From positions 1 to 52,199 of the forward strand of contig JACPMG010000003.1 of assembly GCA_016186095.1 (NCBI GenBank): DNA of 52,199 nt, written 5' to 3'. The translations under genes and the position numbers were made by a program. The stretch comes from Candidatus Sungiibacteriota bacterium. GTDB lineage: Bacteria; Patescibacteriota; Minisyncoccia; Sungbacterales; HO2-52-23. Below are positions 1-52,199 of the stretch, in pieces; within the stretch, counting starts at the first letter, position 1, and each line of letters starts with the position of its first letter. The notes beneath the pieces are model-generated. The model did not search any database, had not been told where the DNA came from, and was given only the letters and a program-made list of their open reading frames with translations.

Positions 1-1
1 A

Positions 2-94
2 ACTGTTTTGGATGAAGAAATCAAAGAGAAGCGCGCGCGTTTGGAATACATTGATGCGCGGTTTGGGAATAAGGCGTTTTATAAATTGAAATAA
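2..94 (+). CDS. 3' end of a CDS entering from the left edge (hypothetical; an FtsQ/DivIB-like tail is only a weak guess)
   Basis: Frame 2 is open from the window edge (TVLDEEIKEKRARLEYIDARFGNKAFYKLK), with TAA at 92-94. Confidence 0.35.
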   Translation, partial: TVLDEEIKEKRARLEYIDARFGNKAFYKLK

Positions 95-104
95 ATCTTC
101 TTCA

Positions 105-456
105 GAAAATTGCGCGGCCCTCCTTGGATTGCTCCTTGGAGGGCCGTTAACTACACCCGCAAGGCGGCCACTGAGGTCTTCACCCTCATGCCTTCTCCTT
201 GTCGCCGGGGTTACCCGCGTCGTTCTTACCTCGACCCATGGGTCGGGTGACGCGGGGTACACTCGCTCCGTGAACGCGCCGTCACAGGCGGACCGCTTGG
301 ATTTGCTCGGCGCGCCCACGGAGGTTGTTGACGAAAAGAACAGGGCTTTGGGATGCTGGCGTACCATCCCTCGGCCATCAAACAAGGTTAGCAACATTAT
401 GCCAACCGCCTGCCAAGGCTTCCTGAAAAATGACAGGGCAGGACAGACGCCAGAGA
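105..456 (-). ncRNA. Structured ~350-nt RNA; best guess RNase P RNA (rnpB-like), identity unconfirmed
   Basis: GC-rich non-coding block between a sigma70-like promoter (464-493) and a perfect 8-bp hairpin (116-123/138-145). On the minus strand there are order-conserved short matches to E. coli M1 RNA, recalled from memory: GAGCAAAUCC, GGUAAGAACG, GGGUAACCCCGGCGACAAGG, GUAGUUAACGG. The canonical GGAAAGUCC P4 motif is only imperfectly present (AGGAAGCC or CCAAAGCCC). Confidence 0.45.
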
Positions 457-463
457 TATGCTC

Positions 464-493
464 ATTATAGCAAATTCCATGGCCATCTGTCAA
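464..493 (-). promoter_or_regulatory. sigma70-like promoter, TTGACA-N18-TATAAT
   Basis: Minus strand TTGACA (488-493), an 18-nt spacer, then TATAAT (464-469), directly upstream of the structured RNA. Confidence 0.5.
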
Positions 494-513
494 GCTTTTA
501 GAAGTATTTATCC

Positions 514-540
514 AAAAATTGGCTCAAATAAGCCAATTTT
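514..540 (-). terminator. Rho-independent terminator of the 579-2399 gene
   Basis: Minus strand TTGGCT-TATTTG-AGCCAA hairpin followed by TTTTT. Confidence 0.6.
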
Positions 541-578
541 CTGTATTCGTATATTCGTATGATTCGTTATTCGTAGTA
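541..578. repeat. Cluster of 4 ATTCGT/ACGAAT units directly after the stop codon
   Basis: ATTCGT at 545-550, 553-558, 562-567 and 569-574. Same word family as the repeats inside the second GT-C gene. Confidence 0.6.
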
Positions 579-2399
579 TTAGGGAAGTTTATACAAAAAT
601 ATAGAGTATCCAATCTGTCCAGCAGGCGGATATGGCTTGAGCCATTCGTATGAGTCCTCGGGTTTGCGTATAAACCCCGGAGCGGTTTTGCCAAAAGCGT
701 CTTGCCTGAAAGTTGCCGAGATGGCAAACCAACCCGATGCTGGACCGCGCGAGGACTGCCACGGCTCGTATTTATCGCCCAGGTAATATCTGGGATTTCC
801 TCCGCCAAAATAATCCACGGCCAGTTTTTCTATTTTATTTTTCTCCACATACTGCGCGAGCCGTTTCAAATCCTGCCCCCAGTCGTAATTGGAATCAACT
901 GCAATTCTCCAGCCTGCTCTTGCGCCGCCCGCCAACTCATTATAGTAAGGCATAAAATTAGGGAAAACGGTCACCGTATTAAGGATAAGCCAAAACATTA
1001 AAAGTAAAACTAAAAGATACTTGGGTATGGAGGCAATATAAATTTGATATATATTTTTAAACCATCCGCCCCAAGTTTTAGGATCGGCCAATTCATGCGA
1101 GCGTAACCAAGGCGTTATATATCGCGAGACGAGGATATAAATAAAAGGAAAAGTCGGCAACACGTGCCGCACTCCGATATTGAGCGGAGAGGCCATGGAA
1201 AATATCCAGTAAAACAAAATGAAAACAAGCGAGCCCGTCTCCCAAAAGTGATTTTCCACGAAGCAGCGGATACGTTCATACGTCGTGCCGAAGTGTTCGG
1301 CCAGTGTCTTCTTGAATTTTTTTATGGCAAACCAAAAAGCGATGAGTGTGAGGATATGCAGCGCCAGAGGCTCTTTTAGAAGATAAAGAAGCGGGAAATA
1401 AGCCCTAGATCCGCTAGAGGAAACTTCGCCGAGGAAAAATGATGTGTTTCCTCCGGCGGAGCGTTGGCTGACCATAAATACGCCCAGTAAATATTGCCCC
1501 AGGGGCCGCGTCAGCGGGTTTTTTATGAGCGCGAAATCAAAGCTTGCCGCCGGACGCAAGCCGTAGGAGGATAATAAAAACTCCGCATCTCGCAGCTGAC
1601 GTTCCTGTGGATAATTCCAGGTAAATACCGCATACACTGCCCAGATAAGTAAAAGTCCGCTAAGGCCGACGACGATCGTTTTTCCGACCAGACGCATTCC
1701 CACGCGCAGGCGCTCGTGCAAATGCAGATTGGGGCGGCTTAGAATCCATATTATAAGTAGCAGCGCGTATATGGGGACAAGAAGCACGAGCGAGAATTTG
1801 AGAAGCTGGACGATACCGAAAATTATCCCTGCAATCGCAAGATTTTTCCTGGTTGGATTTTCAAGGAATGAGATAAACGAAGCAATACCTATGAAAAATC
1901 CCAAGGCCGCCCCAAGGTCGGTGGTAACATAACGCGCGTGGGTAAGGATTGTTGGCGAGAAAGCAAAAAGTAAGAGCGTCAATAGTGCCGCGGAGTTGCC
2001 GAATCGTTTTCTTGTCCATGAAAAAAGCAGCCATCCGAAAAATATAGTAAGAAGGATCAGCGGCAAGCGCGACCAGAAGATTATTTTATCCGCGTCATTG
2101 CCTGATTCGTATAAAAATTTAGCACCCTGCGCCCATTGGCCATTTATATCATCTTTCCAGTAGGGAGTATCGGTGGGAAAATACGGCCGAGCAAAAATCC
2201 ATCCGGAAATTGCGGCAAGAGCCTTAAGAAGCGGCGGATGCTCGGGATTTAGCCGATAGTCAAGTTGAGTAACGTATCCGAATCCTGCCGGAATGTGCGC
2301 CAACTCATCCATGGTGGCCGAGTCGTTCCAGACCGATCCGAGCATTAGAAGAAACATTATGAACAGGATTGCACCGGCAAAGAAATTGACTTTACTCAT
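579..2399 (-). CDS. ArnT/PMT-like GT-C (GT39/GT83-type) lipid-carrier-dependent glycosyltransferase
   Basis: 606 aa and polytopic. Has the first-loop acidic motif TMDELAHIPAGFGY typical of the family. Confidence 0.8.
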   Translation of the reverse strand: MSKVNFFAGAILFIMFLLMLGSVWNDSATMDELAHIPAGFGYVTQLDYRLNPEHPPLLKALAAISGWIFARPYFPTDTPYWKDDINGQWAQGAKFLYESGNDADKIIFWSRLPLILLTIFFGWLLFSWTRKRFGNSAALLTLLLFAFSPTILTHARYVTTDLGAALGFFIGIASFISFLENPTRKNLAIAGIIFGIVQLLKFSLVLLVPIYALLLIIWILSRPNLHLHERLRVGMRLVGKTIVVGLSGLLLIWAVYAVFTWNYPQERQLRDAEFLLSSYGLRPAASFDFALIKNPLTRPLGQYLLGVFMVSQRSAGGNTSFFLGEVSSSGSRAYFPLLYLLKEPLALHILTLIAFWFAIKKFKKTLAEHFGTTYERIRCFVENHFWETGSLVFILFYWIFSMASPLNIGVRHVLPTFPFIYILVSRYITPWLRSHELADPKTWGGWFKNIYQIYIASIPKYLLVLLLMFWLILNTVTVFPNFMPYYNELAGGARAGWRIAVDSNYDWGQDLKRLAQYVEKNKIEKLAVDYFGGGNPRYYLGDKYEPWQSSRGPASGWFAISATFRQDAFGKTAPGFIRKPEDSYEWLKPYPPAGQIGYSIFLYKLP

Positions 2400-2460
2400 A
2401 AAATAGTGTATGGTTTATATGGTTGTTTTAGCTTCTACAGTATACCACAAGGAGGAACAA

Positions 2461-2805
2461 ATGGGTTTTGGTCAGCGGACGCCCTCTGAGAAGTTTGTCC
2501 TTGCGGCTGTGCGAATGCATGGGTCTGAACACGGGACTGGGAAGATCGAACGTATCAGTCGCGTGGTTTATGACCAGGATGCTCAGGCCCTTGTGATTTG
2601 GGTGAGAGATTTTGCCGGTGAGGAAGAGGCGTTAGACTTGAAGTGGTATGACCCCGCAGAATTAGAGAGTAATCTTCGCAATAGCGGCGCGGATTTTGTA
2701 AGAAGCGTAGCCCTGATGTTTTTCAGACATGCCGGATATTCCATTCACGAAAATCCTCAGGCCGGAGGCGCTGAAAGGCGCGTAGTTGAGTGGAGCCGAC
2801 AGTAG
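2461..2805 (+). CDS. Hypothetical small protein
   Basis: ATG at 2461 is preceded by AAGGAGG (2448-2454). 114 aa with no recognisable motif. The track ORF starts earlier, at 2410. Confidence 0.55.
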   Translation: MGFGQRTPSEKFVLAAVRMHGSEHGTGKIERISRVVYDQDAQALVIWVRDFAGEEEALDLKWYDPAELESNLRNSGADFVRSVALMFFRHAGYSIHENPQAGGAERRVVEWSRQ

Positions 2806-2849
2806 AGGAGATAGACAAGACATGCGGTATGCCTTTGGGCAGCCGCTAG

Positions 2850-4559
2850 TTAATTTTCCAAAATCACGAAATCTCCGGGCACGCGTACCCTTAACTGGGG
2901 ATTTTTTTGTTTAATTTCATTAATTAGTGCTTTGTCTTCTCCGTTAAGAAAAGCGATGACTGTCGGCTGATTACTGGTAACTAGTAACTGGTTACTAATA
3001 TTCTGCGGCAATACGTACTCCATATTTTTCTCCTTTTGTCCAGTTTCGCGAAAAGTATCTGTGGCAAACATTACGGTCTGCGCGGGCACGCTGATGCCGC
3101 GCACTTCAACTCCGGGGAGATTTACCACCACATATTTTTTGGTCTCATTCGGAAGACCGTCTAGAAATTTGCCAAGATGCCATAAATCGGTTGAGAAAGC
3201 AAAATAGGTCTCCTCGCTTCCGGCCCAACGGATAAAATAATTCCGGTAGGTAAGAATAGGGATTAGCGTCAGAAGCAAAATCGCCAGAAGCGCCACCTCT
3301 TTTTTTACCCTCTCAAGTTGGCCTATATACGTCGGCCATTTTAACTTCTGCAGATCCAGCCAATTTATAATCTTTTGGTAAATCCACCACGCCCCCAAGC
3401 CTGATAAAATCATCACCGGCGGGATTAGGCCGATGGAGCGAAGCGCATGAGGAAGGCCTTCGCGCGTTAGAGTGGCAGGGAGAGACATAAAGAGGAGCCA
3501 GGCTAGTAAGCTTGTAGTTTGTAGCTTGTAGCTTGTAGCGCGGAAAAATAGCTGACGGAGCATAAGGATAAAACCCGTGAGGAAGAATATGGCTACAACA
3601 GATTGGAGTTGGGGCTGGCAGGCAAAATTATGCCGCCAGTTGCAGTCGCCTCGTATAAAAAACATACCTAATGTTGCCAGATTTGATTTTATAAATTCCT
3701 TCAGAGGCGATATGGATGAGAAAATAGATACGTCTCCGGCTCTTCCCAGAAAGTCCTGCGGATTTTGTACAAAATGTAATCCGAGGGGAAGAGCGACCAC
3801 GAAGGTTATGAGAAAAAAAAGTAGTACCGCGCACGGCGCACAGTATTTATTCGTATAATTGGTATTCATTCGTATATTGGTATCGGTGTTCTTCCACCAT
3901 TTCCACAAATACCAAATAAGTGGAACTGCTAGGACAAACGGTATGAATCTGAAAGCAATGTACGTGTGAAAGCCAAGACCGATAAAAATCCCGGCCCAAA
4001 CCATATCCAGAATTTTTCCTTGCCGAAGCCCTTTTAGCAAAAAATATATTCCAAACGTTGCCAAAAACGGGATCATGATTGCCCGAAACCCTATGCGGGA
4101 GAAATTGATGTGCCAATAGCTCGTGGCCAAAAAGAAAGAGGAGAGCAGCGCTACGAAATACGAATTGGTACGAAAGTACGAAAGATTGTTTTTCGTAATT
4201 TCGTATTCTTTCGTATTTCGTAGCCAATGCGATTGTCCAAACAGTTCTTTGGTTAAAAGGTAAACTCCGAGAATGGTTAAAGTTCCAAAAATGGCGCTGA
4301 CTATTCGCAATGCCCATGGCTCAATTCCAAAAAGCCGAAGCGAGAGCGCCTGCAAATTTATAAATAGCCCTTCGCGGCCGTTATTTTCCGGATAAAACAC
4401 CTTGAAGTCGCCCGTGGCAATGGCTTCAAGCGCGTTATTCCCGTTCATGGCCTCATCCGGATAAAGTCCGGGCGGGACTTCGGTGATTTGGTAGAAACGG
4501 AAAAATGCGCCTATGGCTAGGATAAAAATAAGGGTGGCGAATTTCTGTCTTTTGCTCAC
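2850..4559 (-). CDS. ArnT/PMT-like GT-C glycosyltransferase, second paralog
   Basis: 569 aa with a GTG start. Polytopic, with loop motif LYPDEAMNGNNALEA. Carries three in-frame oligo-repeat modules. Confidence 0.8.
   Translation of the reverse strand: MSKRQKFATLIFILAIGAFFRFYQITEVPPGLYPDEAMNGNNALEAIATGDFKVFYPENNGREGLFINLQALSLRLFGIEPWALRIVSAIFGTLTILGVYLLTKELFGQSHWLRNTKEYEITKNNLSYFRTNSYFVALLSSFFLATSYWHINFSRIGFRAIMIPFLATFGIYFLLKGLRQGKILDMVWAGIFIGLGFHTYIAFRFIPFVLAVPLIWYLWKWWKNTDTNIRMNTNYTNKYCAPCAVLLFFLITFVVALPLGLHFVQNPQDFLGRAGDVSIFSSISPLKEFIKSNLATLGMFFIRGDCNWRHNFACQPQLQSVVAIFFLTGFILMLRQLFFRATSYKLQTTSLLAWLLFMSLPATLTREGLPHALRSIGLIPPVMILSGLGAWWIYQKIINWLDLQKLKWPTYIGQLERVKKEVALLAILLLTLIPILTYRNYFIRWAGSEETYFAFSTDLWHLGKFLDGLPNETKKYVVVNLPGVEVRGISVPAQTVMFATDTFRETGQKEKNMEYVLPQNISNQLLVTSNQPTVIAFLNGEDKALINEIKQKNPQLRVRVPGDFVILEN
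3508..3540. repeat. Tandem 7-mer AGCTTGT array inside a CDS
   Basis: agcttgt agtttgt agcttgt agcttgt agcg, translated on the minus strand as ATSYKLQTTS. Confidence 0.7.
3847..3885. repeat. Tandem TTCGTATA(A)TTGGTAT duplication inside a CDS
   Basis: Two adjacent copies, translated as NTDTNIRMNTNYTNKY. Confidence 0.7.
4150..4224. repeat. 75-nt (25-codon) palindromic ACGAA-rich element inside a CDS
   Basis: GCTACGAAATACGAA (4150-4164) is the exact reverse complement of TTCGTATTTCGTAGC (4210-4224). The length is a multiple of 3 and there is no stop. Confidence 0.75.
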
Positions 4560-4585
4560 AGTTTAATTATAGTACAATACGTGAT

Positions 4586-5035
4586 ATGCCCCAAGATTCG
4601 CAAAAAGAGAAGGGAGCGGCGTCAGCCGAGGAAGAGATTCTGGAGCTGGAGCGAAAACTAGAGGAGAAAAAAAGAGAGCTTGCGGAAAGCGGCGCAGCAC
4701 CCGTTGAAGAAAAAGAGGTATTTCGCGAGGTATTGCGGGAACACGTGGAAGAAGCCCGTCCGCAAGCGCCCGGCGAAGGACCGGCAGTTTTGGCTCCTTC
4801 GGTTACTCATGTTTTAGCCGATGACCTCAAGAAGAAGGCCGACGAGGTGAAGAAAAAAGAACTGCGCGAAGAGCAAGTGCGCGAGCTAATTGAATTTGCC
4901 CTGACACGGACTATAAACGACGCGGTAAAAGTAGCGGAGCGCGCAACTCCATGGCTTTTGGATGAACTGCATGATCATCTGGTTGATGATTATTATGAAA
5001 AGCTAGTGCAGTTGAGGAAATTGAAGCAACTTTAA
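4586..5035 (+). CDS. Hypothetical acidic coiled-coil protein
   Basis: 149 aa, Glu/Lys-rich. Its TAA overlaps the ATG of the next gene (TAATG at 5033-5037). Confidence 0.6.
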   Translation: MPQDSQKEKGAASAEEEILELERKLEEKKRELAESGAAPVEEKEVFREVLREHVEEARPQAPGEGPAVLAPSVTHVLADDLKKKADEVKKKELREEQVRELIEFALTRTINDAVKVAERATPWLLDELHDHLVDDYYEKLVQLRKLKQL

Positions 5036-7467
5036 TGTACCTTTTCTATTTATATCTTTTATTGATTTTTGTCATAGTCCTGGCTCTGCTGGCGGTTTTG
5101 ATATTGCGCGGATACGCCCGCCGCGGCCTGATTTCCCGTTCCCTTAATCTGGAGCTTCTTTTGGTAAGGTTTTCCCCTGTAGCACCGTCTCCGCAGGAGC
5201 CGACTATGCAGCAGATCCGGGAGAAGATCGCCCTGATGGAACAATTCTACAGTCACCTGCATTTAATACGCGACAACTGGTGGAGAAAATTGCTTTACGG
5301 CAAGCCGACTTTTTCTTTGGAACTCACTATCCCCTCAATCGGCGAGGAAATTTCATTTTATGTTGCCGTTCCGCGACGGCTCCGTATGGCTGTAGAAAAA
5401 GTTATTCAGGGTATTTTTCCCGATGCGCAGGTTGAAGTTTCGCGCGACTATAATATTTTCAATCCGGAGGGGCAGGCGGTGGGTGCGGGCATAGTTTTAA
5501 AAGAGAATAGATACTATCCCCTGAAAACTTATCAGAAATTAGAGGGTGATCCCATGAAGGAGTTAACCAACGTGTTTACCAAGCTTGCCAAGGAGGGCGA
5601 AGGAGCCGCGTTACAGATTATCGCGCGCCCGGCGCGCAAAAAATGGAGCAGAAAGTTAAAAGATCGCGCCAAAATACTTTTTGGCGGCAAAAAGGCAAAA
5701 GAGAGCGTATTATTGGGAGCCGTGCGCGGAGCAGGGGATTTCACCGGCATGACGCCCGGGGGCCCTGCGCAGGAGAGACCGGAGGAGCTAAAAAAAATAA
5801 CGCCCCTGCAGGAGGAAATCGTGCGGGCGCTGGAGAATAAGGCATCCAAACCTCTTTTTGACGCCAATATACGCATCCTGGCATCAGCAGTAGATGATGC
5901 GCGGGCACGCTCAATCCTGCAGGGATTGACACTCGCTTTTGCTCAGTTTGCCGACCAGAATTTAAACAGTTTTAAAATAATACCCATGGAGGGTAGGTCT
6001 TTAAAAAGTTTTATCTTCAATTTTTCTTTCCGCGGATTTGACGATTACAGAAAAATTATTTTGGGATCGGAGGAGCTGACGTCTATTTTCCATTTCCCCA
6101 ATATCCTTACCGAAACCCCGAAGCTGAAAATTGTGAAAGCGCGCGAAGCGCCCCCGCCGGTAAATGTTCCGCAAGACGGCCTGCTTCTGGGGTATAACGT
6201 ATTTCGCGGAGAAAAAACCGACATTAAGCTGTCGGAAGAGGATCGGCGTAGGCATTTATATATCATCGGGCAGACCGGAACCGGAAAGTCGGTTTTCTTG
6301 GAGAGTATGATTATTCAAGATATACAGGCCGGCAAAGGGGTGTGCGTTATTGACCCGCACGGAGATATGGTGGAGCGTATTTTGGGGTTTGTGCCGCGGC
6401 ATCGAGCGCAGGACGTGGTTTATTTCAACCCCGGAGATGTGGCGCGCCCCATGGGCTTGAACATGCTCGAATACGATCCTAATTTTCCCGAGCAGAAAAC
6501 TTTTATTGTAAACGAACTTCTCTCCATTTTTGACAAACTTTACAATATGTCCATTGCCGGAGGCCCGATGTTTGAGCAGTATTTCCGCAACTCCACGCTT
6601 CTGGTTATGGATGATCCAACGTCGGGCAACACTTTAATCGAAATTGAGCGGGTGCTTACCGATAAGCCTTTTCGTGACCTTAAACTTTCGCGCTCCAACA
6701 ACATCGTGGTGAAAAATTTCTGGACGCAGATTGCGGAAAAAGCCGGAGGAGAAGCATCGCTGAAGGATATGGTGCCTTATATTGCCTCCAAGTTTGATAA
6801 TTTTATTGCGAACGAAATCATGCGTCCCATAATCGCGCAGGAGAAATCCGCTTTTAATTTCCGCGAGGTAATGGATAATCAAAAAATACTTCTGGTCAAT
6901 CTTTCCAAGGGGCGTCTGGGCGATCTGAATTCTTCCCTTATCGGCCTCGTGATCGTGGGCAAGCTCCTGATGGCGGCACTCTCCCGTACCGATCAGCCCG
7001 AGGAGCGCAGAAAAGATTTTTATCTTTATATTGATGAGTTCCAAAACGTTACCACTGATTCTATCGCGACCATCCTCTCGGAGGCGCGAAAATACCGGCT
7101 TGATCTTATCATCACCCATCAATTTATCGGACAGTTGAAAGAAGAAATCAAAAAAGCGGTTTTTGGAAACGTAGGCTCCATGGTTTCTTTCCGGATCGGA
7201 TCGGATGACGGCGAATTTATGGCCAAGCAATATAAACCCGTTTTCTCCGAGCAGGATTTGCTGAATATAGATAACTTCAACTGCTACGTGAAGCTTTTAA
7301 TAAAAGGCCAGACCTCGCCGTCTTTCAGTATGAAGACCTATCCTTCGGGCAAGGGCGAGAAAGAAGTCGCCGAGATGATAAAAGAGATTTCCCGTACCAA
7401 ATACGGCAGGCCGCGAGAAGAAGTGGAGCGGGAGATCATGGAAAAACATCAGAAGCCAAGCTTTTAG
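5035..7467 (+). CDS. VirD4/TraD/TrwB-like type IV coupling-protein-family P-loop ATPase
   Basis: 810 aa with an N-terminal TM segment. Walker A is IIGQTGTGKS and Walker B-like is FYLYIDEFQN, followed by a THQFIGQL block. Confidence 0.75.
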   Translation: MYLFYLYLLLIFVIVLALLAVLILRGYARRGLISRSLNLELLLVRFSPVAPSPQEPTMQQIREKIALMEQFYSHLHLIRDNWWRKLLYGKPTFSLELTIPSIGEEISFYVAVPRRLRMAVEKVIQGIFPDAQVEVSRDYNIFNPEGQAVGAGIVLKENRYYPLKTYQKLEGDPMKELTNVFTKLAKEGEGAALQIIARPARKKWSRKLKDRAKILFGGKKAKESVLLGAVRGAGDFTGMTPGGPAQERPEELKKITPLQEEIVRALENKASKPLFDANIRILASAVDDARARSILQGLTLAFAQFADQNLNSFKIIPMEGRSLKSFIFNFSFRGFDDYRKIILGSEELTSIFHFPNILTETPKLKIVKAREAPPPVNVPQDGLLLGYNVFRGEKTDIKLSEEDRRRHLYIIGQTGTGKSVFLESMIIQDIQAGKGVCVIDPHGDMVERILGFVPRHRAQDVVYFNPGDVARPMGLNMLEYDPNFPEQKTFIVNELLSIFDKLYNMSIAGGPMFEQYFRNSTLLVMDDPTSGNTLIEIERVLTDKPFRDLKLSRSNNIVVKNFWTQIAEKAGGEASLKDMVPYIASKFDNFIANEIMRPIIAQEKSAFNFREVMDNQKILLVNLSKGRLGDLNSSLIGLVIVGKLLMAALSRTDQPEERRKDFYLYIDEFQNVTTDSIATILSEARKYRLDLIITHQFIGQLKEEIKKAVFGNVGSMVSFRIGSDDGEFMAKQYKPVFSEQDLLNIDNFNCYVKLLIKGQTSPSFSMKTYPSGKGEKEVAEMIKEISRTKYGRPREEVEREIMEKHQKPSF

Positions 7468-7475
7468 CATATTTC

Positions 7476-8075
7476 ATGACCAGCAGACAAGATTATGCCA
7501 TCGCCGCTCTAGTCGGGTTTCTCACCGGAGTTTTTGCCGTACCCACTTTGGTAAATTTAGGTGTCTCAAGCTGGCCGCTTTTGATGGCATTGCCTTTGGT
7601 TGTTACATTGCTTTTTCTAGCTGGTCTTTGGATTGCCGGATTTATTTCGCGTTGGCTTGCGTTTCTGCCGCAATTGGCCAAATTCGCGGAAGTGGGGATT
7701 TTGAATAGCGCGATTGATTTTGGCATTCTTAATCTTTTCAGCGCCGCTACGGGGATTATCTCCGGGATCGTCGTAGGAGGGGTCAATATCCCCGGATTCA
7801 GTGTGGCGGTCCTAAACAGTTATTTCTGGAATAAATTTTGGGTTTTCAAGGGGCGTGAGGGCGCGATGCGTGATTTTCCCAAATTTATGGCCGTGAGCAT
7901 AGGTGGCCTTCTTCTTAATAGCGGAGTTATTGTGCTCGCGACCACGTATATTTCTGCCCCGGCTTTTTTAGGCGGTACCGCTTGGCTAAACTTGGCCAAG
8001 ATTTTGGCAACGCTTCTGGTATTTGTCTGGAATTTTCTCGGGTATAAATTTTTGGTGTTTCGTAAGAGTGTTTAG
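7476..8075 (+). CDS. GtrA family membrane protein
   Basis: 199 aa, 4 TM. Contains NSAIDFGILNLF and a C-terminal WNFLGYKFLVFRK, typical of GtrA. Confidence 0.8.
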   Translation: MTSRQDYAIAALVGFLTGVFAVPTLVNLGVSSWPLLMALPLVVTLLFLAGLWIAGFISRWLAFLPQLAKFAEVGILNSAIDFGILNLFSAATGIISGIVVGGVNIPGFSVAVLNSYFWNKFWVFKGREGAMRDFPKFMAVSIGGLLLNSGVIVLATTYISAPAFLGGTAWLNLAKILATLLVFVWNFLGYKFLVFRKSV

Positions 8076-8086
8076 CGGGTGTCCTC

Positions 8087-8275
8087 GGTGTTCTCTTTTC
8101 GCGACACGTCTCGGCGGCTCCAGCGGCCGCCTCGCTAAGGGTCGTCGCGATTTTCCTCGCTATCGCTCGGAGCCAAGCAAATCGGAGACGGGGCGTCCTG
8201 CTGTGGGCGCTTCGCGCTCCTCGCAGGAACGCCTCGCGTCTGGACTCTTCCCATTATCGCGAGAAAGAGAACCCC
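8087..8275. other. GC-rich ~190-nt long imperfect hairpin; candidate ncRNA or composite palindromic element
   Basis: An outer ~17-bp stem pairs 8087-8104 with 8257-8275. An inner stem runs 8185-8199/8221-8240 with apex GCGC-TTC-GCGC (8207-8217). Side hairpins are GGCGGC..GCCGCC (8114-8132) and GCGA-TTTTCC-TCGC. Confidence 0.4.
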
Positions 8276-8391
8276 TCGGTCCGCTAAAATTCATATGGGT
8301 TTGTTGCGCGTGAGCGAACTATGGGCTTCATTTTTGGCGATGGTAGTGCTACTCTAGTCGTAGAGGCCCGTCTTAATTTTAAGGAATACAT

Positions 8392-9204
8392 ATGAGCGAA
8401 ACAGGACAGCCGGAGAAGTACGGACCTGGTGAAGTCAACAGAGAGTTGAGACTGCGTAATGTTTTTGAAAATACGCTTCCTGAACTTCTGGCGTTGATAA
8501 CCATAGGACTAAGAGGTTTGCAGGATGCGATACCGCCGGACGACAGGGGAATGAGCCTTGATACGACGCTCGATCAGTTAATAAAGTTTCTGGAGCGTCT
8601 GGATAGGCATACACTTGAGAATAAGATTTGTCGCGAATTGGCCGAAGGAGATGACACCCTCGCCGTATCTTTTTTGACGCTCATCGCGGTGCGGGGCCAC
8701 CTCGATATTGAGGATAAGAAGCGCAAGATTGTGGAGGCCGCCAAGGAGGGTATAAAACTTTCCGCAGAAGGCCAGATGGTCCTTGATGCTATTAGCGGCG
8801 CGCATGATGATACCGAAAGCGCGCTAATGGGGCTTCTTGATGGGTCAAAAACTTTTGGCAGGCGATTCGGAGCGGATGATCTATGGGAATTTATTCGCGA
8901 GGACGAACGACGGGTTAGCGATTTGCAAAGGCACGGGATGAGAGCAAAGAGGGTAGGGTTAGAAAAAGCTTTTTTGGAGCGGATATTGAGTAGAGATTTT
9001 CAAAAAGGGGATCGCGATAAAATGCGCAGCGTTCTGGATCAACAAATGCAAGACGGGTTATCCTTAGCGGAGCTTGATATTATAAGCGTGCTGCAAGAGA
9101 AACCGGAGATGCGAAGGCAAATAAGTGAAGACGTCCAAGGGCTTCTGAAGCTTTATCAGATCCGGAAGTTTGTTGATCAAGTGATCCCAGAACAGCGGGT
9201 ATAG
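8392..9204 (+). CDS. Hypothetical protein
   Basis: 270-aa ORF with an AAGGA RBS upstream and a terminator downstream. No recognisable motif. Confidence 0.6.
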   Translation: MSETGQPEKYGPGEVNRELRLRNVFENTLPELLALITIGLRGLQDAIPPDDRGMSLDTTLDQLIKFLERLDRHTLENKICRELAEGDDTLAVSFLTLIAVRGHLDIEDKKRKIVEAAKEGIKLSAEGQMVLDAISGAHDDTESALMGLLDGSKTFGRRFGADDLWEFIREDERRVSDLQRHGMRAKRVGLEKAFLERILSRDFQKGDRDKMRSVLDQQMQDGLSLAELDIISVLQEKPEMRRQISEDVQGLLKLYQIRKFVDQVIPEQRV

Positions 9205-9219
9205 ATTAAAAATTATCAG

Positions 9220-9250
9220 AGGGCCTTTAGTTCATCAGGGCCCTTTTTAT
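9220..9250 (+). terminator. Rho-independent terminator
   Basis: AGGGCC...GGCCCT stem followed by TTTTTATTTT. Confidence 0.6.
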
Positions 9251-9281
9251 TTTCCGAAAAATATGTTAATCTCATCTTGCT

Positions 9282-10475
9282 ATGAGCGAACTTGTTCTCT
9301 ATCGCAAATACCGTCCCAAAAGCTTTGAAGAAGTTGTCGGGCAGGAGCATGTGATAGCGGCGATTACCAACGCCATCAGAACGGGCCGTGCGGCTCATGC
9401 TTATTTATTCTCCGGCCCTCGCGGTATAGGTAAGACGACTGTGGCGCGACTTATCGCCAAAGCCATGAATTGTGCCAATTTGTCCAAACTTTCTGAAGGA
9501 AAGTTTGCTGACAAATTGAGCACCCGCCGAAGCCTTGGCGAAGGCGGGTTTCCTATACCCTGTGATGCCTGCGATCTTTGCAAAAGTTTTAATGAGGGTA
9601 GGGCGTTTGATTTAATTGAAATCGATGCCGCGTCCAACAGGGGTATTGACGAGATACGAGAGCTTCGCGAGGGCGTGCGTTTTGTCCCGTCGCAGGGAAA
9701 ATACAAGACCTACATAATTGACGAGGTGCATCAGCTGACCAAAGAGGCCTTTAACGCGCTTCTGAAAACCCTGGAGGAGCCGCCCTCGCACGCGGTCTTT
9801 GTCTTGGCCACCACCGAGCTTGAGAAAGTTCCGGCAACAATTGTTTCGCGCACCCAGCACTTTGATTTTCGAAGGCCGAATGTTTCGCAAATCGTAAATC
9901 GTCTGACGCATATCGCAAAAAAGGAAAAAGTAGAGCTTGAACCGGACGCGGCGCACTTAATTGCGCTTGCCGCGGAGGGTTCTTTGCGTGATGCTGAAAG
10001 TATTTTGGGGCAGGTTATGGCCGTGGAGGATAAAGAGATTACGCGTCGCGAAGTGGAAAGCATCCTCGGGCTTCCCCGCAGGGAGTCGGCCAAAAAAATG
10101 TTTGAACTGGTGGCCAAAAAAGACGCTTCCGGGGCCCTTACTCTGGTGCAGGAGCTTCACGATGCCGGCCACGACCTAACTTATTTTTCCAAACTTCTCA
10201 TGCAGTATTTCCGCAGTGCGCTTTTTTTGAAAACGGATCCTGAACTTAAAAAATTCGTGATGGGTGAGATGCTGACGGATGAGATTGATTGTATCACGGC
10301 TCATCTTTCGCTCTTTCAGGCGGGTGATCTTTCGCGGGCGGTAAATATCATTTTTGACAATCTGCAATCTTTCAAAAAAACTCCTATTCCTCAACTTCCG
10401 CTTGAACTTACGGTGGTGGAGCTGATTGCGGGATCGGAGAAAAACGCCTATGGAGAAAAGATCAAAGTTATCTAA
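9282..10475 (+). CDS. dnaX: DNA polymerase III subunit gamma/tau (short form)
   Basis: YRPKSFEEVVGQEHV, Walker A GPRGIGKTT, IIDEVHQL and SRTQHF motifs, 397 aa. Confidence 0.9.
   Translation: MSELVLYRKYRPKSFEEVVGQEHVIAAITNAIRTGRAAHAYLFSGPRGIGKTTVARLIAKAMNCANLSKLSEGKFADKLSTRRSLGEGGFPIPCDACDLCKSFNEGRAFDLIEIDAASNRGIDEIRELREGVRFVPSQGKYKTYIIDEVHQLTKEAFNALLKTLEEPPSHAVFVLATTELEKVPATIVSRTQHFDFRRPNVSQIVNRLTHIAKKEKVELEPDAAHLIALAAEGSLRDAESILGQVMAVEDKEITRREVESILGLPRRESAKKMFELVAKKDASGALTLVQELHDAGHDLTYFSKLLMQYFRSALFLKTDPELKKFVMGEMLTDEIDCITAHLSLFQAGDLSRAVNIIFDNLQSFKKTPIPQLPLELTVVELIAGSEKNAYGEKIKVI
9485..9548. repeat. In-frame hairpin insertions in the dnaX zinc-module linker
   Basis: CAAACTTTC-TGAAG-GAAAGTTTG (9485-9507) plus CCCGCCGAAGCCTTGGCGAAGGCGGG (9523-9548). 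The 26-mer recurs exactly at 23579-23604. Confidence 0.75.
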
Positions 10476-10686
10476 GGAGTTTTTGGAGAAGAGTCTGGTC
10501 TATTTTCTGGCCGGCCTCGGTTTGGTGGCCGCGCTTGCTTGGAATGATGCCGTGCAGAGTTTGTTTAATGAGGTTTTCGGAGGAGCGCGTGGTTCGCTCA
10601 TCGCCAAATTCGGATATGCTTTTCTAATAACCGTGGTAGTAACGTTTGTTTCTTGGCGTCTGGGCCGTGAAATAGGCCAGAAATAA
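10450..10686 (+). CDS. Small 2-TM membrane protein (DUF5654-like guess)
   Basis: ATG at 10450 (MEKRSKLSKEF...), 78 aa. Overlaps the dnaX end by 26 nt. Confidence 0.55.
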   Translation: MEKRSKLSKEFLEKSLVYFLAGLGLVAALAWNDAVQSLFNEVFGGARGSLIAKFGYAFLITVVVTFVSWRLGREIGQK

Positions 10687-10723
10687 TATTGACTAATATC
10701 ATCGCACTAACTACAATAAGGAT

Positions 10724-10966
10724 ATGTTCAGCAAATTTGTAGAGCAAAAATTTAGATCCGCTCGGTATAAGATTTTGAAAGACGGAAGTTACTTTGGCGA
10801 AATCCCGGGATTTAAGGGGGTTTGGGCCAATGCCAAAAGTTTAGAGGATTGTCGCCAGGAGCTGCGCGAGGTTTTGGAGGAATGGTTGCTCTTGAAAGTA
10901 AAACATAGCGAATCGGTGCCAGGATTTAGATTTAGATTTGATCGGCGCGAGCTCGTGAAGAAATAA
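10724..10966 (+). CDS. hicB: HicB-family antitoxin (N-terminal HicB fold)
   Basis: 80 aa. The block YFGEIPGFKGVWANAKSLEDCRQELREVLEEWL is typical of HicB/UPF0150. A hicA-like gene follows 2 nt later. Confidence 0.65.
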   Translation: MFSKFVEQKFRSARYKILKDGSYFGEIPGFKGVWANAKSLEDCRQELREVLEEWLLLKVKHSESVPGFRFRFDRRELVKK

Positions 10967-10968
10967 CT

Positions 10969-11183
10969 ATGCCGCAGGAGATCTCTTGGAGGAAGTTGGT
11001 TCAGAAATTCCGCAACTTAGGATTTGATGGCCCCTATTCCGGCGGCCGTCATTTGTTTATGGTTAAGGGCGATTAAAGGTACATATTCCAAATCCGCACG
11101 ATGGAGATATCTCGCGGCAGCTTCTTTCAGAAATCCTTCGTCAAGCAGACATTTCTTCGAAAGAATGGAGGATGCATAAATAA
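10969..11183 (+). pseudogene. hicA: HicA-family toxin gene with a frameshift
   Basis: Frame A gives MPQEISWRKLVQKFRNLGFDGPYSGGRHLFMVKGD, then TAA at 11074-11076. The HicA C-terminus LKVHIPNPHDGDISRQLLSEILRQADISSKEWRMHK continues in the -1 frame from 11073 to TAA at 11181-11183. Confidence 0.65.
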
Positions 11184-11240
11184 TTTATTGCGGGGTAGTG
11201 AAGTAGTATCACGCTTGCCGGCGTCTGTCCTACACAAAAC

Positions 11241-11311
11241 TCCGGGCTCGTCTAATGGTAGGACGGTGGCCTTTGAAGCCATTAATCTACGTTCGAATCG
11301 TAGGCCCGGAG
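11241..11311 (+). tRNA. tRNA-Gln (anticodon UUG)
   Basis: Hand-folded cloverleaf: acceptor TCCGGGC/GCCCGGA, anticodon loop CTTTGAA, T-loop TTCGAAT. No encoded CCA. Confidence 0.85.
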
Positions 11312-11348
11312 TTTTGTGCGGGATAGCAACTAATTTAGGTCCGTTTTG

Positions 11349-11373
11349 TCCTTCCGAAGCCAAAGGCGAAGGA
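11349..11373. repeat. GC-rich hairpin of the GCC-AAA-GGC family
   Basis: TCCTTC..GCC-AAA-GGC..GAAGGA. The inner hairpin matches the TCAGCC-AAA-GGCTGA hairpin in the tRNA-like pseudogene. Confidence 0.5.
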
Positions 11374-11439
11374 GGGAGTCCTGGCCCGGCAGAAATCTTG
11401 AGATAAGGTCATAGCCATAGGAACGTATAGTAAACACAT

Positions 11440-12369
11440 ATGATAGAAGCAATACAACTATTCGGAACTTTAATTCTAACCGTAGTGGGTTTTGTAATCC
11501 CGATCTTAACGATTTTAGTGTCAATTTTCCCCGAAGGAGTTAAATCCTTAGCGTCGAAATATGAGAATGAAAGAAAGCAAAGCGATGAAAATATTGCCAA
11601 TGAGGCCATAAAGAAAAAAACCGTGACCGGACTGGATTATGGGGCTCTTGAAAAAACACTCCAAACACTCAAAGGTAAGAAGCGTGAAGCAGAACTAAAG
11701 CTTAGATATTTAGAGCCTGTGCAGTTTCTTTTGAGGACAGCCGTTCCATTTATAGTGGCTTTTATAGGAGTCCTAGTTACCTTAGTCGTAAAGGATTTAC
11801 TAGCAACAACTATCGCATTAGGCGCTAGCATAGTTTCTTTTGCGGCCGGTGTTACGGCCTTGTTCACAAGTATTTCTGTGTTATTTGAGGTTGCGGAAAT
11901 TGTTAACCAGAAAAAGACCAGTAACGAAGAAAAAATTATTGGTTTTCTCTCAATTTTAGCCAAAAAGCCAGGAGAAGATCCTTATTTAAAAGAAGGTGAA
12001 GTTAAGGTTGAGTTCAACAGCCGATCTTTAAAAAAAGACGAGAAATTTGATTTTTCTGTGGACAAGAAATATCAGATCCCAATCTATATTCATAATAGTA
12101 GTGATAGAATGGCTAAAACCGTAGAAGTCGGTTTTGTACTTCCGAAAGATGTAGTTATCGAAAAAACATCAAATCTGGAGATAACAACTACAGAAGAAGA
12201 ACAAATAGTCAGATTTAAGGAGGGGGAAATCCAGGCCCACAATAATAACGCTCAAGGAAATTTAGAGATAACTTTCCTCAAAGCAAAGAGTATAGATGTA
12301 GACGTTTTTATTAAGGGAGAGAACGTGAGATACCAAAGATTCCCATTTAAGTTAAATATTGTAAAATAA
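11440..12369 (+). CDS. Hypothetical membrane protein with a soluble beta-rich C-terminal domain
   Basis: 309 aa with about 4 TM segments. The region is AT-rich by eye. Confidence 0.55.
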   Translation: MIEAIQLFGTLILTVVGFVIPILTILVSIFPEGVKSLASKYENERKQSDENIANEAIKKKTVTGLDYGALEKTLQTLKGKKREAELKLRYLEPVQFLLRTAVPFIVAFIGVLVTLVVKDLLATTIALGASIVSFAAGVTALFTSISVLFEVAEIVNQKKTSNEEKIIGFLSILAKKPGEDPYLKEGEVKVEFNSRSLKKDEKFDFSVDKKYQIPIYIHNSSDRMAKTVEVGFVLPKDVVIEKTSNLEITTTEEEQIVRFKEGEIQAHNNNAQGNLEITFLKAKSIDVDVFIKGENVRYQRFPFKLNIVK

Positions 12370-12393
12370 GTTATCTAAGTTAAACCCCATAAT

Positions 12394-12744
12394 ATGTTTA
12401 ATAGATTTCTCACCAAGTACTCAGCAACGTTGGGAAAGTATTTCCGCTTTTTTTGTATTCTCGTTCTTCCGGTATTAGTACTCTATGTTACATGGATAAT
12501 ATTTTTTATGCCACATAGGTTGCCCTTAGATGGATTCATGATCGGCCTTTGGATTTTCTTGGTGGTCGGTGTAGTATTTCAAATGAGTCTTCTACATTGG
12601 TCGCGTCAACGAAGATATAAACCAGAGTACGAATTTTGGGCAGCAGCATTTTATCTATCTGTTTTAGGGGTTTTAGGTTATTTCTTTCTGCAGATTTTAT
12701 CGGACTGGATAGGTTTTAACGTTCTTAATTATCTCACTATATAG
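12394..12744 (+). CDS. Hypothetical 3-4 TM membrane protein
   Basis: 116-aa ORF directly after the preceding gene. Confidence 0.5.
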   Translation: MFNRFLTKYSATLGKYFRFFCILVLPVLVLYVTWIIFFMPHRLPLDGFMIGLWIFLVVGVVFQMSLLHWSRQRRYKPEYEFWAAAFYLSVLGVLGYFFLQILSDWIGFNVLNYLTI

Positions 12745-12756
12745 TAGAGAAAGATC

Positions 12757-12804
12757 CACAAAGAAGTCCTTAGATACTTGATTTCCGGTTAATCGATACC
12801 GGAG
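12757..12804. repeat. Copy 1 of a ~47-nt intergenic direct repeat
   Basis: CACAAAGAAGTCCTTAGATACTTGATTTCCGGTTAATCGATACCGGAG. A near-identical copy lies at 13422-13467. Confidence 0.75.
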
Positions 12805-12954
12805 TGGCCAGCAGCCTTGCGACCCCTACCGAGGCAGGTCAGGCGCCACAAAACGTATGGCGTCTAGGCCGCATGTTTTGTATTTAGGCTTGATTTTTTA
12901 ATATCGATATACTACAAATGGAGTAGTTCCACTAACCTGAATGTGGAGGTTTTT

Positions 12955-13338
12955 ATGGGTTTGCTAGCTTTCGTTCTTATTGTTTTTATGATCTTCTGGC
13001 TATACGGATATGAAAGACGGAAGAAAAAGCGAGATAAGATTCACCCGATTTTTAATCAGAATTTCCGCGCCAAGGTTTTAGATCGTGAACGTAACGACGG
13101 TTTCTATCTCGTCCTTGAACTTTTAGAAAAGGACGGGCAGCGGATTCGTTGGAAGGTTGATACCAAAGATTATGCTGCTTATCGAATTGGTGAAGAAATG
13201 ACGATTAAACTGTATTCTAGAGATGGGCGGAACTGGTATTCCAGCGCTGACTGGGAAGCCCACGAAGGTATCTTTGGCGAAATGTTTGATATATACACTT
13301 TGGGTAAATGCGTCCCCCAAAAATTCCAAATAGTCTAA
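12955..13338 (+). CDS. Hypothetical protein with an N-terminal TM anchor
   Basis: ATG at 12955 lies 5 nt after GGAGG (12945-12949). 127 aa, with a terminator immediately after. Confidence 0.55.
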   Translation: MGLLAFVLIVFMIFWLYGYERRKKKRDKIHPIFNQNFRAKVLDRERNDGFYLVLELLEKDGQRIRWKVDTKDYAAYRIGEEMTIKLYSRDGRNWYSSADWEAHEGIFGEMFDIYTLGKCVPQKFQIV

Positions 13339-13362
13339 TGGTGCAAAGCGCACCATTTTTTA
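13338..13362 (+). terminator. Rho-independent terminator
   Basis: ATGGTGC-AAAGC-GCACCAT followed by TTTTTT. Confidence 0.7.
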
Positions 13363-13421
13363 ATAGATTTCTCAATGCGGTCCCTACCGGGACCCCTCAA
13401 TAGGAGAAGGGGAACGACCCC

Positions 13422-13467
13422 CACAGAAGCCCTTAGGTACTTGATTTCTAGTTAATCGATACCGGAG
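13422..13467. repeat. Copy 2 of the ~47-nt intergenic direct repeat
   Basis: CACAGAAGCCCTTAGGTACTTGATTTCTAGTTAATCGATACCGGAG. Confidence 0.75.
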
Positions 13468-13510
13468 AGATCAGTTGCATTGTTTAACAAGTTTTGTTAT
13501 CATAATCTTC

Positions 13511-13729
13511 ATGGACACGCTTACTATTCCTAAAAAATTAGCTCAAAAGGACGATTTGGTAGTGATTCCCCGTAAAGAATACGAGGGACTTTTGGAATTG
13601 AGACGGATGAAAGAATTTATACCGACCCGTGCTCAAAAAAGGGCGATGTTGCGGGCAGAAAGAAATTTCAGCCGCAAAAAAACACTCTCTTATAATGAAC
13701 TCGTCAAAAAGTTGGGATTTACAGGTTGA
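13511..13729 (+). CDS. Putative antitoxin of a RelE/ParE-type toxin-antitoxin pair
   Basis: 72 aa (MDTLTIPKKLAQKDDLVVIPRKEYEGLLEL...). Overlaps the downstream toxin gene by 35 nt. Confidence 0.55.
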   Translation: MDTLTIPKKLAQKDDLVVIPRKEYEGLLELRRMKEFIPTRAQKRAMLRAERNFSRKKTLSYNELVKKLGFTG

Positions 13730-13964
13730 TCCCGATGTTTTCAAGATCTTGCAGAAGATGCCTCGGCATGATGCCGAGGTTATTTTGGAAGTAATCCGGC
13801 TCTTGCCTATCAATCCGCACTTCGGTGATATTCAAAAGATGAAGGGCGAAGATAATACTTGGCGTCGCCGCCTTGGTTCGTATCGGATTTTTTTCAGAAT
13901 CAAAATTGCTGAAAAAGTTGTTCTTGTTTTTCATCTGGAGCGCAGGACCTCCAAAACGTATTAA
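13695..13964 (+). CDS. RelE/ParE-family toxin
   Basis: 89 aa. The C-terminal WRRRLGSYRIFFRIKIAEKVVLVFHLERR matches the RelE/ParE core pattern (W.RRVGDYRIIY...V..I.HR). Confidence 0.65.
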   Translation: MNSSKSWDLQVDPDVFKILQKMPRHDAEVILEVIRLLPINPHFGDIQKMKGEDNTWRRRLGSYRIFFRIKIAEKVVLVFHLERRTSKTY

Positions 13965-14048
13965 ATTGGCCATACCGAGACCCCCGTTTTTATTAAACCT
14001 GCCTGCCGGCAGGTCTCAATAGAGGAAGAGAAATAACTCTTTAATATT

Positions 14049-14243
14049 ATGGAGCAAGAAATTATACAAAAACTCGCGGAGATTGAGAAAAAGCTTGAGG
14101 AAAATACGAAGATAGTTCGGCAAATGCGACAGTATTTTTTCTGGACGCTTATTATTTCCCTGGCGGTGATAGTCCTCCCCCTGATCGGACTTATTTTTAT
14201 CCTTCCCCAATTTATCAGCACCTACGGCAATCTGGGGATTTAG
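14049..14243 (+). CDS. Hypothetical small coiled-coil plus TM protein
   Basis: 64-aa ORF with no homology recognisable by eye. Confidence 0.4.
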   Translation: MEQEIIQKLAEIEKKLEENTKIVRQMRQYFFWTLIISLAVIVLPLIGLIFILPQFISTYGNLGI

Positions 14244-14273
14244 TTTTATGGAGAAACTTTTTATCAAACTTTG

Positions 14274-14732
14274 ATGATACTGAAGATAAGAAAAGCCAAA
14301 AAGCTGGATATAGATCAACTCGCAAGAATTTATAGGCGGGCTTATGGTCGTTCTCGAGACGGCGAGGACTGGAGCATTAAAAGAGCCAAGGCCTTACTGG
14401 ATTTTTACTTTGGGCAGAAAACTTTCCTAGGACTTACGGCCTTGGTTGAAGGTAAGATAGTCGGCGCTTTTTTCTCTTTTATAAAACCGTGGCATGATGG
14501 CGACCACTTGGGAGAGGGCGAATTATTTGTTGACCCGGACTACCAGAATAGAAAGATCGGCACAAAACTTTTCTTGGATATGAACAAGATTGCGGCGAAG
14601 AGGAGGTGTACGATTCACGAGCTGATTGTTTATGGGAGAGTCGCGCGGTGGTACAAAAAACTGGGGATCAAGGAAAGCGGTCTTAAACATCTGGAGGGCA
14701 GGATAAAAGATATAATAAAGAAAATGAGTTAA
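14274..14732 (+). CDS. GNAT family N-acetyltransferase
   Basis: 152 aa. The GELFVDPDYQNRKIGTKLF block matches the GNAT acetyl-CoA motif (Q/RxxGxG/A-like). Confidence 0.7.
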   Translation: MILKIRKAKKLDIDQLARIYRRAYGRSRDGEDWSIKRAKALLDFYFGQKTFLGLTALVEGKIVGAFFSFIKPWHDGDHLGEGELFVDPDYQNRKIGTKLFLDMNKIAAKRRCTIHELIVYGRVARWYKKLGIKESGLKHLEGRIKDIIKKMS

Positions 14733-14786
14733 TCTCCATGGCCAAAAGTGATTTTGAAGTAATTTCTGATCGGGTCCGATTACATG

Positions 14787-14815
14787 TTGACTTTATTTGA
14801 ATTTTATGATAAGCT
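14787..14815 (+). promoter_or_regulatory. Candidate sigma70-like promoter of the cold-shock gene
   Basis: TTGACT (14787-14792), a 17-nt spacer, then TAAGCT (14810-14815). Confidence 0.35.
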
Positions 14816-14873
14816 TTCTAGGAGTAAGAAATGGGGTCGGATTTCTACATAATAATGATGTAAGCTTTAAATT

Positions 14874-15071
14874 ATGACAGGAACTATCAAGACACTTACG
14901 GAAAAGGGGTTTGGATTTATTGCTCGCGAAGGCGAAACCAAGGATCTATTCTTCCATTCCAAGGAGTTGCAGGGTGTGACGTATAGTGAGCTGAAGGTTG
15001 GAGACACGGTCACTTTTGACGTCATCGAGACCGAAAAAGGCCCGGCCGCGACCAATGTATCACGTGCGTAA
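14874..15071 (+). CDS. cspA: Cold-shock domain protein
   Basis: 65 aa. Has KGFGFI (RNP1) and a FFHS RNP2-like motif. Confidence 0.9.
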   Translation: MTGTIKTLTEKGFGFIAREGETKDLFFHSKELQGVTYSELKVGDTVTFDVIETEKGPAATNVSRA

Positions 15072-15087
15072 AAGCTGATCTATGATC

Positions 15088-15125
15088 GAAAAGCCTTCTC
15101 GCTCGCGAGCGAGAAGGCTTTTCTT
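15088..15125 (+). terminator. Rho-independent terminator of csp
   Basis: Perfect palindrome GAAAAGCCTTCTCGCTCG/CGAGCGAGAAGGCTTTTC with a T-tract. Confidence 0.75.
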
Positions 15126-15144
15126 ACTGTTTCTAACGGGATGG

Positions 15145-15273
15145 ATCCCACACATAACTTTCACTGCGCTAAGTGCCAGTAGTAATGCTGTGGGAAAGTT
15201 AATTTTACGTTCACAAAAGACTTGTACGAGATAAAAGCTATTTTTTCTCTTTTGTGAAAGTTATGTGTGGGAT
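15145..15273 (+). promoter_or_regulatory. typA leader with a perfect 20-bp long-range inverted repeat covering the start codons
   Basis: ATCCCACACATAACTTTCAC (15145-15164) is the exact reverse complement of GTGAAAGTTATGTGTGGGAT (15254-15273). A competing 9-bp pairing joins 15211-15219 to 15249-15257. Confidence 0.5.
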
Positions 15274-17140
15274 GGAAATTAGAAATATAGCTATAATCGC
15301 CCATGTTGACCACGGGAAAACCACTCTGACCGATGCCATGCTGCGTCAGACCGGCGTTACCAAAGAAGGTGTTTCCATGGATTCCAATACGCTTGAACTT
15401 GAGCGCGGCATTACGATTTATTCCAAAAACGCGGCTATTTTTTATCCTTCGACAAGCACTTCAGCCATGAGCTCAGTGTCGAATGGCTCAGGACGTCCCG
15501 TAACAAAAATAAATATCGTGGACACTCCGGGACACGCGGATTTTGGATCTGAGGTGGAGCGAGTGCTCCGCTCCATAGATTCCGTACTTTTGGTGGTTGA
15601 CGCGCAGGAGGGGCCGATGCCGCAAACCCGCTTTGTCTTAAAAAAATCGCTTGAGCTTGGCCTGAAGCCGATCGTGATTATCAATAAAATTGATAAAGCC
15701 GCAGCCGATCCGGCGCAATGCGCAGAGCAGGTGCTGGAGCTTTTTTTGGAGCTGGGGGCTGACGATAGCCAAGCGAATTTTCCGATCGTATATGCGAACG
15801 GCAGGGCGGGCATTGCCAAGAAAAAACTTGCTGATGAGTCAAAGGATTTGACGCCGCTGCTGGATACGATTTTGGAGCATGTGCCATCGGCATCCTTGCC
15901 GGAATTATCGTCGCGGCCTCTTCGTTTTCAGCCCTTTAATCTCGCCTATGATAATTTTCTGGGACGCATGGCCGTGGGAAGGGTTTATGAAGGCGTGGTG
16001 CGGCCGGGCATGCAGGTTTTTGTGAAGAAAGACGGCGATGCATCCGCACAGGCAGGCGAAATTTCTTCCGGGAAAATAACTAAAGTTTTTACTTTCAGGG
16101 GCTTGGAAAGAATAGAGGCCGAGGAGGCAGGAGCGGGAGATATAGCGCTTATTGCGGGACTTGAGGGTATTGATATTGGCGTGACCGTTACTACCGATAA
16201 GGAGGCGTTGCCCCTGCCCGCAATTGCGGTTGATGAGCCGACCATTGCGCTTACGTTTCTGGTAAATAATTCTCCGCTTGGAGGACGAGAGGGAAAATTT
16301 GTCACCTCGCGCCAGATCAGGGAATACCTTGAGCGGGAATTGCAGGTGAACGTGGGACTTCGCGTTGACTTTACTTCAGCGGATAGTTTCCGGGTATACG
16401 GAAGAGGGGAGCTTCATATAGCTATCTTGCTGGAAAATATGCGGCGGGCCGGATACGAGGTCCAGGTTTCGCAGCCGCAAGTGATTATTCGCACGGAAAA
16501 CGGGGTGCGGCTGGAGCCTTTTGAGGAAGTGATTGTGGATACTCCCGCAGAATTTCAGGGTGTCATAATTGAGCGCTTGGGGCCACGCGGATTTGTTATG
16601 AAAAATATCTTTCAGAAGGGCGATCTTGTGCGACTTTCGTTTGAAGGGCCCACGCGAGGGCTTCTGGGATATCGCAACCAATTTGTAATTGATACGAAAG
16701 GGGAGGGCATTTTTTCTTCGCGCGTCCTCGGCTTCAGGCCTATGGTCGGAGAAATTTATAAACGCGCGGTGGGCTCCATGATTTCTATGGCGGCCGGAAA
16801 GGCCCTAGGATTTGCTCTTTGGGGCTTGCAGGAGCGCGGCACCCTTTATATAAGTCCCGGAACCGAAGTATATATAGGCATGGTCATAGGCAATACTTCC
16901 AAGGGCGAGGAGATGTCGGTGAATCCGACCAAAGGAAAACAGCTTACCAATGTCCGCGCCGCCGCATCGGATGAGGCGATTGATTTGGTGCCGCCGTTTA
17001 AACTCACCATTGAGCGCGGCCTTGAAGTTGTGGCCGAAGACGAATATCTTGAAGTTACTCCCCAAAGCGTTCGTCTGCGGAAGCAAAACTTGACCGAAGC
17101 GGAGCGCACGAAAGCGAAAAGACAAAAAACATATGACTAA
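15272..17140 (+). CDS. typA: Translational GTPase TypA/BipA
   Basis: AHVDHGKTTL (G1), DTPGHADF (G3), NKID (G4), and a BipA-type C-terminal region. The start could also be ATG 15263 or GTG 15254. Confidence 0.9.
   Translation: MEIRNIAIIAHVDHGKTTLTDAMLRQTGVTKEGVSMDSNTLELERGITIYSKNAAIFYPSTSTSAMSSVSNGSGRPVTKINIVDTPGHADFGSEVERVLRSIDSVLLVVDAQEGPMPQTRFVLKKSLELGLKPIVIINKIDKAAADPAQCAEQVLELFLELGADDSQANFPIVYANGRAGIAKKKLADESKDLTPLLDTILEHVPSASLPELSSRPLRFQPFNLAYDNFLGRMAVGRVYEGVVRPGMQVFVKKDGDASAQAGEISSGKITKVFTFRGLERIEAEEAGAGDIALIAGLEGIDIGVTVTTDKEALPLPAIAVDEPTIALTFLVNNSPLGGREGKFVTSRQIREYLERELQVNVGLRVDFTSADSFRVYGRGELHIAILLENMRRAGYEVQVSQPQVIIRTENGVRLEPFEEVIVDTPAEFQGVIIERLGPRGFVMKNIFQKGDLVRLSFEGPTRGLLGYRNQFVIDTKGEGIFSSRVLGFRPMVGEIYKRAVGSMISMAAGKALGFALWGLQERGTLYISPGTEVYIGMVIGNTSKGEEMSVNPTKGKQLTNVRAAASDEAIDLVPPFKLTIERGLEVVAEDEYLEVTPQSVRLRKQNLTEAERTKAKRQKTYD
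15446..15502. repeat. 57-nt (19-codon) palindromic in-frame insertion in the typA G-domain
   Basis: PSTSTSAMSSVSNGSGRPV lies between AIFY and TKINIVDTPGH, where E. coli BipA has only ND. Nested inverted repeats: TTCGACA (15448-15454)/TGTCGAA (15477-15483) and AGCCAT/ATGGCT. Confidence 0.7.
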
Positions 17141-18341
17141 TGAACACAACGATAATTTTAATGGTCTGGGCATAGCGCCCGGACTGCTGGAGATACTTGA
17201 AAAACTTCGCTACACCATACCAACCCCCATACAGCGCCAAGCCATTCCCCTGGCGATTGAAGGAAAGGACGTAGTGGGCATTGCCGAGACCGGCACCGGA
17301 AAAACTCTTGCTTTCGGCATCCCTATGATTCAGTTGCTCGCGCGAAAAAAAGGCCAGGGCTTGGCGCTTCTCCCTACGCGTGAGTTAGCACTGCAGGTAG
17401 AACAGGAGCTGCATAAAGTCGGCCGGCCCTTGGGTTTGAAAACCGCTGTCTTAATCGGCGGGATGTCTATGAGACCGCAAATTGCGGCTATCGCGAGGAT
17501 TCCTCACGTGATTATTGCCACTCCCGGGCGTCTGATTGACCACCTTCAGCAAAAGACTTTGCGCTTGGATAAGGTGAGCATTTTGGTGCTTGATGAGGCC
17601 GACCGGATGTTGGACATGGGTTTTCAGCCGCAGATCAGAAAGATACTTCAGGCCGTTCCCAAAGACAGGCAAACCATGCTTTTTTCCGCGACCATTCCTC
17701 CGGAGATTATGAAAATCGCCGGTGAGCATATGAAGCTACCCGTGCATGTGGAAGTGGCGCCCTCCGGAACGGCTCCGGAAACCGTAACGCACGAAATTTT
17801 CATTGTGGAGAAGGCCTCCAAACCCCGGCTGCTTATGGCGTTGCTAAAAGAGCATCGCGGATCAACCCTGGTTTTCACGAGGACTAAATTTGGCGCGAAG
17901 CGCGTTACCAAAGCTCTGCGCGCTTTGGGGGAGAGCGCTGCAGAAATTCATTCCAACCGCTCGCTTGCCCAGCGACGAGAGGCCTTGGAAGGATTTCGTT
18001 CCGGACGCTTCCGGGTTTTAGTGGCCACTGATATTGCCTCGCGCGGAATTGACGTGAAGGGGATTGAAACGGTCATAAATTATGATCTGCCATCGCAGGC
18101 AGAGGATTACGTGCATCGCATTGGCCGGACCGGACGCGCGGGAATGACCGGACACGCTATTTCTTTTGCCGAGCCCTCACAGCGCAATGAAGTCAGGGCC
18201 ATTGAGCGCCTGATGCGCAAAGCCGTTCCCGTATCTTTGCCTCCGGCAGGGTTTTCGCAAGAGGCGGGCGAGCGCGCCGAGTTTAACGCGCCTCGCCCGG
18301 TGCGCTATCCGGGCATGAACCGCCGCCGCCGACGGTGGTGA
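17133..18341 (+). CDS. DEAD-box ATP-dependent RNA helicase
   Basis: Q-motif, AETGTGKT, DEAD (VLDEADRM), SAT and HRIGRTGR. Arg-rich tail. Confidence 0.9.
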   Translation: MTNEHNDNFNGLGIAPGLLEILEKLRYTIPTPIQRQAIPLAIEGKDVVGIAETGTGKTLAFGIPMIQLLARKKGQGLALLPTRELALQVEQELHKVGRPLGLKTAVLIGGMSMRPQIAAIARIPHVIIATPGRLIDHLQQKTLRLDKVSILVLDEADRMLDMGFQPQIRKILQAVPKDRQTMLFSATIPPEIMKIAGEHMKLPVHVEVAPSGTAPETVTHEIFIVEKASKPRLLMALLKEHRGSTLVFTRTKFGAKRVTKALRALGESAAEIHSNRSLAQRREALEGFRSGRFRVLVATDIASRGIDVKGIETVINYDLPSQAEDYVHRIGRTGRAGMTGHAISFAEPSQRNEVRAIERLMRKAVPVSLPPAGFSQEAGERAEFNAPRPVRYPGMNRRRRRW

Positions 18342-18385
18342 AAAACTTCTATCTTCGCTATTGATCGTAGGTTCGCGCTTCCAAT

Positions 18386-18419
18386 AACATTCTAACATTC
18401 TCAAGAATGTGAGAATGTT
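18386..18419. repeat. AACATTCT direct repeat plus a perfect 10-bp hairpin
   Basis: AACATTCT occurs twice (18386-18401). AACATTCTCA-AGAATG-TGAGAATGTT spans 18394-18419. May act as the helicase terminator. Confidence 0.55.
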
Positions 18420-18457
18420 AAAAACTTCGGCCGGTAGAGAATGAGTGACTTATTACT

Positions 18458-18904
18458 ATGGTGGAATATAAAAAGAGTTCGGCAGTGTTAGTATTTAATG
18501 ATAAGGGGGAGTTGGCTTTGCAGTTGCGCGCTGCCAATGACGATTCATTTCCATCTCATTGGGATTTTTCCGCAGGAGGCGGAATTGATGTTGGAGAAGA
18601 TCCTAAAGATTCTGCAAAAAGGGAACTGCGGGAAGAACTTGGAGTTGACGCAACAGTAGAATTTATAGCTGAAGAGCATTATAAGTATCCGGCCTGGAAA
18701 CCATCTGTTTCAAGAGAAGTAGATCTTTTTATATACAAAGCGCATCACAACGGGCCGTTTAATCTGGATCCGGCAGAAATCGCTAAAGTTCAATTTCTCA
18801 AACTCACAATAATTAAAGAAATGATTGAATCGGACGCTAAATTTCATCCGGAATTTGTCTTGTCATGGAATAAGGGGATTATTTCTCGTGCCGCAAATAA
18901 TTAG
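18458..18904 (+). CDS. NUDIX hydrolase
   Basis: NUDIX box GGGIDVGEDPKDSAKRELREELGV. Confidence 0.8.
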   Translation: MVEYKKSSAVLVFNDKGELALQLRAANDDSFPSHWDFSAGGGIDVGEDPKDSAKRELREELGVDATVEFIAEEHYKYPAWKPSVSREVDLFIYKAHHNGPFNLDPAEIAKVQFLKLTIIKEMIESDAKFHPEFVLSWNKGIISRAANN

Positions 18905-18922
18905 CCCTACAGATGTTGATGA

Positions 18923-18958
18923 ATTGAAAAACCGCCTAAGATCAGGCAGTTTTTCAAT
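18923..18958. terminator. Bidirectional terminator hairpin between convergent genes
   Basis: ATTGAAAAAC...GTTTTTCAAT, a 10-bp stem with A/T runs on both sides. Confidence 0.6.
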
Positions 18959-18973
18959 TATCTCCGCATATTT

Positions 18974-19792
18974 TTAACCCTCTCCTTCGCCATCGGGTAT
19001 GAAGGCCTCAATACGGAAAGTCGGAGTTTTGCCCAAGAATGAAGTTCCGCTTGCGTCAACGTACGTTGCGGTAACTATTCCTGACCCTTCGCCGTATTCT
19101 GCAATGGCCTCGTCAAGTTTGGCAATAAATACTCCGGTCGGAGTAATACTTCCAACTTGTCCGATCAGAGTCCACTTAACATTTTCTTTGATAATCTGCG
19201 TGGATCCATCGGACATAACGAGTTTGGCCGTAAAGGTTACTTTGTCCCCCTCTTTTAATCCTTCAAGAGTTCGATTTTGAGTAACGATAAGATTTTTTGC
19301 GAAGATTTTCTGGGTTTTTGTTTCAGGCGATGAAGTCGGTTTGGGAGTTGGCGTAGTTAGCGTTGGAGTTTTTGGCTGCGGCCGAGTCTGACTCGGCTGC
19401 GGCTCGGATTTTTTCGGGACGACTGTGTCGTATACGACCGGGAAGGTAAATTTAGAAGAGTCGGGTAGTTTTGCGGATTTGACAGGATCAACTAAGTAGT
19501 CCTCGCCGCAGGAATTTTTCAAACTCAACTCCAGTAGTTGTACCGGATCCGTTCCAAGCGGCTGTATCTTCCAGGTAATCGTCTCATCGGCTTTGACCGC
19601 TTGCTTGGCGCCATTGAGGATTTTGGCATTTTTCACGTCAAGAGTAATCGTCCCCGGCTGGCCCAGGGATTTGGTCTGAATTTCAAAATAGCCGTTGGGA
19701 GCGACGGTAAAGGGTTTTAAGGAAGGAGTGCCAAATTTTCCTCCAGCCATCGGTATTAGTGGTATTTTTAGCCCGTTGCTGGATGGTTGCAT
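18974..19792 (-). CDS. Big_2-like Ig-domain surface protein; possibly the 3' part of a frameshifted gene
   Basis: 272-aa ORF with no signal peptide, a Pro/Thr linker (TPTLTTPTPKPTSSPE) and a C-terminal Big_2-like block. Overlaps the upstream ORF in another frame. Confidence 0.5.
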   Translation of the reverse strand: MQPSSNGLKIPLIPMAGGKFGTPSLKPFTVAPNGYFEIQTKSLGQPGTITLDVKNAKILNGAKQAVKADETITWKIQPLGTDPVQLLELSLKNSCGEDYLVDPVKSAKLPDSSKFTFPVVYDTVVPKKSEPQPSQTRPQPKTPTLTTPTPKPTSSPETKTQKIFAKNLIVTQNRTLEGLKEGDKVTFTAKLVMSDGSTQIIKENVKWTLIGQVGSITPTGVFIAKLDEAIAEYGEGSGIVTATYVDASGTSFLGKTPTFRIEAFIPDGEGEG

Positions 19793-20300
19793 CCCGCATC
19801 CGTACTTTGATCCAATAATTAGGGGAGGATGGACTCCAAGTAAACGCCCCGTCTCCGGTTAAATAATTGGTTCGGCCAACTTCTTTGGGATACCAGTCGA
19901 TAATATCTTCGTTGAGATCGGCAGGGAAAGGGACGTAGATTCTTACGAAATTTACGTCGTCAAGGTTCGAGTTTAAGGATATGGTAACTATGTTATCGGG
20001 ACCGGCAGTGGAAATTTCCGGAGTAACGTTGAGCACCCCGTAGGGCGAGATTAAGTCTATGCCCGCGGGTTTGGTCGGAACCGGGGGAGTGCAGTTGGCT
20101 TGGATCGGACCGGAAGGTTTTTCCGGTAAAGTCCCCGTACGCGTGAAAAAGGACTTAAATTTGGAAAAAAATGAGCCGAATGTCGCGGCCAATGATTTCT
20201 CCCCAAACCATCCAGCCTGGGCATGGTCAGGCGCTATTACCAAAAGTGAGACCAGCACCACTGGCACAAAAAGAGATAACAAAAAGGATTTTTTCATCAT
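19683..20300 (-). CDS. Secreted hypothetical protein; possibly the 5' part of the same gene
   Basis: Signal peptide MMKKSFLLSLFVPVVLVSLLVIAPDHAQA starts at 20300. The frame ends at 19683, 110 nt inside the next ORF. Confidence 0.5.
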   Translation of the reverse strand: MMKKSFLLSLFVPVVLVSLLVIAPDHAQAGWFGEKSLAATFGSFFSKFKSFFTRTGTLPEKPSGPIQANCTPPVPTKPAGIDLISPYGVLNVTPEISTAGPDNIVTISLNSNLDDVNFVRIYVPFPADLNEDIIDWYPKEVGRTNYLTGDGAFTWSPSSPNYWIKVRMRDATIQQRAKNTTNTDGWRKIWHSFLKTLYRRSQRLF

Positions 20301-20463
20301 ATAATTTTGATTAAAGGTTAGACTATAGTTAATATATAATAGAGTAGGGGAGTTTTCCACTTTCATCTGTGGATAAAGACTTTGCTTCGCCATTCCTGTA
20401 TGATACGGTGAAGCCGCTTCTAACGGGGTTGCCTACCCGAAGGCGGTCTGATATACTTAAACT

Positions 20464-20868
20464 ATGAGATTGACGTTGGCTTTAATCATCTTGTCGGTTT
20501 TGCTGGGTATGGGCATATTCGGATTTGCCGGAATATCGTGCGAGGCGGGGGCTGGCGCGCATTGTTGCCTGGCGGAAATTATCAATCTGAGTATTTGTCC
20601 CAGTGAGAACCCGCTGGCGGTCATAGATTTTCATTTTGGCGCTTTGCAGAGTTTTTCCACGGCTACGATAGACGCAGGAGTGATTGCGGCCTTTTTAGTT
20701 CTTGCCGTTTTTACGCTGGTTTTCTCTGCGGCTTTATTTTCCATGACTCCAGATTTACATATTATCACCCGCGGTTTTTGGGAAACTTTGCCGAGAATCT
20801 CGGCGTCAGCACGGGTAGAGAGTCTTTCTTGGCTAGCGCTTCACGAGAATAGTCCGGCTATTTTTTAG
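20464..20868 (+). CDS. Hypothetical membrane protein with a Cys cluster
   Basis: 134 aa, 2-3 TM, with CEAGAGAHCC. Confidence 0.45.
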   Translation: MRLTLALIILSVLLGMGIFGFAGISCEAGAGAHCCLAEIINLSICPSENPLAVIDFHFGALQSFSTATIDAGVIAAFLVLAVFTLVFSAALFSMTPDLHIITRGFWETLPRISASARVESLSWLALHENSPAIF

Positions 20869-20959
20869 ACGCCGAGGCAAAATCGTTCGTCGGCTGATTT
20901 TGTTCTCAAGCGTCTTATCTAAACCCAAGGCGGGTTTTTATTTTGTTATAATAAAACAT

Positions 20960-21457
20960 ATGGACAAGAATATTATTATAGGAATTCTCGCGATCATAGT
21001 CATTATCGGAGGGCTAGTGTGGTTCGGGCGCCCCTCTTCAAATAATCAGGCCGCCGGTTTGGCATTGAATTCCAACGGGGTTCTTAGGGCGGAAGAAACG
21101 GATTTTGACTTTGGTTCAATTTCCATGGCGGCCGGTAATGTAAGACACGCTTTCAGAATAAAAAATGTAGGTTCGGAGGCGGTGACTATAGGCAAGATGT
21201 ATACCTCCTGTATGTGCACCACGGCATATCTTGCCGCAGGCGATAAAAAGTTCGGACCTTACGGCATGCCCGGACACGGGTTTATTCCAAAAATTAATGA
21301 AACCGTAAATCCTGGCGAGGAAGCGGAAGTGGAGATCGTATTTGATCCGGCGGCACACGGCCCGGCAGGAGTGGGGGAGATACAAAGGGTAGTGACCATA
21401 GAAAATAATGGGCGTGAACGATTGGAGCTCCAATTCTCCGCTATGGTGACGCCTTAA
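20960..21457 (+). CDS. DUF1573-like protein with an N-terminal TM anchor
   Basis: FDFGSISMAAGNVRHAFRIKNVG...YTSCMCT matches the DUF1573 pattern (FDFG..., SCGCT). Confidence 0.65.
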   Translation: MDKNIIIGILAIIVIIGGLVWFGRPSSNNQAAGLALNSNGVLRAEETDFDFGSISMAAGNVRHAFRIKNVGSEAVTIGKMYTSCMCTTAYLAAGDKKFGPYGMPGHGFIPKINETVNPGEEAEVEIVFDPAAHGPAGVGEIQRVVTIENNGRERLELQFSAMVTP

Positions 21458-21461
21458 TTTA

Positions 21462-22244
21462 ATGAACAAGAAACTTATAATTTTAGTTTCTCTGGGCGTC
21501 CTGCTTTTTGCGGCGGTATTCTTCTTCCAATACGGGAACATCGGCACGACCGCTCTTTGGAATCTATCAAATGGCGGAAAGTGGCTTCTGCCGCTTGTGG
21601 TGGTGTCTTCCCTTATAGACAGCATCAACCCCTGCGCCTTTTCAGTTCTGCTTCTTACCATCGCTTTCCTTCTTTCCATCGGCAAGATGCGCTCGAGCAT
21701 CCTAAGAATCGGCGGGTCCTATATCCTCGGTATATTCGTCATCTACATTCTTATCGGTCTTGGCATACTGCAGACCTTGCATCTTTTTGACACGCCGCAT
21801 TTTATGGCCAAAGTCGGCGCATCGCTTCTTATAGCGCTCGGGGCGATAAATCTGATAAATGAATTTTTTCCAGCGTTTCCGATTAAATTAAGAATCCCGC
21901 AAGCGGCTCATCGCAAAATGGCCGAACTTATGGAAAAAAGCTCTATGCCCACGGCTTTTCTTCTGGGCGCGCTCGTAGGGCTTTGTGAGTTTCCCTGTAC
22001 CGGCGGGCCGTACCTGATGGTTTTGGGGCTTCTGCATGATCAGGCGACATATCTTAAGGGTCTTGGATATCTGCTTCTTTACAACGCCGTATTCATCCTG
22101 CCGCTGGTCGTAATGCTTCTTATCGCGAGCGAAGAAACACTTCTTGGGAAAGTGCAGGAATGGCGGAAAAAAGAAACAGGAAACATGCGGCTTTGGGGCG
22201 GAATTGCCATGGTCATTCTGGGAGTCATCATATTTCTTCTATAG
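21462..22244 (+). CDS. ccdA: CcdA/DsbD-type thiol-disulfide transmembrane electron transporter
   Basis: 260 aa, about 6 TM. The two conserved Cys motifs are DSINPCAF and EFPCTGGPY. Confidence 0.75.
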   Translation: MNKKLIILVSLGVLLFAAVFFFQYGNIGTTALWNLSNGGKWLLPLVVVSSLIDSINPCAFSVLLLTIAFLLSIGKMRSSILRIGGSYILGIFVIYILIGLGILQTLHLFDTPHFMAKVGASLLIALGAINLINEFFPAFPIKLRIPQAAHRKMAELMEKSSMPTAFLLGALVGLCEFPCTGGPYLMVLGLLHDQATYLKGLGYLLLYNAVFILPLVVMLLIASEETLLGKVQEWRKKETGNMRLWGGIAMVILGVIIFLL

Positions 22245-22247
22245 ATT

Positions 22248-22700
22248 ATGACTATCTTTATAGTTGTAACATCCATAATTGTTATCACGATATCGGCATG
22301 GGTAGTGAATAAATTTCTGCCTTGGGCGGTATGCCCTATTTGCGCGGGCGTGGCAGGCACCTGGCTTTGGATTTTATTCGGGATTTATACGGGCTGGCTG
22401 GAGGCCGAGGGCTGGAAGCTGGCAGCCGCGATAGCTATGGGTGGATCGGTCGTTGGGATGGCATATCAGGCGGAAAAATTTCTGCGCCCTTTTCGCTCAC
22501 GGCTTCTTTGGAAGACAATCTTTATTTCCACGGGGTTTGCGGCGGTCTATAGTTTGATTTTATTTTGGCGGGCGGGATTTATTATAGCGGTCGTGCTTCT
22601 GACGATCTTCACTCTTAAATTTTTGGCATGGCCGCGAGCCCGCGCAGTAAAAAGTAAAAAAGTCGAGGAACTCGTAGGCAAAATGGAGGATTGCTGTTGA
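22248..22700 (+). CDS. Hypothetical 4-TM protein with a membrane CxxC (VKOR/DsbB-like role is a guess)
   Basis: WAVCPICAGV at the start of TM2 and a C-terminal DCC. Sits between ccdA and a thioredoxin-fold gene. Confidence 0.45.
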   Translation: MTIFIVVTSIIVITISAWVVNKFLPWAVCPICAGVAGTWLWILFGIYTGWLEAEGWKLAAAIAMGGSVVGMAYQAEKFLRPFRSRLLWKTIFISTGFAAVYSLILFWRAGFIIAVVLLTIFTLKFLAWPRARAVKSKKVEELVGKMEDCC

Positions 22701-22723
22701 AGTTGGAAATAATCTTAAAGATT

Positions 22724-23098
22724 ATGAAAAAGAGCACCCTCATAATTATTGTTATCATCGGAGCGGCACTTGTATCTGTCGGCTATGTCGTCTTTTCCGC
22801 AAGCAAGGGCGAGTCGGCCAGTATGCTTGACGGGTTCGCGCAATGTATCCGTGAAAAAGGAATAATCATGTACGGCGCGGATTGGTGCCCGCATTGCCAG
22901 AACGAGAAGCGATCATTCGGCAACTCGTTCCGTCTGGTGCCTTATGTGGAGTGTCCGCAGGATCCGAAGCGGTGTCTGGCCGCCGGCATTTCCGGTTATC
23001 CGACCTGGATTTTTCCTGACGGGAAAAAACTTGAGGGCGAGCAGGGGACTGAAAAACTTTCACAGGAAAGCGGCTGTCCCCTCGGAATCAAGGATTAA
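22724..23098 (+). CDS. Membrane-anchored thioredoxin-fold protein
   Basis: YGADWCPHCQNEKRSFG...GISGYPTW resembles the Trx-like domains fused to bacterial VKOR. Confidence 0.65.
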   Translation: MKKSTLIIIVIIGAALVSVGYVVFSASKGESASMLDGFAQCIREKGIIMYGADWCPHCQNEKRSFGNSFRLVPYVECPQDPKRCLAAGISGYPTWIFPDGKKLEGEQGTEKLSQESGCPLGIKD

Positions 23099-23119
23099 AA
23101 ATTTAATCAAAAACTAAAT

Positions 23120-24052
23120 ATGGAAGAGAAAAATATAAAAGATCATATACTTCCGGCAAGCATCCTGATTGCTGCCGTCGTTATTGCCGGTGCCTGGGTA
23201 TATACCGCGAGATTAAAGGAAGCTCCGACGCTCCGGCTGCAGAGTGCGTCGGAGATCGGAGTCCCGACTTCGGAGGACGTCGGGAAAAAAGTTCTACCCT
23301 CTCAAGGAGTAGTCTTGCCTATCCGTTGGGGAGATCTTGGCGTCAAAATGGTCAGCGTAGGCCTGATCGATAAAGAGAGATTTGGAACTCTTTATGCGGA
23401 GCGCGGAGGTTTGAGCGCGGAAGAAAGAAAATTTCTTGAGCAGGCCGATAATGGTCAGATAAAGATTACTCCGCATAATTCCGGGATCTGGTTAAATATT
23501 TTTTGGGCCTTGGGATTGGGTACGAAAAATGATATTCTAGATGCAGGACCTATGGTGAGGTATGGCGGCGCGGGCTCGCCCGCCGAAGCCTTGGCGAAGG
23601 CGGGAAATTTTGCTTCAACCGGCGGATGGACTTTATCCAAAGGGGACGCCATGGAGCATTATAGTCGTCATCCTTTGATAGCATTGACGCCGGAGGAGCA
23701 GGAGCTGGTTGAACGCGTGAGTAAAAATATTTATCGTCCCTGCTGTAACAATCCGACCTATTTTCCCGACTGCAATCACGGCATGGCCATGCTCGGCCTA
23801 CTCGAACTTATGGCCTCGCAGGGTGTAAATGAAGAAGAAATGTATAAAGCCGCTTTGCAGGTTAACGCTTACTGGTTCCCGGATACCTATTTGACCATCG
23901 CCCAGTATTTGTCGTCCCAGGGAGTCAGCTGGGAAGAAGTAAATCCCAAAGAAATTTTGGGAGCAAACTATTCCAGCGGCTCCGGGTATCGCAAGATTCT
24001 TGATCAAGTCACCGTACCCGAAAGAAGAGGCGGCGGAAGCTGCGGAGTTTAG
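23120..24052 (+). CDS. Hypothetical membrane-anchored protein with a Cys/His motif
   Basis: 310 aa with CCNNPTYFPDCNHGMAM. Carries two palindromic insertions. Confidence 0.55.
   Translation: MEEKNIKDHILPASILIAAVVIAGAWVYTARLKEAPTLRLQSASEIGVPTSEDVGKKVLPSQGVVLPIRWGDLGVKMVSVGLIDKERFGTLYAERGGLSAEERKFLEQADNGQIKITPHNSGIWLNIFWALGLGTKNDILDAGPMVRYGGAGSPAEALAKAGNFASTGGWTLSKGDAMEHYSRHPLIALTPEEQELVERVSKNIYRPCCNNPTYFPDCNHGMAMLGLLELMASQGVNEEEMYKAALQVNAYWFPDTYLTIAQYLSSQGVSWEEVNPKEILGANYSSGSGYRKILDQVTVPERRGGGSCGV
23223..23285. repeat. 63-nt in-frame double-hairpin element (CTCCGAC/TCCCGAC family)
   Basis: CTCCGACGC (23223-23231)/GCGTCGGAG (23246-23254) and TCCCGAC (23262-23268)/GTCGGGA (23279-23285). Encodes APTLRLQSASEIGVPTSEDVG. 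Confidence 0.75.
23579..23604. repeat. 26-nt palindromic element identical to 9523-9548
   Basis: CCCGCCGAAGCCTTGGCGAAGGCGGG. Read here as PAEALAKAG, but as TRRSLGEGG in dnaX. Confidence 0.8.
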
Positions 24053-24094
24053 GATTATTAAAGGTCGAAGATTATAGATCCTTAAAAAATTATT

Positions 24095-24295
24095 GTGAAT
24101 CAAAATTTAGGAAAATTGTACAGGATTTTACGATTCGCGCTCGCGTTTTGGTGGCTCGGCCCGTGGGCGCCTCAATTTGGTGCCGCATGGGCAAACTGGC
24201 TTATTGTCTTTGTCGGTTGGGTTGCGCTTGCCGAAAGTTTACTCGGCTGGTGCGGACTTCACCGCCTGTTTAAAATAGACAATAGAAACCAGTAG
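24095..24295 (+). CDS. DUF2892/YgaP-TM-like small membrane protein
   Basis: 66 aa with a GTG start. Two TM segments and a conserved Cys near the C-terminus (GWCGLHRLF). Confidence 0.5.
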   Translation: MNQNLGKLYRILRFALAFWWLGPWAPQFGAAWANWLIVFVGWVALAESLLGWCGLHRLFKIDNRNQ

Positions 24296-24353
24296 TTTTA
24301 GGGAAGAATTTAAACAAAGGTCGAAAATTATTAATCTTAAATTAGATAAAACT

Positions 24354-24626
24354 ATGGAGCTTAATAAAAACAAATTTTCGCTGGCGGCAGCGGCAACCAT
24401 GGGCGTTGTTTATGTAGTTTGCGCCGTTTTTGTCTGGCTTTGGCCGGATTTCGCGCTTAAACTCTTCGGCTGGCTGGTGCATTTGGTTAATGTGGACAAA
24501 TTTGCCGGTGATGTTGCCATTACGGCGACCGGGTTTGTTGTTGGGTTGGTCCAGATATTGGTTTACGCTTACGTCGGCGCCTATGTCTTTGCCTGGCTGC
24601 ACAATCGGTTTATGAAAACCGTTTAA
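24354..24626 (+). CDS. Small 3-TM membrane protein (DUF5676-like guess)
   Basis: 90-aa ORF. Confidence 0.45.
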   Translation: MELNKNKFSLAAAATMGVVYVVCAVFVWLWPDFALKLFGWLVHLVNVDKFAGDVAITATGFVVGLVQILVYAYVGAYVFAWLHNRFMKTV

Positions 24627-24654
24627 TAAGGGGTTTAGGTTTTTAAATATATTT

Positions 24655-25350
24655 ATGCATTACGCTTGGCTCATCTGGAGTCTTATGCTTTTGGTTGTTT
24701 GGGCCGCGGTCTATCTTTCTTTAGAAAGTAAAGAAAGTAGAAAGGAGATGCTGGTGGTAAGCCTGTGGACTTCTCTGTTCGGGCTTACAGAGCCCTTATT
24801 CGTGCCGGAATACTGGAGTCCGCCGTCGCTTTTTGATTTGGCGCTAAAGACCGGCTTTGATTTGGAGAGCCTGCTTTTCATTTTTGGCGTTGGCGGTCTT
24901 GCGGTAGTCATCTATGAGAGAATCTTTCGGGTTAAGCATGTAAAAATCAGCGCGGAAGAAAAACACCGGCCGCGTCACAAATATCACCTGCTGGCCATTC
25001 TTTCAGCGCCGATGATCGGTATCCTGTTACTGGTATTTACGGACTTTAACCCTATTTATTCTGTATTCATCGCGCTAATCGGCGGCGGATTGTTTACTTG
25101 GTATTGCCGTCCCGATCTTAAAAAGAAGATGTTAGCAAGCGCATTTATATTTTTGGTACTATATTTTGTTTACTTTCTGACTCTCGTGTTTATGTATCCC
25201 GGATATGTCCAACAAGTCTGGAATCTCTCGGCAATATCAGGAGTTCTTATTTTAGGAATTCCCCTGGAAGAACTTATGTTTGCTTTCGGGATAGGATTTT
25301 TGTGGTCGAGCGCGTATGAGCATATTGGCTGGCGAAAACTCAATTATTAA
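24655..25350 (+). CDS. Lycopene-cyclase-domain-like polytopic membrane protein
   Basis: 231 aa with a PLEE motif (GIPLEELMFAFG). Confidence 0.5.
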   Translation: MHYAWLIWSLMLLVVWAAVYLSLESKESRKEMLVVSLWTSLFGLTEPLFVPEYWSPPSLFDLALKTGFDLESLLFIFGVGGLAVVIYERIFRVKHVKISAEEKHRPRHKYHLLAILSAPMIGILLLVFTDFNPIYSVFIALIGGGLFTWYCRPDLKKKMLASAFIFLVLYFVYFLTLVFMYPGYVQQVWNLSAISGVLILGIPLEELMFAFGIGFLWSSAYEHIGWRKLNY

Positions 25351-25360
25351 AACCTATCGT

Positions 25361-27535
25361 ATGAACCATAAACACAACGCCCAATTTTATACCTGCCCGA
25401 TGCATCCTGAAATAAGACAGGATAAGCCGGGCATGTGTCATGAATGCGGGATGAGTTTGGTGCCTACAGATGCAATCGACGCGCATCATGAACATAAGGC
25501 ATCCACTGACGCACATGATAAGCATGCTGGCCACAGCACGAAAATGTTTTTGAAAAAATTTTGGGTGAGTTCAATCCTCACCATCCCGGTAGTGCTTTAC
25601 GCGGATGTTCTTCAAAAAATCTATGGATGGTCGCCGCCGGACTTTCCCGGATCGGCGTATTTGCCGCTCGTGTTTGGCTCGGTGGTGTTTTTTTACGGCG
25701 GCTGGGTATTTCTGGCAGGAGCATACCGGGAGCTCAAGGCCAGGCTTCCCGGCATGATGACGCTTATCGGTATTGCGATTTTGGCAGCTTACCTCTGGAG
25801 CGTGTACGCGGTATTTGCGGGCGCGGAGGCTTTATTTTGGGAGCTTACGACTTTGATTACCATTATGCTTCTTGGCCATTGGCTTGAGATGCGGGCGGTT
25901 TCAGCCAGCCAAGGAGCGCTCAAAGAACTTTCCAAACTTCTTCCGGATACCGCTGAGGTAATCCGTAACGGCAGAATAGAAACGGTCGCTCTTTCTGAGC
26001 TTAGGGAAAAAGACGTGGTGTTTGTGCGACCGGGAGCTAAAATTCCTGCCGATGGAGTTGTTATGGAAGGTAAAGCGGAAGTGAATGAAGCTATGGTCAC
26101 GGGCGAATCCGCGCCGGTCGCCAAAATGACCAATAGCGCGGTTATCGCAGGCACCATAAATGGTGACGGGGCGCTTAGGATTCGCGTCAGCAGCATCGGC
26201 GAAAAAACATTTCTTGCCGGCGTAATGCGCTTGGTGGCCGAGGCGCAGGCCTCCAAGTCGCGGCTTCAAATTCTTTCAGACCGGGCGGCTTTTTACTTGA
26301 CTATCGTTGCCGTGGCCGGAGGACTCATCACTTTAATAGCTTGGCTCCTGGTCGGTGCTGAAATCGGTTTTGCCGTGGCGCGGCTTGTGGCGGTCCTCGT
26401 CATCGCCTGTCCGCACGCCCTGGGTCTTGCGGTTCCGCTCGTGGCTTCTATTTCAACCACACTTGCGGCTCGTCACGGATTTCTCGTCAAGCAGAGGTTG
26501 GCGCTGGAAGCGGCGCGAAGCACCAATATCGTTCTTTTTGATAAAACCGGAACTCTGACCCGCGGTGAATACGGCGTGACAAATATATGGCCGGTAAAAG
26601 TAGATGAGGAAGAGCTATTTCGGGTGGCCGCGTCAGTTGACATGCATTCCGAACATTTCATTTCCAAGGCCATTGTGAAAAAAGCGGAAGAGGGCGGCGT
26701 TAAAATGGCAGAAGTCAAGGATTTCGCGCGTCTTCCCGGCAAAGGGGTAAGGGGGAGTATAAACGGCGTGGTTATATTTGTCGGCGGGCAGGCGATTTTG
26801 GACGATCTTCAAGTTATGCTGCCCGGGCCGCTTAGAAGCGAGACGGAGGAAGAAAGTAAAAAAGGAAAAACTATTATTTATGTAATTGCGGAGAAAGAAC
26901 TATTGGGTATTTTCGCTCTCGCCGATCTTATAAGAGAGGAGTCGCGCGAAGCAATTCAGGGTTTGAAGGCAATGGGCGTAAAAATTGCGATGGTCACTGG
27001 TGATTCGGAAGGCGTGGCCTCGTGGGTTGCCGGGGAACTGGGCATTGATGAATATTTCGCGAGAGTCCTGCCGCACCAGAAATCGGAAATCGTAAAACGA
27101 TTACAAGAAGGAAAAGCTCCGACGCTCACGGAAGAGAGGTCGGAGTCCCGACCGACTGAAAGTCGCGTCGGGAGAAATAAAGTCGCCATGGTGGGTGATG
27201 GCATTAATGACGCTCCGGCGCTCACCCAAGCAGACCTTGGTATCGCTATAGGCGCGGGCACAAATGTCGCGATTGAATCAGCAGGCATTATTCTTGTCCG
27301 CAATGATCCGCGCGATATTGTGAAAATCATCAAATTATCGCGTCTCACCTATACCAAAATGATTCAAAATCTTTTCTGGGCTACGGGATATAATGTTGTT
27401 GCTCTGCCGCTTGCCGCAGGCGTATTGGTATCAGAAGGAATTCTGCTTCAGCCGGCCCTGGCCGCACTCTTTATGTCTCTTTCCACTATCATTGTCGCAA
27501 TAAACGCGGTGCTTCTCCGAAATAAAGCATTATAG
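25361..27535 (+). CDS. copB: Heavy-metal (copper) translocating P1B-type ATPase, CPH subtype
   Basis: N-terminal YTCPMHPE...CHECGM metal-binding module and a His-rich stretch. TM CPH motif (ACPHAL), DKTGTLT and [14 protein letters not shown]. Confidence 0.9.
   Translation: [724 protein letters not shown]
27117..27173. repeat. 57-nt (19-codon) in-frame double-hairpin element in the ATPase P-domain
   Basis: CTCCGAC (27117-27123)/GTCGGAG (27139-27145) and TCCCGAC (27146-27152)/GTCGGGA (27167-27173). Encodes [19 protein letters not shown] just upstream of [14 protein letters not shown]. Confidence 0.8.
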
Positions 27536-27646
27536 TGCGGCATGGCCGGATCGCATCTTTAACGGTAAAATAAAAGTTGAGACATGAATTTAATTTATGG
27601 GTCGGTCTAGTCAGCCGGTCCCGCCGTAATAGACGAAATAAACGTT

Positions 27647-28030
27647 ATGAATAACATAAAACTTATTGAGTGGGTATTGCGAGTCGCAGTCGCCGGAGAG
27701 TTTATCGGCCATGGAGTTTTTGCTCTGCAGGCCAAAAAGGATTGGGTCGGATGGTTTGCCAAATTTGGGGTTGCGAGTCCCGATACGGCAACTCAAATTT
27801 TGTTTGTTATCGGACTTGCGGATATAGCGCTGGCGATTCTGGTGCTTGTTAAGCCGATCCGCGTAGCGCTGCTTTGGATGGTGCTTTGGGGTTTTTGGAC
27901 CGCGCTCTTGCGCCCGATAGTAGGCATGCCAGTCTGGGATTTTGTGGAGCGTTGGGCCAATTGGGGAGCGCCCTTGGCACTGCTTCTTCTGATCGGCTGG
28001 CCCCGGACCTTAAAAGAATGGTGGAGATAA
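27647..28030 (+). CDS. Hypothetical 4-TM membrane protein (DoxX-like guess)
   Basis: 127-aa ORF. Confidence 0.45.
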   Translation: MNNIKLIEWVLRVAVAGEFIGHGVFALQAKKDWVGWFAKFGVASPDTATQILFVIGLADIALAILVLVKPIRVALLWMVLWGFWTALLRPIVGMPVWDFVERWANWGAPLALLLLIGWPRTLKEWWR

Positions 28031-28031
28031 T

Positions 28032-28793
28032 ATGTTTGAACTCAAAAACAAAGTTGCTTTGGTGACTGGCGGGCGGCGTGGCATGGGTAGAACTCATGCG
28101 CTTGCCTTAGCGGCTCAAGGCGCCAAGATTATAGTGACCGACATTGATGCTCATGAGTGTCTTCCGGTTATTGAGGAGATAAAATCTAAAGGCGGCGAAG
28201 CGGTGTGTTTCAAAATGGACGTGTCCAGTCAGATTGAAGTGAACCTGGTGTTCGATGAGGCGGTAAAACAGTTCGGCCGTCTGGATATTCTGGTAAATAA
28301 CGCCGGCATCTATTTTTCTAAGCCCGCACTGGAGATTACCGAAGGGGATTGGGATAAAATGATTGATATTGATTTAAAAGGCGTATTTTTGTGCGCGCAA
28401 AGAGCCGCCAAAGAGATGGCAAAAAATAAATGGGGGCGGATTATCAATATCGCCTCTGTAGCTTCGGGTGGAGCCGGCGTGGGCATTGCCGGCGGAGCGC
28501 ACTACACCGCGGCCAAAGGCGGCATCATTGGGTTGACAGAAACATTGGCAGTTGAATGGGCGTCTTTGGGGATTAACGTTAATGCCATAGCTCCCGGAGC
28601 GATTGATACGCCGATGGTCCAAGCGGCGCAGATGCCGAAAGCAGCAATGGATGCAATGCTTCAGCGGATTCCGTTGAAAAGAATCGGTAGACCGGAGGAG
28701 GTATCGGCCATGGTTATCTTTTTGGCTTCGGAAGAAGCGAGCTATGTGACCGGCGCCACATTTTATGTGGATGGCGGCTGGCTTGCCCAGTAA
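28032..28793 (+). CDS. SDR family oxidoreductase (FabG-like)
   Basis: TGGRRGMG, NNAG and the YTAAK catalytic motif. Confidence 0.85.
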   Translation: MFELKNKVALVTGGRRGMGRTHALALAAQGAKIIVTDIDAHECLPVIEEIKSKGGEAVCFKMDVSSQIEVNLVFDEAVKQFGRLDILVNNAGIYFSKPALEITEGDWDKMIDIDLKGVFLCAQRAAKEMAKNKWGRIINIASVASGGAGVGIAGGAHYTAAKGGIIGLTETLAVEWASLGINVNAIAPGAIDTPMVQAAQMPKAAMDAMLQRIPLKRIGRPEEVSAMVIFLASEEASYVTGATFYVDGGWLAQ

Positions 28794-28868
28794 TACAATT
28801 TCGGCAACTTATGTTTTGTACCGGCCGCAGTCGGGGCGGCCTGGCGACACAGGTTTAAATAACAGCGC

Positions 28869-29378
28869 ATGAACTTTGAGTCAAGATACATTTCGGCCGC
28901 GTATTTTCGGAATTTTGTATTTGGCGTGGAGGACAGCTTGGTATCTACGGTGGGATTGCTTTCAGGTATTGCGATAGCCGGGATGGATCCCAGGGCAATA
29001 TTCATTACCGGAACTGTTCTCGTGTTTGTGGAAGCGTTCTCCATGGCCGCCGGCAGTTTTCTTTCCGAGCGCTCGGCCGTAGAGTATATGCGTCAGGGCG
29101 AGGCCTCTTTTAAGCATCCGTTTCTCGGCGGGATCGTGATGTTTTTTTCCTACTTTGTATCAGGTTTCATCCCGCTTTTCCCTTATTTGGTTTTTCCTGT
29201 AGCTATGGCTTTTTGGGTATCGGTTGTCTTGTCGTTGGCAGCGCTTTTTGGGTTGGGAGTTATTGGGGCAAGGATTTCTGATATTAGCGTAGTCCGTAGC
29301 GGCTTGAGGATGTTAATAATCGGTGGCGTTGCTATCGCCTTGGGTATTACCGTCGGAAGTTTGATCAAAGTGATATGA
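28869..29378 (+). CDS. VIT1/CCC1 family iron/manganese transporter
   Basis: 169 aa with GVEDSLVSTVGLLSGIA and about 5 TM. Confidence 0.7.
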   Translation: MNFESRYISAAYFRNFVFGVEDSLVSTVGLLSGIAIAGMDPRAIFITGTVLVFVEAFSMAAGSFLSERSAVEYMRQGEASFKHPFLGGIVMFFSYFVSGFIPLFPYLVFPVAMAFWVSVVLSLAALFGLGVIGARISDISVVRSGLRMLIIGGVAIALGITVGSLIKVI

Positions 29379-30634
29379 CCCCGGACATAAAAAAAGTTTT
29401 GATTGTTGGCGCGGGTTTTGGCGGTCTGTCCGCCGCTTTGGTTTTGGAAAAACAAAAACCGGAGAATCTCAAGATAATACTGGTCTCGGATAAGCCTCAC
29501 TTTGAATACACCCCCGCGCTTTACAGGGTGGTTACCGGCCGCTCGCCTCTGGAGGTTTGCATTCCTGTCAGAGAGATAGTGCGCGGCAGAAATATTGAAT
29601 TTTCCATTGATAAAATTGTAGGCGTTGACGTCGGCCAAAAAATAGCCAAAGGGTCTTCCGGAAGCCGTTACCAGTTTGATTACCTTATTTTGGCTTTGGG
29701 CTCGGAGGCATCTTATTTCGGTATACCGGGACTTGAGCAATTTTCTTTAGGGTTTAAATCTATTCCCGAGGCGCTGAAATTAAAGCGGCACCTGCACCGG
29801 CTTTTTGAGGATTGCGTGAACCCCGTGGGGAAGCCTGATGAAAAAATCTGTTTATTGCATTTGGTAGTGGTGGGAGCGGGTGCCAGCGGGGTTGAGCTTG
29901 CGGGGGAGCTTGCCGTCTATACCAAAAAACTTGCCAGTCAACATAAAGTCGATCCGGCTCTCATAACTATTGACTTGGTTGAGGCCGCGCCGAGGATTTT
30001 GCCTATGTTTGCTGAAGTCGTATCGGCCAGGGTGGCGGATCGTCTAAGGCATTTGGGTATAAATATATATGTAAATCGTCCCATGGTAAAAGAAGACATC
30101 GAAGGCATTCAGGTGCAGGGGATGAGTGTGAAAACCAAGACGGTAATCTGGACCGCGGGCGTTAAGCCCAACTCATTTTATCAAGAAGCAAAGATTTTTG
30201 AATATGACCAGAAAGGCCGCGTGATTGTTGACGAATATTTGCAGGCCAAGGGTTTGAAAAACATTTTTGTGATGGGGGACGGCGCTTCAACTAAATATTC
30301 GGGCCTGGCGCAAACCGCGATCTCTGACGGTAAATTAGTCGCGCAAAATATAATTCGTATGCTGGGAAGTAGGCCGCTTATTCGGCAGCAGGAGCGGAAA
30401 CCTTATTATGTTGTCCCGGCAGGCCCTGGCTGGGCCGTGGCGATTCTTGGCCGGGTTACGATTTACGGAGCGGTAGGTTGGTTTGTCCGGCGAGCCGCCG
30501 ATTTTCGTTATTTCCTTTCCATTCTTTCCTTGGGCAAGGCCCTAACCGTTTTTCGCAACGGCAGGACTCTATGTGAGGCGTGTTCTATCTGCCTTCCCCA
30601 GTACAACGGCGATGGATTCGGCAAGAAAATATAA
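29375..30634 (+). CDS. ndh: Type II NADH dehydrogenase-like FAD/NAD(P) oxidoreductase
   Basis: GAGFGG and GAGASGVE dinucleotide-binding motifs, plus MGDGAS. ATGA overlap with the upstream gene. Confidence 0.75.
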   Translation: MTPDIKKVLIVGAGFGGLSAALVLEKQKPENLKIILVSDKPHFEYTPALYRVVTGRSPLEVCIPVREIVRGRNIEFSIDKIVGVDVGQKIAKGSSGSRYQFDYLILALGSEASYFGIPGLEQFSLGFKSIPEALKLKRHLHRLFEDCVNPVGKPDEKICLLHLVVVGAGASGVELAGELAVYTKKLASQHKVDPALITIDLVEAAPRILPMFAEVVSARVADRLRHLGINIYVNRPMVKEDIEGIQVQGMSVKTKTVIWTAGVKPNSFYQEAKIFEYDQKGRVIVDEYLQAKGLKNIFVMGDGASTKYSGLAQTAISDGKLVAQNIIRMLGSRPLIRQQERKPYYVVPAGPGWAVAILGRVTIYGAVGWFVRRAADFRYFLSILSLGKALTVFRNGRTLCEACSICLPQYNGDGFGKKI

Positions 30635-30640
30635 TTGACG

Positions 30641-30679
30641 GATAACAAAACTCCGGTTCTAAGCCGGAGTTTTGTTATC
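30641..30679. terminator. Bidirectional terminator, perfect 16-bp stem
   Basis: GATAACAAAACTCCGG-TTCTAAG-CCGGAGTTTTGTTATC. Confidence 0.75.
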
Positions 30680-31241
30680 AGCGAATAAGAGTTCCGATGC
30701 GTATGATGATCGCGGCCAAGGCATTGGTTACGACATTTTTGTACGTCCCGCTTAAGTTATAATCGTCGGAGAGGTAAGTGAGGATGGTGGCTACCGCGAA
30801 AAATATAAGCCAAGTTGCGGTAAACAATTCTCCCCAATGTTTGGGCGGTTCTTTGCCGCGGCGGCGCTCCAGTTCTTTGACTACCACGTATACTCCCAGC
30901 GCCCCGAGGTAGGGTTCCGATAAAGTGTCTATGATATAAGGAAAGGATTTTGGAACTTGTTTCGACAGGAAGAAGGTAATGATGGAAAGACCGAGATAAA
31001 GATAGGTAAAGGTACTTAAGAGATAGTAGAGAAGTGTTAAGAAATTCTTGTAGAGATACTCTTTTACGGCACGACGCAAAACCGCGAAGATATTTTCCTC
31101 CTTTTGAGCCGTGCTTTGATTTTCTTCTCCGGGTATATTTCTCCCGAAAAAGAGTAAGTGTGTCCACCAGGCCATACGTCGATCCCCTGCAAACGGATCG
31201 AAGCATGACTTGGGAAGCCAGACTTCCCTTGGTTTTTGCAC
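30678..31241 (-). CDS. Hypothetical membrane protein (start uncertain)
   Basis: 187-aa ORF with about 4 TM. Confidence 0.45.
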   Translation of the reverse strand: MQKPREVWLPKSCFDPFAGDRRMAWWTHLLFFGRNIPGEENQSTAQKEENIFAVLRRAVKEYLYKNFLTLLYYLLSTFTYLYLGLSIITFFLSKQVPKSFPYIIDTLSEPYLGALGVYVVVKELERRRGKEPPKHWGELFTATWLIFFAVATILTYLSDDYNLSGTYKNVVTNALAAIIIRIGTLIR

Positions 31242-31456
31242 GGCTTACCGAGAACTTTTCCACATCTTGTTGACAAAATCCTCTCTTTTTGGCGAAAGAG
31301 AGGATGGAAAAGTGCTTGACGGGTTTTCAAACGGCCCTTTTTTCTAGGTACGGGATTGCGGAAAACTATTTATCTATGCGGTATTTTATCCCTCTTATAC
31401 CATTATAACATTTGTCATATCTTTTTGGTATCTATGAAGTATGATATCATGGAGTT

Positions 31457-31861
31457 ATGAGTTTTCTCCAAAAAATTAAACCGGAATGGCCGCTGCGTTT
31501 GGGTTTAGGGCTTATGTATATTTATTCCGGTTTCAGCTTATTTTCCGAGCCGATCTATTGGGTCGGGTTTGTTCCCGGATGGTTTGACGGTCTTATCGCC
31601 AACATCATGCCCGTAGAATTATTTTTGCGTGTGCAGGGCGTTGGCGAATTTTTTGTCGGCTTGCTGTTTCTTGCCTGGTTCGGAGGAATCTGGGGTACGC
31701 GCATAGCTTCAATTCTGTCTTCACTATCGCTTGCCGCGATTATAGTTTTTGTCGGCGTGGATTTGGTTACTTTTCGCGATGTCGGACTTCTGGGAGCGGC
31801 CGTGGCCCTTTTGGTCATTTCTTGGAGCAGAAATTCGCTAGTCGGGAAAGAAGTAGTATAG
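31457..31861 (+). CDS. Hypothetical 4-TM membrane protein
   Basis: 134-aa ORF with a terminator downstream. Confidence 0.5.
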   Translation: MSFLQKIKPEWPLRLGLGLMYIYSGFSLFSEPIYWVGFVPGWFDGLIANIMPVELFLRVQGVGEFFVGLLFLAWFGGIWGTRIASILSSLSLAAIIVFVGVDLVTFRDVGLLGAAVALLVISWSRNSLVGKEVV

Positions 31862-31871
31862 AAAAATATTT

Positions 31872-31894
31872 GCAGCCCCCGGAAGGGGGGCTGC
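31872..31894. terminator. Bidirectional terminator hairpin
   Basis: GCAGCCCCC-GGAAG-GGGGGCTGC followed by TTT. Confidence 0.7.
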
Positions 31895-31918
31895 TTTGGT
31901 TCCATATTTTGTTATATT

Positions 31919-32524
31919 TTATTTCCCTCCGCCATCGCTCGGCCCGGCCGTTCCGGGAACAGCGCTGATATCCTCTACCGGCGGCGCTGGCGGCGGAGCA
32001 GGAGGCGGGGCCGGCTCTGAAAGCGCGCCAACAACAGCAGAAACGGCAAATGCCACAACAGCGATTACTGCTCCAACTACCGTAGCCATTCCTATTGCGG
32101 TAGCCGCAATGCCAAGAGCGGTCCCCACGACACTTATACCCATTTGTGCTTTTCCGGTGTTGGTAGATGTGTCCGGAGCAGGTGTTCCCACAACACCGCC
32201 CAGACCGACTGCGTGCGCCCCGGCATTGGCAACCGAATTTTGAGCTGCAGTGGAGACGCCGTTCACAGCCGCCGCTCCAACGCCCGTTGACCGGCCGTCA
32301 GCACTTCCTCCGTTTTGCGCCCCAGCCTGGCCTCCGTCTTGTTCAGATCCGGAAGGCGATGTCGCGCCAGGAGATGTTTCGCTAAAACCCGGCTGGCTCT
32401 GTGCCGAAACGATATTAACATGATTTCCGGCAAGCGGGAGAACGCTTAAGAGAATCGCCAGAATAATAGCAATCCATTGTTTAGGAAAGTAAAAATTGTT
32501 GAACCAAAAGTTATTCCTCCGCAT
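31919..32524 (-). CDS. Secreted Gly/Ala/Ser-rich protein with a Gly/Ala-rich double hydrophobic segment and a Pro-rich tail
   Basis: Start taken at MRRNNFWF (32524), where a signal-like segment follows. Contains GISVVGTALGIAATAIGMATVVGAVIAVVAFAVSAVVGAL and PAPPPAPPPAPP. Confidence 0.5.
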   Translation of the reverse strand: MRRNNFWFNNFYFPKQWIAIILAILLSVLPLAGNHVNIVSAQSQPGFSETSPGATSPSGSEQDGGQAGAQNGGSADGRSTGVGAAAVNGVSTAAQNSVANAGAHAVGLGGVVGTPAPDTSTNTGKAQMGISVVGTALGIAATAIGMATVVGAVIAVVAFAVSAVVGALSEPAPPPAPPPAPPVEDISAVPGTAGPSDGGGK

Positions 32525-32696
32525 AGGGGTCTTTTTTCTTATAGCCAGGTTCAAAAACTTTGAGGGAAGGACGCTTGTATTCTTGCTTGGGTTTTTCCGG
32601 GCCTTGGCCGCTGGCATAAAACCAAATCTTCCGGAGTGCTACTCCGACCAGCGGTGGTCCGAGGATAGAGACGGCGATAATAATGGCTTGGCTCAT
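32511..32696 (-). CDS. Possible small single-TM protein
   Basis: 61-aa ORF 15 nt after the 742-aa gene. Overlaps the next start by 14 nt. No clear RBS. Confidence 0.3.
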   Translation of the reverse strand: MSQAIIIAVSILGPPLVGVALRKIWFYASGQGPEKPKQEYKRPSLKVFEPGYKKKDPYAEE

Positions 32697-32711
32697 GGGA
32701 AGTAAGTTAAT

Positions 32712-34940
32712 TTATTCCGGTTTTATTTCTTTGAAGCCCGGAGGTCTTCTGACCTCTACTGTTTTCTGGGCGGAAACGGAATTGTGATTTTCATCGGTGC
32801 AGGTAAGCGTAAAAGTCACGGTTTTCAGAAAAATAATATTGACGCTTCCCGAAGTCGGTATGTTGCCGATGCCGTTATCCACTTCGCAGGATTGGGCGTT
32901 TTGCGCGCTCCAGGAGATAGTTATCGTGTCGCCCGGATTAAGCGGATTGGTGATGTTGAACGAAGATATGTGGAGATTGCCGATGCTTCCGCCGCTGCTC
33001 TCGGATGTGCCGAATATGCGAATTTCTCTGGCCGCCGGAGCCGAAGACACGGAATCTCGGCTTGTCTTATCTCCGCGTTTACATACTATACTATACACCT
33101 CATTGCCTGTTTGCGGTATGACGGTTTCTTCCCCCGAAGTTATTTTGTTTCCGTTCCAGCTGCCTTCAGCAGTACAGGAGAGCGCGTATTCCGAGGCCCA
33201 GGAAAGTTTTATCGGCGTTCCAGTTCTAAATACCAGTCCGCCGTCTTTGCCGTCGGCTTTTATATCCACTTTCGGGAGAGGAAGGGATGGGGTGGTGAAT
33301 TCTGTTTTCACCAAATTGCCCGGACTGCCGCAACCGGAGCAGACGGGCCGGTATTCCCGCCTTCGGCGTCCTCCGGCGATCTGGATACAGGTTGCATAAT
33401 TGATTTCTCCGATGAATTCTTTTTCATAGGGCAGGCTATACGTAGCTTCATACTCTCCCCGGGTACAGGCGATTCCTGCCGTGCCGGAGATGACCGGATA
33501 TTTTTGTCCGGTTGTTTTATCTTTTATCTCAACACTTTCCGCCACTCCCTGCGGAGCGTCTCCTTTCCAGCGGATCGTGGTTTTGACCAGTGATGAGGGG
33601 TTTTGGAGGAATTCTTCCGGCGTAGGAACTCCGGCATAAGTGATTTTTACGAATTTTACGTCGCGGGAAGTACGGATTTCCTGGCTTTCGGTTTTTTCTT
33701 TAGTGCAGGTGCCAAAAATATAGTCATAATTTCCATCGCAAGTAAGACTGAAGAGCGCTGTTCCTGCTTGATTTGCTAAGAGTGGGATCCCCACGATAGC
33801 TAAGCTGACGATTGCTACTGCCGTCCAGGATACCATTAACGCTCCCCCTAACGCTCCGGCGGCTGCAGTAATGCATCCCACCCCATAGGTTACCGCGCAG
33901 AAAGCAGCCGTTGCGATGATGCTGAAAACCGTGCCAAAAACGGCCCCGCCTCCCGCCTGAACGGGAATCGGGAAAAAGGCGAAACTAGAAACAAACGCGA
34001 TTAAAATAAAGACGGAAGTTATTTTAAGAAAGGCAGGCGACATGTTGAAAAAATTCAGGCCTCGACTATCGTTTACGACGCGCTCTGTTATTTCTTCTTT
34101 TCCTAATGCCCTCAAGTCTTTCCAAGCGAGCAGGCGGTATAGGTGATATACGGCTAAGTCGTAAAAACTTGCCACCATGACCCAGGGTATTGAGTAAAGA
34201 AATATACGCAGCATTGATTCACCGCGTAGGGAAAGATCGGTTAAAAGGTTTAGTTTTATAGTGAAAACAAGCCGCATGAGAATATAATAGGCGGCTCCGG
34301 CAACGGCGAAGGAAATAAGCAGATAACCCGCGATCAGAAACCAGTGCGGATGGATACGCCGTACGCTCTCCCGCAGGGATTTCAGAATGCTCTTTCCTTC
34401 AAGGAGAAGAATAAATGGGCCGTTGGCAAACGCCACCAAAAGATATATTCCGGGTAGGCCAAAGATTAAGGCAAGCGGAATTAAAAAAAGATTGTCAGCG
34501 ATAAGGCCCGGGAAGTAAGAACTGGCCAGCATCAGCAGGGGAGCGGTGAAAACGAGGAAACCGGCAAAAGTCAGGACGCTCGCGACGATGATATACCCCA
34601 GATAGACGGGGAGTTTTTTTAACCCGGCGACAAATGACTGGCGAAGTGATGTTCCCCCGAAAGAAAGATAAAGCGACGCAAAACCCCAAAGATGCAATAA
34701 AATTATGGCGCCAAGCGGCAGGAAAAGCGCGGGGGAGGATAAGAATTCCTGCTGGAGGGCACTGCCAAAAATCGCCTGGGAATAGTCAAGGTATTTGAGC
34801 GAATCAAGGCTTTCCAGTAGAACTTGCCTCGATAACTCAACCGATACCGTCGCTACGTAAAGAATTGTCCAAAAGATCCAAAATCGTTTGGCATAATCAG
34901 CCCATAATTCTTTGCAAAACTCTTTAAATGAGATGCTCAT
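32712..34940 (-). CDS. Large polytopic membrane protein with C-terminal Ig-like extracellular repeats
   Basis: 742 aa. About 10 TM segments, including a Gly/Ala-rich one, then Cys-containing beta-rich repeats. Confidence 0.65.
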   Translation of the reverse strand: MSISFKEFCKELWADYAKRFWIFWTILYVATVSVELSRQVLLESLDSLKYLDYSQAIFGSALQQEFLSSPALFLPLGAIILLHLWGFASLYLSFGGTSLRQSFVAGLKKLPVYLGYIIVASVLTFAGFLVFTAPLLMLASSYFPGLIADNLFLIPLALIFGLPGIYLLVAFANGPFILLLEGKSILKSLRESVRRIHPHWFLIAGYLLISFAVAGAAYYILMRLVFTIKLNLLTDLSLRGESMLRIFLYSIPWVMVASFYDLAVYHLYRLLAWKDLRALGKEEITERVVNDSRGLNFFNMSPAFLKITSVFILIAFVSSFAFFPIPVQAGGGAVFGTVFSIIATAAFCAVTYGVGCITAAAGALGGALMVSWTAVAIVSLAIVGIPLLANQAGTALFSLTCDGNYDYIFGTCTKEKTESQEIRTSRDVKFVKITYAGVPTPEEFLQNPSSLVKTTIRWKGDAPQGVAESVEIKDKTTGQKYPVISGTAGIACTRGEYEATYSLPYEKEFIGEINYATCIQIAGGRRRREYRPVCSGCGSPGNLVKTEFTTPSLPLPKVDIKADGKDGGLVFRTGTPIKLSWASEYALSCTAEGSWNGNKITSGEETVIPQTGNEVYSIVCKRGDKTSRDSVSSAPAAREIRIFGTSESSGGSIGNLHISSFNITNPLNPGDTITISWSAQNAQSCEVDNGIGNIPTSGSVNIIFLKTVTFTLTCTDENHNSVSAQKTVEVRRPPGFKEIKPE

Positions 34941-35040
34941 TTGACTTTAATATACCATGCCGTGCGTTTTTATCCAAATTCGGCTTATCCACATAGGCCT
35001 CTGGATTTATGGGGGCTGGTCGGATTATAATATAGAGCAT

Positions 35041-35595
35041 ATGAACACACTTTATGTTATTTTGGCGGCCATAGGTTTTTTGCTTTTGGCGCTGGCATTT
35101 ATTTATAACAGTTTAATAAGGAAACGAAATCAAGTCGGGGAAGCGTGGTCTGACATTGAAGTTCAGATGAAACGCAGATACGATCTTATACCGAATGTGG
35201 TGGAGGCCGTAAAAGGCTACGTTCTGCATGAACGGGGTGTTTTGGAAAATGTTACTCGGGCGCGGACCCAAGCCATGGGAGCGCATACGCCGCAGGAGCA
35301 TGCCCAGGCTGAAAATATGCTTACCGATACCCTAAAAACTCTTTTCGCGGTGGCGGAGAATTATCCGGATTTGAAAGCCAATGCCAATTTTCTGGATCTG
35401 CAGAGGGAACTTGCCGATACCGAAAATAAAATCCAGTCCGCGCGTCGGTTCTACAACGGGAATGTCCGCGATTACAATACCGCCGTTCAATCTTTTCCGA
35501 CTAATCTGGTTGCGAGAGCCTTTGGCTTCACCGGGAAAGAATTTTTTGATCTAGAAGAGGAAGCGGCAAGGCAGCCGGTAGGAGTCAGGTTCTAA
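35041..35595 (+). CDS. lemA: LemA family protein
   Basis: N-terminal TM, then NSLIRKRNQVGEAWSDIEVQMKRRYDLIPN, ENYPDLKAN and ARRFYN. Confidence 0.85.
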   Translation: MNTLYVILAAIGFLLLALAFIYNSLIRKRNQVGEAWSDIEVQMKRRYDLIPNVVEAVKGYVLHERGVLENVTRARTQAMGAHTPQEHAQAENMLTDTLKTLFAVAENYPDLKANANFLDLQRELADTENKIQSARRFYNGNVRDYNTAVQSFPTNLVARAFGFTGKEFFDLEEEAARQPVGVRF

Positions 35596-35615
35596 TTGAA
35601 TCCGCGAATTTAACT

Positions 35616-35641
35616 AAAAAGGGCATGTATATGCCCTTTTT
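35616..35641 (+). terminator. Rho-independent terminator
   Basis: AAAAAGGGCAT-GTAT-ATGCCCTTTTT. Confidence 0.75.
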
Positions 35642-35704
35642 AGTTAGAAGTTTTCTATCAAAGAGTCCTCAGAATTACAGCGTTGAGGTATACTGTAGGC
35701 GAGG

Positions 35705-38608
35705 ATGAATATTAGGTTTTTGTCCATCTTTGGCCTAGGAATCGGAGCGGTGGCAATCGCGTTTTTTGCGGCTGTGTTTATATTGTGGTTTTTCGCGCCT
35801 CTACCGGCGTTGGGAGCGGCCGGAGTGCGGATCATAAGCTATCAAGGACGGCTTACCAATGCCAATGGCGACCTTCTCGGCAGTAACGGTACCACTTTTT
35901 ATTTCAAATTCTCGCTTCACAGCGCTACTTCGGGGGGCACAAAGTTGTGGCCGGAGGGAACGCCTTGTACGCATTCGCTCAATGTCAAACAGGGGGTATT
36001 TAACGCAAACATCGGCGATGTTTTGGAGTGCCCGGACACATTGGACTTTGATTTTATTTCTAAGAATGCCATATGGCTTGAGGTGCGGGTTTCTTCCGAT
36101 AACGTGACTTTTGAAACTCTTTCTCCTCGCCAAAGAGTTAACGCAGCCGCCTTCGCGCTTGTCGCGGACACCGTAATTGCCACAAGCACTCAATCGCGTC
36201 TCGGCACCACCTCGCCCATCAGCACCTCGTTGCTTACCATTGAGGCGACGACCACTTCGGTTATTCCGCTTTCTATCCGCGCCTCCCCCGGCCAAGTAGC
36301 AGACCTTTTTAAAATACAAAATGCGGCGGGCGCGGATTTATTCACGGTAAGCGGCTATGGCGCCGTCGGCATCGCTTCTTCCACTCCCGGAGCGGGATTT
36401 GGAGTCGCCACCTCAACATACATCATCGGCGGCCTCGGAGTCGGAAGGGCGACGACGACAGATGGCGTGCTGGAGACTGTCTCCAATGCGATCATCGGGG
36501 GATTCCTTAATGTCTCCGGAAATGCGACCTCAACTTTTAATGCCAACGGCGTTAATCTCCGGGGCGGCTGTTTTGCTATAAATGGAGCCTGTGTTGGGGC
36601 GGGGACAATTAACTCGGGATCAATAAATCGATTGGCGTATTACTCGGGAGGAACAGCATTGGACTCGGCAAATTTTCTTGCGGTCAATGCCGCCAGTTCT
36701 CTTTTCGGCGTTGGTTCCACGACTCCCTGGGGAGCGTTGTCCGTGCAAAGTACGGTTGATCCTATAGTGGTGATCGCCACCTCAAGCGGCGCGACGGCCA
36801 TACTTTCGGTGACTTCTACTTCCACCGGTGCGCTTGATCATGCCCGCATAGGCATTGGTGTCAACACGGCATCCGGAAGTGGAGGAATACGCGATCAATT
36901 GACGGTGGCGGGCAGAATTTATTCCACTTGGCGTTATTTATCCTGTGATTTCTTTGGCGCGGATATGATAGGTTTGAATATCGTAGCCGACACCGCTCAT
37001 GTCTGCGGCCCGTTGGCTTTTGATGAAGATAGCGATGGACAGCTAAACAATACCGCCGACGGGAATCCAGGATTCACGACAATAAAAGGCGGGGCGGCCA
37101 CTCCTTCGGCCGGCGAAGGATCAGCGATTCGGACTTGGTATACTTTTGTGGCAGCGACTAGCAGTCCTACGACCGAAGTCATGTTGCGCATATCGAACTT
37201 TCGTGCCACAACCACCAAGCTTTACATGATAGGTTTTACGGACATAGCGGGAGGAGGGGATACGGCGACGCTGCCGTCCAACGGGATATTCTTTGCAGCT
37301 TCTTCCACGAATAATTGGATTGCTGTTGTGCGTAGCGGTAACAATGAAACTCGTCAGGATACGGGCGTGGCGACTTCCACCACCGCGTTTCAAAAACTTC
37401 GTATAGAAGTAACGCCCGCGACAGTTTATTTTTTGATAGACGGAGATGTGGTTGCTCAGATTTCTACCAATATCCCTGCGGTAAATATGGCCTTGGCAGT
37501 TTCGGCGGCAATCACGACCGGCGGCTCCAGCTCGGCGGCGCTTGATATCGCATCTATCCGGTTGTGGATCGACGATCCGCCCAGCGGCGAGAAAACGTCA
37601 GGAGAGCCGGCAAAAATCTTTCAGCAGCTGGATCTCATCCGAGGCGCTGATATCGCCGAGGCGTATCTGGTCGGCGATCCATGGCAGTTTAGCGAGGGAA
37701 AAATTGTAGTCAATGAGGATGGAGGCGCGGGGAAAGTGAAATTGGCGCAAGAGCCGTATGATCCTGATATGGCCGGGGCTATAAGCACGTCTCCTTATAT
37801 GGTGATGGGAATGTCTGCAGAAAATACCGTTGAGGTGGGGTTGTTGGGGAGGGTCCCGGTGGCGGCCTCTTTGATCAACGGGCCCATCCGGCGTGGCGAT
37901 CGTATCACTTCTTCCGTCATTCCCGGTATCGGCATGCGCGCTTCACGGCCCGGTTATGTTTTGGGCAGAGCGCTGGAGGGATTTAATCCGGCTGCCGGTA
38001 TCGGGACCTGTGATGATTCCTTAGCCGAGACAGTATCATCTGTTGTTGTGTCCGGGGAAATTGATTTGGCCGGAGCCGAATGCGCGGGTATTATATTGGT
38101 AGATCTCCGGCCGGGCTTTGATCTTGGAATCGGGAATATGATCCGGCAGTTTAAAGAGGGTATGGTAACGGCAGTTTCGGCTGTTGACGATTTGGCCGAT
38201 GAGGCATTTGAAACGGGAGCGGAGCTTATAAAACTTACCGCGGGGAAAATCGTTACCCAAACGGCAGTTATAAAAAATTTATTTGCCAAGGCGCTCTCTG
38301 TGCTTCCCGGGGGGACCATTTCTTTGCCGGAGGGAGTAAATCAAATTGTGGGCGAGGATGTCCTGCCGGTTGGCGCGACTTCCATTTTAGTACACAATAA
38401 TAAGGTGGCTTCAACCTCGAAGATATTTATCACTCCTTTGACGGTTATAGATCACCCTCTGGCAGTATCCGAAGTAAGGGCAGGAGAAGGATTTATAGTA
38501 AGCACCGCTATCCCCGTATCGCAGGACACTATTTTTAGCTGGATGATTATTTATTCCTACAGGGCCGCAGAAGAAGCATCTGCTGCGGTGCCGGCGCCGA
38601 GCCCTTAA
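35705..38608 (+). CDS. Large surface protein: tail-fibre-like N-terminal module plus a C-terminal intramolecular-chaperone (peptidase G2/S74-like) block
   Basis: 967 aa with an N-terminal TM anchor. Has ISYQGRLTNANGDLL...FYFKFSLHS...LWPE. The C-terminal block is GADIAEAY...GKIVV...GAISTSPYMVMG...GRVPV...GPIRRGDRITSS...GYVLGRALEG. Confidence 0.6.
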   Translation: MNIRFLSIFGLGIGAVAIAFFAAVFILWFFAPLPALGAAGVRIISYQGRLTNANGDLLGSNGTTFYFKFSLHSATSGGTKLWPEGTPCTHSLNVKQGVFNANIGDVLECPDTLDFDFISKNAIWLEVRVSSDNVTFETLSPRQRVNAAAFALVADTVIATSTQSRLGTTSPISTSLLTIEATTTSVIPLSIRASPGQVADLFKIQNAAGADLFTVSGYGAVGIASSTPGAGFGVATSTYIIGGLGVGRATTTDGVLETVSNAIIGGFLNVSGNATSTFNANGVNLRGGCFAINGACVGAGTINSGSINRLAYYSGGTALDSANFLAVNAASSLFGVGSTTPWGALSVQSTVDPIVVIATSSGATAILSVTSTSTGALDHARIGIGVNTASGSGGIRDQLTVAGRIYSTWRYLSCDFFGADMIGLNIVADTAHVCGPLAFDEDSDGQLNNTADGNPGFTTIKGGAATPSAGEGSAIRTWYTFVAATSSPTTEVMLRISNFRATTTKLYMIGFTDIAGGGDTATLPSNGIFFAASSTNNWIAVVRSGNNETRQDTGVATSTTAFQKLRIEVTPATVYFLIDGDVVAQISTNIPAVNMALAVSAAITTGGSSSAALDIASIRLWIDDPPSGEKTSGEPAKIFQQLDLIRGADIAEAYLVGDPWQFSEGKIVVNEDGGAGKVKLAQEPYDPDMAGAISTSPYMVMGMSAENTVEVGLLGRVPVAASLINGPIRRGDRITSSVIPGIGMRASRPGYVLGRALEGFNPAAGIGTCDDSLAETVSSVVVSGEIDLAGAECAGIILVDLRPGFDLGIGNMIRQFKEGMVTAVSAVDDLADEAFETGAELIKLTAGKIVTQTAVIKNLFAKALSVLPGGTISLPEGVNQIVGEDVLPVGATSILVHNNKVASTSKIFITPLTVIDHPLAVSEVRAGEGFIVSTAIPVSQDTIFSWMIIYSYRAAEEASAAVPAPSP

Positions 38609-38633
38609 AGGTCGATGTAATTCCGAAAATATT

Positions 38634-39161
38634 ATGGAAAAAGATTATATTATTCCACAGATAACTGAAATAGAAGAAGTTTATTCCGGCCCAGAAAACA
38701 AAAATGGCAGTTTTTCTGTAAAACCAGTATCTAATATTTCTTCAGGACCCAGCGCTTATACATATGGTCATCAGATATGGGCAGCCGCCGGAGTATTGGT
38801 TGTTTTATTTATAATTTGGGCAGTACTGGGGAGTTTTGGCTTCGTGCCCTTGGGAGAGTTTCCCCTTGTGTCCGGTTCAAAATGGCAAGCCGTGTTTCTC
38901 ACCAATGGCCAGGGTTATTTCGGCCATCTGCAAAATTATAATCGTGGTTATGTCACTATTCAGGATGTGTATTACTTGCAGACTTCCCAAGCTTTACAGC
39001 CAGAACAACAAACGGCGTCTAATCTGAATTTAGTAAAGCTTGGCGGAGAGCTTCATGGGCCGGAAGATGTCATATTCATCCCCAAGGAACAAATAATTTT
39101 TTGGGAAAATATGAAAGCGGATTCCCAGATAGTCAAGGGGATTGAGTCATCGAGGAGATAG
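38634..39161 (+). CDS. Hypothetical single-TM protein
   Basis: 175-aa ORF co-directional with the cluster. Confidence 0.5.
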   Translation: MEKDYIIPQITEIEEVYSGPENKNGSFSVKPVSNISSGPSAYTYGHQIWAAAGVLVVLFIIWAVLGSFGFVPLGEFPLVSGSKWQAVFLTNGQGYFGHLQNYNRGYVTIQDVYYLQTSQALQPEQQTASNLNLVKLGGELHGPEDVIFIPKEQIIFWENMKADSQIVKGIESSRR

Positions 39162-39194
39162 ATGGAATCTCCAGTTTAATAATTTTGCCTAGAG

Positions 39195-40535
39195 ATGATT
39201 TATTCAATCCTGTTTTATATTTTGTTTTTGCTTTTTTCTAGGCAGGCTCTGGCGGCAGAGTTCACCAGCACCAATTTTAAGATTCTTGATCCGGTACTAT
39301 CTATCGCCTCGAGTACCGAAATGGCGTCAACAAACTTTCGGCTTATAGGAGTAATGGGAGAGGCGGTGATAGGTACCTCCACAGCGGCATCTTTCAATAT
39401 CTCAAGCGGATTCCTTTATTTTCCGTTTATAAAGACCCCCAAAATCAGAGCGCAGGCCGGCAATGGCAGGGTGGCTTTGCATTGGACCAGGGAAACGGGA
39501 TTTTTGGGCTGGACGGTTGGAGGATATACTCTGGGCAAGTCAGCAATCAGCGGCGGGCCATATACCTATATTTCGGTAGGCAATACAACTGTCTCAGCTA
39601 CTTCATCCCTGGCCAACGGTTTAACCAACGGGACTACCTATTATTTTATAGTCGGGGTAGAAGATATCTTTGGAAACATAATCGCCACTTCATCAGAGGT
39701 ATCGGTCACTCCGAGCGCAAATTTTTACAATCTGCTTACCGCCGATTTTCCTACCGATGTTGCTTCATCTACTTCATTTGTCGCTAAGGACGGCATTAAA
39801 GTAGATATCACCGTACCCGTACATGTGCTTACGAACGGCGATATGCTGCAGCCGGTTTTCACCGCCCTTACCAAAGAGGCCGCCATAGATGGCAAGCCTT
39901 TGCCGAACGGAAAATTGGGGGCTGACACTTTCTACGACTTTTCCTGGTTTAAGGCCGACGATCACAGTCACGTAACATCCTTTGACAAACCCATCTCTCT
40001 TAAATTTTCATATACCGATGATGACATAGGCAAAATAGATGAGAGTACCTTAGCGCCATATCGCTGGGATGGATCTTCGTGGACAGTGCTGGACGGATAC
40101 GTTATCAATACTTCAGCAAATACCATTACAGTAGACACCAAGCTGTTTAGCTCCTTCGCGCTTATAGGAACAGAGTCTTCTTCTATTACTTCTGTTCCAT
40201 CCTCTTCGGTCGTCCAGGGTTATAAAGGGGAAGGCGGAATTATCGAATCCCCGCGAGCCCCCGGGCGTGTTACCTGGGATCGCCTCGGCTATTTGTCGGG
40301 ACAAATTGCGGCGACCTGGGACCACCTAGAAGCCGCGTTGACCAGGCCCGACTTTTCGCGTCCGACAGAAGTAAAAAAAAGTTTTCTGGAAAGCGTCAGC
40401 AGTACCTCTCCCGCGGCTATCTCGGCGGAAGTCGGGAAATTTTCCCGCGTTGTAGTCGCCTTAGTATACCTCCTCTTTATGGTTATTTTTGCTGCGATAG
40501 TGCTTCTGGGTCTGATTTTTGGGATATTAGCGTAA
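39195..40535 (+). CDS. Secreted fibronectin-type-III-like domain protein with a C-terminal TM anchor
   Basis: Signal peptide, repeated S-T-N-F motif, an FN3-like block (GRVALHWT...TTYYFIVG) and a C-terminal hydrophobic anchor. Confidence 0.55.
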   Translation: MIYSILFYILFLLFSRQALAAEFTSTNFKILDPVLSIASSTEMASTNFRLIGVMGEAVIGTSTAASFNISSGFLYFPFIKTPKIRAQAGNGRVALHWTRETGFLGWTVGGYTLGKSAISGGPYTYISVGNTTVSATSSLANGLTNGTTYYFIVGVEDIFGNIIATSSEVSVTPSANFYNLLTADFPTDVASSTSFVAKDGIKVDITVPVHVLTNGDMLQPVFTALTKEAAIDGKPLPNGKLGADTFYDFSWFKADDHSHVTSFDKPISLKFSYTDDDIGKIDESTLAPYRWDGSSWTVLDGYVINTSANTITVDTKLFSSFALIGTESSSITSVPSSSVVQGYKGEGGIIESPRAPGRVTWDRLGYLSGQIAATWDHLEAALTRPDFSRPTEVKKSFLESVSSTSPAAISAEVGKFSRVVVALVYLLFMVIFAAIVLLGLIFGILA

Positions 40536-40609
40536 AAATATTAATGAGGGGGCGTTGATTTTACCCTGTTTTGGGTGTATACTATTAGTATTAATGCGGT
40601 TATTAAGCT

Positions 40610-40831
40610 ATGTCTGAATCATACATTTATATCGGCGGGAACGCTTTATATTATTCGCCCGAAGTTAGGGCGGGCTTAGAATATTTGCGGGGCCTTGGCG
40701 AAGAAGAGGCGGCAGCGCTTTTTGACAAGGCCTACAATTTTGGGCCGGCCAAATTTTCCGACGGCCACGGCCGCTATTTTCTTCTCACTTATGAGAGAGA
40801 TAAATCTTATAGAATTTCTTTGCAGGAATGA
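40610..40831 (+). CDS. Hypothetical small protein, translationally coupled to htpX
   Basis: 73 aa. Its TGA overlaps the htpX ATG (ATGA at 40828-40831). Confidence 0.45.
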   Translation: MSESYIYIGGNALYYSPEVRAGLEYLRGLGEEEAAALFDKAYNFGPAKFSDGHGRYFLLTYERDKSYRISLQE

Positions 40832-41742
40832 CGCTTTACAGTCAAAAATCGGCGAATGTCAGAAAAACGTGGCTTCTCATGGCCATATTTTTTGGCGTGG
40901 TGATCGGAATCGGTTGGGTGTTTAGCCGGATCTATGGTGATCCTTCTATTCTTTATATAGCGGTGGCTTTCAGTATTCTTATGAATGTTTTGAGTTATTG
41001 GTTCTCTCATAAAATCGTGTTAGCTCTTCATCGCGCCAAACCGGTGGAATTTAAATCCCAACCTGAGCTTTACCGCGTGCTGGAAAATCTAACCATAGCC
41101 GCCGGGCTTCCCATGCCCAAATTTTATTTAATTGAAGACTCGGCGCCCAACGCTTTTGCTACCGGACGTAATCCCAAGAACGCGGTAGTTTGCGTAACTT
41201 CGGGTTTGCTTGAGAAGCTCGATCGCTCGGAACTTGAAGGAGTGTTGGCGCATGAGCTATCGCATATCGGCAACCGCGATATGCTGGTGTCCACGGTTGC
41301 CGTGGTGCTGGTAGGGTTTGTAGCCATTCTTTCCGATATGTTTATGCGATCTATATGGTATGGGGGAATGGGCAATCGGGATCGCGACAGGGGAGGAGCG
41401 CATACTATTATCCTTGTTGCTGGGATCGTTTTATCTATTTTGGCGCCGCTTATTGCCTCGCTGATTCATCTGGCCATATCCCGCCGGCGGGAGTTTTTGG
41501 CAGATGCCTCCGGCGCGCTTCTTACGCGCTATCCGGAGGGCTTGGCTTCTGCGCTTAAAAAGATTTCCTCTTATGGCCGTCCGATGAAGACCGCGACCAA
41601 CGCCACCGCGCATCTTTTTCTGGAAAATCCTTTTGGCGCGGACTCAAATGGCGCAAAAAGGACCCCGTGGCTTGTAAAAATTTTTTCCACCCATCCTCCG
41701 GTTGCTGAACGGATAGCGGCGCTTATGGGCTCAAGGCAATAG
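40828..41742 (+). CDS. htpX: M48 family zinc metalloprotease HtpX
   Basis: HELSHIGNRD (HExxH), 4 TM, and a C-terminal THPP..ERI motif. Confidence 0.9.
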   Translation: MTLYSQKSANVRKTWLLMAIFFGVVIGIGWVFSRIYGDPSILYIAVAFSILMNVLSYWFSHKIVLALHRAKPVEFKSQPELYRVLENLTIAAGLPMPKFYLIEDSAPNAFATGRNPKNAVVCVTSGLLEKLDRSELEGVLAHELSHIGNRDMLVSTVAVVLVGFVAILSDMFMRSIWYGGMGNRDRDRGGAHTIILVAGIVLSILAPLIASLIHLAISRRREFLADASGALLTRYPEGLASALKKISSYGRPMKTATNATAHLFLENPFGADSNGAKRTPWLVKIFSTHPPVAERIAALMGSRQ

Positions 41743-41792
41743 ATGGAATGCGCACTTGAGTTATTTACAAAGTAGATTATCATTATCCAGTT

Positions 41793-41879
41793 GGAAGGGT
41801 GCAGGAGCGGTTTAACTGGCGGTCCTGGAAAGACCGTGTACCAGAAATGGTACCGCGAGTTCGAATCTCGCCCCTTCCG
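41793..41879 (+). tRNA. tRNA-Ser (anticodon GGA)
   Basis: Hand fold: acceptor GGAAGGG/CCCTTCC, anticodon loop CTGGAAA, an 18-nt variable arm, T-loop TTCGAAT. Confidence 0.9.
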
Positions 41880-41889
41880 GTAGATTGAG

Positions 41890-41914
41890 CGCCCGTTCGA
41901 GAGACCGGGCGTTT
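41890..41914 (+). terminator. Hairpin terminator after tRNA-Ser
   Basis: CGCCCG...CGGGCG followed by TTT. Confidence 0.5.
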
Positions 41915-41930
41915 CGGAAGAATAATAAAT

Positions 41931-42788
41931 ATGTTTAAAAAAATATTTAATAAATTCAAGAAAGGAAAAACTGTGGGCGATTTTCAGAATCCCGTCATGA
42001 GCATCAACTGGTTCCCGGTCTGGGAAGATCCGGACTTACTTAAATATGTACGTTATAGTCTATATAAGACTAGTATAAAATCACTCCGCGAAGGTATAAA
42101 AATAAATTTCAAGGTTGTTGAATATACAACCGAAATAGAAGAGGAATCTATGCCGGAATTACCCTTAACTTCTGTAATGGAATTAATGAAAAAATTTGAG
42201 ACTACAACCCCAAATGATTTTATGCTATCGGCCGCAAGAGAAGGGTTTATCCCAAAAATAGTAAAAATTGAAAATCCAATAGCCATTATGGGAGATGCGT
42301 TATCCGATTATAGAACTCAAGTGGAACAAATCAAAAAATATTATCCAGAAAAAGCGATAGAGCTTGAAAGTATCTTAAACGATCTAGAGAGAATGAAGAC
42401 GGTTGATAAAAATTCTGATTCAAAATTACAGAGATTGCATGCGGATTCGTATAATTTAATTCAGAGTAATCCCGAATTGCAAAGAGATGTGATTTTTGAA
42501 ATTGGGAAAAACAGAACCCCGTCGTTTAAAAATTTTTTAGGTAAAAACTACTGCTTACTAATGAGCCATTATGGCAAAATGAATTTCGATGACGATAAAA
42601 ATAGCGCGGATGGCGGCGTTATGCTTCCGATTCGGTCTTTACCATACGGTCAGATGTTTATGGGGCGCATACTTGGTGTAGTATATTTCAATCCGCAACC
42701 TATTTTTAAAAATCTTGGCCCAGGACCGGTATTGGTAGCCGCAGCGATATCGGTGGGAATGAAAGCCGATATTCTGCAAAAACAATAG
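41931..42788 (+). CDS. Hypothetical protein (AT-rich orphan)
   Basis: 285-aa ORF. Visibly AT-richer than its neighbours. Confidence 0.5.
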   Translation: MFKKIFNKFKKGKTVGDFQNPVMSINWFPVWEDPDLLKYVRYSLYKTSIKSLREGIKINFKVVEYTTEIEEESMPELPLTSVMELMKKFETTTPNDFMLSAAREGFIPKIVKIENPIAIMGDALSDYRTQVEQIKKYYPEKAIELESILNDLERMKTVDKNSDSKLQRLHADSYNLIQSNPELQRDVIFEIGKNRTPSFKNFLGKNYCLLMSHYGKMNFDDDKNSADGGVMLPIRSLPYGQMFMGRILGVVYFNPQPIFKNLGPGPVLVAAAISVGMKADILQKQ

Positions 42789-42886
42789 CCCGACCTACCC
42801 CCATCAAATCGCGCCCTAAAAAAGAGCCCAGAAAAGCCTTATAATGCTTGCATAAGCAAAGTTCTAGACCGACTTACACCGCTTTT

Positions 42887-43459
42887 ATGCCGAAAAATTC
42901 AAAAAAATTTCCGCCTTCTGCCAAACGCGTCTTCAAGGGCGTACTTTTTGATATATGGCAGTGGAAGCAGAAGATATATAATGGAAGGGTAGAGACGTTT
43001 GAGAGAGTTATACGTTCCGATAGCGTGCAGGTTATTGCCGTGGTCGGCAAAAGAATTATAATTCAGGAACAGCTTCAGCCAAGTTGGCCCAAGGCCATGC
43101 TTACTTTCCCCGGCGGACGCGCGGACGAAGGGGGCAGTATACTTGAGGAAGCAAAACGTGAGCTTTTGGAGGAGACGGGTTATGTTTCGGATGACTGGGC
43201 GCTATGGAAGACCGTCAAGCCCTCCATGACGGTAATTTTTACCATATATATCTTTGTCGCTCGTAATTGTAGAAAAGTTGCCAGGCCCCAGCTTGATGGA
43301 GGCGAGAAAATCAAAAACAAACTTGCATCTTTTGATAAATTCCTCCTGCTTTCCGAAAATCCCAGATTTCGCGAGTCCGAAGTGGCGGCGGAGATGCTCC
43401 GCGCCCGTCTTAATAAACGGAATAAAACTAGGCTCCATAAATTACTTTTTAAAAAATGA
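42887..43459 (+). CDS. NUDIX hydrolase
   Basis: NUDIX box GGRADEGGSILEEAKRELLEETGY. Its TGA overlaps the dnaG ATG. Confidence 0.75.
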   Translation: MPKNSKKFPPSAKRVFKGVLFDIWQWKQKIYNGRVETFERVIRSDSVQVIAVVGKRIIIQEQLQPSWPKAMLTFPGGRADEGGSILEEAKRELLEETGYVSDDWALWKTVKPSMTVIFTIYIFVARNCRKVARPQLDGGEKIKNKLASFDKFLLLSENPRFRESEVAAEMLRARLNKRNKTRLHKLLFKK

Positions 43460-45243
43460 GTTCTCCGATTGATGATATTAAATCCCGCCTTGACTTGGTG
43501 GAGCTGATCCAATCTTACGTTCGTCTCCAGAAAGCAGGGATCAACTACAAGGCCAACTGTCCTTTTCATACGGAAAAAACCCCGTCCTTTTTTGTCTCGC
43601 CCACCCGGCAGATGTGGCATTGTTTTGGATGCGGGAAAGGCGGCGACCATTTTAAGTTTGTCATGGAAATTGAGGGGCATGAGTTTCCCGAGGCCTTGCG
43701 CATGCTTGCCCAACGTGCCGGAGTGGTCTTGAAAAGAGAAGACCCCGCTATTCGTTCCGAGCGTAACCGCCTGTATGATCTTTGCGAGGAGGCGACCAAA
43801 ATTTTTGAAAGGAATTTGGCGCTGACTCCTGCTGTCAAGACGTATCTTAAAAACAGGGGAGTGGTTGGTGAGACCGCGAAAGAATTTCGTATCGGTTTTG
43901 CCCCGCAAAGCTGGGATTTTTTAATGAAGGCGCTTAGCGCCAAAGGTTTTCGCAAAGAAGAAATTGAAAAGTCCGGCCTGGCTATAAAATCAGAAGACGG
44001 AAATTCATGGTATGATCGTTTCCGAGGCAGGATCATGTTTCCGATTGCCGACGGCAACGGCCGCGTAGTTGGTTTTAGCGGGAGAGTATTTGAAGAAGTC
44101 CCGACGCGCTCCGCGGTCGGGACCCCGACTCCCGATAAAAATCGGGACGTCGGGGCAAAGTATGTTAATACTCCGAATACCCTAATTTATGATAAATCTC
44201 ACGTGCTCTATGGTTTTGACAAAGCCAAGCAGGAGATCCGCGGCAAAAATAAAGTGGTGGTGGTGGAAGGCCAGATGGATTGCGTAATGTCGCATCAGGC
44301 CGGAGTGAAAAATACGATTGCGGTATCGGGCACGGCTCTTACCCCTCAGCAGTTGAAGGTCCTGCGCCGGCTCTGCGATACAATCGTAAGCTCTTTTGAT
44401 ACTGATGCTGCCGGAGATACGGCGACTAAGCGCTCTTTGGCGCTAGCCACGGAGTTTGAGTTTGAACGAAAGATTGCCGTGATACCTTCGGGCAAGGATC
44501 CTGCCGATGCGGTTTTAGAAAATCCAAAATCATGGCTTGGTGCGGTGGAGGCGGCCAAACCCGTGGTGGAATTTTATTTTGAAAAATCGTTCCGGGGGCA
44601 TAATCCATCCGGTGCTGACGGCAAAAAAGCCATTTCGGCCACGCTCCTTCCTTTGATTGCGGAGCTGGGGAATGAGATTGAAAAATCCCATTGGGTAAGC
44701 GAGCTTGCGCGCCGCCTCTCGGTGCGCGAAGATTCAGTATGGGCGGAGCTCAAGCGTAAAAATGCCGGAGCCGCGACACCCAAGACCAGCGAGCCGGTGG
44801 AGGCCGGGCGGGTTCCGACCAGGCGCGATCTGCTGGAGGAGCGGATGCTGGCGCTTTTATGTTTTGTGAAGGAGGATTTACGCAAAAAAGAGTTCGCCCA
44901 TCACTACGTTGCTTTCACTTCAGACATAAACCAGCGAATTTTTGAGACACTGCTGGGGGGAAAAGTGACTGTCGCGGCGCCGGAATTGAAAAATGATTTT
45001 GATCTTCTTCGTTTCAAAGGCGAGGTGCTGGTGCAGATGACGCATGATTTGGAGGAGGAGTTTCTTTCCTGTAAACGGGAGCTGGAAAAAGAGTGCATCA
45101 AGGAACGGCTTCTGAAGATCGGCGGGGAAATAGAGAAGAAAGAGAAAGAGGGAGACCGCGTTTTGGTGACCTCTCTCTTGCAGGATTTCCGCGCGCTTTC
45201 TGATAAATTAAAACTGCTATCGCATGATTATGCCCAAAAGTAA
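43456..45243 (+). CDS. dnaG: DNA primase
   Basis: CHC2 zinc finger ([11 protein letters not shown]...CFGCG), a TOPRIM domain ([16 protein letters not shown]). Confidence 0.9.
44098..44155. repeat. About 57-nt in-frame double-hairpin element in the dnaG RNA-polymerase domain
   Basis: GTCCCGAC (44098-44105)/GTCGGGAC (44116-44123). CCCCGAC (44123-44129)/GTCGGGG (44149-44155) encloses TCCCGAT-AAAA-ATCGGGA. Encodes [19 protein letters not shown] just before KYVNTP. Confidence 0.8.
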
Positions 45244-46423
45244 GAAAAAAATCATAAAAAAGAAAAAACCGGTCAGGCGCCAGACAGCGGATGTTAAGAA
45301 GGGGTTGGGCGAGAAACCGCCGTCCAGGAAAGAATCGGCCGAGGAGGCGGAGAAAAAAATTCAGCTGCTTATGAAGAAAGGCCGCGAGCGGGGGTTTGTC
45401 ACTTATTCTGAAATTCTTTATTATTTTCCGACGATTGAGGAGGATATTATGCTTTTGGAGGATTTGTACGCGCGGCTGGAGCGCGAAAATATTCAAATAC
45501 TTGAGTCGAAAGAATTTATTGAAGAAGGAGAAAAAGAAGAAAAAGTCTCCTTGAAAAGAAAAAAACGCGAGGCGGCGCTTGACTTTGAGCAAATGTCGCA
45601 GGATTCCGTGCAGATGTATTTGCGTGAAATCGGGCGTATAGCGCTCCTTACCGGGGACGAGGAGAAAGAGCTTGCCAAGCGGATTGAAAAGGGAGATGAG
45701 GAGGCGCGAAAGAAACTGACACAGGCAAATTTGCGCCTGGTGGTGTCCATTGCCAAGCGCTATGTCGGACGCTCTGCGCATTTAACGCTTCTTGATTTGA
45801 TCCAGGAGGGTAATTTGGGACTTTTTAAGGCAGTAGAAAAATTCGATTACCGCCGGGGGTATAAATTTTCTACCTACGCCACCTGGTGGATTAGGCAGGC
45901 CATCACGCGCGCCTTGGCGGATCAGGCGCGGACTATCCGTATACCGGTGCATATGGTGGAAACAATTTCCAAATATCAGCAAGTCAAGCGCCGACTGGTG
46001 CAAGAACTGGGCCGGGAGCCTTTATCGGAAGAAATTGCTGCCGAGATGAATTTGGAAGTTGAAAAAGTGCATCATCTGGAAAAAATAGAACAGGATACGG
46101 TGTCGCTTGAAGCACCGGTGGGGGATGATGATGAAGATTCGGTGCTCGGCGAATTTATCGTGGACGAAAAAACGCTTAGCCCTTCGCAGGTTGCCGCGCG
46201 GCGGCTGCTGCGCGATCAGCTGAATCATATAATACGGGAGTTAACACCGCGCGAGCAGAAAATTCTTTCCATGCGTTTTGGGCTGGATGATGGTATAACC
46301 CATACTCTGGAAGAAGTGGGCAAGGAGTTTGGAGTGACCAGAGAGCGTATCAGACAAATTGAAGCCAAGGCGCTCGAAAGAATCAGACTCCACGAGACGG
46401 CGAAAAAATTTGAACAATATTGA
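45224..46423 (+). CDS. rpoD: Primary RNA polymerase sigma factor
   Basis: Region 2 ([13 protein letters not shown]), region 3, and region 4.2 ([20 protein letters not shown]). Overlaps the dnaG end. Confidence 0.9.
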
Positions 46424-46466
46424 AATTTGTGGTAAATTCTGAATACATTTCAGCGTAGCGAAGTGG

Positions 46467-46494
46467 GCTGAAAGCAAACTGCTTTGCTTTCAGC
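46467..46494 (+). terminator. Perfect 12-bp hairpin after rpoD
   Basis: GCTGAAAGCAAA-CTGC-TTTGCTTTCAGC. No T-tract. Confidence 0.5.
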
Positions 46495-46524
46495 GGGCGA
46501 TTACAATAGAAACCAGTTGAAACC

Positions 46525-46665
46525 TCCGGCGTAGCTCAGTGGTAGACCTGCCTGCCGGTAGGCAGGGCGGCTCGCTGTTCCAATCGGAGGATGATCCGCC
46601 TCTGGCGGAAACGAGAAGGTCCCAGGTTCTCAGCCAAAGGCTGATTCGCCTCCGGCGAAGAATCC
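46525..46665 (+). pseudogene. tRNA-Asn-like gene carrying three hairpin insertions and lacking its 3' end
   Basis: After removing 46547-46566, 46580-46609 and 46630-46659, the remaining 55 nt differ at one position from the body of the intact tRNA-Asn at 46700-46771. Confidence 0.6.
46624..46665. repeat. 42-bp direct repeat, left copy
   Basis: AGGTTCTCAGCCAAAGGCTGATTCGCCTCCGGCGAAGAATCC, identical to 47040-47081. Confidence 0.9.
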
Positions 46666-46699
46666 ATAACAATTTTAATTTCATTGTAAAACCATTTTC

Positions 46700-46771
46700 T
46701 CCCCAGTAGCTCAGCGGTAGAGCGGCTCGCTGTTAACGAGAAGGTCCCAGGTTCGAATCCTGGCTGGGGAG
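46700..46771 (+). tRNA. tRNA-Asn (anticodon GUU)
   Basis: Hand fold: acceptor TCCCCAG/CTGGGGA, anticodon loop CTGTTAA, T-loop TTCGAAT. Flanked by a perfect 14-bp leader/trailer inverted repeat. Confidence 0.9.
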
Positions 46772-46798
46772 AAAATGGTTTTACTATTTTTTATACAG

Positions 46799-47041
46799 AT
46801 GTTTTTCATATATGTGTTGCAAAGTATTTCATATGGAACGCGTTATGCCGGTAGTACTGATAATATAGAAAAAAGATTGAGCGAACATAATAAGGGCCGT
46901 TGCCGATATACCAGCGGACGCAAGCCATGGGAGATTGTATATCGGGAAAAATTTGAGTCAAGGGGTGAAGCAATGAAGCGCGAAAAATTTCTAAAATCGG
47001 GACAAGGAAGAAAATGGCTAGACGATAATTTATCCGGTTAG
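46799..47041 (+). CDS. GIY-YIG nuclease family protein (UPF0213-like)
   Basis: MFFIYVLQS..YGTRYAGSTDNIEKRLSEHNKG...KPWEIVYREKFESRGEAMKREKFLKS. About 80 aa from ATG 46799. Confidence 0.8.
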   Translation: MFFIYVLQSISYGTRYAGSTDNIEKRLSEHNKGRCRYTSGRKPWEIVYREKFESRGEAMKREKFLKSGQGRKWLDDNLSG

Positions 47042-47081
47042 GTTCTCAGCCAAAGGCTGATTCGCCTCCGGCGAAGAATCC
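47040..47081. repeat. 42-bp direct repeat, right copy
   Basis: Identical to 46624-46665. Overlaps the GIY-YIG stop codon. Followed by a tRNA-3'-end-like TGCCCGGGGAGG. Confidence 0.9.
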
Positions 47082-47208
47082 TGCCCGGGGAGGTTTGAAT
47101 CGAAACAAAAGTCGTCCAGGGACGAGTGGCTCGCGGGCCAAAGCGAAAGTGCGGCGACCATAATCTTTTTTTCTTGAACCGCCGGAGAATCGGTGGTTTA
47201 ATGTAATC

Positions 47209-49941
47209 ATGACTGTTGCTCGCGCTTTTCTTTTATTACATGTCGTCATTTTGTGTCTGTCTTTCCTTGCTATTTTTGCGGCAGCTTCAAGCGGCGGCCT
47301 TTTTATCGTTCAAACCAACGGCCCTTCGGCCGGAGCCATAAAGCACGGTTTAGGGTTTTCTCCGGCAAAGCCCGATATTATTTATGTTGATAGATACAAG
47401 TCAACGGACGGCGGCAATACTTGGCGCGAATTTTCTTTGCCTGTAGACGAAGCCGTTCGGGCGATAGCGGTTGACCCCAAAAATGCCGACATAATTTATC
47501 TTGTCGTAAACCATACTATCTATAAAAGTTTTGACGGTGCGGGGTCTTGGCAAAAACTCATCGCTATTGATCCACGAGGCGATAACCCGACCGTCTCCGC
47601 CCTGGCTGTTAATCCGGACAACAGCAACATTGTCTATGCTGGCACAACCCACGGCGATTTGTACAAAACAGCCGATGGCGGCTTAAGCTGGCAGAGTATC
47701 AGCGGTCGGCTTGGCACGAACGCGCCTGTCAGCAGGATTGTTTTCAATCCTCAAAATACCCAAGAAATATATGTCGGCGCCGGAAGCTGGTATTTAAGCG
47801 CGTTAGTCGGGCTCCCCAAAAAGGGCGGAGGGTTGCTAGTTTCAAGAGATGGCGGAGAAAATTTTAAAAAAATTGAGAGCGACTTTAAAAACGATCTGGT
47901 GCAAGATGTTGATGTTTGGGGCAAGACAATTTATGCCAGCGTCCACCACGCGCCCGACTCCAATGAGGAATGGCGCAGAATATACAAATCCGAAGACGGC
48001 GGCGTATCCTGGAAAACCGTTTTGGATAAAAGAATTTTAACTCACGCGGCGGTTAATCCCAAAAACGCGAATCATATTGTCGTATCCGGAGCGGACAACG
48101 AGCCGTTTTATGTCTCAAAAGACGGCGGCGTATCCTGGAAAACAGTGGGCCTTAGCTCGTCTGAACCAATCCGCTACACCCACGAGCTGGAAATAGTGGA
48201 CGACAACCATGTCTATGCTCTTGAATATTACAAGCCATTTATGAAATCGTCGGACGGCGGCTCAAGCTGGCGCTGGTCGTCGGACGGAATAAAAAACAGC
48301 TCCGTTTACGCTCTTCGGATTCATCCGGCTAACAGAAATAAAGTTTTAGCCGGAACCGGAGATGGAGCTTTGCACACCACCTTAGACGGCGGTAAAATTT
48401 GGAAAAGATTTTTTGGCTCAAATCTTGAGGGTGGCAGTATAGCGGCGATAGAATTTAATCCCGCTAGTTCGGCCACTCTTTATTTTGGCGTGACCGGAGC
48501 TACGGACAGAGCGACCGGCAGGTATTTTGGTTCTCCGTGGCGCGATACGGGATTGTATGCGTCAGACGACAGCGGATCAAGCTGGAGTAAAATGCGGGGA
48601 CTGGCCCATCCTTACGGCAGTGGCGACAACCAGCTGGAAGTCTACGACATATTTATCCATCCGCAAAATCCGAATTTAATGCTGGTTGGTACCGCTTCGG
48701 AGGGTATTTATAGGAGTGAAGACGGCGGCAAAACGTGGCGGAACGCTAACAACGGCATCCCCAAAGAAGGATTTTATTGGAATTTAAATCTAAAGCCGGA
48801 AGGCAACACGCCCCGGGAAAGATGCGAAGGGGAATTCAATAAATATAAAGCGGGACAAAAGTTTGATACGGGATGTTTTTATTACGCCACCCATACCAGC
48901 ATGAAGCTCGCGGTTAGACCCAGTAATGCGGATGAAATATGGTACACGACGCTTAACGGCGTTTTTGTATCCCGCGATTCGGGTCGGTCATGGCAGTGGC
49001 TTTCGGATGATCTTAAAAATATTCATGTCCATTTTATGGCTTTTGATCCGCAAGACCCAGATATAATTTATTTGGGCACTCATCAGGGAGCGATAGACAG
49101 CCATGGCAACGTCGCCGATTCTTCCAAGGGTTTACTGATTTCGCGCAATGGAGGAAAAAATTGGTCGCAGACTGCAAGTGGCCCCGGTCAGGGGCATGAC
49201 ATACGGGCGATTGCCGTCAATCCGGAAGATCCTAATATGGTGGTGGTCGGCACCGAAGATCCGCTGTATGTCAGCAGGGACAAAGGCAAAACCTGGACGA
49301 AACTCGCGACCCCAAAATTAAAAGAAGCCGACAGAATACAAATAGACAATTCGGCTAAAATAATTTATATGGGAACGGCTCAAGCGGGCGTGTGGCGGGG
49401 GATAATAGATTATTCGTCATCTAGTCCCTCCCTTATGGAAGTGACCGGAGTAACGGCTCCGGCCGCGGCTAAGGCCGGCGATAATTTTTCTGTGGTAGTT
49501 TCTATTGATAATATAGGCGGTAGGGCGGGATCAATGCCGGTCAATGTAAAAATAGGTGAATTTAATGATGGAAAAACCGCCGATCTTTCTTTTACGGATC
49601 AGAAAACGGTGAACTTTTCCGCGTCCGTAAAAGAAAAGGGTGAATATGATATTTTTGTGAACGGCCAAAGCTACGGGAAAATAACTATCGGCGGCGGTTC
49701 TATTTTTTCGGGGTTATTTGAAAACGAAAAGGGCGAAAGCAAGGGCGAGGAGCAGGCGGCGAGCCGCGAGGAAAAAACGGGGGAGGACGGAAATATTTTG
49801 AAATCAGAAGAGACGGGATATTTTGGGAAATTATTCTGGCCGGTTTTCTGGATTATTTTTGCCGCCACGACTATTTTGGTCGGCCTAAAAATAGCGCCCA
49901 AAATATTCCGCGCCATTTTTAAACGAACCGGCAACAAGTAG
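47209..49941 (+). CDS. BNR/Asp-box repeat (sialidase/Vps10-type beta-propeller) surface protein with a C-terminal TM anchor
   Basis: 910 aa with a signal peptide. About 13 SxDxGxTW-type Asp boxes (STDGGNTW, SEDGGVSW, SKDGGVSW, SRDKGKTW...). Confidence 0.8.
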   Translation: MTVARAFLLLHVVILCLSFLAIFAAASSGGLFIVQTNGPSAGAIKHGLGFSPAKPDIIYVDRYKSTDGGNTWREFSLPVDEAVRAIAVDPKNADIIYLVVNHTIYKSFDGAGSWQKLIAIDPRGDNPTVSALAVNPDNSNIVYAGTTHGDLYKTADGGLSWQSISGRLGTNAPVSRIVFNPQNTQEIYVGAGSWYLSALVGLPKKGGGLLVSRDGGENFKKIESDFKNDLVQDVDVWGKTIYASVHHAPDSNEEWRRIYKSEDGGVSWKTVLDKRILTHAAVNPKNANHIVVSGADNEPFYVSKDGGVSWKTVGLSSSEPIRYTHELEIVDDNHVYALEYYKPFMKSSDGGSSWRWSSDGIKNSSVYALRIHPANRNKVLAGTGDGALHTTLDGGKIWKRFFGSNLEGGSIAAIEFNPASSATLYFGVTGATDRATGRYFGSPWRDTGLYASDDSGSSWSKMRGLAHPYGSGDNQLEVYDIFIHPQNPNLMLVGTASEGIYRSEDGGKTWRNANNGIPKEGFYWNLNLKPEGNTPRERCEGEFNKYKAGQKFDTGCFYYATHTSMKLAVRPSNADEIWYTTLNGVFVSRDSGRSWQWLSDDLKNIHVHFMAFDPQDPDIIYLGTHQGAIDSHGNVADSSKGLLISRNGGKNWSQTASGPGQGHDIRAIAVNPEDPNMVVVGTEDPLYVSRDKGKTWTKLATPKLKEADRIQIDNSAKIIYMGTAQAGVWRGIIDYSSSSPSLMEVTGVTAPAAAKAGDNFSVVVSIDNIGGRAGSMPVNVKIGEFNDGKTADLSFTDQKTVNFSASVKEKGEYDIFVNGQSYGKITIGGGSIFSGLFENEKGESKGEEQAASREEKTGEDGNILKSEETGYFGKLFWPVFWIIFAATTILVGLKIAPKIFRAIFKRTGNK

Positions 49942-49967
49942 CGGACACTACATTATTATGGTCGCCG

Positions 49968-50008
49968 CACGGCTCACGCCTGCAAAGATTTATTTACCCT
50001 GAGCCGTG
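49968..50008 (+). terminator. Hairpin after the BNR gene (weak terminator candidate)
   Basis: CACGGCTCA (49968-49976)/TGAGCCGTG (50000-50008). No T-tract. Confidence 0.3.
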
Positions 50009-50024
50009 TCGAAGGGCCAAAAAT

Positions 50025-50120
50025 CCAATACGCCATCCGCTGTGCCCTTCCGTAGCTTTAAATTCAATACGCCAGCCGAGTGGCGTATTGAAAAAAGCGA
50101 AGGAGGGGATGGCGTATTGG
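50025..50120. repeat. Nested perfect inverted repeats built on CAATACGCC
   Basis: The outer 14-bp pair is CCAATACGCCATCC (50025-50038)/GGATGGCGTATTGG (50107-50120). The inner 12-bp pair is TTCAATACGCCA (50063-50074)/TGGCGTATTGAA (50081-50092). Confidence 0.7.
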
Positions 50121-50205
50121 GCGGAAACGTTTACCCGCCTAAATTTATAGAATTTTGCAATAAATTCGGCGCGGGGGTTTAATGGGGGAGAAATGCTTAT
50201 AAACT

Positions 50206-50781
50206 GTGACACGAGCGGAATATATCTACAATTCAAAATATTATAATGGCGTAGACCTTATTCAGTTGAGGCCGCGCTCTTTTGCATTCAAAACAATTAA
50301 AACTAAAGACGGAACTCTGGTTGGACTATTTCAGGGTGAACGAGGAGAAAGATCTGATATTGATTTTGTAATAAAAATCCTTATCCCTGGTGCGGATAAA
50401 GTAATGCGACCGCCTACCCATACATTTTGGGTCGTAGATTTGTTATTAAAAATTCCGGAATTTAAGAGTGAAGTAAGAGAAATTGTGCAATATTATATTG
50501 ATTACTATGAACGCACGACCCCTTTTGGATCGGTTGAAGAACGAAATAATTATCAACTCGAGACTGTTGAGGAAATTTCTACACGCTATGTACAATTGGA
50601 ACAGCCATACACGCTTTCATTAGATTACGTTGCGACTGTTATTGAGCTCTTCTGTAAGAATGAAAAAATAAACCCCGGAGCATATATGTTTCGCGATCTA
50701 TTGATTATGCTGAGAGACTATATTGATGGTAGAAGACATTATACTGAGGTGCTTCAGGCCGCGATGCCTGGTTTTAGATAA
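50206..50781 (+). CDS. Hypothetical protein convergent with the restriction-modification pair (start uncertain, GTG)
   Basis: 191-aa ORF in an AT-rich region. No motif recognised. Confidence 0.4.
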   Translation: MTRAEYIYNSKYYNGVDLIQLRPRSFAFKTIKTKDGTLVGLFQGERGERSDIDFVIKILIPGADKVMRPPTHTFWVVDLLLKIPEFKSEVREIVQYYIDYYERTTPFGSVEERNNYQLETVEEISTRYVQLEQPYTLSLDYVATVIELFCKNEKINPGAYMFRDLLIMLRDYIDGRRHYTEVLQAAMPGFR

Positions 50782-50797
50782 GTAGATGCGTTAAAAA

Positions 50798-51319
50798 TCA
50801 CTTCGGTACAGGTAGGCCGATTTTTTGTAATGGTAGATAGTTAAAGTAATATTGGCATCCAACCGAAATGACGTAATCAAGAGTATCCTTATACGCAGGA
50901 TTTTTGAACCAATCGTTGAGAATATAAATATATTCTACGTCTATATTTAAAGGAGCCATTAGTTTTCGATACTGTTTTTTCTTAAAATCGCAGGTTTGCA
51001 ATTTTTCATCAACTGATCCGGCAACTTTTTGGAATTTCATCTCAATGATAAAAAGGGTGTTGTTGATGAGCACATAAAGTGCTTCGTCCGGGAAAAGACG
51101 CTTGGATACTAATTTCTTCCAGCCAATCTTTCTTTCTACGAGTAATTTGTATAAACCTTGTTTACGATAACTTCGGGCGACTTCTTTATTTTGAAAATAA
51201 ATGATATTGTTCTTTACGGTATAACCTTTTGCCTTTTTGAGAATATCTAAAATATCGCGTTCCTTTTCAAAGTTAAGCCCCGTTATAGTATTTCCACCTC
51301 CTGTGCCTTTCGTTTTCAT
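50798..51319 (-). CDS. Putative type II restriction endonuclease (PD-(D/E)xK-like)
   Basis: 173 aa. FPDEALYV...FIIEMKFQ fits PD...ExK. Lies 10 nt downstream of a DNA methyltransferase gene. Confidence 0.5.
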   Translation of the reverse strand: MKTKGTGGGNTITGLNFEKERDILDILKKAKGYTVKNNIIYFQNKEVARSYRKQGLYKLLVERKIGWKKLVSKRLFPDEALYVLINNTLFIIEMKFQKVAGSVDEKLQTCDFKKKQYRKLMAPLNIDVEYIYILNDWFKNPAYKDTLDYVISVGCQYYFNYLPLQKIGLPVPK

Positions 51320-51329
51320 AAGTTATATT

Positions 51330-52199
51330 TTATGCGGTTAAATATTTTCTTTTAAGGTTGCGGTCCAGTTCTTCAAATCGTTTGATTGATAGGTCTAAAA
51401 ATTTAGGCTCGGTGTCAATGCCAATAAACTTCCTACCATGGAGATATGCTGCGATACCGGTTGTGGAGCTTCCTGTAAAGGGATCAATAACTAAATCTCC
51501 TTTATTTGTGCTTGCGAGTACTATTCTTTTTAACAAATCTTCTGGTTTTTGTGTAGGATGTTTCCCAAACCTCTTTTCTATCGGTCTGGGAGTGCCCATT
51601 GACCAAACCGAGCGCATTTGGAGCCCCGGCTTTTTTAAATTATCCTCCGTCCAATGGCCGTTTTTCATTAGATCATAATTGAATGTGTGTTTTGTTTTTT
51701 TTTCTTTTCTTGCCCAAATTAAAGTTTCGTGGCTTGCAGTAAAATATCGACAACTTAAATTCGGCGATGCGTTTGGCTTAAACCAGGCAATATCGTTTAA
51801 GATATGGTATCCAAGCGCCTGTAAAGCATGACCGCATTGATAAATTGAATGATATGTACCGCTTACCCAAAGTGTGCCATGCGGTTTCAAAACTCTTCGG
51901 CAGGCTTCAAGCCATTTGTAATGAAAATCATAATCGTCCTTAAAACCTCGGCTCTTATCCCAGTCTCCTTTGTTGACACTAACCATTCTTCCGGCATGGA
52001 CCGTAATGCCTCCGTTTGAAAGATTGTATGGGGGATCAGCAAAGACCATATCAACAGAATTTTCGGGAAGTTCGGCTAGAATATCCAAACAGTTTGCTAA
52101 ATAAAGTTTGAATTTTGGCTTTTCGTAATAAGTTTTACTCAGTTTTTCAGGTTTTGTTTTTGCTGTTTCAAATGATATCCATCTTTCAACTGGCTGTTC
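51330..52199 (-). CDS. Beta-class amino DNA methyltransferase (N6-A or N4-C), 5' end probably beyond the window
   Basis: Motif IV FADPPYN lies N-terminal to motif I DPFTGSSTTG. The track starts at TTG 52088, but the frame stays open to the window edge through KFKLYLANCLDIL, a normal N-terminal MTase block. Confidence 0.8.
   Translation of the reverse strand, partial: EQPVERWISFETAKTKPEKLSKTYYEKPKFKLYLANCLDILAELPENSVDMVFADPPYNLSNGGITVHAGRMVSVNKGDWDKSRGFKDDYDFHYKWLEACRRVLKPHGTLWVSGTYHSIYQCGHALQALGYHILNDIAWFKPNASPNLSCRYFTASHETLIWARKEKKTKHTFNYDLMKNGHWTEDNLKKPGLQMRSVWSMGTPRPIEKRFGKHPTQKPEDLLKRIVLASTNKGDLVIDPFTGSSTTGIAAYLHGRKFIGIDTEPKFLDLSIKRFEELDRNLKRKYLTA

Follow-up and report, generated by a model that had tools for sequence, protein, structure and literature searches.

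The palindromic elements of Rickettsia (RPEs) were reportedly described by Ogata et al. in 2000 and 2002. REPs, which by definition are extragenic and are mobilized by RAYT (Y1/HUH) proteins, carry a GTAG motif 5′ of the stem, and in REPINs the doublet folds into a single long hairpin. MITEs usually measure some 100 bp or more and have terminal inverted repeats derived from insertion sequences, together with target-site duplications. In organelles, the mitochondrial GC clusters, the double-hairpin elements of Allomyces and the 'byp' elements of Magnusiomyces are GC-rich hairpin repeats that invade the coding regions of compact genomes, and the 'byp' elements are skipped by translational bypassing. 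MITE copies that lie in frame within genes are described as occasional (PMC10969869). In the passages of the same paper that deal with RPEs, these are about 100–150 bp long, restricted to Rickettsia and encode a conserved peptide in one frame per family; they lie in frame in unrelated, often essential genes without destroying them, as well as between genes, and in-frame palindromic repeats in essential genes are there regarded as, so far, essentially a peculiarity of Rickettsia (PMC10969869).

Here we analysed a 52,199-nt stretch (hereafter, the window) of contig JACPMG010000003.1 from Candidatus Sungiibacteriota, which contains a double hairpin within the DNA primase gene. On the basis of the open reading frame (ORF) list, Pfam and AlphaFold2, the host ORF (dnaG, 43456..45243, plus strand, 595 aa) encodes a complete bacterial DnaG with Zn_ribbon_DnaG (CHC2 zinc ribbon), DNAG_N, Toprim_2/4 and DnaB_bind domains, and it matches PDB entries at 1e-37 to 1e-56. 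Its 3′ end overlaps an rpoD-like sigma-70 gene (45224..46423, plus strand, from the ORF translation), and related loci have the same sigma-70 neighbour, making dnaG–rpoD a conserved pair. Nucleotides 44098–44155 encode V215–G233, immediately followed by K235–Y236 of the KY(V/L)N(T/S)P motif, in which K235, Y236 and N238 are invariant across 118 primase homologs. The E. coli equivalents of the first two residues, K229 and Y230, belong to the 'basic ridge' implicated in the use of initiating substrates (PMC7367122). The insert comprises 57 nt, keeps the frame, contains sense codons only and is translated as a 19-residue Pro/Thr/Gly-rich coil.

In the AlphaFold2 model (118 homologs, mean pLDDT 89.6), residues 218–231 score below 50 and residues 212–235 have no secondary structure; the insert is predicted to sit in a disordered loop between the preceding strand, 204–211, and K235–Y236. 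Solved primases are 16–17 residues shorter at this point (E. coli 1eqn/3b39, GRVLGNDTPKYLNSPET; S. aureus 4e2k; 5guj, 5vaz and 2au3), in line with the initial annotation, which had called the E. coli stretch short; none of these structures has the insert, so that a homologous loop in unrelated primases, which would have spoken against that annotation, was not observed. An expanded, hypervariable loop of 8–45 aa with almost no sequence conservation is present in 120 of the 120 closest primases (58–100% identity), several of which are named Sungbacteria or Sungiibacteriota. The site therefore appears to be permissive in the whole clade, and tolerance of an insert in a loop that is both hypervariable and disordered in the model is to be expected. 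The initial annotation had found such tolerance notable: the position beside the KY motif stands, the site is less surprising than was assumed, and what the primase can teach is modest, the disordered loop being hypervariable in the clade already. A scan of the genome collection with the primase gave only relatives of at most 55% identity, which were used for context; close Sungbacteria came from primase-encoding contigs.

The nucleotide sequence of the insert (copy C; 44098..44155, plus strand, supported by sequence, RNA and DNA folding and pLDDT) forms two hairpins. Unit 1 (44098..44123, plus strand, from folding) pairs GTCCCGAC (44098–44105) with GTCGGGAC (44116–44123) around the loop GCGCTCCGCG, which has an inner 3-bp stem. 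Unit 2 (44123..44155, plus strand, from folding and ortholog covariation) has the outer stem CCCCGAC (44123–44129)/GTCGGGG (44149–44155), which encloses a nested unit, TCCCGAT-AAAA-ATCGGGA (44130–44147), and a bulged C at 44148. The coordinates and sequences of the initial annotation agree with these in every position, and folding confirms that an in-frame, hairpin-forming insert abuts the conserved motif. Folded as RNA, the 58 nt yield two abutting hairpins of −42.3 kcal/mol, against −24.8 ± 3.2 kcal/mol for dinucleotide shuffles (z −5.4; 0 of 200 shuffles equally stable); folded as DNA, they reach −26.4 kcal/mol (z −6.2). Among 10,428 sliding 60-nt segments of the window, this copy has the top stability (z −6.2). 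An intrinsic terminator was rejected, because the 3′ flank of the GC-rich hairpin, GCAAAGTATG, has no T-run and nothing terminator-like was found at 44098–44155, and so was programmed translational bypass of the T4 gene 60 or byp kind, because the insert consists of in-frame sense codons and has no stop.

Two further double hairpins are present in the window. Copy B (27110..27172, plus strand, GKAPTLTEERSESRPTESRVG, from folding and an empty-site ortholog) is a 63-nt in-frame insert in a heavy-metal P-type ATPase (ORF 25316..27535; Pfam E1-E2_ATPase, Hydrolase and HMBD), just upstream of GDGINDAP; its hairpin units span 27117–27145 and 27146–27173, and it ranks second in 60-nt stability across the window. 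In an ATPase ortholog of 70% identity, carried by a different Sungbacterium (L085:4985-7138, minus strand), exactly the 21 codons (63 nt) of copy B are absent. The two genes form a clean filled-versus-empty pair and thereby reveal an insertion polymorphism; no target-site duplication is evident at this one clean empty site. Strain-level presence/absence polymorphism of the element, which would have proved recent movement, was not found. Copy A (23222..23287, plus strand, APTLRLQSASEIGVPTSEDVG, from folding) is likewise an in-frame double hairpin, follows the N-terminal hydrophobic segment of a 310-aa ORF with no Pfam match (23120..24052) and folds at −37.8 kcal/mol (z −3.8), with a nested unit in its first hairpin. 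The motif CCGAC-N(3-30)-GTCGG occurs eight times in the window against 0.83 expected, and seven of the eight matches belong to the three doublets, all within ORFs; a scan for the 7-bp unit gave nine matches against 0.73 expected. The doublet pattern, which is found three times in 52 kb, had no match in 100 shuffles of the window.

A metagenome scan with a pattern drawn from the three window copies matched at least 120 loci; searching for the same element, as the initial annotation had proposed, led to two other genes of the window and to loci outside it. Because these copies were selected by our own pattern, the consensus of the family carries some circularity; the pattern left free the positions for which covariation or G/C asymmetry is cited below. 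Each unit consists of a 7-bp stem, YYCCGAC/GTCGGRR, and a variable loop whose first nucleotide is G and whose last is G or A. Across 129 copies, the doublet consensus reads (NAG)YYCCGAC-G-loop-GTCGGRR, then YYCCGAC-loop-C-GTCGGRR(CTN). The G directly after the first CCGAC is present in 126 of the 129 copies, unforced by the pattern, and has its counterpart in the C that precedes the final 3′ arm, which indicates that the units are inverted (head-to-head); 129 of 132 copies have no spacer between them. Within each hairpin there is strong covariation at stem positions 6 and 7 (Fisher p 1e-24 to 1e-28). None is seen between the outer arms, through which the two hairpins could pair (p = 1), and just 1 of 129 copies has complementary loops. 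The element is thus two local hairpins, and a single long REPIN-like hairpin was rejected.

Copies are 37–82 nt long, the minimal ones 37–40 nt, with loops from 5–6 nt up to about 30 nt. The loop repertoire of minimal copies is small (GCTTCG, GTAAA, GTTTCA and their complements). Where the loop is longer, another unit is often nested in it: larger copies have an additional stem there, in many cases a CCGAC unit in its own right (L081, L004 and copy A), which in the dnaG copy is TCCCGAT/ATCGGGA. On the 5′ side of the stem, A is found at −4 in 72 and G at −3 in 61 of 129 copies, making TAG or NAG frequent but not fixed, and the outer flanks are weakly complementary (52–55 of 129 at positions 3 and 4). 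A scan of viral contigs with the doublet pattern gave only four single-strand matches, which we take as chance, and Rfam gave no family at the gathering threshold and, in a local search, only E values near 9.

Copies were found both in AT-rich intergenic DNA and in ORFs. Among the 120 listed metagenome copies, 25 are intragenic, as judged by 60 or more open codons to each side, and 40 are intergenic-like; the others lie on contigs too short to judge. Lengths that are a multiple of three account for 18 of 25 intragenic versus 13 of 40 intergenic-like copies, an in-frame bias, and the in-gene copies are stop-free, mostly multiples of three, and lie in charged, presumably surface-exposed loops with Lys/Glu-rich flanks, in essential proteins among others. 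Pfam-confirmed hosts are PurL, UvrA, a UvrD/AddA-like helicase-nuclease, GyrA, IF-2, a T2SSE ATPase and, twice, GyrB, at the same site in two species; ComEC, GatA and a class I aminoacyl-tRNA synthetase were judged by eye. At least three reading frames are used across the copies (APT..VG.PT..VG, PRR..SG and SPD..), and the encoded peptides are therefore unrelated between hosts. The GyrB case repeats the primase picture: in Nomurabacteria, 5 of about 115 homologs at 86–91% identity carry the element, at a site that is otherwise an acidic hypervariable loop before QRFKGLGEM.

With REPs, BIMEs and REPINs the element shares units of 20–40 nt that form imperfect hairpins around a conserved core, inverted pairing of units, a position that is often between genes and, possibly, a purine motif ahead of the stem, here NAG, that is conserved in part. 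It differs from extragenic REPs in that at least 25 of the 120 listed metagenome copies and three of three window copies are intragenic, and from REPIN doublets in folding as two local hairpins. No RAYT-like gene was found among the ORFs that flank the listed copies, and we know of no report of RAYTs from Patescibacteria. When 883 ORFs from the flanks of the 120 listed metagenome copies were clustered all against all, no transposase-like family recurred; the families that recur there are housekeeping genes and spurious ORFs across the element. MITEs are similar in being non-autonomous, multi-copy and of inverted-repeat architecture, but the element here consists of two hairpins only, shows no clear duplication at the ATPase empty site and has no identified parent insertion sequence. 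In contrast to the mitochondrial and 'byp' elements, the copies here are in frame, stop-free and enriched for multiples of three (18 of 25).

The likeness to RPEs is one of behaviour: both are multi-copy palindromic repeats that occur in frame in intact genes and also between genes, at positions compatible with the protein fold, and in genome-reduced, host-dependent bacteria. The element here is 37–82 nt long and made of two hairpins with 7-bp stems, whereas RPEs measure about 100–150 bp; it is read in at least three frames to give unrelated peptides, whereas each RPE family has one peptide; and it is found in several candidate phyla, with Sungbacteria/Patescibacteria as the host, rather than in Rickettsia only. 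This comparison is by description, and no sequence relationship is expected. Full-text literature searches of partial coverage returned no prior description of such repeats in CPR, Patescibacteria or Parcubacteria.

We therefore consider it probable, at about 70%, that the 58-nt stretch in dnaG is a copy of a multi-copy, non-autonomous family of small palindromic repeats of Patescibacteria (CPR), tolerated in a permissive loop. A family with REP-like anatomy and RPE-like behaviour, occupying intergenic DNA and permissive gene loops, is the best-supported description. The element is thus more remarkable than was first thought, being one of a multi-copy double-hairpin family that occupies two further genes of the window and, in other Patescibacteria, both intergenic DNA and many essential genes, and the main value of the dnaG observation is that it led to this family. 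If the reading is true, in-frame palindromic repeats recur in reduced, host-dependent genomes beyond Rickettsia. For annotation, such elements inflate loops, create spurious ORFs and can mislead alignments of markers such as gyrB, infB and dnaG. The family also allows the study of hairpins that are kept intact inside translated sequence, and a 7-bp stem with a fixed core is a compact system for finding a recognizing enzyme.

As to mechanism, we suggest that the family spreads or homogenizes through a single-stranded hairpin form. The agent could be an enzyme that recognizes hairpins, for instance a REP–RAYT-type HUH/Y1 transposase, or the route could be template switching or gene conversion between copies. 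Within genes, only frame-keeping insertions in permissive loops would survive, and in the primase the insert would be dispensable. The nested units, and the copy of hairpin 1 inside hairpin 2 of L081, hint at spread by way of the hairpin form. A bolder proposal, which we regard as rather doubtful, is that Patescibacteria harbour an active, hitherto unrecognized hairpin-based copy-and-insert system that recognizes the CCGACG stem-loop, prefers purine-rich DNA and the loops of existing units, and continually writes short new peptide loops into essential proteins; its preference for existing loops would produce the nesting. The proteins named in connection with this proposal are primase, gyrase, IF-2 and UvrA.

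The primase genes allow the history of one copy to be followed. Aligning DnaG orthologs, as the initial annotation had advised, found the element in about 7 of the 120 closest primases (P0001, P0007, P0010, in which it is decayed, P0018, P0031, P0075 and P0104) and unrelated loops in most others; P0058 has a possible remnant, and L004, at 51% identity, is a further carrier. All primase carriers have the unusual loop 1 GCGCNNNGCG, which argues for descent from one insertion, and the dnaG copy appears to be old, judging from orthologous copies down to 51% primase identity. The nearest relatives of the window primase (70–82% identity) have unrelated loops and no element, and in most primase relatives it is decayed or absent. 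Carriers are scattered on a star-like neighbour-joining tree of primases, a shape that does not separate gains from losses; repeated loss or decay of the dnaG copy is likely, and repeated gain may also have occurred.

Across the seven primase carriers, 95.8% of the stem cells (position by sequence) are paired. Hairpin 2 has compensatory double changes in 8 of 13 pairs, and 0 of 500 shuffles reach the observed covariation score. The nucleotides of hairpin unit 1 are nearly invariant across the seven orthologous genes: synonymous third positions within it are 85% identical (138 of 162), versus 48% (626 of 1,316) in 94 flanking codons, and the codons just outside the element vary freely. Given these compensatory changes and this synonymous conservation, the constraint acts on the nucleic acid rather than on the peptide. 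Because the primase copies look orthologous and ancient, their retention with intact pairing could mean a function at the level of the host.

Such constraint is also what a cis-acting mRNA structure specific to dnaG would leave behind, one that regulates the dnaG–rpoD operon, for example through ribosome pausing between primase subdomains, a site of RNase processing or stability, or autoregulation by primase binding. Compensatory pairing and conserved synonymous sites in orthologous primase genes fit this idea, as does the fact that copy C is the strongest local structure in the window. We nevertheless think it quite unlikely, because the structure recurs in genes unrelated to dnaG as well as between genes, while the closest relatives of the primase (70–82% identity) do without the element and only about 7 of 120 have it. 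Rfam has no match and a terminator-like T-run is missing; moreover, G·U and A·C mismatches in the sense strand of the stems are equally frequent (2 versus 2), so that RNA is not favoured over DNA as the level of action. Synonymous conservation and paired stem changes are, in turn, not predicted by selection on the peptide, which makes it very improbable that the palindromy is incidental to a protein-level adaptation in which the 19-residue Pro/Thr/Gly-rich loop modulates binding of template or initiating nucleotide, or contacts with partners. The placement of the insert directly before K235–Y236, the equivalents of the basic-ridge residues K229/Y230 of E. coli (PMC7367122), and a 13-residue peptide conserved among primase carriers are what such an adaptation would have in its favour, but the loop is disordered in the AlphaFold2 model, most relatives hold 8–45 unrelated residues here, and other hosts read the element in other frames to give unrelated peptides.

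The palindromes might instead have arisen locally and without mobility, being made and renewed time and again by template switching or slippage in a low-complexity, hypervariable coding loop, the likeness across loci then reflecting a shared mutational bias. The loop is indeed hypervariable, and short tandem repeats such as ESGIKNQESGKVE and PEAGSRKPEAAQAE fill it in relatives; hairpin 2 of L081 holds an exact local copy of hairpin 1 of its own lineage, and nested units are common. Local origin does not account for the recurrence of one and the same 7-nt core, of the G/C asymmetry of the loops and of doublets without a spacer at no fewer than 120 unrelated loci in several candidate phyla, nor for the clean 63-nt insertion in a conserved ATPase segment that is not of low complexity, and we judge it unlikely. 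A chance palindrome or an assembly artefact, for which only the small size of the element could be adduced, is hardly credible: no shuffle of 200 folds equally well, and the artefact is already refuted by the presence of the same element at the same codon in independent assemblies (NCBI, JGI and Logan).

Two further cases were set aside. At L190, two copies lie within 114-nt inverted repeats, but the gene that these flank encodes a Pro-rich membrane protein, not a transposase. Primase loops of the 'AKATED' type (L214 and L215) form strong folds and had no other copies in the 2.1 Mb searched. As for the small palindromic repeats themselves, the carrying contigs among the matches listed range from 31% to 59% GC, and several have two copies. 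The samples include groundwater, for example the Hainich contigs, and among the named carriers are Sungbacteria, Nomurabacteria (GyrB P0121) and Doudnabacteria (L048).

Beyond the primase gene, the double hairpin (two abutting hairpins with 7-bp stems) was present in GyrB of Nomurabacteria and a relative (L099:6941-6994 and L189:7201-7256). Both copies occupy the same site, a hypervariable acidic loop preceding QR(F/Y)KGLGEM, and the element was found in only 5 of approximately 115 GyrB homologues (86–91% identity). At a further locus, L190, two copies lie within inverted repeats of 114 nt each (L190:3-116 and L190:2205-2318), which are 88% complementary and enclose a gene encoding a proline-rich membrane protein of 504 aa.

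Next, the hypervariable DnaG loop that is filled by the double hairpin in the window carries other sequences in related primases. In other Sungbacteria, this loop is occupied by hairpin-forming sequences of the ..SSAKATED.. type (L214:10631-10717 and L215:9242-9346), which differ in sequence from the double hairpin and have folding energies of −39.5 and −42.2 kcal/mol, respectively. A search of 2.1 Mb of sequence yielded no further copies of the ..SSAKATED.. type. Short direct peptide repeats (ESGIKNQESGKVE, PEAGSRKPEAAQAE and QPTTYNLQPTTSE) occupy the loop in many relatives, including L088:2722-2775, and these types of loop, like the double hairpin, have a scattered distribution across the primase tree. 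Separately, precomputed annotation of P0053, a related primase of 973 aa from a sister lineage, lists an additional Pfam domain, PF14528. This domain is probably of the LAGLIDADG type; if that assignment holds, its presence suggests an intein in the dnaG gene of the sister lineage.

The genome of the window contains a second kind of intragenic palindromic repeat, unrelated to the double hairpin. A near-perfect palindrome of 75 nt at window positions 4150-4224, built from TACGAAA/T heptamers, four in direct and four in inverted orientation, lies in frame within a minus-strand ORF (2850..4559) encoding a multi-pass membrane protein of 569 aa, and is translated as ..RNTKEYEITKNNLSYFRTNSYF... Further TACGAAT clusters were located at 545-575 and 3849-3874, one of them within the same ORF.

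Last, very stable local structures (z of −3.9 to −4.6) were also detected at window positions 111-325, 8181-8240, 15088-15123 and 24136-24195, none of which matched an Rfam family at the gathering threshold. Among them are three structured segments in succession at the start of the window and, at 15088-15123, a perfect palindrome of 18+18 nt. Directly downstream of a tRNA gene (46700-46771), an ORF of 88 aa (46775-47041) carries a putative GIY-YIG-like motif, YVLQS..YAGST.., recognized by eye.

Follow-up and report, generated by a model that had tools for sequence, protein, structure and literature searches.

A candidate nuclease-plus-tRNA cassette and its double-hairpin modules at a broken tRNA-Asn gene of a Patescibacteria bacterium

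Our analysis of a 52,199-nt stretch of DNA from a Candidatus Sungiibacteriota bacterium (the window) revealed an intact tRNA-Asn(GUU) gene and a small GIY-YIG nuclease gene lying between two remnants of other tRNA-Asn alleles. Judged by sequence comparison, this arrangement probably represents a selfish invader of tRNA genes, a cassette of nuclease gene and tRNA for which 30-nt double-hairpin modules would serve as ends or as satellite elements; we hold this view with moderate confidence. The hairpin-bearing tRNA copy is not a spliced tRNA, and the modules are not a genome-wide MITE. An initial annotation of the window had described the interrupted tRNA next to its intact twin and had missed the nuclease gene, the second module copy, and the 3′ remnant; a cassette of tRNA plus nuclease gene would explain why broken and intact copies stand side by side.

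Anatomy of the tRNA-Asn locus

The features of the locus, together with one distant relative of its shortest insert, are as follows.
13998-14013, + strand: truncated copy (CCTGCCTGCCGGCAGG) of the 20-nt palindrome of block 1, in the intergenic spacer after a ParE-like ORF
46525-46665, + strand: 5′ remnant of an older tRNA-Asn(GUU) allele
46547-46566, + strand: block 1, 20-nt palindrome copy in the D-arm after GGTAGA
46580-46609, + strand: block 2, 30-nt double-hairpin module between tRNA nt 36 and 37
46624-46665, + strand: left copy of a 42-nt direct repeat (AGGTTC, module, GAATCC)
46630-46659, + strand: block 3, 30-nt module TCAGCC-AAA-GGCTGA plus TTCGCC-TCC-GGCGAA at the T-loop site TTC^GAA (56/57), putative left cassette boundary
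46683-46699, + strand: leader arm of a 17-bp stalk, an extension of the intact tRNA's acceptor stem
46700-46771, + strand: intact tRNA-Asn(GUU), functional copy within the cassette (Rfam 68.7 bits; ARAGORN 46699-46772)
46771-46787, + strand: trailer arm of the stalk, ending 11 nt before the nuclease start codon
46799-47041, + strand: 80-aa GIY-YIG gene of UPF0213/Slx1 type (Pfam PF01541)
47040-47081, + strand: right copy of the 42-nt direct repeat, with an exact second module (47046-47075)
47076-47092, + strand: 3′ remnant of another older tRNA-Asn allele (47040-47092 with the right repeat), comprising the 3′ half of the T-loop, T-stem CCTGC, acceptor strand CCGGGGA, and discriminator G

The direct repeat, which consists of the T-arm and block 3, is perfect over its 42 nt and brackets a unit of 416 bp from start to start. 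This unit holds the intact tRNA-Asn and the GIY-YIG gene, contains no integrase, and is flanked by rpoD and a gene for a BNR-repeat protein. The second copy of block 3, which begins 4 nt past the nuclease stop codon, lies inside a T-arm that is followed by a tRNA 3′ end. The stalk around the intact tRNA is part of a 24-nt inverted repeat with 96% complementarity (46683-46706 with 46764-46787), and similar stalks flank other cassette tRNAs. Partial tRNA duplications in the form of direct repeats are also a hallmark of classical integrase-driven elements that target tRNA genes, such as prophages or genomic islands, and one related locus (L170) carries whole arrays of 3′ remnants. Scars of such an element are nevertheless a highly improbable source of the locus, given the size and content of the bracketed unit and its flanking genes, a duplication whose centre is the T-loop insert and not the 3′ end of the tRNA, and the rarity of the module in viral contigs, where five matches among 2.9 million contigs also led us to reject a phage origin of the module.

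Removal of three blocks of 20, 30, and 30 nt (46547-46566, 46580-46609, and 46630-46659) from positions 46531-46665 leaves 55 nt, of which 54 are identical to the intact tRNA-Asn(GUU), the single T/C difference being located in the D loop. This confirmed the sequence and coordinates given in the initial annotation, as well as its placement of the insertions in the D-arm after GGTAGA, between nt 36 and 37, and at 56/57 in the T-loop. ARAGORN and Rfam both called the intact copy, and neither called the interrupted one even at E ≤ 5; likewise, Rfam returned no family for the remnant or its hairpins, either at the gathering threshold or at E ≤ 5. The 5′ remnant comprises tRNA positions 1 to 62 only, including the acceptor strand TCCGGCG and the three insertions, and breaks off inside the 3′ T-stem (GAATCC|ATAACA). 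Because it is devoid of a 3′ T-stem and acceptor strand, and because its 5′ acceptor TCCGGCG pairs with the CCGGGGA of the nearest 3′ remnant at only 4 of 7 positions, the sequence supports reading the interrupted copy as a non-functional remnant rather than as an expressed tRNA with introns.

The initial annotation had considered, as a minor alternative, that the three blocks are unconventional intervening sequences of an expressed tRNA, and the inserts do lie in or beside loops and leave most tRNA stems of the remnant intact. However, taking them out does not yield exons that complete a cloverleaf, as the copy stops at position 62 and the sole candidate for its 3′ end, at a distance of 416 nt, is from another allele and pairs poorly. 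Moreover, remnants run straight into the nuclease start codon in many related loci, and the copy shows no bulge-helix-bulge or group I signature and is recognised by neither ARAGORN nor Rfam. Thus, this alternative is effectively refuted at the locus, and we give it almost no credence. A group-I-like insert that we noticed by reading in the related locus L002 was not reported by Rfam either. The fold energy of the whole remnant is mildly unusual (z of −2.5 as DNA and −1.3 as RNA); with such mild scores, it is the individual hairpins and their covariation, and not overall stability, that carry the argument. A scan of the cassette locus for promoters and terminators gave nothing above the shuffle expectation.

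Close relatives indicate where the two remnants came from. In L205, whose RpoD is 86% identical, rpoD is followed by a 35-nt spacer and a clean tRNA-Asn with no 5′ remnant, and the contig ends 18 nt after the tRNA; the last 13 nt of the 3′ remnant in the window equal the 3′ end of this tRNA-Asn (CCTGCCCGGGGAG). In L206, the tRNA-Asn after rpoD begins with the acceptor strand TCCGGCG, as does the 5′ remnant. The two remnants hence derive from different alleles, both of which are present in close relatives. The region downstream of rpoD is variable among these genomes: the position lacks a tRNA-Asn in L204, L207, and L208 and is occupied in L002 and L003. The relatives offer scant evidence for an unoccupied site. 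RpoD is on record as a 397-aa form.

The 80-aa product of the nuclease gene (P0001) matches Pfam PF01541 with an E-value of 4.6e-15, and residues Y5, Y16, G18, R26, H30, N31, and E62 are invariant or nearly so among 33 homologues. Its best profile matches in the PDB are to UPF0213 (1e-11) and SLX1 (4e-5), ahead of I-TevI (0.09). The AF2 model (pLDDT 94.6) has strands and helices in the expected order, and its closest folds are again UPF0213 and Slx1 (TMq 0.56–0.72, compared with 0.49–0.51 for I-TevI). Motifs, conserved residues, and fold all place the protein in the GIY-YIG superfamily; by sequence and predicted fold it is a UPF0213/Slx1-like nuclease that has kept its catalytic residues. Searches of PHROGs and PADLOC gave no match, and the sole NCBIfam match, to ‘group I intron endonuclease’, was weak and below threshold. 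The protein consists of the catalytic domain alone and has no DNA-binding domain, in contrast to the two-domain architecture of classical homing endonucleases; Seg and I-TevI-type enzymes are several-fold longer and contain a DNA-binding domain. The titles of the matched Slx1 PDB entries refer to a structure-specific endonuclease and to the processing of branched DNA and 5′ flaps. To our knowledge, UPF0213 proteins have no established function, and none has been linked to tRNA-gene remnants or hairpin modules. Another 80-aa ORF of the window, at 10724, is not a GIY-YIG.

Structure and insertion sites of the hairpin modules

Block 1 is a one-mismatch copy of the 20-nt palindrome CCTGCCTGCC|GGCAGGCAGG, its arms being 90% complementary. 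Perfect copies of the palindrome occur in the related loci L007, L024, L030, and L052, and related inserts (CCTGCCCGCC) occupy the same GGTAGA^ site in L015, L023, and L024. Its core 10-mer was found 29 times in 403 kb, where an arithmetic estimate predicts about 1.5 occurrences. In block 2, the first hairpin unit has decayed (CCAATCGGAGGATGA) and the second is perfect (TCCGCC-TCT-GGCGGA); by hand count, the first unit matches TCAGCCCGAGGCTGA of L001 at 10 of 15 positions. Modules between nt 36 and 37 are also found in the tRNA-Asn of L001 (30 nt by reading, scored as 29 by the aligner) and in the tRNA-Lys of L004 and L029 (30 nt each). The perfect hairpins named in the initial annotation exist and appear in the predicted fold of single-stranded DNA as well.

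Each module consists of a hairpin unit and its inverted copy and is therefore the same on both strands, a symmetry that points to action at the DNA level. The nearly invariant loop position A15 and its mirror T28 reflect this inverted-unit design. Comparison between genomes showed that the two 6-bp hairpins are conserved across many lineages while their outer pairs covary: among 31 distinct modules, 98.7% of the cells are paired and 43 changes are double-sided, a level reached in none of 500 shuffles. The window contains two occurrences of the tandem core GCC-N3-GGC-N6-GCC-N3-GGC, where 0.01 are expected, and double-hairpin modules are confined to the cassette locus within these 52 kb.

Insertion of the modules is clean. 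Filled and empty sites lie side by side in the window (CTGTT|AACGAG and GGTTC|GAATCC) without target-site duplication, and the junction consensus is YY^RA. Among 127 mapped inserts in related loci, the most frequent length is 30 nt (55 of 127); the exact T-loop position 56/57 accounts for 53 of them and the anticodon loop for 27. A palindromic target cut at its centre (TTC^GAA, GTT^AAC, CTT^AAG) did not stand up as a general rule, as −n/+n complementarity was barely above the composition control.

In agreement with the initial annotation, the blocks are discrete insertions relative to the intact twin and belong to recurrent families of small GC-rich palindromes. The idea of an inserted element also held up in an unbiased metagenome scan, where unrelated hairpins were seen to carry the module in their loops. 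The proposal that miniature palindromic elements have colonised a decaying tRNA is not supported in that form, as the modules occur nowhere else in the window, lack MITE-type terminal inverted repeats and target-site duplications, and sit at fixed tRNA positions; this reading is further weakened by the clustering of hairpins within 200 nt of GIY-YIG genes in related loci. Of two ‘related words’ listed in the initial annotation, ACCTGCCTGCCGG at 13997 proved real (13-mer expectation 0.002 by arithmetic) and marks the truncated copy of the 20-nt palindrome listed above, whereas GCC-AAA-GGC at 11359 does not exceed chance (about 0.4 expected) and was rejected as a related element, the surrounding hairpin not being a module. 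We likewise rejected a nesting of the tRNA-Gln (11240) and tRNA-Ser (41792) genes in remnants, since their alignment scores of 14–22 lie within the shuffled range (mean 16, maximum 28).

Related loci and the origin of the arrangement

We compared the window with 83 loci that encode related members of the GIY-YIG family, nearly all of them from Patescibacteria (CPR). A tRNA gene on the same strand lies within about 50 nt of the nuclease gene in approximately 70 of the 83 loci, with Gln, Asn, Tyr, Ser, Lys, and Met represented. Reading of L001, L002, L004, L008, and L016 showed the same nested layout with displaced remnants as in the window, and module-bearing remnants are found on both sides of the cassette in many related loci. 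In L001 and L002, the outer halves form a perfect 7-bp acceptor stem of their own that differs from that of the inner tRNA, which indicates that the inner gene is a different allele. Inserted and native alleles thus differ in L001, L002, and the window, where three acceptor types are present, and are identical in most other loci. Serial or nested remnants of different alleles were found in the window, L001, L002, L004, and L170.

Perfect GCC-N3-GGC hairpins are strongly associated with the nuclease gene. They cluster within 200 nt of it, and across the loci we counted 269 such hairpins where about 6 are expected (2–11 in shuffles), an enrichment of about 40-fold; 80 of the 83 loci have at least one, and 147 of 262 hairpins lie just upstream of the ORF. 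In 60 of 76 loci, 8–57 nt separate the end of the nearest hairpin from the start codon, and a second tight spacing class of 126–159 nt corresponds to a tRNA lying between hairpin and start codon. In many loci, the start codon directly continues the remnant.

Modules are not restricted to such loci. In the metagenome scan, a GIY-YIG gene of this family lay beside the module in only about 15 of 120 module-bearing stretches; many modules resided in loops of REP-like GTAG...CTAC hairpins on GC-rich contigs, and a host stem of at least 5 bp surrounded the module in 22% of cases compared with 4% in the control. There are also nuclease-free tRNA loci with the same remnant layout, e.g., L192 and L170, and module-bearing remnants occur at tRNA-Arg and tRNA-Pro loci that lack the GIY-YIG gene. 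Because such nuclease-free loci exist, modules can persist, and perhaps spread, without a linked nuclease. These observations speak for modules and 20-nt palindromes as independent parasites of hairpin loops, either autonomous or mobilised in trans, that land in any exposed loop and survive only where this does no harm, in redundant tRNA remnants left by ordinary duplications or old integrations, with the GIY-YIG gene as a separate passenger at tRNA genes. We consider such independence unlikely, because two unrelated elements would not keep the tight module-to-start spacing, which holds whether the module sits in the T-loop, the anticodon loop, or the D-loop. The identical modules that bracket ORF and tRNA, and the near-universal presence of hairpins at the GIY-YIG loci, also argue against it.

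The remnants themselves are identical to the adjacent intact tRNA in most loci (e.g., 60/60 or 76/76 positions). This identity is as compatible with recent homing within a population as it is with local duplication, gene conversion, or functional constraint on the remnant. Together with the covarying stems, the fixed spacing to the ORF, and the leader/trailer stalk around many cassette tRNAs, it could point to a stable functional arrangement, in which remnant and hairpins form a cis-acting RNA or DNA element, for instance a leader through which the nuclease mRNA and tRNA transcript is processed or regulated, that is selected and homogenised against the functional tRNA. To us, such a function appears less likely still than independent parasites. 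The inverted-unit symmetry suggests a role at the DNA level, modules also occur downstream of the ORF and in contexts with neither tRNA nor nuclease, remnants of different alleles are nested, one unit of block 2 has decayed, the region after rpoD varies among close relatives, and no Rfam family matches.

We therefore return to the selfish cassette as the preferred reading. In 41 of 61 cases, a GIY-YIG gene and its nearest neighbour in the family share the tRNA type, against a chance fraction of 0.40, and the Asn-upstream type forms one cluster; cassette lineages that track tRNA type are the outcome that homology-dependent spread would produce. According to this model, the cassette would span 46624-47081 and comprise a replacement tRNA-Asn and the nuclease gene, with identical 30-nt modules at both ends in the T-loop site TTC^GAA. 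The tRNA gene would have been invaded more than once and the resident gene split, so that its front half (46525-46665) and a back end (47076-47092) were left as dead remnants. The blocks in the D-arm and at nt 36 may be further palindromic inserts that persist since the remnant is free of tRNA selection. In single-stranded or extruded DNA, a tRNA arm and the two hairpins of a module could form a three-way junction, and such junctions would be the type of branched substrate that Slx1-type GIY-YIG nucleases cut. We infer that the nuclease may cut at or near these sites and that repair then copies the occupied allele, with the tRNA remnants as homology arms, as in homing. CPR genomes are small and are thought to hold mostly single-copy tRNA genes; by bringing its own tRNA, the cassette could make the disruption of an essential single-copy gene survivable. 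Solo modules would be independent insertions or the residue after loss of the DNA between two modules.

In this scheme, nuclease and module are connected by association, and the mechanism is an extrapolation from it. Some features speak against this scheme. An 80-aa protein without a DNA-binding domain is unlike characterised homing endonucleases, and the intact tRNA of the cassette keeps an unprotected TTCGAAT T-loop, so that a nuclease that cuts naive T-loops is predicted to cleave its own cassette. A broader and more speculative version, which we regard as rather doubtful, is that the module together with an Slx1/UPF0213-type GIY-YIG protein constitutes an unrecognised minimal mobile element. 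Here, the structure-specific nuclease, in place of an HUH, DDE, or tyrosine/serine enzyme, would read the junction of a host hairpin with the two module hairpins and drive clean loop insertion, above all in tRNA genes; solo modules would be non-autonomous satellites, and tRNA cassettes the form that survives in the essential single-copy tRNA genes of reduced genomes.

Significance and comparison with known systems

In the open-access literature, searches on GIY-YIG proteins with tRNA in CPR/Patescibacteria, on UPF0213, and on CPR tRNA group I introns returned nothing relevant, and we found no published description of the nuclease-tRNA cassette layout or of the module, an absence that is not proof of novelty. 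If the cassette reading is true, tRNA genes of CPR/Patescibacteria would be routinely invaded and replaced by tiny nuclease cassettes, which would account for broken tRNA copies in these genomes and might be the reason that assemblies of the closest relatives break off at the locus. The large, uncharacterised family of 80–100-aa GIY-YIG proteins would be tied to a concrete DNA substrate, and under the minimal-element reading the widespread UPF0213 family would gain its first biological role. The reading would also bring to light a 30-nt insert, without a known enzyme, that enters loops cleanly and specifically and occurs well beyond CPR, inside REP-like hairpins, and a bacterial counterpart to the mitochondrial puzzles of mobile ORFs and double-hairpin elements. 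The module consensus and the fixed tRNA positions can be used in annotation to flag pseudo-tRNAs and cassette boundaries.

Slx1 and UPF0213 (YazA/BH0048/EF2693) are the best matches of the window protein in sequence and fold; Slx1 acts with Slx4 and carries a zinc-finger domain. In REP/REPIN-RAYT and IS200/IS605 ‘peel and paste’ systems, hairpin units form inverted doublets with a single nuclease-type gene between them, insertion occurs beside a short motif without target-site duplication, and single-stranded, hairpin-folded DNA is the probable substrate. The module resembles them in being an inverted doublet that is inserted cleanly next to a motif and flanks one nuclease-type gene, and in other bacteria it sits inside REP-like hairpins. 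It differs in having a linked gene of GIY-YIG type and no HUH/Y1 transposase, in the lack of a GTAG head, in copies that are not dispersed in the window, and in its target, hairpin loops that belong mainly to tRNA genes.

In phage T4, the free-standing GIY-YIG homing enzyme SegB is encoded within a tRNA gene cluster and favours inheritance of its own region once rival DNA has been cleaved (PMC2330249). The window shares with it a GIY-YIG gene embedded among tRNA genes, whereas neither hairpin modules nor tRNA remnants are described for SegB. In contrast to SegB and I-TevI, the window protein has 80 aa, and it resembles UPF0213 and Slx1 far more than I-TevI.

The double-hairpin elements (DHEs) of chytrid and fission-yeast mitochondria and the repetitive hairpin elements of sponge mitochondria are short, GC-rich, and built of two adjacent hairpins; they lie in intergenic regions and within rRNA genes, show conservation between species, and are regarded as mobile, with the mechanism unknown (PMC10085805, PMC2800124). 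Our module is likewise a short GC-rich pair of adjacent hairpins that is repeated across species, a likeness of form for which we do not claim common descent. It differs from DHEs, which are organellar and have not been reported at fixed tRNA-loop positions or with an Slx1-type nuclease, in its invariant GCC-N3-GGC core and its design of unit plus inverted unit.

In fungal mitochondria, mobile endonuclease ORFs (mORFs; in Allomyces atp6 and in Glomus atp6, atp9, cox2, and nad3) bring along a new version of a gene end by which the native one is displaced, so that hybrid genes arise (PMC3630166). The cassette differs from these in its host, a bacterial tRNA gene, in replacing a whole tRNA, in encoding a bare 80-aa UPF0213/Slx1-type domain, in its double-hairpin modules in tRNA loops, and in remnants that equal the replacement sequence in most loci. 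It resembles them in combining a free-standing endonuclease gene, which is of GIY-YIG type in one mORF case, with a replacement for part of the host gene, the native part being displaced as a remnant; in mORFs, the inserted and native parts can be different alleles (PMC3630166). The mORF-type combination of an endonuclease ORF with a duplicated host gene and a native remnant was found in the window, in L001, L002, L004, L008, and L016, and in many other loci.

The interrupted tRNA-Asn copy and its proposed cassette

Removal of three blocks from 46531-46665 leaves 55 nt, of which 54 are identical to the intact tRNA-Asn(GUU), as the initial annotation had described; the insert positions named there are correct, and the perfect short hairpins are real and also present in the predicted single-stranded DNA fold. 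A tRNA search on both copies found the intact gene (ARAGORN 46699-46772; Rfam 46700-46771, 68.7 bits), and the interrupted copy was recognised by neither ARAGORN nor Rfam, even at E<=5. This copy is a front piece only, which ends at tRNA position 62 (between GAATCC and ATAACA) and lacks the 3' T-stem and the acceptor strand.

Features of the tRNA-Asn locus (positions refer to the forward strand)
46525-46665: 5' remnant of an older tRNA-Asn, acceptor TCCGGCG
46547-46566: block 1, 20 nt, D-arm, after GGTAGA
46580-46609: block 2, 30 nt, between tRNA nt 36 and 37
46630-46659: block 3, 30 nt, T-loop 56/57
46624-46665 and 47040-47081: perfect 42-nt direct repeat, 416 bp apart, including both block 3 copies
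46700-46771: intact inner tRNA-Asn, between the repeats, acceptor TCCCCAG / CTGGGGA
46799-47041: GIY-YIG nuclease ORF, 80 codons (Pfam E 4.6e-15), between the repeats
47046-47075: second exact copy of block 3, again between GGTTC and GAATCC, followed by the tRNA 3' end TGCCCGGGGAG
47076-47092: 3' remnant, CCTGC-CCGGGGA

The locus thus reads 5' remnant with inserts, intact tRNA, nuclease and 3' remnant with insert, flanked by dnaG and rpoD upstream and a BNR-repeat protein downstream. Insertion was clean, with no target duplication between filled and empty sites in the window. We give little credence to introns or integrase scars: the locus encodes no integrase, and the interrupted copy lacks its 3' portion.

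The acceptor stem of the intact tRNA-Asn is lengthened by a leader/trailer stalk, a perfect 17 bp (46683-46699 with 46771-46787) that also pairs the discriminator base; the tRNA-Gln of the window has a 7-bp stalk (11233-11239 with 11312-11318). Across related loci, perfect stalks of at least 7 bp accompany 17/66 cassette tRNAs versus 3/45 other tRNAs, and their sequences vary from genome to genome; they could be a processing signal or an element boundary. Between the rpoD stop codon and the remnant lies a perfect 12-bp hairpin, GCTGAAAGCAAA-ctgc-TTTGCTTTCAGC (46467-46494), which has no T tract and is therefore not a standard intrinsic terminator. Elsewhere in the window, ARAGORN predicts a tRNA-Ser(GGA) at 41792-41880 on which the Rfam tRNA model is silent at the gathering threshold. 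Just upstream of tRNA-Gln, an 80-aa ORF followed by a short ORF (10724-11100) looks, by its sequence, like a small toxin-antitoxin-type pair; the 80-aa ORF, considered as a second nuclease gene, is not a GIY-YIG.

Older tRNA alleles and related nuclease loci

Each of the three tRNA pieces has an acceptor sequence of its own, and the acceptor strands of the 5' and 3' remnants pair at just 4/7 positions. In the closest relatives (RpoD 86-88% identical, among Candidatus Sungbacteria-like Patescibacteria) both old alleles are present as tRNA-Asn genes immediately 3' of rpoD: the gene of contig L206 begins TCCGGCGTAGCTCAACGG, and that of contig L205, which is clean, insert-free and without a 5' remnant upstream, ends CCTGCCCGGGGAG. 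Sequence comparison thus identifies the remnants as pieces of older tRNA-Asn alleles and, since both are seen after rpoD, indicates that the locus was remodelled at least twice. Three further close relatives (L204, L207 and L208) lack a tRNA-Asn at this position, so the region is fluid, and no clear empty site is found among the close relatives because the L205 contig stops 18 nt after the tRNA. Both the L205 and L206 contigs break off 18-60 nt from the junction of rpoD and tRNA-Asn, which repeated tRNA pieces breaking metagenome assemblies would explain.

Homologues of the nuclease are ~80-aa proteins from metagenome bins of CPR bacteria (Patescibacteria); among the 83 loci gathered, a few come from Omnitrophota, Ignavibacteriales and Margulisiibacteriota bins. 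About 70 of the 83 have a same-strand tRNA gene within ~50 nt of the nuclease ORF, directly downstream (tRNA-Gln at more than 35 loci, besides Tyr, Ser, Lys, Met and Asn) or directly upstream (Asn, as in the window). Individual loci follow a general plan, in which a 5' copy of the same tRNA runs as far as the T-loop and carries a two-hairpin insert exactly at TTC^GAA; the D and anticodon loops often hold additional inserts. Then come the nuclease ORF and an intact tRNA, whose order varies, and in many cases a 3' remnant whose T-loop contains the same insert. In loci L001 and L002 the outer 5' half pairs with the outer 3' half in a perfect acceptor stem (TCCTCGG/CCGAGGA and TCCGCGG/CCGCGGA, respectively), unlike that of the inner tRNA; a resident gene that was once functional therefore received the inner gene and nuclease. 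The genomic context of L001 differs from that of the window, and L002 and L003 share its dnaG-rpoD context.

tRNA-Asn genes with a long anticodon-loop insert, placed after CTGT, were also seen in L002 (2590-2770) and, downstream of the GIY-YIG ORF, in L063, L065, L077 and L079. The sequences of these inserts (e.g., GTAGAGACTAGA...GCTATGG) resemble the core region of small group I introns in tRNA genes; that of L002 has no Rfam match at E<=0.01.

The family conserves the catalytic GIY-YIG set (Y5, Y16, G18, R26, H30, N31, E62), and the AlphaFold model of the window nuclease is confident (pLDDT 94.6), with the best Slx1 fold matches at ~2 Angstrom rmsd.

Similarity of the window nuclease to known proteins (sequence profile against PDB; predicted-fold TMq)
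UPF0213 BH0048 / EF2693: 1e-11 / 2e-10; 0.58 / 0.56
Slx1 structure-specific endonucleases: about 4e-5; 0.61-0.72
I-TevI: 0.09; 0.49-0.51

The 80-aa protein has no DNA-binding domain and is therefore a bare Slx1/UPF0213-type domain rather than a classical homing endonuclease. Nucleases cluster partly by tRNA type (nearest neighbour of the same type in 41/61, versus 0.40 by chance): the Asn-upstream ones form one cluster, and Lys-, Ser- and Asn-linked genes are scattered among Gln-linked ones. This pattern fits lineages that would spread by homology with occasional switches.

The double-hairpin module with and without the nuclease

Perfect hairpins with a GCC-N3-GGC core number 269 in 397 kb of nuclease loci, versus 2-11 in dinucleotide shuffles, and at least one is found in 80/83 loci. 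Within 200 nt upstream of the nuclease ORF lie 147/262 hairpins, with almost none more than 500 nt off; the nearest ends 8-57 nt before the start codon in 60/76 loci, and a second tight class (126-159 nt) corresponds to the Asn type, where the tRNA separates hairpin and ORF. The hairpins are thus a defined element tied to the nuclease.

Comparison of each remnant with its intact neighbour mapped 127 inserts: 53 in the T-loop, exactly at 56/57, 27 in the anticodon loop (3' of nt 35 for Gln and of nt 36 for Asn and Lys) and 26 in the D-arm. The most frequent length is 30 nt (55/127). Such a module consists of two 15-nt hairpins, the first with a purine-rich loop (N-R-A) and the second with its mirror (T-Y-N), i.e., a unit and its inverted copy, so that it reads the same on both strands; 16-nt hairpin variants carry mirror-image bulges. 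Among 31 different T-loop modules, 98.7% of positions are paired, a level reached by 0/500 shuffles; covariation affects the three outer pairs in each stem (43 double-sided changes), and the inner GCC/GGC never varies. A second family, the 20-nt palindrome CCTGCCTGCC/GGCAGGCAGG, includes block 1; perfect copies of the palindrome are present in four other, unrelated CPR contigs (L007, L024, L030, L052), and in three other CPR loci related CCTGCCCGCC inserts occupy the D-arm site of block 1, GGTAGA^. A truncated copy of the 20-nt palindrome CCTGCCTGCCGGCAGGCAGG lies at 13998-14013, in the spacer that follows a ParE-like toxin ORF (13629-13964).

An exact-pattern scan of public metagenome contigs returned at least 133 modules in at least 120 stretches (L084-L203). 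Among the stretches listed, only ~15 carry this GIY-YIG 15-48 nt downstream; among the matches listed, ~25 lie in T-loop contexts, some at Arg, Pro, Val or Thr genes without nuclease, and many occupy the loop of some unrelated hairpin, REP-like GTAG...CTAC elements of GC-rich contigs among them. At the junctions the consensus reads YY^RA(A/T), and a surrounding host stem of 5 bp or more is present for 22% of the modules listed, versus 4% in controls; a strictly palindromic target site was put to the test and is unsupported. Viral contigs contain five copies only. The initial reading of the hairpins as inserted elements was right in kind, since the same module occurs in loops of unrelated hairpins, but they are not ordinary MITEs: they leave no target duplication, are not dispersed in the window and prefer loops.

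Individual layouts include REP-like doublets with GTAG...CTAC heads and the module in the loop (e.g., L146, 3370-3453), which read cGTAGCTGCAGACCTTCAGGTCTGCa...GCAGGGCT-module-AAAGCCCTGCAGCTACg, have no cassette-family GIY-YIG nearby and are on probably non-CPR contigs. Nuclease-free layouts are an intact tRNA-Arg with T-loop-module remnants on either side (L192, 3080-3700) and a tRNA-Pro followed by an array of 3' remnants with a module in each, one containing a further nested palindrome (L170, 80-400).

A cassette model and known systems

With moderate confidence, we consider the locus a selfish nuclease and tRNA cassette that invades tRNA genes, offsets the damage with its own tRNA and is bounded by double-hairpin modules. 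The tRNA arm and the two module hairpins would form a three-way junction, the nuclease would cut it, and repair would then copy an occupied allele; we infer this role of the nuclease from its association and from the relatives of the protein. The T-loop of the intact inner tRNA is left unprotected, which counts against a simple version of the model. Against such a version also count that the empty-site evidence is L205, whose contig ends 18 nt past the tRNA, and that a linked nuclease is absent for most modules listed in the unbiased scan. Independent loop-parasites, with the nuclease a coincidental neighbour, would suit the latter observation, and are unlikely given how tightly the hairpins are placed before the nuclease ORF. 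Most remnants are identical to their intact neighbour, a further point against the simple version; recent homing, gene conversion and functional constraint would account for this identity equally well. A stable cis-acting arrangement would agree with such constraint; beside the differing acceptors of the window we rate it slightly less likely still.

There is a considerable, though less than even, chance that module and nuclease together represent a minimal mobile element of a new class, with hairpin loops as its target. The open-access literature, whose coverage is incomplete, yielded no account of GIY-YIG genes linked to tRNA or of modules of this kind in CPR bacteria, nor of UPF0213 function. 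Apparently new here is the combination of a gene-replacing free-standing endonuclease cassette, an already known kind, with palindromic insertion elements. For the hairpins, the closest precedent is the mitochondrial double-hairpin element (PMC10085805). The closest functional precedents of the cassette are fungal mitochondrial mobile endonuclease ORFs, which bring a substitute end for the host gene and push the native end aside (PMC3630166), and T4 SegB, a GIY-YIG homing enzyme inside a tRNA gene cluster (PMC2330249).

Follow-up and report, generated by a model that had tools for sequence, protein, structure and literature searches.

Live tRNA genes with long paired flanks are nested in dead copies of themselves in a Candidatus Sungiibacteriota genome

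The tRNA-Asn and tRNA-Gln genes described here are both live and lie nested within dead copies of the gene concerned; each is enclosed by a leader arm and a trailer arm that pair with each other. Both lie in the window, by which we mean the whole stretch of DNA that was analysed (52,199 nucleotides of contig JACPMG010000003.1, Candidatus Sungiibacteriota assembly GCA_016186095.1). We favour, with some reserve, the explanation that the arms serve the spare tRNA of a tRNA-splitting, homing-type selfish cassette as an RNA clamp or processing stem.

Paired arms and nesting at tRNA-Asn and tRNA-Gln

The window holds three tRNA genes (Asn, Gln, and Ser). The live tRNA-Asn(GUU) (46700–46771, plus strand) is identified by Rfam (RF00005, 68.7 bits) and by ARAGORN, and in the whole-genome tRNA lists this armed copy is the only tRNA-Asn of the assembly. 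Its leader arm, GTAAAACCATTTTC (46686–46699, plus strand), is the exact complement of its trailer arm, GAAAATGGTTTTAC (46771–46784, plus strand), which has the discriminator as its first base and a T-rich tract after it. A sequence check thus bears out the original prediction that the two flanks are exact 14-nt reverse complements forming a continuous 21-bp helix. The discriminator G46771 pairs with C46699, and therefore the 7-bp acceptor stem runs on into the arms without interruption. In the minimum-energy RNA fold the arms are paired, and a cloverleaf is combined with the 21-bp helix (−51.2 kcal/mol, z = −7.05).

The same design had been claimed for tRNA-Gln with 8 bp, and the pairing of 11233–11240 with 11311–11318 is found as described. 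The leader arm of the armed tRNA-Gln(UUG) (11233–11240, plus strand) has a weaker continuation at 11224–11232, the tRNA itself occupies 11241–11311 (plus strand; Rfam, 59.6 bits), and the trailer arm (11311–11318, plus strand) continues more weakly at 11319–11327. The helix comprises the 8 pairs, one A.C mismatch, and about 7 further pairs (z = −8.8), and the leader arm has homologues in the 13-bp arms that tRNA-Gln cassettes of relatives carry. CCA is encoded in neither of the two armed tRNAs of the window. A second tRNA-Gln(UUG) copy, on contig C9, is unarmed and has its CCA encoded. As had been noted, tRNA-Ser has no arms; its best run is 10 pairs (about 3 past the 7-bp stem), 7 of them Watson-Crick.

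The arm pair had also been reported to recur at 12847–12881, as CACAAAAC...GTTTTGT, with no tRNA between. This part of the prediction needs correction. The sequence forms an imperfect hairpin between genes, with a T run after it, and is probably a terminator. The 8-mer and the 7-mer that it has in common with the tRNA-Gln arms can be put down to chance; since an 8-mer is expected about 1.6 times per window by chance, a relation to the tRNA-Gln arms is not established.

At the Asn locus, two exact copies of a 42-nt direct repeat (46624–46665 and 47040–47081) bound an inserted unit of 374 nt (46666–47039). The identity of the repeats stops at both ends with no further extension. The unit consists, in order, of a 20-nt spacer, the leader arm, tRNA-Asn, the trailer arm, 14 nt, and a GIY-YIG nuclease gene of 80 codons (46799–47041, plus strand; from the ORF list, Pfam PF01541, 55.6 bits). 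Because the gene starts 14 nt past the trailer arm, it lies outside the arms. The insertion site of the unit is the T loop of an older tRNA-Asn copy, and parts of this target gene flank the unit, namely the 42-nt direct repeat and the older tRNA-Asn halves. The outer halves are present in relatives as well.

The 5′ part of the older, dead tRNA-Asn (46525–46665, plus strand) carries three hairpin insertions and is cut in the T loop by the live unit, and its 3′ end (47082–47092, plus strand) comprises the T-stem and acceptor strand with discriminator G. With the insertions removed, the 5′ part and 47082–47092 together give 72 nt, and nearly all positions outside the acceptor stem match the live tRNA. 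The acceptor strands of the older copy no longer pair. The older copy has a decayed leader arm (46514–46524, plus strand), a near-complement of its trailer arm (47092–47102, plus strand). These contain the two sequences for which near-complementarity around a split pseudo-tRNA had been predicted, TTGAAACC (46517–46524) and GGTTTGAA (47092–47099), and the predicted pair exists; the live tRNA-Asn and the nuclease gene lie inside and separate the halves by about 570 nt. The leader arm of the older copy is homologous to the perfect arms of two relatives (G007 and G021), and its trailer arm is identical to that of G021.

The older copy is itself located in a D-loop cassette common to relatives. The outermost shell consists, on the 5′ side (46446–46516, plus strand), of a tRNA 5′-end remnant and the conserved 5′ module of the cassette (a short motif and a hairpin) and, on the 3′ side (47103–47170, plus strand), of the conserved 3′ module and a decayed tRNA remnant. 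The 5′ module aligns upstream of armed tRNA-Asn and tRNA-Val(CAC) in at least six genera, and in at least six genera both modules flank an armed tRNA-Asn or tRNA-Val(CAC) that is inserted into the D loop of an outer tRNA with matching identity. Some relatives have the nest; in several others (loci L005, L009, and L016) tRNA-Asn is unarmed and has no interruption.

The hairpin insertions of the dead tRNA-Asn lie at 46547–46566, 46580–46609, and 46630–46659 and represent 20- and 30-nt repeats. These repeats occupy fixed places within dead tRNAs, and their words have dozens of copies genome-wide. The 30-nt repeat lies between anticodon-loop positions 36 and 37 of dead tRNA-Asn and dead tRNA-Lys and also in the T loop, and the 20-nt unit interrupts the 3′ D stem of the dead copy. 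Such hairpin repeats also lie in dead copies on contigs C18 (about 16300–16330) and C23 (about 270–330) of this genome (G000). In five relatives (G034, G001, G005, G030, and G014), ARAGORN intron calls mark tRNA-Asn genes with anticodon-loop insertions of 216–552 nt (L024, L028, L031, L032, and L033, respectively); the interrupted tRNA-Asn of L032 also carries 13-bp arms.

The live tRNA-Gln is nested in the same manner. An outer tRNA-Gln-like 5′ remnant, read from the sequence (11189–11213, plus strand), comprises an acceptor strand and a D arm. The outer 3′ remnant (11333–11392, plus strand) comprises a T arm split by a 27-nt hairpin (11350–11376) and then an acceptor strand, which pairs with 11189–11195 at 6 of 7 positions. 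The layout matches that of two loci in relatives (L122 and L098).

Nesting extends to other armed tRNAs of this genome. Lys-CUU is placed between parts 1–19 and 38–74 of a tRNA-Lys, Glu-UUC between parts 1–16 and 51–74 of a tRNA-Glu, and Val-GAC inside the D loop of a tRNA-Val(GAC); Val-CAC adjoins a tRNA-Val anticodon arm. The armed Thr-CGU, Thr-UGU, Cys, and Lys-UUU are nested as well. In the order as a whole, 38 of 64 armed tRNAs but only 10 of 74 unarmed ones have exact 12-mers from their own body at a distance of no more than 400 nt; the test is strict and misses nested cases of this genome, so that the true nested share is higher. Of these fragments, 5′ pieces lie upstream and 3′ pieces downstream of the tRNA. 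A D-arm frame with a 9-bp GC-rich stem encloses tRNA-Ile(GAU) at L023 (G025) and tRNA-Val(GAC) on contig C12 of G000 (10915–11095); a single conserved cassette backbone thus holds differing tRNA cargo.

Three of the five GIY-YIG genes of the genome abut tRNAs. In relatives, nuclease homologues are on the strand of the tRNA at 14 of 15 loci, the gene is 12–40 nt from the tRNA, upstream or downstream, at about nine of them, and it is outside the arms at every related locus. The tblastn nuclease matches at L122 and L146 were left out, as the query frame overlapped a tRNA. Most armed tRNAs have no adjoining nuclease gene. From the gene neighbourhood we infer a putative nuclease activity and homing.

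Two known kinds of interruption, a group I intron and an archaeal bulge-helix-bulge intron, were considered for the Asn locus and rejected: the helix has no bulges, and an Rfam search of 46300–47300 at E values up to 1 gave no match except tRNA.

Arms across the genome, the order, and the phylum

The genome is that of a small-genome CPR/Patescibacteria bacterium (680 kb in 32 contigs, 92% complete, tmRNA present). A survey of its other tRNA loci, proposed along with the original prediction as its test, indicates that arms are not confined to the two cases above and occur genome-wide and order-wide. Exact complements of at least 9 nt are present in 8 of 40 cognate leader–trailer pairs of this genome, compared with 1.8% of non-cognate pairs, and the chance of an in-register 14-nt exact complement is about 4e-9 per tRNA. 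Continuous in-register extensions of the acceptor stem are found in four of the 40 tRNAs (Asn, 14 bp; Val-CAC, 12 bp; Lys-CUU, 11 bp; Gln-UUG, 8 bp). Six more tRNAs (Cys, Val-GAC, Glu-UUC, Thr-CGU, Thr-UGU, and one Lys-UUU) have strong leader–trailer duplexes with a spacer or bulge between, which brings the armed tRNAs to about 10 of 40. The arms of Thr-UGU and Glu-UUC are offset, indicating that continuity with the acceptor stem is not universal.

A covariance model built from arm, tRNA, and arm was used to search further genomes. Every one of the 62 genomes of the order gave high-scoring matches; of a phylum-wide sample of 150 other genomes, 23 did so too. Among 180 tRNAs of the order the extension is bimodal, with 0–3 bp in 97 and 8–22 bp (median 12) in 71; the armed collection was gathered with a model that rewards arms, and therefore the two classes are visible in these numbers and their frequencies are not derivable from them. 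The bimodal lengths and the recurrence across genomes rule out a chance origin of the arms. CCA is encoded in four of the 71 armed tRNAs. Arm positions 3–5 are AU-rich (17–18% GC pairs), a feature of ordinary leaders as well.

The pairing is kept as the sequence changes. Arms of tRNA-Asn in relatives are perfect over 8–15 bp, and their sequence varies by genus. Close pairs of genomes differ by compensating double changes (G007 and G021, by one double change; G002 and G057), and both sides have changed in 14 of 14 arm pairs, the rows having been selected for the presence of arms. Each family of arms belongs to one tRNA type and is retained from genus to genus (Gln, Thr-UGU, Val, and Ile). Variation of the arm sequence with retention of the pairing points to a constraint at the RNA level.

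The mismatches in the arms bear on the same question. In 84 distinct arm sets we count 1021 Watson-Crick, 18 G.U-type, 6 A.C-type, and 8 other pairs, a non-Watson-Crick position being counted only when three Watson-Crick pairs come next. An RNA constraint on the tRNA strand would predict an excess of G.U over A.C, whereas a strand-symmetric DNA constraint or neutral decay would not. The excess (binomial p = 0.011) rests on 24 pairs from related, non-independent genomes, and we therefore take it as moderate support for the RNA constraint. In addition, 79 of the 84 arm sets have base −1 paired with the discriminator.

Seven of the 12 G.U-type pairs in the order-level set fall at one arm position, as U(−6).G counted from the acceptor stem. 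They occur in cassettes of various tRNA types (L017, L048, L074, L085, L100, L104, and L126). The position could be a recognition feature, or it could reflect shared descent of arm families.

Three other features of the tRNA genes were seen in the survey. The 3′ end of tRNA-Arg(UCG) has an exact 18-nt copy about 120 nt downstream of the gene (G000, contig C18, 15907–15924), and the CCA-adding enzyme gene is located just upstream of this tRNA on the same contig. All three tRNA-Pro genes have the same 25-nt leader hairpin abutting +1, with no pairing to the trailer (G000, contig C11, about 5203–5227; C13, about 9704–9728; C18, about 14045–14069, minus strand). The assembly as a whole yielded no genes for tRNA-His, Phe, Ile-GAU, Gly-GCC, Ala-GGC, Ser-UGA/GCU, and Arg-ACG/UCU/CCU; these roughly ten missing species exceed what 8% incompleteness would explain, and thus some may be on unassembled repeats or too interrupted to be called.

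Maturation of armed tRNAs and competing explanations

Asn-GUU, Val-CAC, and Lys-CUU are present in this assembly as armed copies only. Therefore, armed tRNAs must work, and their precursors must be matured. The original prediction pointed out that a fully paired leader is not typical of RNase P substrates and named RNase III and the RNase P protein as enzymes to look for. Both are found. RNase III is encoded on contig C28 (PF14622, 135.8 bits), RnpA on contig C24, and the RNase P RNA on contig C13 (175.5 bits). Since RNase P RNA and RnpA of the normal kind are present, no exotic RNase P is required, and we rejected this candidate. RNase Y, RNase J, a beta-CASP nuclease, and the CCA-adding enzyme are encoded as well.

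The usual enzymes for releasing tRNAs from long transcripts are RNase E/G and RNase Z. RNase E/G was not found in this genome, and a search for RNase Z equivalogs gave none here, in the order (62 genomes), or in the phylum sample (151 genomes). Lack of RNase Z thus characterises the whole group, with arms or without, and does not track the arms; we therefore discarded loss of RNase Z as their correlate. The beta-CASP nuclease (453 residues; G000, contig C9, 8299–9657) is encoded about 1 kb downstream of a Met-Glu-Gln-Arg tRNA cluster. The families that it matches best, with scores below their cut-offs, are archaeal aCPSF1-like and Cas14-type models. It is a candidate for the 3′-end nuclease in a lineage in which RNase Z was not found.

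Pairing of the leader with the discriminator and beyond hinders bacterial RNase P until it is unwound (PMC9433436). How an armed precursor would be opened is part of the explanation we favour, in which the homing mechanism, co-transcription, the clamp role, and the enzyme that opens the helix are what we infer. The cassette would be a selfish, homing-type element whose nuclease cuts the intact tRNA gene. Repair of the break would copy the cassette in, with the outer tRNA halves as homology arms, and the spare tRNA supplied by the cassette would let the cell survive. The transcript would then hold the live tRNA between near-identical dead halves and would often be fused to the nuclease mRNA. 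By bringing the live tRNA's own ends together, the arms would make it a self-contained folding and processing unit. Maturation would open or cut the helix: RNase III might cut the arms, with trimming after, or RNase P might unwind the AU-rich part of the helix adjoining the tRNA. A 3′ nuclease and the CCA-adding enzyme would complete the process. We hold the role of RNase III as first cutter only tentatively within this composite. A more specific proposal is that, in a lineage lacking RNase E/G and RNase Z, Asn-GUU, Val-CAC, and Lys-CUU are matured by an rRNA-like route, in which a double-strand-specific cut of the helix is the obligatory first step and the helix has evolved so that the cassette delivers a working tRNA from inside its target; we consider this conceivable but doubtful.

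A double-strand-specific processing step was one of the two options offered originally, and it can also be put as a rival explanation: the arms would be chiefly the substrate of such a nuclease, with RNase III cleavage as the obligatory first step and the nesting incidental. A substrate of RNase III is about two turns of uninterrupted double-stranded RNA. Arm and acceptor stem together span 15–24 bp (21 at Asn), and the helix generally exceeds 20 bp only when the stacked T stem is counted; so counted, it reaches 20–29 bp, near the size need of the enzyme. RNase III is encoded in the genome, the helix is unbroken from the acceptor stem, RNase E/G and RNase Z were not found, and a fully paired leader hinders RNase P (PMC9433436), all of which fit this account. 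Furthermore, a clamp needs no strict continuity with the acceptor stem; the continuity suits a helix-measuring enzyme better and counts against the explanation we favour. However, the arms track nesting closely (38/64 versus 10/74), three-quarters of the tRNAs of this genome are unarmed yet matured by the same enzymes, and RNase Z is missing phylum-wide with or without arms. Thus, an account in which nesting is incidental is unlikely.

The other option offered originally was that the tRNAs are embedded in palindromic mobile units, and more generally the arms might act in DNA, as inverted-repeat borders of a mobile tRNA unit or as a cruciform for a nuclease or recombination. The mobile part of this option is in agreement with the data, as the tRNAs are nested in broken copies of the same gene, often beside a GIY-YIG gene, in cassettes that look mobile. 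The genome is also rich in small palindromic repeats that insert into genes, three of them at 46547–46659, and at two loci the tRNA lies in the loop of a hairpin family that is also found tRNA-free. The palindromic part does not hold, because the palindrome is not the border of the unit. At the Asn locus the 42-nt direct repeat bounds the unit and the nuclease gene is outside the arms, which bracket only the tRNA, indicating that the arms are not the ends of the element. The arms also vary from tRNA to tRNA and among cassettes of one genome, leaving no common recognition site, and the 18 G.U-type against 6 A.C-type pairs are unexpected under a strand-symmetric DNA constraint. A role in DNA is accordingly quite improbable. 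A transposon or miniature inverted-repeat element was rejected in particular, since the four continuous arm pairs are unrelated in sequence and do not lie at unit ends.

It has to be considered as well that the arms are neutral, the acceptor-stem inverted repeat seeding template switching and the palindrome extending into the flanks. Fold-back copying would give arms that start exactly at the acceptor stem and are almost entirely Watson-Crick (97% here), and break repair would be expected at loci targeted by a nuclease. A by-product of this kind is hard to reconcile with arm families that are inherited across genera and drift yet remain paired, with an arm length that is bounded (8–17 bp) and not open-ended, with a base −1 that matches the functionally fixed discriminator (79/84 arm sets), or with the G.U bias, and we give it very little credence. 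Finally, an intrinsic terminator after the tRNA, made of the extended helix and a T tract, is suggested by the run of six T after the trailer arm at the Asn locus and was rejected as next to impossible, because a run of at least four T within 12 nt of the arm follows 3 of 71 armed compared with 25 of 93 unarmed tRNAs and the same-strand nuclease gene is often directly next.

Implications and comparison with known systems

If the explanation of the arms as a clamp for the spare tRNA of a homing-type cassette holds, selfish cassettes with a spare tRNA routinely overwrite tRNA genes in a large bacterial branch, and the sole copy of several tRNAs in the cell is a cassette product, made from a precursor that resembles a poor RNase P substrate. 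Two questions would become testable, namely how a homing-type element lives inside an essential and tiny RNA gene, and how tRNA ends are formed in bacteria without RNase E/G and RNase Z. For annotation, the consequence is that tRNA remnants which are nested or interrupted by hairpins will wrongly be called extra or pseudo tRNAs. In the literature on CPR tRNA insertions, nested tRNAs, and GIY-YIG genes beside tRNAs, we found no description of this layout, and the paper on CPR rRNA insertions does not mention tRNA.

The arms resemble the leader–trailer stems of rRNA operons (for example, PMC10250234), in which flanks pair over a long range and enclose the mature RNA. In both, the pairing is kept by covariation, and RNase III is encoded here. 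The arms differ from these stems in that a single tRNA is enclosed, the helix is continuous with the acceptor stem, and only cassette copies have it. In addition, the rRNA stems are processed by RNase III, whereas RNase III cleavage of the arms is only predicted.

Two further systems have a lengthened acceptor stem. In leader–RCCA pairing of bacterial pre-tRNAs, the leader pairs with the discriminator and beyond, and the pairing is an anti-determinant that RNase P must unwind (Zhu et al. 2022, PMC9433436). There, 2–4 pairs are a kinetic handicap; here, 8–17 perfect pairs are conserved, usually without an encoded CCA. In human MALAT1 mascRNA, leader and trailer extend the acceptor stem within a longer transcript, and this stem is required for efficient processing (Torabi et al. 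2021, PMC8457004). Unlike the arms, the mascRNA stem is eukaryotic, requires a bulged A, and serves 3′-end formation of the upstream RNA (PMC8457004). Moreover, mascRNA is not a real tRNA and is not part of a mobile cassette, whereas a real tRNA within a cassette is enclosed here.

As for the nuclease gene, the free-standing homing endonuclease SegB of phage T4 is likewise encoded by a small GIY-YIG gene in a tRNA gene cluster, and the gene is expected to be inherited through cleavage of the rival allele and copying of the flanks (PMC2330249). SegB does not lie inside a split tRNA gene and has no clamped spare copy of its target; the elements described here are on a bacterial chromosome, and their nuclease is putative.

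Integrative elements at tRNA genes restore the displaced 3′ end, and only this end, by site-specific recombination. The cassettes resemble them in that damage to the tRNA gene is offset by the element's own tRNA sequence. They differ in having no integrase and in carrying a complete tRNA with a helix of its own, nested in the D, anticodon, or T loop.

In none of the systems compared is a small nuclease gene combined with a complete, clamped tRNA that lies nested within its own gene. The present analysis adds the unit borders at the Asn locus, which enclose the arms and leave the nuclease gene beyond them, the survey of order and phylum, the comparison of G.U with A.C pairs, and the inventory of processing enzymes.
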